Source: a virus
Strand: one strand, 5' to 3'
DNA length: 6,177 nt
IMG/VR virus record: IMGVR_UViG_3300029815_000172
Coordinates: 1-6,177 of that record
Shown: positions 1 to 6,177 of the stretch, piece after piece
How the letters are laid out: each line of letters opens with the position of its first letter
Position numbering within the stretch: the first letter of the stretch is position 1
Notes under the pieces: model-generated
Databases searched by the model: none
What the model saw: the letters and a program-made list of their open reading frames with translations, nothing else
What the model was told of the DNA's origin: nothing
Position numbers and translations under genes: made by a program

Positions 1-99
1 ACACATTAACACACCCAACGGTCGGACCATTGTTCGGAAGCTTTAAACAACAAAACGATTTCTTTTTCTGTCCTATTCGTCTATATAACGCAATGCTGC
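1..99. repeat. Terminal redundancy: exact copy of 6079..6177. Marks the circular permutation point of a 6078-nt genome.
   Basis: Base-by-base identity of window 1..99 with 6079..6177, read directly from the sequence. Confidence 0.95.
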
Positions 100-1859
100 A
101 CAATAACGCATTGAATATAGGGCTAGATATGAAACAAGTAAAATTTCCTTATGTAAGACTAACAACGTCAAACTGGGTCGACGAATATCTAGACGGCAGT
201 GCCAATACTTTGAAAAAAGAAATACACCCATCTTCATTACTCAGCTATTTGGGGTATAAAAGACTCAGAAATAAAGACTCAGACCAAGATAGAGGCTCAA
301 TACAGGTATTACCAATACTGATGTATTACGATATTTTCAAAAACTATTATGCAAACAAGCAAGAAAAGTCATTTTATCAAATAGTTGCCGATGGAAACTT
401 CATATATAGTGCTAATCCAAAGTCTGCAACAAACACCTTCTATTTCGGAGTTTACTCTAAAGTTTCCAACAAATATTCAGAAATTAAAAAAATAGGAGAA
501 AATCCTCCTTCTATCAAGTACCAAAACCCAACTGGTACGGAATATTACATAGGATTTACAGTACAAGCGAATCAACCGATAGATGAAAATTCTATCACGT
601 TGCTAATAAAAGACGCAAATTTCGACAGTAGACGATTATACAGAATTCAAGGGTCACTGCAAAGTCTTATAGAGACGGGCATAATAACAAAAGCTTCAAA
701 CTCAACAGCCTCAAATTCAGCTCTTTATATTCTAAATGAAACACAAACAACGGCAGGACAAGATGGCGCAACGAGCACAGTACACTCCTTTTTCACAATA
801 GGAAAAGTAGAAATGCAATTTTTCGGAAGCAACTATGCCAAGTACGATCTCTCCGAAATCGATGATATGAGAGAAAACATACTCGCAGCCGGCAGAACAC
901 CATGGGAAGCAAATAGTCCATTTATAACAGCAATTACAAAAACTATTGTAGATCCTAATAAAGGTGGAACGAAAAATAACATTCCAGCCACAGCTTTTCC
1001 AATGGTGGGACTCGTACTAAAAACCTATCAAAGCGATATCAATACAAACTGGGTTAATACCGAATGGATCGACGGAGAGACAGGAATCAATGCCATAACG
1101 GCTATCGATACAAGTGGCGGAAGCTTTACACTCGACACTCTTAACCTTGCAAAAAAAGTATATACCATGCTCAACAGAATTGCCGTATCCGACGGATCAT
1201 ACAATGCATGGATTCAAACAGTATATACAAGCGGAGGGTTAAACCATGTAGAAACACCTATATATCTCGGAGGTAGCTCACTTGAAATTGAATTCCAAGA
1301 AGTAATCAACAACAGCGGAACAGAAGATCAACCATTAGGAACATTGGCCGGCCGAGGAGTAGCGACAAATCACAAAGGAGGAAATATTGTGTTTAAGGCA
1401 GATGAACCCGGATACATATTTTGTATTACCTCTATCACTCCAAGGGTTGATTATTTTCAAGGAAACGACTGGGATATATATCTAAACACAATGGACGATA
1501 TCCATAAACCTCAACTCGACGGAATAGGGTTCCAGGACAGACTTTACAGAAACGTAAACGCTAATGTGGACCAAATAGAAAACCTCGAAAAATCAATTGG
1601 AAAACAACCGGCGTGGATAGAATATATGACAAACATCAATAGGACATATGGGAACTTCGCACTTATCGAAAATGAAGGTTGGATGTGTTTGAACCGAATA
1701 TTCGGAGAAATAGATACCTATACAACCTACATACAACCACATCTATATAATAATATCTTCGCAGACACAGACTTAACGGCACAAAATTTCTGGATTCAAA
1801 TAGCATTTAATATTAAGCCTAGAAGAGTAATGTCAGCAAAAGTTATTCCTAACATTTAA
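1..1859 (+). CDS. VP1: Major capsid protein VP1, 3' part (continuation of 5889..6177). Codons are in phase from position 3. Bases 1-2 complete the codon that begins at 6078. Stop TAA at 1857-1859.
   Basis: A 610-codon open frame, by far the largest ORF. It is in frame with the 5889 start through the circular junction. The N-terminal region carries F/VP1 hallmarks (see above). The length fits Alpavirinae-type capsid proteins with large insertion loops. Confidence 0.92.
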   Translation, partial: TLTHPTVGPLFGSFKQQNDFFFCPIRLYNAMLHNNALNIGLDMKQVKFPYVRLTTSNWVDEYLDGSANTLKKEIHPSSLLSYLGYKRLRNKDSDQDRGSIQVLPILMYYDIFKNYYANKQEKSFYQIVADGNFIYSANPKSATNTFYFGVYSKVSNKYSEIKKIGENPPSIKYQNPTGTEYYIGFTVQANQPIDENSITLLIKDANFDSRRLYRIQGSLQSLIETGIITKASNSTASNSALYILNETQTTAGQDGATSTVHSFFTIGKVEMQFFGSNYAKYDLSEIDDMRENILAAGRTPWEANSPFITAITKTIVDPNKGGTKNNIPATAFPMVGLVLKTYQSDINTNWVNTEWIDGETGINAITAIDTSGGSFTLDTLNLAKKVYTMLNRIAVSDGSYNAWIQTVYTSGGLNHVETPIYLGGSSLEIEFQEVINNSGTEDQPLGTLAGRGVATNHKGGNIVFKADEPGYIFCITSITPRVDYFQGNDWDIYLNTMDDIHKPQLDGIGFQDRLYRNVNANVDQIENLEKSIGKQPAWIEYMTNINRTYGNFALIENEGWMCLNRIFGEIDTYTTYIQPHLYNNIFADTDLTAQNFWIQIAFNIKPRRVMSAKVIPNI

Positions 1860-1868
1860 AAAAAAATT

Positions 1869-2207
1869 ATGATCAAACCAACATTTTTCCCAAAGCCAAT
1901 AAAAACAAATTATGAATTTCAAGTCGGTGAAAGTATCGAGACAAAAGTCAAACGAATCACTGAAAACAATGAACCTATCACAGATGGTGCACCAATTATC
2001 TATACCAACAGAGATGATGGTGTACTTCCAGCGTATAATATACGTACAGACCGATGGGAAATTGCACAACAAGCCATGGACGCAGTTAACCAGGCCAACC
2101 TGGCAAGATCCAAAAACTACGGCAAGATTGACAAAGAAGACAAGAAAGCCCTCGATTCTCAGGATATGAGCAATAGCCAATCTGAGCAACAGGAATCGGC
2201 GGGATAA
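1869..2207 (+). CDS. Hypothetical 112-aa protein with an acidic Ser/Gln/Glu-rich C-terminal tail. Its position, immediately after VP1 and before VP2, is analogous to the scaffolding/assembly genes of other microviruses.
   Basis: ATG at 1869, 10 nt after the VP1 stop. Same strand and compact spacing. No motif I recognise. C-terminus ...DKEDKKALDSQDMSNSQSEQQESAG. Confidence 0.55.
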   Translation: MIKPTFFPKPIKTNYEFQVGESIETKVKRITENNEPITDGAPIIYTNRDDGVLPAYNIRTDRWEIAQQAMDAVNQANLARSKNYGKIDKEDKKALDSQDMSNSQSEQQESAG

Positions 2208-2226
2208 ACCGCACATCTAAAAGGCT

Positions 2227-2263
2227 GGGAGTAAGAAAGTTATTTCTTATTCCCTCCATTTTT
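2227..2263 (+). terminator. Candidate rho-independent terminator. A 12-bp stem (gggagtaagaaa / tttcttattccc, one G·U wobble) with a 4-nt loop (gtta), followed by tcca and TTTTT.
   Basis: Stem 2227-2238 pairs with 2243-2254. T-run at 2259-2263. Lies 20 nt downstream of the 112-aa ORF stop, in the only sizeable gap between the capsid module and VP2/Rep. Confidence 0.5.
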
Positions 2264-2310
2264 CATAAAATGGTACGCATGTAGCATATATTATCTAGTA
2301 ATATGTATAA

Positions 2311-2330
2311 CCCTTGTGAAATTACAAGGG
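2311..2330 (+). promoter_or_regulatory. Perfect 7-bp stem (cccttgt / acaaggg) with a 6-nt loop, 25 nt upstream of the VP2 start. No downstream T-run. Candidate regulatory or RNA-stability hairpin in the putative VP2/Rep promoter region.
   Basis: Inverted repeat read directly from the sequence. The surrounding 2264-2310 is AT-rich (tacgcatgtagcatatattatctagtaatatgtataa). Confidence 0.35.
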
Positions 2331-2355
2331 CGAAAAATTAAACAAATAGAACAAT

Positions 2356-3489
2356 ATGGGATTCGGAAAATCATTTATAGCAGGATTAGGTTCCTCAGCA
2401 GCAAGTACAGGAATGGGGTTTGTCGGAAGTGCTTTAAGCCAAGCACTCGGATTAAGTTGGTCACCACAAAAAGCTATGAGAGAACAATGGAAGTACAATA
2501 AAAACATCATGGCTCTACAAAATCAATATCAACAACAAGCAGCCGCACAATCTCAACAATACGCCAAAGAATATTGGGATTACACCAATGCAGAAAATCA
2601 AAAACAACATCTTATCAATGCAGGCTTAAATCCTGCTTTAATGTACGGACAATCCGGAGCCGGAGGTATGGGAGCAAGTGGAGGAGCTCACCAAGCAGCA
2701 CCAGAACAACCGCAAGGAAATCCGGTAGGTATGGCTCTACAAGTACAGCAAATCGAACAGCAAAGAAGAATGAACGACGCTCAAATTGCATTAGCAGAAG
2801 CACAAGCCAGCAAAGCAAAAGAAGAAGCTAAAAAAATCGGAGGTGTGGATACACAGGAAGCCTTAAAACGAATTGAAGAAGCCGCTTCACGAATAGAACT
2901 TAATTTGAAAGAAGGTCATTATAAAGAGGCTTTAACAGAATTGACAAAAGCAGAAAAAGAGGCTACAAATGCACTGACATCTCTTAGAGAAATGCAAGAA
3001 GGCTTATCAAAAGCTCAAATAAGCGAAGCCTTTGCCATAGCAGGATATTATAGCGAAAAAGCTCACACAGAATATTGGAATAAAGAAAATGAAAAAATTC
3101 AAAACCAATATTTGAAAGATACCTACGAAGACAGGGTTGAAGCTGCAGCCTATAACAATGCAGTAGCCATAGCCTTAGCTGCAAAATATAAAAGCGACAA
3201 AGATGTAAATGAAAAACAAATAAAAAACCTTCAAGCAAATATCGAAGAATTACTAGCTCTTGCAGACAAGCATAATTGGGATAAAGAAACATATCGCAAA
3301 CAAGTAGAAGGTATGATTGAACGTTGGGAAGAACAAACCTTTAACGAGAGAATCGGATTAGGTCTGGAATTCGGAGACAAGATCATAGAAATGTTGCTCA
3401 AGGCGCGCGGAAAAAGAGCCAAGACAAAAACTGTATCTGAGAGACAAGGCAAAACTACAACAACAGAAACATATACAGAATCGTATTGA
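2356..3489 (+). CDS. VP2: Minor capsid / DNA pilot protein (VP2, phiX174 H-like), 377 aa.
   Basis: Gly/Ala-rich hydrophobic N-terminus MGFGKSFIAGLGSSAASTGMGFVGSAL; compare phiX174 H MFGAIAGGIASALAGGAMSKLFGG. A Q-rich low-complexity segment, the NAGLNPALMYG motif, a Gly-rich stretch, then a long K/E/A-rich predicted coiled coil. This is the architecture of microvirus pilot proteins. Follows the capsid module on the same strand. Stop TGA 3487-3489, two nt before the Rep ATG. Confidence 0.8.
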   Translation: MGFGKSFIAGLGSSAASTGMGFVGSALSQALGLSWSPQKAMREQWKYNKNIMALQNQYQQQAAAQSQQYAKEYWDYTNAENQKQHLINAGLNPALMYGQSGAGGMGASGGAHQAAPEQPQGNPVGMALQVQQIEQQRRMNDAQIALAEAQASKAKEEAKKIGGVDTQEALKRIEEAASRIELNLKEGHYKEALTELTKAEKEATNALTSLREMQEGLSKAQISEAFAIAGYYSEKAHTEYWNKENEKIQNQYLKDTYEDRVEAAAYNNAVAIALAAKYKSDKDVNEKQIKNLQANIEELLALADKHNWDKETYRKQVEGMIERWEEQTFNERIGLGLEFGDKIIEMLLKARGKRAKTKTVSERQGKTTTTETYTESY

Positions 3490-3490
3490 T

Positions 3491-4624
3491 ATGTGTCTAT
3501 ATCCTACTTTTGTTAAAAATCCAAAGTATAAACCTAACAAGAAAAATAAAGGGAACCCTCCTGTTTGTACAGACAGGAGGCTTCTCTACATACCTACAAA
3601 ATGCGGGTGTTGCATAGAATGCAGAAAGGAAAAACAACGAGAATGGAGAGTAAGATTAGAAGAAGAACTACGTACGAATTTTGGGTATTTCACTACATTG
3701 ACGATAAGCCCAGAAAAAATCAAAGAAATAGAATTAATCACCGGTTTAAAATGGGAAGAAAACCCAAACGAAATTGCAACAAAAGCTATAAGATTATTTC
3801 TAGAACGGGTAAGAAAAGATACAGGAAAGAGTATAAAACACTGGTGTGTTACAGAACTGGGAGAGAAAAAAGACAGAATACATTTACACGGTATATTCTT
3901 CGGCCAAAAAAGCGCAGAACTAATCAGGAAACATTGGAAATACGGGTTTGTGTTCATCGGGGGGTATTGTAACAGCAAAAGCGTCAACTATATGACAAAA
4001 TACATGCTAAAAGTCGATATCAAACACCCAGAATTCAAACAAATCGTACTAGCCAGTTCCGGAATCGGAGCCGGATATATGGATCGATTAGATTATTTAT
4101 GGCAAAAACAAAATTACAAAAACATCAATGTAGCTACCTATACATTCAGAAATGGTACAAAAATGGCTATGCCAAAATATTACAAAAACAAAATATTTAC
4201 CGACAAAGAACGTGAAAAGATGTGGATTAATAATCTCAATAGAGGTCTATTGTGGATATACGGAGAAAAAGTAAAAGCCGACGACTGGAAAACCATAGAC
4301 AATCTTAGAGAATATTGGCAAAGATACGGACGTGAAATAATGGGTGATAATCCTATCGCATGGAATGCCATGAAAGAAAGACGAAAAGAAGAAAAACAAC
4401 GACGAGCTATTGCAGAAGCTAAAAAACAAGCTGAAAAATTCAGCACGGAAATTCTAATAGGATTACCGTTACAGGCCGAATTTCCTATGCAGGAAAAAAA
4501 ACAAGAATGGGATAGTATCATAGAAGAATACATCAAATCCAACAAATGGACATTTGAAAGAGTGAGAAAGAGGTGCACGACCGAAGAGCACTATGACGCC
4601 TTGGGCAGGATTGGGATAGCTTGA
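3491..4624 (+). CDS. VP4: Replication initiation protein (VP4 / phiX174 A-like), an HUH rolling-circle endonuclease, 377 aa.
   Basis: RCR motif I GYFTTLTISP (about 3686-3715). Motif II (HUH) RIHLHGIFF (H-L-H at 3881-3889). Motif III with two catalytic tyrosines, VNYMTKYMLK (Y at 3989-3991 and 4001-4003; compare phiX174 A YVAKYVNK). N-terminal Cys cluster C26-x11-C38-x-C40-C41-x2-C44 (3566-3622), possibly a Zn-binding element. Confidence 0.92.
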   Translation: MCLYPTFVKNPKYKPNKKNKGNPPVCTDRRLLYIPTKCGCCIECRKEKQREWRVRLEEELRTNFGYFTTLTISPEKIKEIELITGLKWEENPNEIATKAIRLFLERVRKDTGKSIKHWCVTELGEKKDRIHLHGIFFGQKSAELIRKHWKYGFVFIGGYCNSKSVNYMTKYMLKVDIKHPEFKQIVLASSGIGAGYMDRLDYLWQKQNYKNINVATYTFRNGTKMAMPKYYKNKIFTDKEREKMWINNLNRGLLWIYGEKVKADDWKTIDNLREYWQRYGREIMGDNPIAWNAMKERRKEEKQRRAIAEAKKQAEKFSTEILIGLPLQAEFPMQEKKQEWDSIIEEYIKSNKWTFERVRKRCTTEEHYDALGRIGIA

Positions 4625-4635
4625 AATACTATCAG
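4625..4635. repeat. 11-bp direct repeat aatactatcag, copy 1, immediately after the Rep stop codon.
   Basis: Exact match to 4764..4774. The two copies bracket the GC-rich island. Confidence 0.8.
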
Positions 4636-4740
4636 ACAATAACCAGACTATATTTTTAATGTTTAAGGCGGAAAGTACTGCGTCCTTTCCTTGGTCGCTT
4701 CGCTCCATCAGTACGCTCTCGACGGCGGAGCCTGTTCGCT

Positions 4741-4759
4741 GTAAGCCTTGCAGGCTTGC
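4741..4759 (+). other. GC-rich hairpin. Stem aagcct / aggctt (6 perfect bp, extendable with G·T wobbles to 8-9 bp), loop tgc.
   Basis: Inverted repeat 4743-4748 / 4752-4757 read from the sequence. Sits at the 3' edge of the GC island, just before DR copy 2. Stable ssDNA hairpins are used as (-)-strand origins or packaging signals in ssDNA phages (established for phiX174/G4, inferred here). Confidence 0.4.
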
Positions 4760-4763
4760 GCGC

Positions 4764-4774
4764 AATACTATCAG
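4764..4774. repeat. 11-bp direct repeat aatactatcag, copy 2.
   Basis: Exact match to 4625..4635. Confidence 0.8.
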
Positions 4775-4804
4775 CGAGTGTTAAAAATGGTATTAGCATA
4801 TGTT

Positions 4805-4838
4805 AAAAGGGGATTTTTATTAGGAAAAAGGGGATTTT
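4805..4838. promoter_or_regulatory. Two exact copies of the 13-mer aaaaggggatttt (4805-4817 and 4826-4838), 21 bp centre to centre. Iteron-like or promoter-proximal regulatory repeats upstream of the small-ORF cassette and VP1.
   Basis: Direct repeat read from the sequence. A4-G4-A-T4 composition (A-tract/T-tract, likely DNA bending). About 40-70 nt upstream of the ATG at 4878. Confidence 0.45.
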
Positions 4839-4877
4839 ATCATTATCTTTACAGTGTAATCAAAAAAAAACAAAGTC

Positions 4878-5186
4878 ATGAAAACATTGTTAGTTTTAAA
4901 AAACACCGAAAGCAGAATTGCTGCAATTCGAGAATTTGAAAGCGAAAAAGAAGCCCTCAATGAGTGGAATCGCTGTTATCACAAACAAGCCTGGGAAATC
5001 GTTTATCTAAAAGAAAGACAGAAATCAGGACACAGATATGAATTAGAATATGCCAAATTTGATGAATGCGGGGAGCTATATTCAGGGTATATTATTTGTT
5101 TTTCCAAAAAAGAAGCCTTATATTTGAAAACTAAAATTTCAGAAATCAATTCAAGTTATTTATTTCGTATTAAAAAACTCTATTAA
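4878..5186 (+). CDS. Hypothetical protein, 102 aa. First gene of a small-ORF cassette.
   Basis: ATG 4878. Same strand as all other genes. Its stop TAA is 1 nt before the next ORF's ATG (translational coupling). No motif I recognise. Confidence 0.55.
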   Translation: MKTLLVLKNTESRIAAIREFESEKEALNEWNRCYHKQAWEIVYLKERQKSGHRYELEYAKFDECGELYSGYIICFSKKEALYLKTKISEINSSYLFRIKKLY

Positions 5187-5187
5187 C

Positions 5188-5406
5188 ATGAAAGAAGAAA
5201 TCAAACAGTTTCTAAAAGAGAATTGGAAAACAACAGCAAGTATTATAGGTGCAGCCATACTGCTAGCGCTATCTTACTTTATAGAAAGCTGTGGTAGTAC
5301 CTGGAAAATATCAGGAAATACCGTAAATGTAAATAATAAATGTAAAAATGATTCAATTACACATCACAATGATTCCAACTATAACGAAATACGGGAAATT
5401 CCGTAA
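5188..5406 (+). CDS. Small single-pass membrane protein, 72 aa. Candidate single-gene lysis protein (amurin/E-like) or other membrane-targeted accessory protein.
   Basis: Translation is MKEEIKQFLKENWKTTASIIGAAILLALSYFIESCGST followed by a polar Asn/Ser-rich tail. An 18-residue hydrophobic segment (TTASIIGAAILLALSYFI) follows a mixed-charge N-terminus, then a hydrophilic C-terminus. This is the overall architecture of phiX174 E-type lysis proteins (N-terminal TMD plus dispensable C-terminus). No endolysin or peptidase gene is evident elsewhere in the genome. Confidence 0.5.
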   Translation: MKEEIKQFLKENWKTTASIIGAAILLALSYFIESCGSTWKISGNTVNVNNKCKNDSITHHNDSNYNEIREIP

Positions 5407-5626
5407 AAAAGAATGGATAAAAACTGCCAAAATACCATTCGAATTATTCAGTGAAGGAAGTTATGCGCTTATGTGGGAAGGGTTCGAATGGGATACGGGC
5501 TGTATAGTAAAAGGTTTTAGAATTGTCATGAACTGCTGCCTCTTTAAAGAAGCAGAACAACTTGAAGACGAACTACGTAAAAGTAGAATTATATTAACAA
5601 GTATTGAAGCAATTAAAAACATGTAA
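5348..5626 (+). CDS. Hypothetical protein, 92 aa from ATG 5348 (85 aa if from ATG 5369). Overlaps the 3' end of the membrane-protein ORF in another frame.
   Basis: An open frame fills the otherwise non-coding stretch between 5406 and 5629. Its stop at 5624-5626 is 2 nt before the next ORF's ATG. The start codon is uncertain. Confidence 0.4.
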   Translation: MIQLHITMIPTITKYGKFRKKEWIKTAKIPFELFSEGSYALMWEGFEWDTGCIVKGFRIVMNCCLFKEAEQLEDELRKSRIILTSIEAIKNM

Positions 5627-5628
5627 TT

Positions 5629-5877
5629 ATGGACTTTCAAGAAGCATTAAAATGGGCAACCGATCAAGATGTTGTCAAAGTAACTTGTATCAAAGAAAAA
5701 GAAGACGACAAATTTATCTTTACCGTAGGACAATACAGTGTGTCTCCTCTTGTATTTGACAGTCAAGAAGAAGCTGAACAATACCTTAAAGAAAATTTCA
5801 GACTCACAAACCTAGACTTATCTATTATCGGCGCCATAAGCCAAAGACTTAATGAAATTAATAACGAAAAATTTTAA
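5629..5877 (+). CDS. Hypothetical acidic protein, 82 aa (net charge about -7).
   Basis: ATG 5629. Stop 5875-5877 is 11 nt before the VP1 ATG. Small acidic phage proteins often act as host-takeover or anti-restriction factors (generic knowledge, not a specific match). Confidence 0.5.
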   Translation: MDFQEALKWATDQDVVKVTCIKEKEDDKFIFTVGQYSVSPLVFDSQEEAEQYLKENFRLTNLDLSIIGAISQRLNEINNEKF

Positions 5878-5888
5878 AACAAAGAAAA

Positions 5889-6177
5889 ATGAAAGTAAGT
5901 ATCGGAAAAAACACCCTCGGAGGTGGTAAAAAAATGATGACACGGTTGAATAATTACAACCGTAGTACACATGATTTGAGTACAGTTGTAAGAACAACGG
6001 CGGCCGTAGGAACTTTAATACCAACATTGAAATTATTAATGCAACCTGGTGACACTTTTCCTATCGAGACCAGGTGTCACACATTAACACACCCAACGGT
6101 CGGACCATTGTTCGGAAGCTTTAAACAACAAAACGATTTCTTTTTCTGTCCTATTCGTCTATATAACGCAATGCTGC
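5889..6177 (+). CDS. VP1: Major capsid protein (VP1 / phiX174 F-like), 5' part. The ORF runs off the window end and continues in frame at 1..1859, because 6079..6177 duplicates 1..99. Full CDS is 5889 -> junction -> 1859: 2049 nt, 682 aa.
   Basis: ATG at 5889. The translation begins MKVSIGKNTLGGGKKMMTRLNNYNRSTHDLSTVVRTTAAVGTLIPTLKLLMQPGDTFPIETRCHTLTHPTVGPLFGSF. Compare the phiX174 F N-terminus (...HDLSH...TISTTPVIAGDSFEM...FTFYVPHRHVY): an HDLS motif, a Thr/Ala-rich segment, a GD(T/S)F motif, and FFCPIRLY against FTFYVPHRHVY. The frame is continuous across 6078/1, since 6078 is divisible by 3, and reaches the 609-codon ORF of the track. Confidence 0.9.
   Translation, partial: MKVSIGKNTLGGGKKMMTRLNNYNRSTHDLSTVVRTTAAVGTLIPTLKLLMQPGDTFPIETRCHTLTHPTVGPLFGSFKQQNDFFFCPIRLYNAML
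6079..6177. repeat. Terminal redundancy: exact copy of 1..99.
   Basis: As above. Confidence 0.95.

Follow-up and report, generated by a model that had tools for sequence, protein, structure and literature searches.

Comparative evidence for a conserved, modular, hairpin-forming cassette in human-gut, Bacteroidales-associated microviruses

A G+C-rich, non-coding island follows the rep gene of the microvirus genome analysed here, and comparison with its relatives indicates that this island is a conserved, modular, hairpin-forming cassette of human-gut, Bacteroidales-associated microviruses. The cassette occupies ~110 nt in this genome and ~220 nt in its fuller versions, behaves as an exchangeable module that has been swapped between distantly related gut microviruses, and is, on the comparisons given below, very probably neither an inserted element nor an integration site. 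Its function is a more tentative matter—it may be a Rep-independent, host-recognised signal for complementary-strand synthesis that can be exchanged between phages, in which case its role would lie in priming, and we regard this as a serious possibility.

The window—the whole stretch of 6,177 nt that was analysed, from IMG/VR virus record IMGVR_UViG_3300029815_000172—carries at positions 1-99 an exact copy of 6079-6177 (assembly overlap), and because of this exact 99-nt terminal repeat it represents a circular microvirus genome of 6078 nt. The long open reading frames (ORFs) all lie on the + strand, and the main features are collected in Table 1. The Rep stop codon, TGA, occupies 4622-4624, and the island starts 36 nt farther downstream; the stretch of 4625-4877 is the largest non-coding region of the genome, with rep upstream, a block of small ORFs downstream, and the next ORF starting at 4878. 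The nearest GenBank phages, faecal microviruses such as Dulem virus 224, match parts of the genome at ~70% nucleotide identity. The island itself is carried by no GenBank phage, and BLAST with it returned chance matches only. Searches of the island for tRNA or tmRNA genes, for Rfam 15 families at E values up to 10, and for protein-family matches to its candidate ORFs were all negative. The -7 promoter box of Bacteroidetes reads TAnnTTTG, and the similar box downstream of the island, TATCTTTA, may be a promoter.

Table 1. Features of the window genome in and around the island (positions are those of the window)
Feature	Position	Strand	Basis or remark
Major capsid protein gene (microvirus)	30-1859	+	protein-family match
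DNA pilot protein gene	2356-3489	+	protein-family match
Rep (replication initiation protein) gene, 377 aa	3491-4624	+	PHROG 942, E=2e-32; ORF list
First motif copy, AATA(C/G)TA(Y)CAG	4625-4635	+	exact 11-mer
Two tandem 11-nt units, CAGACAATAAC + CAGACTATATT	4633-4654	+	read from sequence; conserved in alignments
Island core, TGTTTAAGG to GCGCAATA	4660-4767	+	conserved structured cassette
Hairpin 1, GGAAAG / CTTTCC stem, variable tip	4670-4690	+	covariation
Block B, TCGCTTCGCTCC	4695-4706	+	modular; 3' of hairpin 1 in window genome
Block C, TACGCTC..ACGGCGGAGC..TCGCTGT	4712-4742	+	nearly invariant core; invariant alignment columns (74 variants)
Hairpin 3, GTAAGCCT tgc AGGCTTGC	4741-4759	+	covariation
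Second motif copy	4764-4774	+	last 7 nt inside 12-nt indel 4768-4779 (CTATCAGCGAGT)
Weak dif-like candidate, AATGGTATTAG / CATATG / TTAAAAGGGGA	4786-4813	+	likeness by eye, unscored
13-nt direct repeat, AAAAGGGGATTTT	4805-4817 and 4826-4838	+	upstream of next operon; kept as AAAATGGGATATTT x2 in relatives
Promoter-like box, TATCTTTA	4844-4851	+	one mismatch from TAnnTTTG; relatives carry TATCTTTG

The compositional contrast that first drew attention to this region is real, although somewhat narrower than the first-pass annotation had it: 4665-4780, described there as ~62% G+C, measures 57.8%, and values of 60.6-61.9% are found over 4665/4667-4763, against 36.9% genome-wide. The G+C maximum falls at 4660-4767, which holds the highest 100-nt G+C window of the genome. 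The short words reported inside the island are present, with TCGCT at 4695, 4700 and 4736, GGCGGA at 4667 and 4724, and the GC hairpin at 4741-4759. A proposed pairing of GTACTG (4675-4680) with CAGTAC fares less well; both words exist, the second at 4709-4714 and so one base from the 4708-4713 given earlier, but their pairing is not conserved across variants, because the GTACTG half sits in the variable tip of hairpin 1.

The exact 11-mer repeat that brackets the island, AATACTATCAG, was also described correctly, with one copy at 4625-4635 abutting the Rep stop and the other at 4764-4774; it has no further copies on either strand of the window genome. By itself such a repeat is unremarkable, since Markov shuffles lead one to expect ~1.2 exact 11-mer pairs less than 200 nt apart per genome. 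A direct repeat of at least 11 nt that brackets this particular island arose in 0.36% of flank shuffles (a post hoc test), and the repeat is locally non-random. Relatives with a window-type Rep 3' end carry AATAGTAYCAGACAGTAA at the position of the first copy. The tandem units that overlap this copy look iteron-like and are represented in relatives by CAGACAGTAAT and CAGACAGTATT; after the Rep stop these genomes read AATAGTAYCAGACAGTAAT and then CAGACAGTATT, again two 11-nt tandem units, and one relative (L003) has an extra duplicated copy of the unit.

How widely the island is shared was addressed with a Rep-based scan of IMG/VR, which yielded 25 close relatives, with Reps 79-90% identical, and another 19 at greater distance. 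An alignment of the stretch that separates rep from the next ORF shows the island in all 25 close relatives, and at least ~75 metagenome contigs carry it too. A search pattern built from the most conserved block (TACGCTC..ACGGCRGMRC..TCGCTGT) found no IMG/VR contigs beyond the window clade and two others; in metagenomes it matched at least 80 stretches, nearly all of them on human-gut contigs. Among the metagenome matches listed, about half lie near the 6.1-kb genome length and the rest are shorter fragments, five are unrelated chance fits to the pattern, and, those five aside, the island occurs only on microvirus contigs or inside prophages.

The structure of the island emerges from an alignment of 74 distinct variants of the core, running from TGTWTAAGG to GCAATA (4660-4767 in the window). 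Two hairpins, at 4670-4690 and 4741-4759, are maintained through compensatory changes: taken together, hairpins 1 and 3 form standard pairs in 96.6% of cells against 78.5% in shuffles, their covariation score of 0.426 compares with 0.142 in shuffles and with no more than 0.161 once the partners are slid, and 9 of their 13 pairs have changed on both sides. In hairpin 1 the GGAAA/TTTCC base is kept, 92% of the counted stem cells are paired across the 74 variants, and both-sided changes occur in all five counted pairs; its tip is wholly different in sequence and length between variants, a freedom that fits better with a structural than with a sequence-specific constraint. Hairpin 3 is paired in 99.5% of cells, with the stem variants AAGCC/GGCTT, ATTCC/GGAAT and CAGCC/GGCTG and a closing pair of T-A, G-C or C-G. 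Between the hairpins lie nearly invariant blocks (Table 1), as would be expected of a signal recognised by a protein.

Covariation support is limited to these two hairpins, and no further helix in the alignment gained any. Of two further predicted helices, ACGGC:GCTGT is invariant and so without covariation support, and the RNAfold helix GCTTCGCT:GGCGGAGC has uncompensated one-sided changes, which break the predicted pairing of block B with GGCGGAGC; a hint of X/Y covariation in block C, suggestive of a small pseudoknot, is inconsistent across types. In folding energy, 4620-4800 of the window alone is unremarkable on both strands, as DNA or RNA (z of -0.21, +0.36 and -0.81); the 74 variants on average fold better than shuffles, with a mean z of -1.86 for the + strand and of -1.59 for the - strand. 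The region is also modular, a mosaic in which block B (TCGCTTCGCTC) may lie 3' of hairpin 1, lie 5' of the island, or be missing, depending on the type, and some genomes carry a 5' extension of ~110 nt with further hairpins.

A second island-bearing lineage is made up of L054/L056/L082, L114, L151 and L159 together with the integrated copies L105 and L135. In this lineage (L056/L105), Rep and the capsid protein are 24-30% identical to those of the window, and at nucleotide level it has the cassette alone in common with the window clade—over ~220 nt it is 81-86% identical, and a core of 57-60 nt is 95-100% identical. This homology ends at GCGCAATAG, beside hairpin 3. In the second lineage the cassette has the pilot gene on one side and rep on the other, and it is antisense to every gene. 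Among relatives with a 40-70% identical Rep, nhmmer found no island homologue; several of these, including Dulem virus 224, have a non-homologous G+C-rich element after rep, which in Dulem virus 224 has 60% G+C and occupies the same place as the island. Because the cassette is common to phages with 24-30% identical Reps and absent from phages with closer ones, its function is probably not tied to a particular Rep. The direct repeats that bracket GC peaks in more distant relatives are short A-rich words only, so no general repeat-bracketed architecture can be claimed.

These properties are what a host-read replication signal might display. The cassette would act in cis on the DNA, with no need for the phage's own Rep: on the single-stranded genome, the priming machinery of the host would start complementary-strand synthesis at the cassette, and this synthesis would turn the ssDNA into the replicative form. 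Under this proposal the cassette could recombine between unrelated microviruses that share a host, because it is the host that reads it. Hairpin 3, which is palindromic, could equally be a double-stranded protein-binding site. Intergenic hairpins that are conserved through compensatory changes are known from other microviruses, where they have been interpreted, without proof, as candidate primosome sites (PMC9865509, section 3.8). The first-pass annotation had offered a structured origin or packaging signal as its fallback, and of its readings a conserved, structured, origin-type element is the best supported; structure and conservation hold, and the origin role would follow from the proposal just made.

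Several known systems offer points of comparison. The n'/PriA primosome assembly site of phiX174 and the complementary-strand origin of G4 lie in the F-G intergenic region (cited in PMC9865509). Like these origins, the island is a non-coding, intergenic cluster of microvirus hairpins that is conserved in structure, apparently independent of Rep, and plausibly read by the host; unlike them, it has been exchanged between distant lineages and occupies varied genome positions and orientations, and it has no sequence similarity to them, belongs to phages of another host phylum, and has a role that is so far only proposed. Single-strand origins of rolling-circle plasmids (ssoA, ssoU) are structured, host-specific, Rep-independent, modular and orientation-dependent elements of ~100-250 nt, and the hallmark of ssoA is CS-6, TAGCGT in a terminal loop. 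The cassette resembles them in being structured, apparently Rep-independent and modular between otherwise unrelated replicons; however, it is borne by a phage rather than a plasmid and has no CS-6 (TAGCG is absent on both strands of 4660-4780), so membership cannot be claimed. The hairpins of reekeekee- and roodoodoo-microviruses are likewise intergenic, with compensatory substitutions and a primosome role suggested for them (PMC9865509); their sequences and clade are different, and the island adds invariant inter-hairpin blocks and transfer between lineages. Finally, the island shares its phage family and, in the window clade, its intergenic region with the dif-like attP sites of temperate microviruses (BMV proviruses, PMC3091885; enterogokushoviruses); however, neither the island nor the 11-mer is the dif-like core, and in L105 the island lies inside the prophage.

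Cassette orientation follows base composition rather than gene direction. At 4-fold sites the coding strand of the window clade has A at 0.44-0.54 and T at about 0.12-0.27, and that of the second lineage has T at 0.54-0.62 and A at 0.12-0.17. Island-bearing contigs divide into 74 that are sense and A-rich, 7 that are antisense and T-rich, and 1 short contig that is ambiguous; orientation is thus constant relative to the 4-fold skew and not relative to the genes, in what amounts to two independent lineages only. Such tracking would fit a polarity-dependent replication signal, and our literature search found no description of the pattern. In the wider Rep family the coding strand is mostly A-rich (A 0.34-0.75), with L078 and L081 as T-rich exceptions. 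Known microviruses package the coding-sense strand; if both lineages do so, the cassette has opposite polarities in their virions, which is awkward for a strand-specific origin.

It is conceivable, if distinctly unlikely, that the cassette or its origin module sets which strand is displaced and packaged, and that its inversion explains the mirror-image 4-fold composition of the two lineages. The large A-rich-coding Bacteroidales microvirus clade, including the window genome, would in that case package the strand complementary to mRNA—a 'negative-sense' microvirus—and the arrangement would be a phage counterpart of the skew-reversing control-region inversions in mitochondrial genomes. phiX174 is T-rich at its 4-fold sites (T 0.61-0.63). 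The accepted explanation for T-rich ssDNA phages is that C deaminates to T on the single strand (PMC4032129), and on this basis the packaged strand might differ between the lineages. Among the controls, Chp2 is T-rich and phiMH2K, a cultured gokushovirus, is A-rich (A 0.47, T 0.23), and the latter undermines 4-fold T-richness as a proxy for the packaged strand.

Other readings of the cassette have to be weighed against a complementary-strand signal. It might work at the level of RNA, as a terminator at the 3' end of the capsid-pilot-rep operon, as an mRNA stabiliser, or as a small non-coding RNA gene. The island does lie between operons, just 5' of the promoter-like box, and its GC hairpins are stable, with the + strand folding more stably than the - strand under RNA parameters in 61 of the 74 variants. 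However, no hairpin is followed by a T-run, and a terminator scan of 4450-4950 came back empty; in the second lineage every gene lies antisense to the cassette, its differing flanks have no conserved promoter in common, and the Rfam search was negative. We therefore consider an RNA-level role unlikely.

A Rep-dependent origin of the viral strand, with a nick or termination site in or beside the cassette, seems quite unlikely. Such an origin would turn the AATA/GT junctions and the repeated motif into traces of Rep-mediated initiation, termination and illegitimate recombination. The Rep-clade-specific motif AATAGTAYCAG, which flanks the cassette together with iteron-like CAGACAGTA repeats, could be related to Rep, and the point beside hairpin 3 where cross-lineage homology stops would suit a nick site. 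On the other strand the motif reads CTG(A/G)TA(C/G)TATT, loosely recalling the phiX174 nick region, CTTG/ATATT, although this likeness is short and not significant. The distribution of the cassette across distant Reps and its absence beside much closer ones speak against a Rep-dependent origin, and if two origins in direct repeat were both functional, the island between them would be deleted, yet it is stable. The pC194/phiX-type nick heptamer, CTTGATA, occurs once in the window genome (512-518, - strand), against 1.1 expected by chance. A resemblance between AATGTTAATAACATAG of the relatives and the phiX174 origin sequence, TTAATAACA, was discarded; by a rough estimate it is a ~0.2 chance event, and it is weaker still in the window genome.

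Integration deserves a closer look, since relatives of this phage do integrate. A Rep-profile scan of species-representative genomes found, in Bacteroidales contigs, prophages whose ends carry direct repeats in a dif layout (..TATAA / 6 nt / TTATGTTnAAT on one strand); these boundaries agree with the proposal of Krupovic and Forterre that Bacteroidetes microvirus (BMV) proviruses integrate at dif sites (PMC3091885). The layout sought comprises 28 bp: an 11-nt arm, a 6-nt spacer and a further 11-nt arm that resembles TTATGTTAAAT. The prophage att sites show it, with AT-rich cores that bear no relation to the island or the 11-mer. The first-pass pointer to Xer/dif integration does bear on the neighbourhood, since 12 nt downstream of the second repeat copy there begins a weak dif-like candidate (Table 1). 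Its counterpart in relatives reads AATGTTAATAA / CATAGG / TTAAAATGGGA, and by eye it resembles the phage-side att of the prophage L071, ACAATGTTACATAA / TTACTA / TTAAGTTCACA.

The same pointer does not extend to the island or the flanking 11-mers, which are very unlikely to be a XerC/D-type attachment site for the host dif, let alone duplicated att/dif cores. Neither the 11-mer nor the island contains the arrangement of XerC arm, 6-nt spacer and XerD arm, and every clear att core is an AT-rich 28-mer that lies outside any island. In L105, a prophage with genes for SmpB, a PG_1098-type methyltransferase and a TPR protein as host neighbours, the boundaries are marked by a dif-like repeat of 31 nt (2145-2175 and 8408-8438, 90% identical), and the island at 3655-3870 is internal, ~1.5 kb from these att repeats; it lies between the pilot and rep genes both here and in L135. 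Another prophage, L070, has at its boundaries a 19-nt palindromic repeat, GTATTCGCGCCGAATACAG, similar to hairpin 3 in form; an apparent likeness of its left flank to the 3' end of the island came to nothing, as nhmmer found no island homology at the junction (E > 4). The genome scan found no integrated member of the window clade.

The 11-bp repeat itself consists of two copies of a clade-specific motif, AATA(C/G)TAYCAG, in neighbouring modules; the first copy belongs to the Rep-3' module, whereas the second is part of the downstream module, in a 12-nt piece that is optional there. In 77 distinct contexts both copies are present in 16, the first only in 25, the second only in 15 (L151 and many E-type genomes have the 3' copy alone), and neither in 21, and the island is present in all four classes, including those 21. 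The 12-nt insert (4768-4779) occurs in 31 of the 77, and the others read GCAATA/GTTAAA. Judging by the first 25 genomes, the two copies seemed to co-vary between C and G at motif position 5; the idea was dropped, since with more data 12 of 16 were concordant against ~55% expected.

It had been suggested that the repeat is a target-site duplication around a small mobile insertion, or a pair of att cores around an integrated mini-element, and an exact 11-nt direct repeat around the G+C peak (local chance ~0.4%) and a cassette that has moved between lineages, in either orientation relative to the genes, might invite that view; it is scarcely credible, because the copies vary independently of each other and of the island, which excludes paired sites of either kind, the second copy is an indel polymorphism, the first is separated from the conserved island start by a 24-nt AT-rich stretch and does not abut it, the limits of cross-lineage homology do not match the repeat positions, no empty site occurs among at least ~100 relatives (25 from IMG/VR plus metagenome contigs), and no chromosomal copy outside prophages appears among the metagenome matches listed. 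Relatives thus share the G+C-rich segment with neither empty-site variants nor host matches beyond prophages.

Alpavirinae-like microviruses rank with the most common phages in the human gut, and to our knowledge no replication signal has been defined for these Bacteroidales-associated phages; the cassette is a concrete candidate for the host-dependent step of their replication. We infer that the island is an intergenic signal of the replication type, structured as in other ssDNA phages, to which exchange between lineages and an orientation that tracks strand skew are added points. Gene transfer within the microvirus family is considered rare (PMC3394797); the exchange of the cassette between lineages at 24-30% protein identity shows that non-coding modules do move between microviruses. 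The search for the dif-like attachment site of the window clade has been narrowed as well. The flip in strand composition, should it reflect packaging polarity, would call for a different reading of these genomes.

Direct repeats fitting the pattern ..TATAA–6 nt–TTATGTTnAAT bound five integrated microviruses on Bacteroidales contigs (L071, L072, L077, L079, and L105). The XerC-type arm and spacer are identical between the two attachment (att) copies of these prophages, and divergence falls in the XerD-type arm—a pattern shared with other phages whose recombination relies on Xer enzymes of the host. Near the island, the conserved GC-rich hairpin cassette 3' of rep, a weak dif-like candidate (a XerC arm, 6-nt spacer, and XerD arm layout) resembles, in a by-eye comparison, the phage-side att of prophage L071. 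Words of the form GTTAA(A) are also repeated around this candidate, at a spacing of roughly 10–13 nt. Coordinates of the features discussed here are collected in the table.

Candidate attachment and regulatory features
Feature	Coordinates	Sequence	Remarks
Dif-like candidate, weak	window 4786–4813	AATGGTATTAG–CATATG–TTAAAAGGGGA	likeness judged by eye; counterpart in relatives AATGTTAATAA–CATAGG–TTAAAATGGGA
Boundary repeat of prophage L070	L070 3041–3059 and 9113–9131	GTATTCGCGCCGAATACAG	exact 19-nt GC-rich palindrome
13-nt direct repeat	window 4805–4817 and 4826–4838	AAAAGGGGATTTT	AAAATGGGATATTT in relatives
Promoter-like box	window 4844–4851	TATCTTTA	TATCTTTG in relatives

Among the integrated relatives, the closest Rep (63–69% identical) belongs to L070, a prophage in a Phocaeicola metagenome-assembled genome; its boundaries are formed by the palindromic repeat and not by a dif-like core rich in A+T. 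Beyond the left repeat copy, the adjoining 80 nt on its left side have a high G+C content and a loose resemblance to the 3' end of the island; homology between these two stretches found no support with nhmmer. A GC-rich element (~60% G+C) also lies 3' of rep in Dulem virus 224 (L166, 4650–4870), with a 9-nt word, GTGATCTCC, close to each of its ends. This element matches the island in position, is not homologous to it, and contains CCGCTTCGCTACC, which is similar to TCGCTTCGCTCC of the island.

The 13-nt repeats are followed just downstream by the promoter-like box, which is similar to the Bacteroidetes -7 promoter box, and then by the ORF at 4878; the repeats and box are likely a promoter or operator of the small-ORF operon.

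The window itself spans one whole circular genome, 6078 nt long, plus an assembly overlap, read as such from an exact 99-nt terminal redundancy (positions 1–99 equal 6079–6177). Two contigs, L108 (8384 nt) and L153 (7512 nt), exceed the length of a single genome, and each has a pair of capsid genes that differ in how closely they match the window (60% and 91% for L108; 89% and 49% for L153). Neither contig is a simple concatemer; they may be co-assembly chimeras, or heterodimers linked via common non-coding sequence. In the relative L003, the entire region of the first copy of the 11-nt repeat, directly after the Rep stop, is tandemly duplicated (AGTACCAGACAGTAATCAGACAGTA; L003 2930–3000, aligned to window 4625–4655), which shows a stretch prone to copy-number change. 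The Rep match of the IMG/VR relative L017 (3710–4825) contains an in-frame stop codon, which may be a sequencing error or mark a defective genome.

Strand composition was compared at 4-fold degenerate coding-strand sites (window; L001–L044, L070–L082, L105, L114, L151, L159, and L165–L168). These sites are A-rich in the window clade and most of the wider Rep family (A 0.34–0.75). They are T-rich in the second lineage that carries the island, as well as in L078, L081, phiX174, and Chp2. One cultured phage, phiMH2K, is likewise A-rich, so a tie between skew and packaged strand remains putative. Across island-bearing contigs, island orientation tracks the skew—sense islands accompany A-rich sites (n = 74), and antisense islands T-rich sites (n = 7).

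Follow-up and report, generated by a model that had tools for sequence, protein, structure and literature searches.

Lysis by microviruses outside the phiX174 group is an acknowledged gap: besides sporadic, horizontally acquired M15 peptidases, non-phiX microviruses have no known lysis gene and lack a counterpart of gene E (PMC7062461, PMC3394797, PMC9239249), and the one cultured Bacteroides microvirus, phiHBP1, has an M15 peptidase (PMC13064476). The window, by which we mean the whole stretch of 6,177 nucleotides that was analysed (IMG/VR record IMGVR_UViG_3300029815_000172), consists of a 6,078-nt circular microvirus genome and a 99-nt terminal repeat, and an earlier note on this DNA had singled out a 72-aa ORF in it as a candidate single-gene lysis or membrane effector resembling phiX174 E. 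Here, we ask whether this ORF is a gene, what kind of protein it encodes and whether that protein could release the virus from its host.

All the genes of the genome lie on the plus strand, in the order given in Table 1. The 72-aa ORF stands free between the 102-aa and 92-aa genes, with its final 59 nt overlapping the latter. The 92-aa gene was found in 25 loci at a mean column identity of 91% and has no assigned function; AlphaFold2 modelled its product from the single sequence with a pLDDT of 37, too low to be of use. A promoter-like motif, TATATTTG, sits within the 3′ end of the 102-aa gene. Judged against the window by itself, the motif does not reach significance (93 of 200 shuffles match it); TAnnTTTG recurs 69–74 nt upstream of the ORF in 13 of 23 loci, a recurrence that may stem from coding conservation of the upstream 102-aa gene, and we regard the motif as a lead only. 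Rfam gave no match in the window.

Table 1. Genes and sequence elements of the window, with the segments of the 72-aa protein
Feature	Position	Strand	Basis or remark
Major capsid protein gene	5889 through junction to 1859	+	PHROG major head protein, E = 4.5e-36
112-aa gene	between capsid and pilot protein genes	+	gene order
Pilot protein gene	2356–3489	+	gene order
Replication initiator gene	3491–4624	+	Pfam REP_ORF2-G2P
Gap of ~250 nt	after replication initiator, before small-gene group
Four small genes in the order 102, 72 (ORF studied), 92 and 82 aa	after gap	+
TATATTTG, −7 promoter-like motif of Bacteroidetes type (TAnnTTTG)	5119–5126	+	~69 nt upstream of ATG
72-aa ORF from ATG start, with stop codon; predicted small prolipoprotein	5188–5406	+	conservation, synteny, dN/dS 0.18
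Residues 1–16, MKEEIKQFLKENWKTT: charged amphipathic n-region, net +1, predicted cytoplasmic helix	5188–5235	+
Residues 17–34: hydrophobic h-region ASIIGAAILLALSYFI, then lipobox-like I-E-S	5236–5289	+
Cys35: predicted lipidation and cleavage site (+1 Cys of lipobox)	5290–5292	+	invariance
Residues 35–53, CGSTWKISGNTVNVNNKCK: conserved core of predicted mature lipopeptide	5290–5346	+
Residues 54–72, NDSITHHNDSNYNEIREIP: polar tail, dual-coding with 92-aa gene	5347–5403	+
Overlapping 92-aa gene	5348–5626	+	+1 frame; start codon within ORF codons 54–55

The host is very probably a diderm of the Bacteroidales, because relatives of the capsid protein occur as integrated elements in members of this order, including a Phocaeicola MAG (58% identity), Dysgonomonas macrotermitis DSM 27370, Dysgonomonas sp. 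521 and a Paludibacteraceae MAG. The identical 72-aa protein is present on human-gut metagenome contigs of 6.1–6.5 kb and on a 12-kb head-to-tail dimer.

That the ORF is a genuine gene is virtually certain, and we hold with high confidence that its product is targeted to the membrane or the secretory pathway; on both points the earlier note is upheld by conservation, selection and the hydrophobic segment. Homologues form at least 581 protein clusters (E ≤ 0.01), mostly on circular microvirus contigs of ~6.1 kb, and the best 120 of these clusters are 81–93% identical to the window protein. The ORF occurs with the same synteny in 22 IMG/VR loci, and gene order is identical in nine circular genomes. 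Pairwise Nei–Gojobori estimates of dN/dS are 0.18 in the ORF frame versus 0.45 and 1.07 in the other two frames, and fall to 0.10 (pS 0.51) for codons 1–53, which overlap no other gene. Among the plus-strand ATG ORFs of 30 aa or more in the window, this is the sole one that has a strongly hydrophobic 15-mer. The family's database copies are all unnamed or called ‘hypothetical protein’. In the INPHARED phage collection, DNA and tblastn searches with the genome and with the protein found no match, a scan of GTDB genomes found no relative of the protein, and named phage records contribute only remote members, such as Dulem virus 224 (XCD03897.1), reached via the capsid protein.

The protein comprises an n-region, a hydrophobic helix, a core beginning at Cys35 and a polar tail, and selection differs along it. 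The n-region, with lysines at positions 2, 6, 10 and 14, has a dN/dS of 0.05 (pS 0.53) and a hydrophobic moment of 0.5, a value reached by 6% of shuffles. The hydrophobic stretch behind it has a best 15-mer Kyte–Doolittle mean of 2.29 (residues 18–32) and a best 19-mer mean of 1.81 (residues 17–35). The 18-residue N-terminal transmembrane helix proposed earlier is therefore real as a hydrophobic helix, but it is about 16 residues long (17–32) and begins after a 16-residue n-region, not at the extreme N terminus. AlphaFold2, run on an alignment of 121 sequences, predicts helices at residues 2–11 and 13–32 (block-mean pLDDT 73–88 over residues 1–30) and no confident structure past residue 35. 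The helix segment (residues 17–34) has a dN/dS of 0.25, above the 0.05 of residues 1–16 and 35–53, and its only invariant positions are A17, I20, G21 and L25, with no conserved proline. In the homologues L022, L027 and P0124–P0129 the h-region is swapped for an unrelated hydrophobic sequence, and in L022, L027 and L028 the hydrophobic stretch measures 14–16 residues.

Past the membrane segment, the core (residues 35–53) has a dN/dS of 0.05 at a pS of 0.60, and this constraint on the 19 residues from Cys35 indicates that the extracytoplasmic part matters in this clade. In residues 54–72, pS is 0.017 and the apparent dN/dS about 7.5 in the ORF frame, and the frame of the 92-aa gene has a dN/dS of 0.06 there; the high apparent value arises because the stretch overlaps the start of that gene (ATG at 5348). 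The polar, Asn-rich tail described in the earlier note thus stands as to composition (residues 35–72 are polar, with 21% Asn), but its last 19 residues show no selection of their own and are mostly a by-product of overprinting. Homologues also vary in C-terminal length, with forms of 72, 77, 80 and 88 aa. Mean identity to the window protein is 90% in the n-region, 74% in the helix, 90% in the core and 72% in the tail; for the same relatives, capsid identity to the window averages 67% (range 61–73%).

On the strength of its sequence, the product is probably a lipoprotein precursor that is processed as such. Cys35 is invariant in 121 of 121 aligned sequences, and its predecessor is small in all 128 family members (Ser in 90, Gly in 37, Ala in 1), with a hydrophobic residue at position −3 in 123. 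The other hallmarks of a lipoprotein signal are also present: a positive n-region (net +1), an uncharged h-region (residues 17–32) within the 7–22 residues expected, and the +1 cysteine within about the first 35 residues. Position −2, however, is Glu in 104 of the 128 members, which is atypical for a lipobox, and a strict PROSITE PS51257-style rule is passed by 14 of the 128. A few distant homologues emerged when 1.8 billion representatives were searched exhaustively with a profile, and all of them keep [GSA]-C-G-S-[TA]-W behind completely different h-regions; their boxes read LSAC, IIGC, NLGC, TGSC, CAGC and PTGC, with LSAC, IIGC and TGSC canonical among them. We gave less weight to a disulfide between Cys35 and Cys52 that would staple a hairpin onto an uncleaved anchor: L016 (Gly), P0101 (Ser) and P0129 have another residue in place of Cys52, as do about 10% of members across the family, whereas Cys35 is never lost. 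Since Cys52 is dispensable, a disulfide is not the reason for the conservation of Cys35.

Genes at the same position in related microviruses point in the same direction. Genomes with 41–45% capsid identity carry there a gene of 64–72 aa with a textbook lipobox (LGGC, LQAC, VQSC, AQSC, ITGC or GVSC) whose cysteine is invariant in 33 of 33 sequences; it is followed by T-M-S-[ML]-S-[IV]-x-K-N-N and a polar tail with an invariant D-S, and this group numbers about 2,200 clusters. More distant microviruses in Bacteroidales prophages and MAGs have genes of 67–68 aa with LTSC or TTSC boxes, among them a Paludibacteraceae prophage with a small lipoprotein gene (LTSC) beside its capsid gene. The invariant Cys35, the Ser, Gly or Ala before it and the lipoboxes of these same-position genes together make a lipoprotein precursor likelier than a phiX174 E-like anchor.

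The earlier note had suggested looking for a small membrane ORF at this position in relatives, and such an ORF is indeed kept: 46 of 62 related loci have a small ORF that encodes a hydrophobic helix, in most cases with a lipobox behind it, and that begins roughly 435–800 nt (mostly 440–700 nt) upstream of the capsid gene. Only two such ORFs occur in a control of 124 kb of capsid-gene sequence read in all frames, which argues that the position of the gene is conserved even where its sequence is not. The remaining 16 relatives have no such ORF, 7 of them with less than 900 nt of upstream sequence available, and the Phocaeicola MAG, the closest integrated relative, lacks the entire 102/72/92 module. 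At the minimal end, Microvirus mar60 has at this position a compact 25-aa ORF, MKDWVKALLQAIAAAIGALLGGVSC, which is packed tightly between the neighbouring genes and stops exactly at the Cys; the part past the Cys can therefore be dispensable. A tblastn search with the 25-aa peptide found no match. More distant genomes have ORFs of 28–46 aa at the same position, with one hydrophobic helix and no lipobox. Position and architecture suggest common ancestry of the window family and the same-position lipobox group; hhalign aligns the cysteines of the two, at a probability of only 10%.

Some of the same-position genes belong to named families. Those of L036 (~45% capsid identity) and L044 (~43%) pass the models NF033879 (‘smalltalk protein’; 50.6 and 29.6 bits, respectively, cut-off 24.7) and PF20096 (DUF6486; 54.7 and 30.3 bits, GA 22.7), and the MKITGNQW...VQSC group reaches 23.0 bits, just under the cut-off. 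The models span only the n-region, the helix and the [GAS]-Cys, the smalltalk model having 29 positions. The window protein, whether in full or as residues 1–36, matches neither NF033879 nor PF20096, and its 581-cluster family likewise has no match to the two models; what the proteins share with it is the genomic position and the order of modules (n-region, helix, [GAS]-Cys). Smalltalk and DUF6486 proteins are uncharacterized small Bacteroidetes-associated proteins whose models have no assigned function, and in our literature search DUF6486 was not mentioned and ‘smalltalk protein’ was named in a single paper. One nr record of the related DUF6486-matching group, P0177, is labelled ‘SPP1 phage holin’. 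That label was not reproduced with HMMER and Pfam, which found no holin family among 33 members of the group; the window protein itself has no Pfam holin match and its genome has no endolysin, and we rejected a holin reading.

The likeliest alternative to lipoprotein processing is that the protein stays uncleaved, as a single-pass N-in/C-out membrane protein or a membrane-active peptide made of the n-region and helix, with the cysteine used otherwise. We judge this unlikely, at a weight that still calls for attention. It lies closest to the earlier note and leaves room for a role in lysis, for a holin-like factor or for a small toxin of the membrane. The Glu at −2 breaks the canonical lipobox in most members, the n-region is amphipathic and strongly selected, and AlphaFold2 predicts one long helix reaching residue 32; the mar60 ORF that ends at the Cys, the restriction of the smalltalk model to the N-terminal part of the genes it matches, and the distant one-helix ORFs that have no lipobox also favour it. 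Against it stand the invariance of Cys35 with Ser, Gly or Ala at −1 in every member, the canonical lipoboxes of the same-position genes, and the distribution of constraint, in which the helix is the least conserved part whereas the 19 residues from the Cys are among the most constrained; moreover, the 14–16 hydrophobic residues of L022, L027 and L028 are few for a helix that is to span the membrane stably. Selection holds the n-region as tightly as the mature core (dN/dS 0.05 each), which is unusual for a disposable signal peptide and may mean that the uncleaved protein or the signal peptide itself is the active species.

Whatever its processing, the protein is encoded in a genome that, as the earlier note had observed, has no recognizable lysin. 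Searches of Pfam, PHROGs, NCBIfam and PADLOC found no lysin, holin, spanin or defence-related family in any ORF of the genome, and profiles of the 102-, 92- and 82-aa gene families had no relevant PDB match. For the window protein, the profile-versus-PDB search returned only noise, and no known lysis family was matched in Pfam or PHROGs at E ≤ 1 (best PHROG phrog_557, E = 0.07). About 80 relatives likewise have no recognizable lysin. Except in phiHBP1 and its one match, the related loci have no non-core ORF above ~130 aa, and therefore no peptidase-sized gene is hidden in them. The capsid identity of phiHBP1 to the window is only 23%, and on whether the small lipoprotein and M15 peptidases exclude each other the peptidase-bearing microviruses that we compared (phiHBP1 and four ‘bajarodmic’ viruses) are too distant to be informative, with T-rich alternative frames that yield many spurious hydrophobic ORFs. 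Our literature search found no proposal of a lipoprotein lysis gene in a microvirus.

No other product of this lysin-less genome is targeted to the envelope, and the 72-aa protein is thus the best candidate envelope effector of this virus. The suggestion of a small effector is to that extent sustained, but the form first given to it is not, lipoprotein processing being likelier than an E-like anchor. The missing lysin, the conserved position and the near-invariant mature core are most economically explained by an envelope-directed role in virion release, and on this circumstantial ground we place a lysis function at somewhat below an even chance. In the mechanism that we propose, the precursor, with its n-region (residues 1–16), an h-region of 16–18 residues and the lipobox-like I/L/F-x-S/G-Cys35, would insert N-in/C-out in the membrane; Cys35 would be lipid-modified and the precursor cut by signal peptidase II. 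The product would be a lipopeptide of ~38 residues on the periplasmic side, constrained in its first 19 residues (CGSTWKISGNTVNVNNKC-K), which would attack the host envelope for virion release as a single-gene lysis factor of the lipoprotein type, acting from the periplasmic face and not as an E-like transmembrane inhibitor of MraY. Taken as a whole, the chain from real gene through lipoprotein to lysis factor is a tentative proposal, about which we are more doubtful than confident.

The closest working analogy, in architecture only, would be the colicin lysis proteins or bacteriocin release proteins (Pfam Lysis_col). These are very small lipoproteins (mature part ~28–35 aa) that lyse alone, with no muralytic domain. 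Their stable signal peptide contributes to lethality, and a lethal signal peptide of this type would rationalize a conserved n-region joined to a short mature lipopeptide. The analogy has bounds: the Lysis_col profile gave no Pfam match for the 72-aa protein at E ≤ 1, and colicin lysis proteins differ in being plasmid-borne, in belonging to Enterobacteriaceae and in acting through outer-membrane phospholipase A. Rz1-type o-spanins also offer a small lipoprotein (mature Rz1 ~40 aa) from an overlapping gene in a phage lysis context. A spanin reading was nevertheless rejected: there is no i-spanin partner (no other hydrophobic plus-strand ORF), no C-terminal membrane helix of the kind that marks a u-spanin, no proline-rich mature region, and no endolysin or holin in any ORF.

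The main rival to lysis, which we consider improbable enough to rank as a minority view, is superinfection exclusion or receptor masking of the kind exerted by Llp of T5 or Cor of phi80 and HK022. Here the mature lipopeptide would block the phage's own outer-membrane receptor or entry route, so that infected or carrier cells are protected and progeny are spared inactivation on debris. T5 Llp and Cor (phi80, HK022, N15) are likewise small phage-encoded envelope lipoproteins, and the architecture (small size, phage-encoded, lipobox, short mature part) is one that known exclusion lipoproteins share. Some relatives in the clade are prophages, the Paludibacteraceae one having its small lipoprotein gene beside the capsid gene, and carrier-state superinfection immunity is documented for another microvirus (PMC7062461). 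Llp and Cor have no homology to the 72-aa protein, however, and their families were not matched in PHROGs or Pfam; their mature parts are folded domains of ~60 aa, whereas the core here has ~19 constrained residues. A receptor blocker would also be expected to track variation in capsid and receptor, whereas the core is nearly invariant at 61–73% capsid identity, a pattern more in keeping with a host target that is conserved than with a receptor that differs by strain. The position is kept in most genomes of a 6-kb virus, whereas exclusion genes are usually sporadic accessory genes, and the close integrated relative in Phocaeicola does not have the gene.

Another non-lytic role, such as a replication or assembly tether, an envelope modulator during carriage or the precursor of a signalling peptide derived from a lipoprotein signal, has a low probability in our estimate. 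The family is unannotated everywhere, its n-region is conserved and minimal forms of the ‘smalltalk’ type exist, all of which leave room for such roles; no specific one among them has positive evidence, and each would leave lysis unassigned in a 6-kb genome.

An E-type amurin, the likeness drawn in the earlier note, in which the helix would bind and inhibit MraY or another membrane enzyme of the lipid II pathway such as MurJ, fares worse and is now very improbable. Like E, the 72-aa protein is small, has one hydrophobic helix and comes from a microvirus with no lysin; these three traits are all that speaks for the likeness. E is encoded within gene D, owes its function to a conserved transmembrane helix and can do without its C-terminal part, whereas the gene studied here is free-standing, not nested in a scaffold gene, and encodes a helix that is the most variable segment, exchanged for unrelated hydrophobic sequence in homologues and lacking a conserved proline, with a lipobox-like Cys after it and the constrained parts on either side of the membrane. 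No sequence relationship to E or the amurins was found, and no lysis family was matched. A chance, unexpressed ORF in an AT-rich genome, for which the many spurious ORFs of comparable length in the window might be cited, has a negligible probability and is refuted by purifying selection specific to the ORF frame over codons 1–53, by the retention of frame and length in 581 clusters and by fixed synteny.

These results turn a single ORF into a defined family with a clear anatomy, comprising 581 clusters, plus about 2,200 of the related lipobox type, on ~6-kb contigs. The family is very abundant, had no annotation before and keeps its position among the genes of Bacteroidales gut microviruses. 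Should the 72-aa protein prove lytic, it would be the first single-gene lysis protein of the lipoprotein type and could be used to probe an essential process in the Bacteroidota envelope; should it act in exclusion instead, this virus group would have its first described exclusion factor. A broader and more speculative extension, which we hold to be rather unlikely, is that the window family and the same-position lipobox genes of thousands of gut microviruses form a new class of single-gene lysis factors, in which a tiny lipoprotein or a conserved signal-peptide module could kill Bacteroidales from the periplasmic or membrane side. Were this true, the lysis function so long missing from non-phiX microviruses would be accounted for, and Bacteroidota would probably offer a new envelope target. 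With this gene, the question of microvirus lysis becomes directly testable.

The lipoprotein gene sits within a run of small genes (coordinates are collected in the table). The 92-aa gene that overlaps its 3′ end is restricted, among the related loci, to the 25 that bear a lipoprotein of the CGS[TA]W type. Its product is extremely conserved, and alignment of the relatives gave it a mean column identity of 91% with 41 invariant columns, an NCC motif among them. Searches with the 92-aa protein returned no match to any family, PDB entry or structure. This gene appears to be specific to the clade and overprinted on the lipoprotein gene's tail. The 82-aa gene is the clade's most widely kept small gene, found at 71 loci with an FxxTxGxY...EEAExY motif, and its predicted product probably has a core structural or assembly role. 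Several relatives have the 102-aa gene as two diverged copies in tandem, and H52 and Y102 are the only invariant residues of its family. In one relative (L058) the small lipoprotein gene occurs twice, as diverged copies adjoining across the contig ends; the pair reflects a tandem duplication or else an assembly of mixed strains.

Features of the window and of related microvirus loci
Feature	Locus	Position	Strand	Remark
Non-coding gap	window	4625-4877		only sizeable gap; higher GC than flanking sequence
Inverted repeats	window	4670-4690; 4736-4777		short, imperfect
45-47-aa ORF	window	4656-4799	-	within gap
102-aa gene	window	4878-5186		upstream of lipoprotein gene
Promoter-like motif	window	5095-5126		Bacteroidetes type, TTTG...TAnnTTTG; -7 box TATATTTG at 5119-5126
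92-aa gene	window	5348-5626	+	+1 frame relative to lipoprotein gene; start within its codons 54-55; 59-nt overlap
82-aa gene	window	5629-5877	+	directly upstream of capsid gene; unannotated
Tandem 102-aa copies	L010	3640-4255
Tandem 102-aa copies	L011	3311-3926
Tandem 102-aa copies	L016	833-1451
Tandem 102-aa copies	L022	4631-5250
Paired lipoprotein genes	L058	95-295; 6017-6217
Integrated microvirus	L094 (Phocaeicola MAG CAZAUU010000012.1)	about 3100-8500		capsid identity 58%
Small helix ORF	L107	3245-3367		annotated 40-aa CDS
Small helix ORFs	L106, L108, L109	about 5265-5570
25-aa ORF	L024 (Microvirus mar60, MZ089806.1)	5927-6004		MKDWVKALLQAIAAAIGALLGGVSC; unannotated; last residue is lipobox Cys

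The promoter-like motif lies within the upstream gene, ~69 nt 5′ of the lipoprotein start, and recurs at an equal offset in 13 of 23 loci. It is not significant when the window is taken alone and may stem from coding conservation of the upstream gene's KKEALYLK motif. Gene callers place the minus-strand ORF in the gap in all contigs; together with this ORF, the gap may serve as an origin or in regulation and not as a gene.

The integrated relative in Phocaeicola, flanked by upp and a gene for a SusE/F-like surface lipoprotein, encodes the homologue of the 82-aa protein, capsid, pilot and Rep, and its gene content lacks the 102/72/92-aa module. In distant microviruses that encode an M15 peptidase there are ORFs of 33-44 aa, each with a single hydrophobic helix and no lipobox; one of them (L107) has the pilot gene on one side and the peptidase gene on the other. 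These ORFs are possible holin-like partners.

The 25-aa ORF in Microvirus mar60 is tightly packed: its ATG, preceded at 7 nt by a GGAGGTG motif, immediately follows the upstream gene's stop, and the downstream gene begins 6 nt past its own. This ORF ends exactly at the lipobox Cys. Its predicted mature product after processing would be one lipidated Cys, which suggests that the signal-peptide module (n-region, helix and Cys) can itself be the functional unit.
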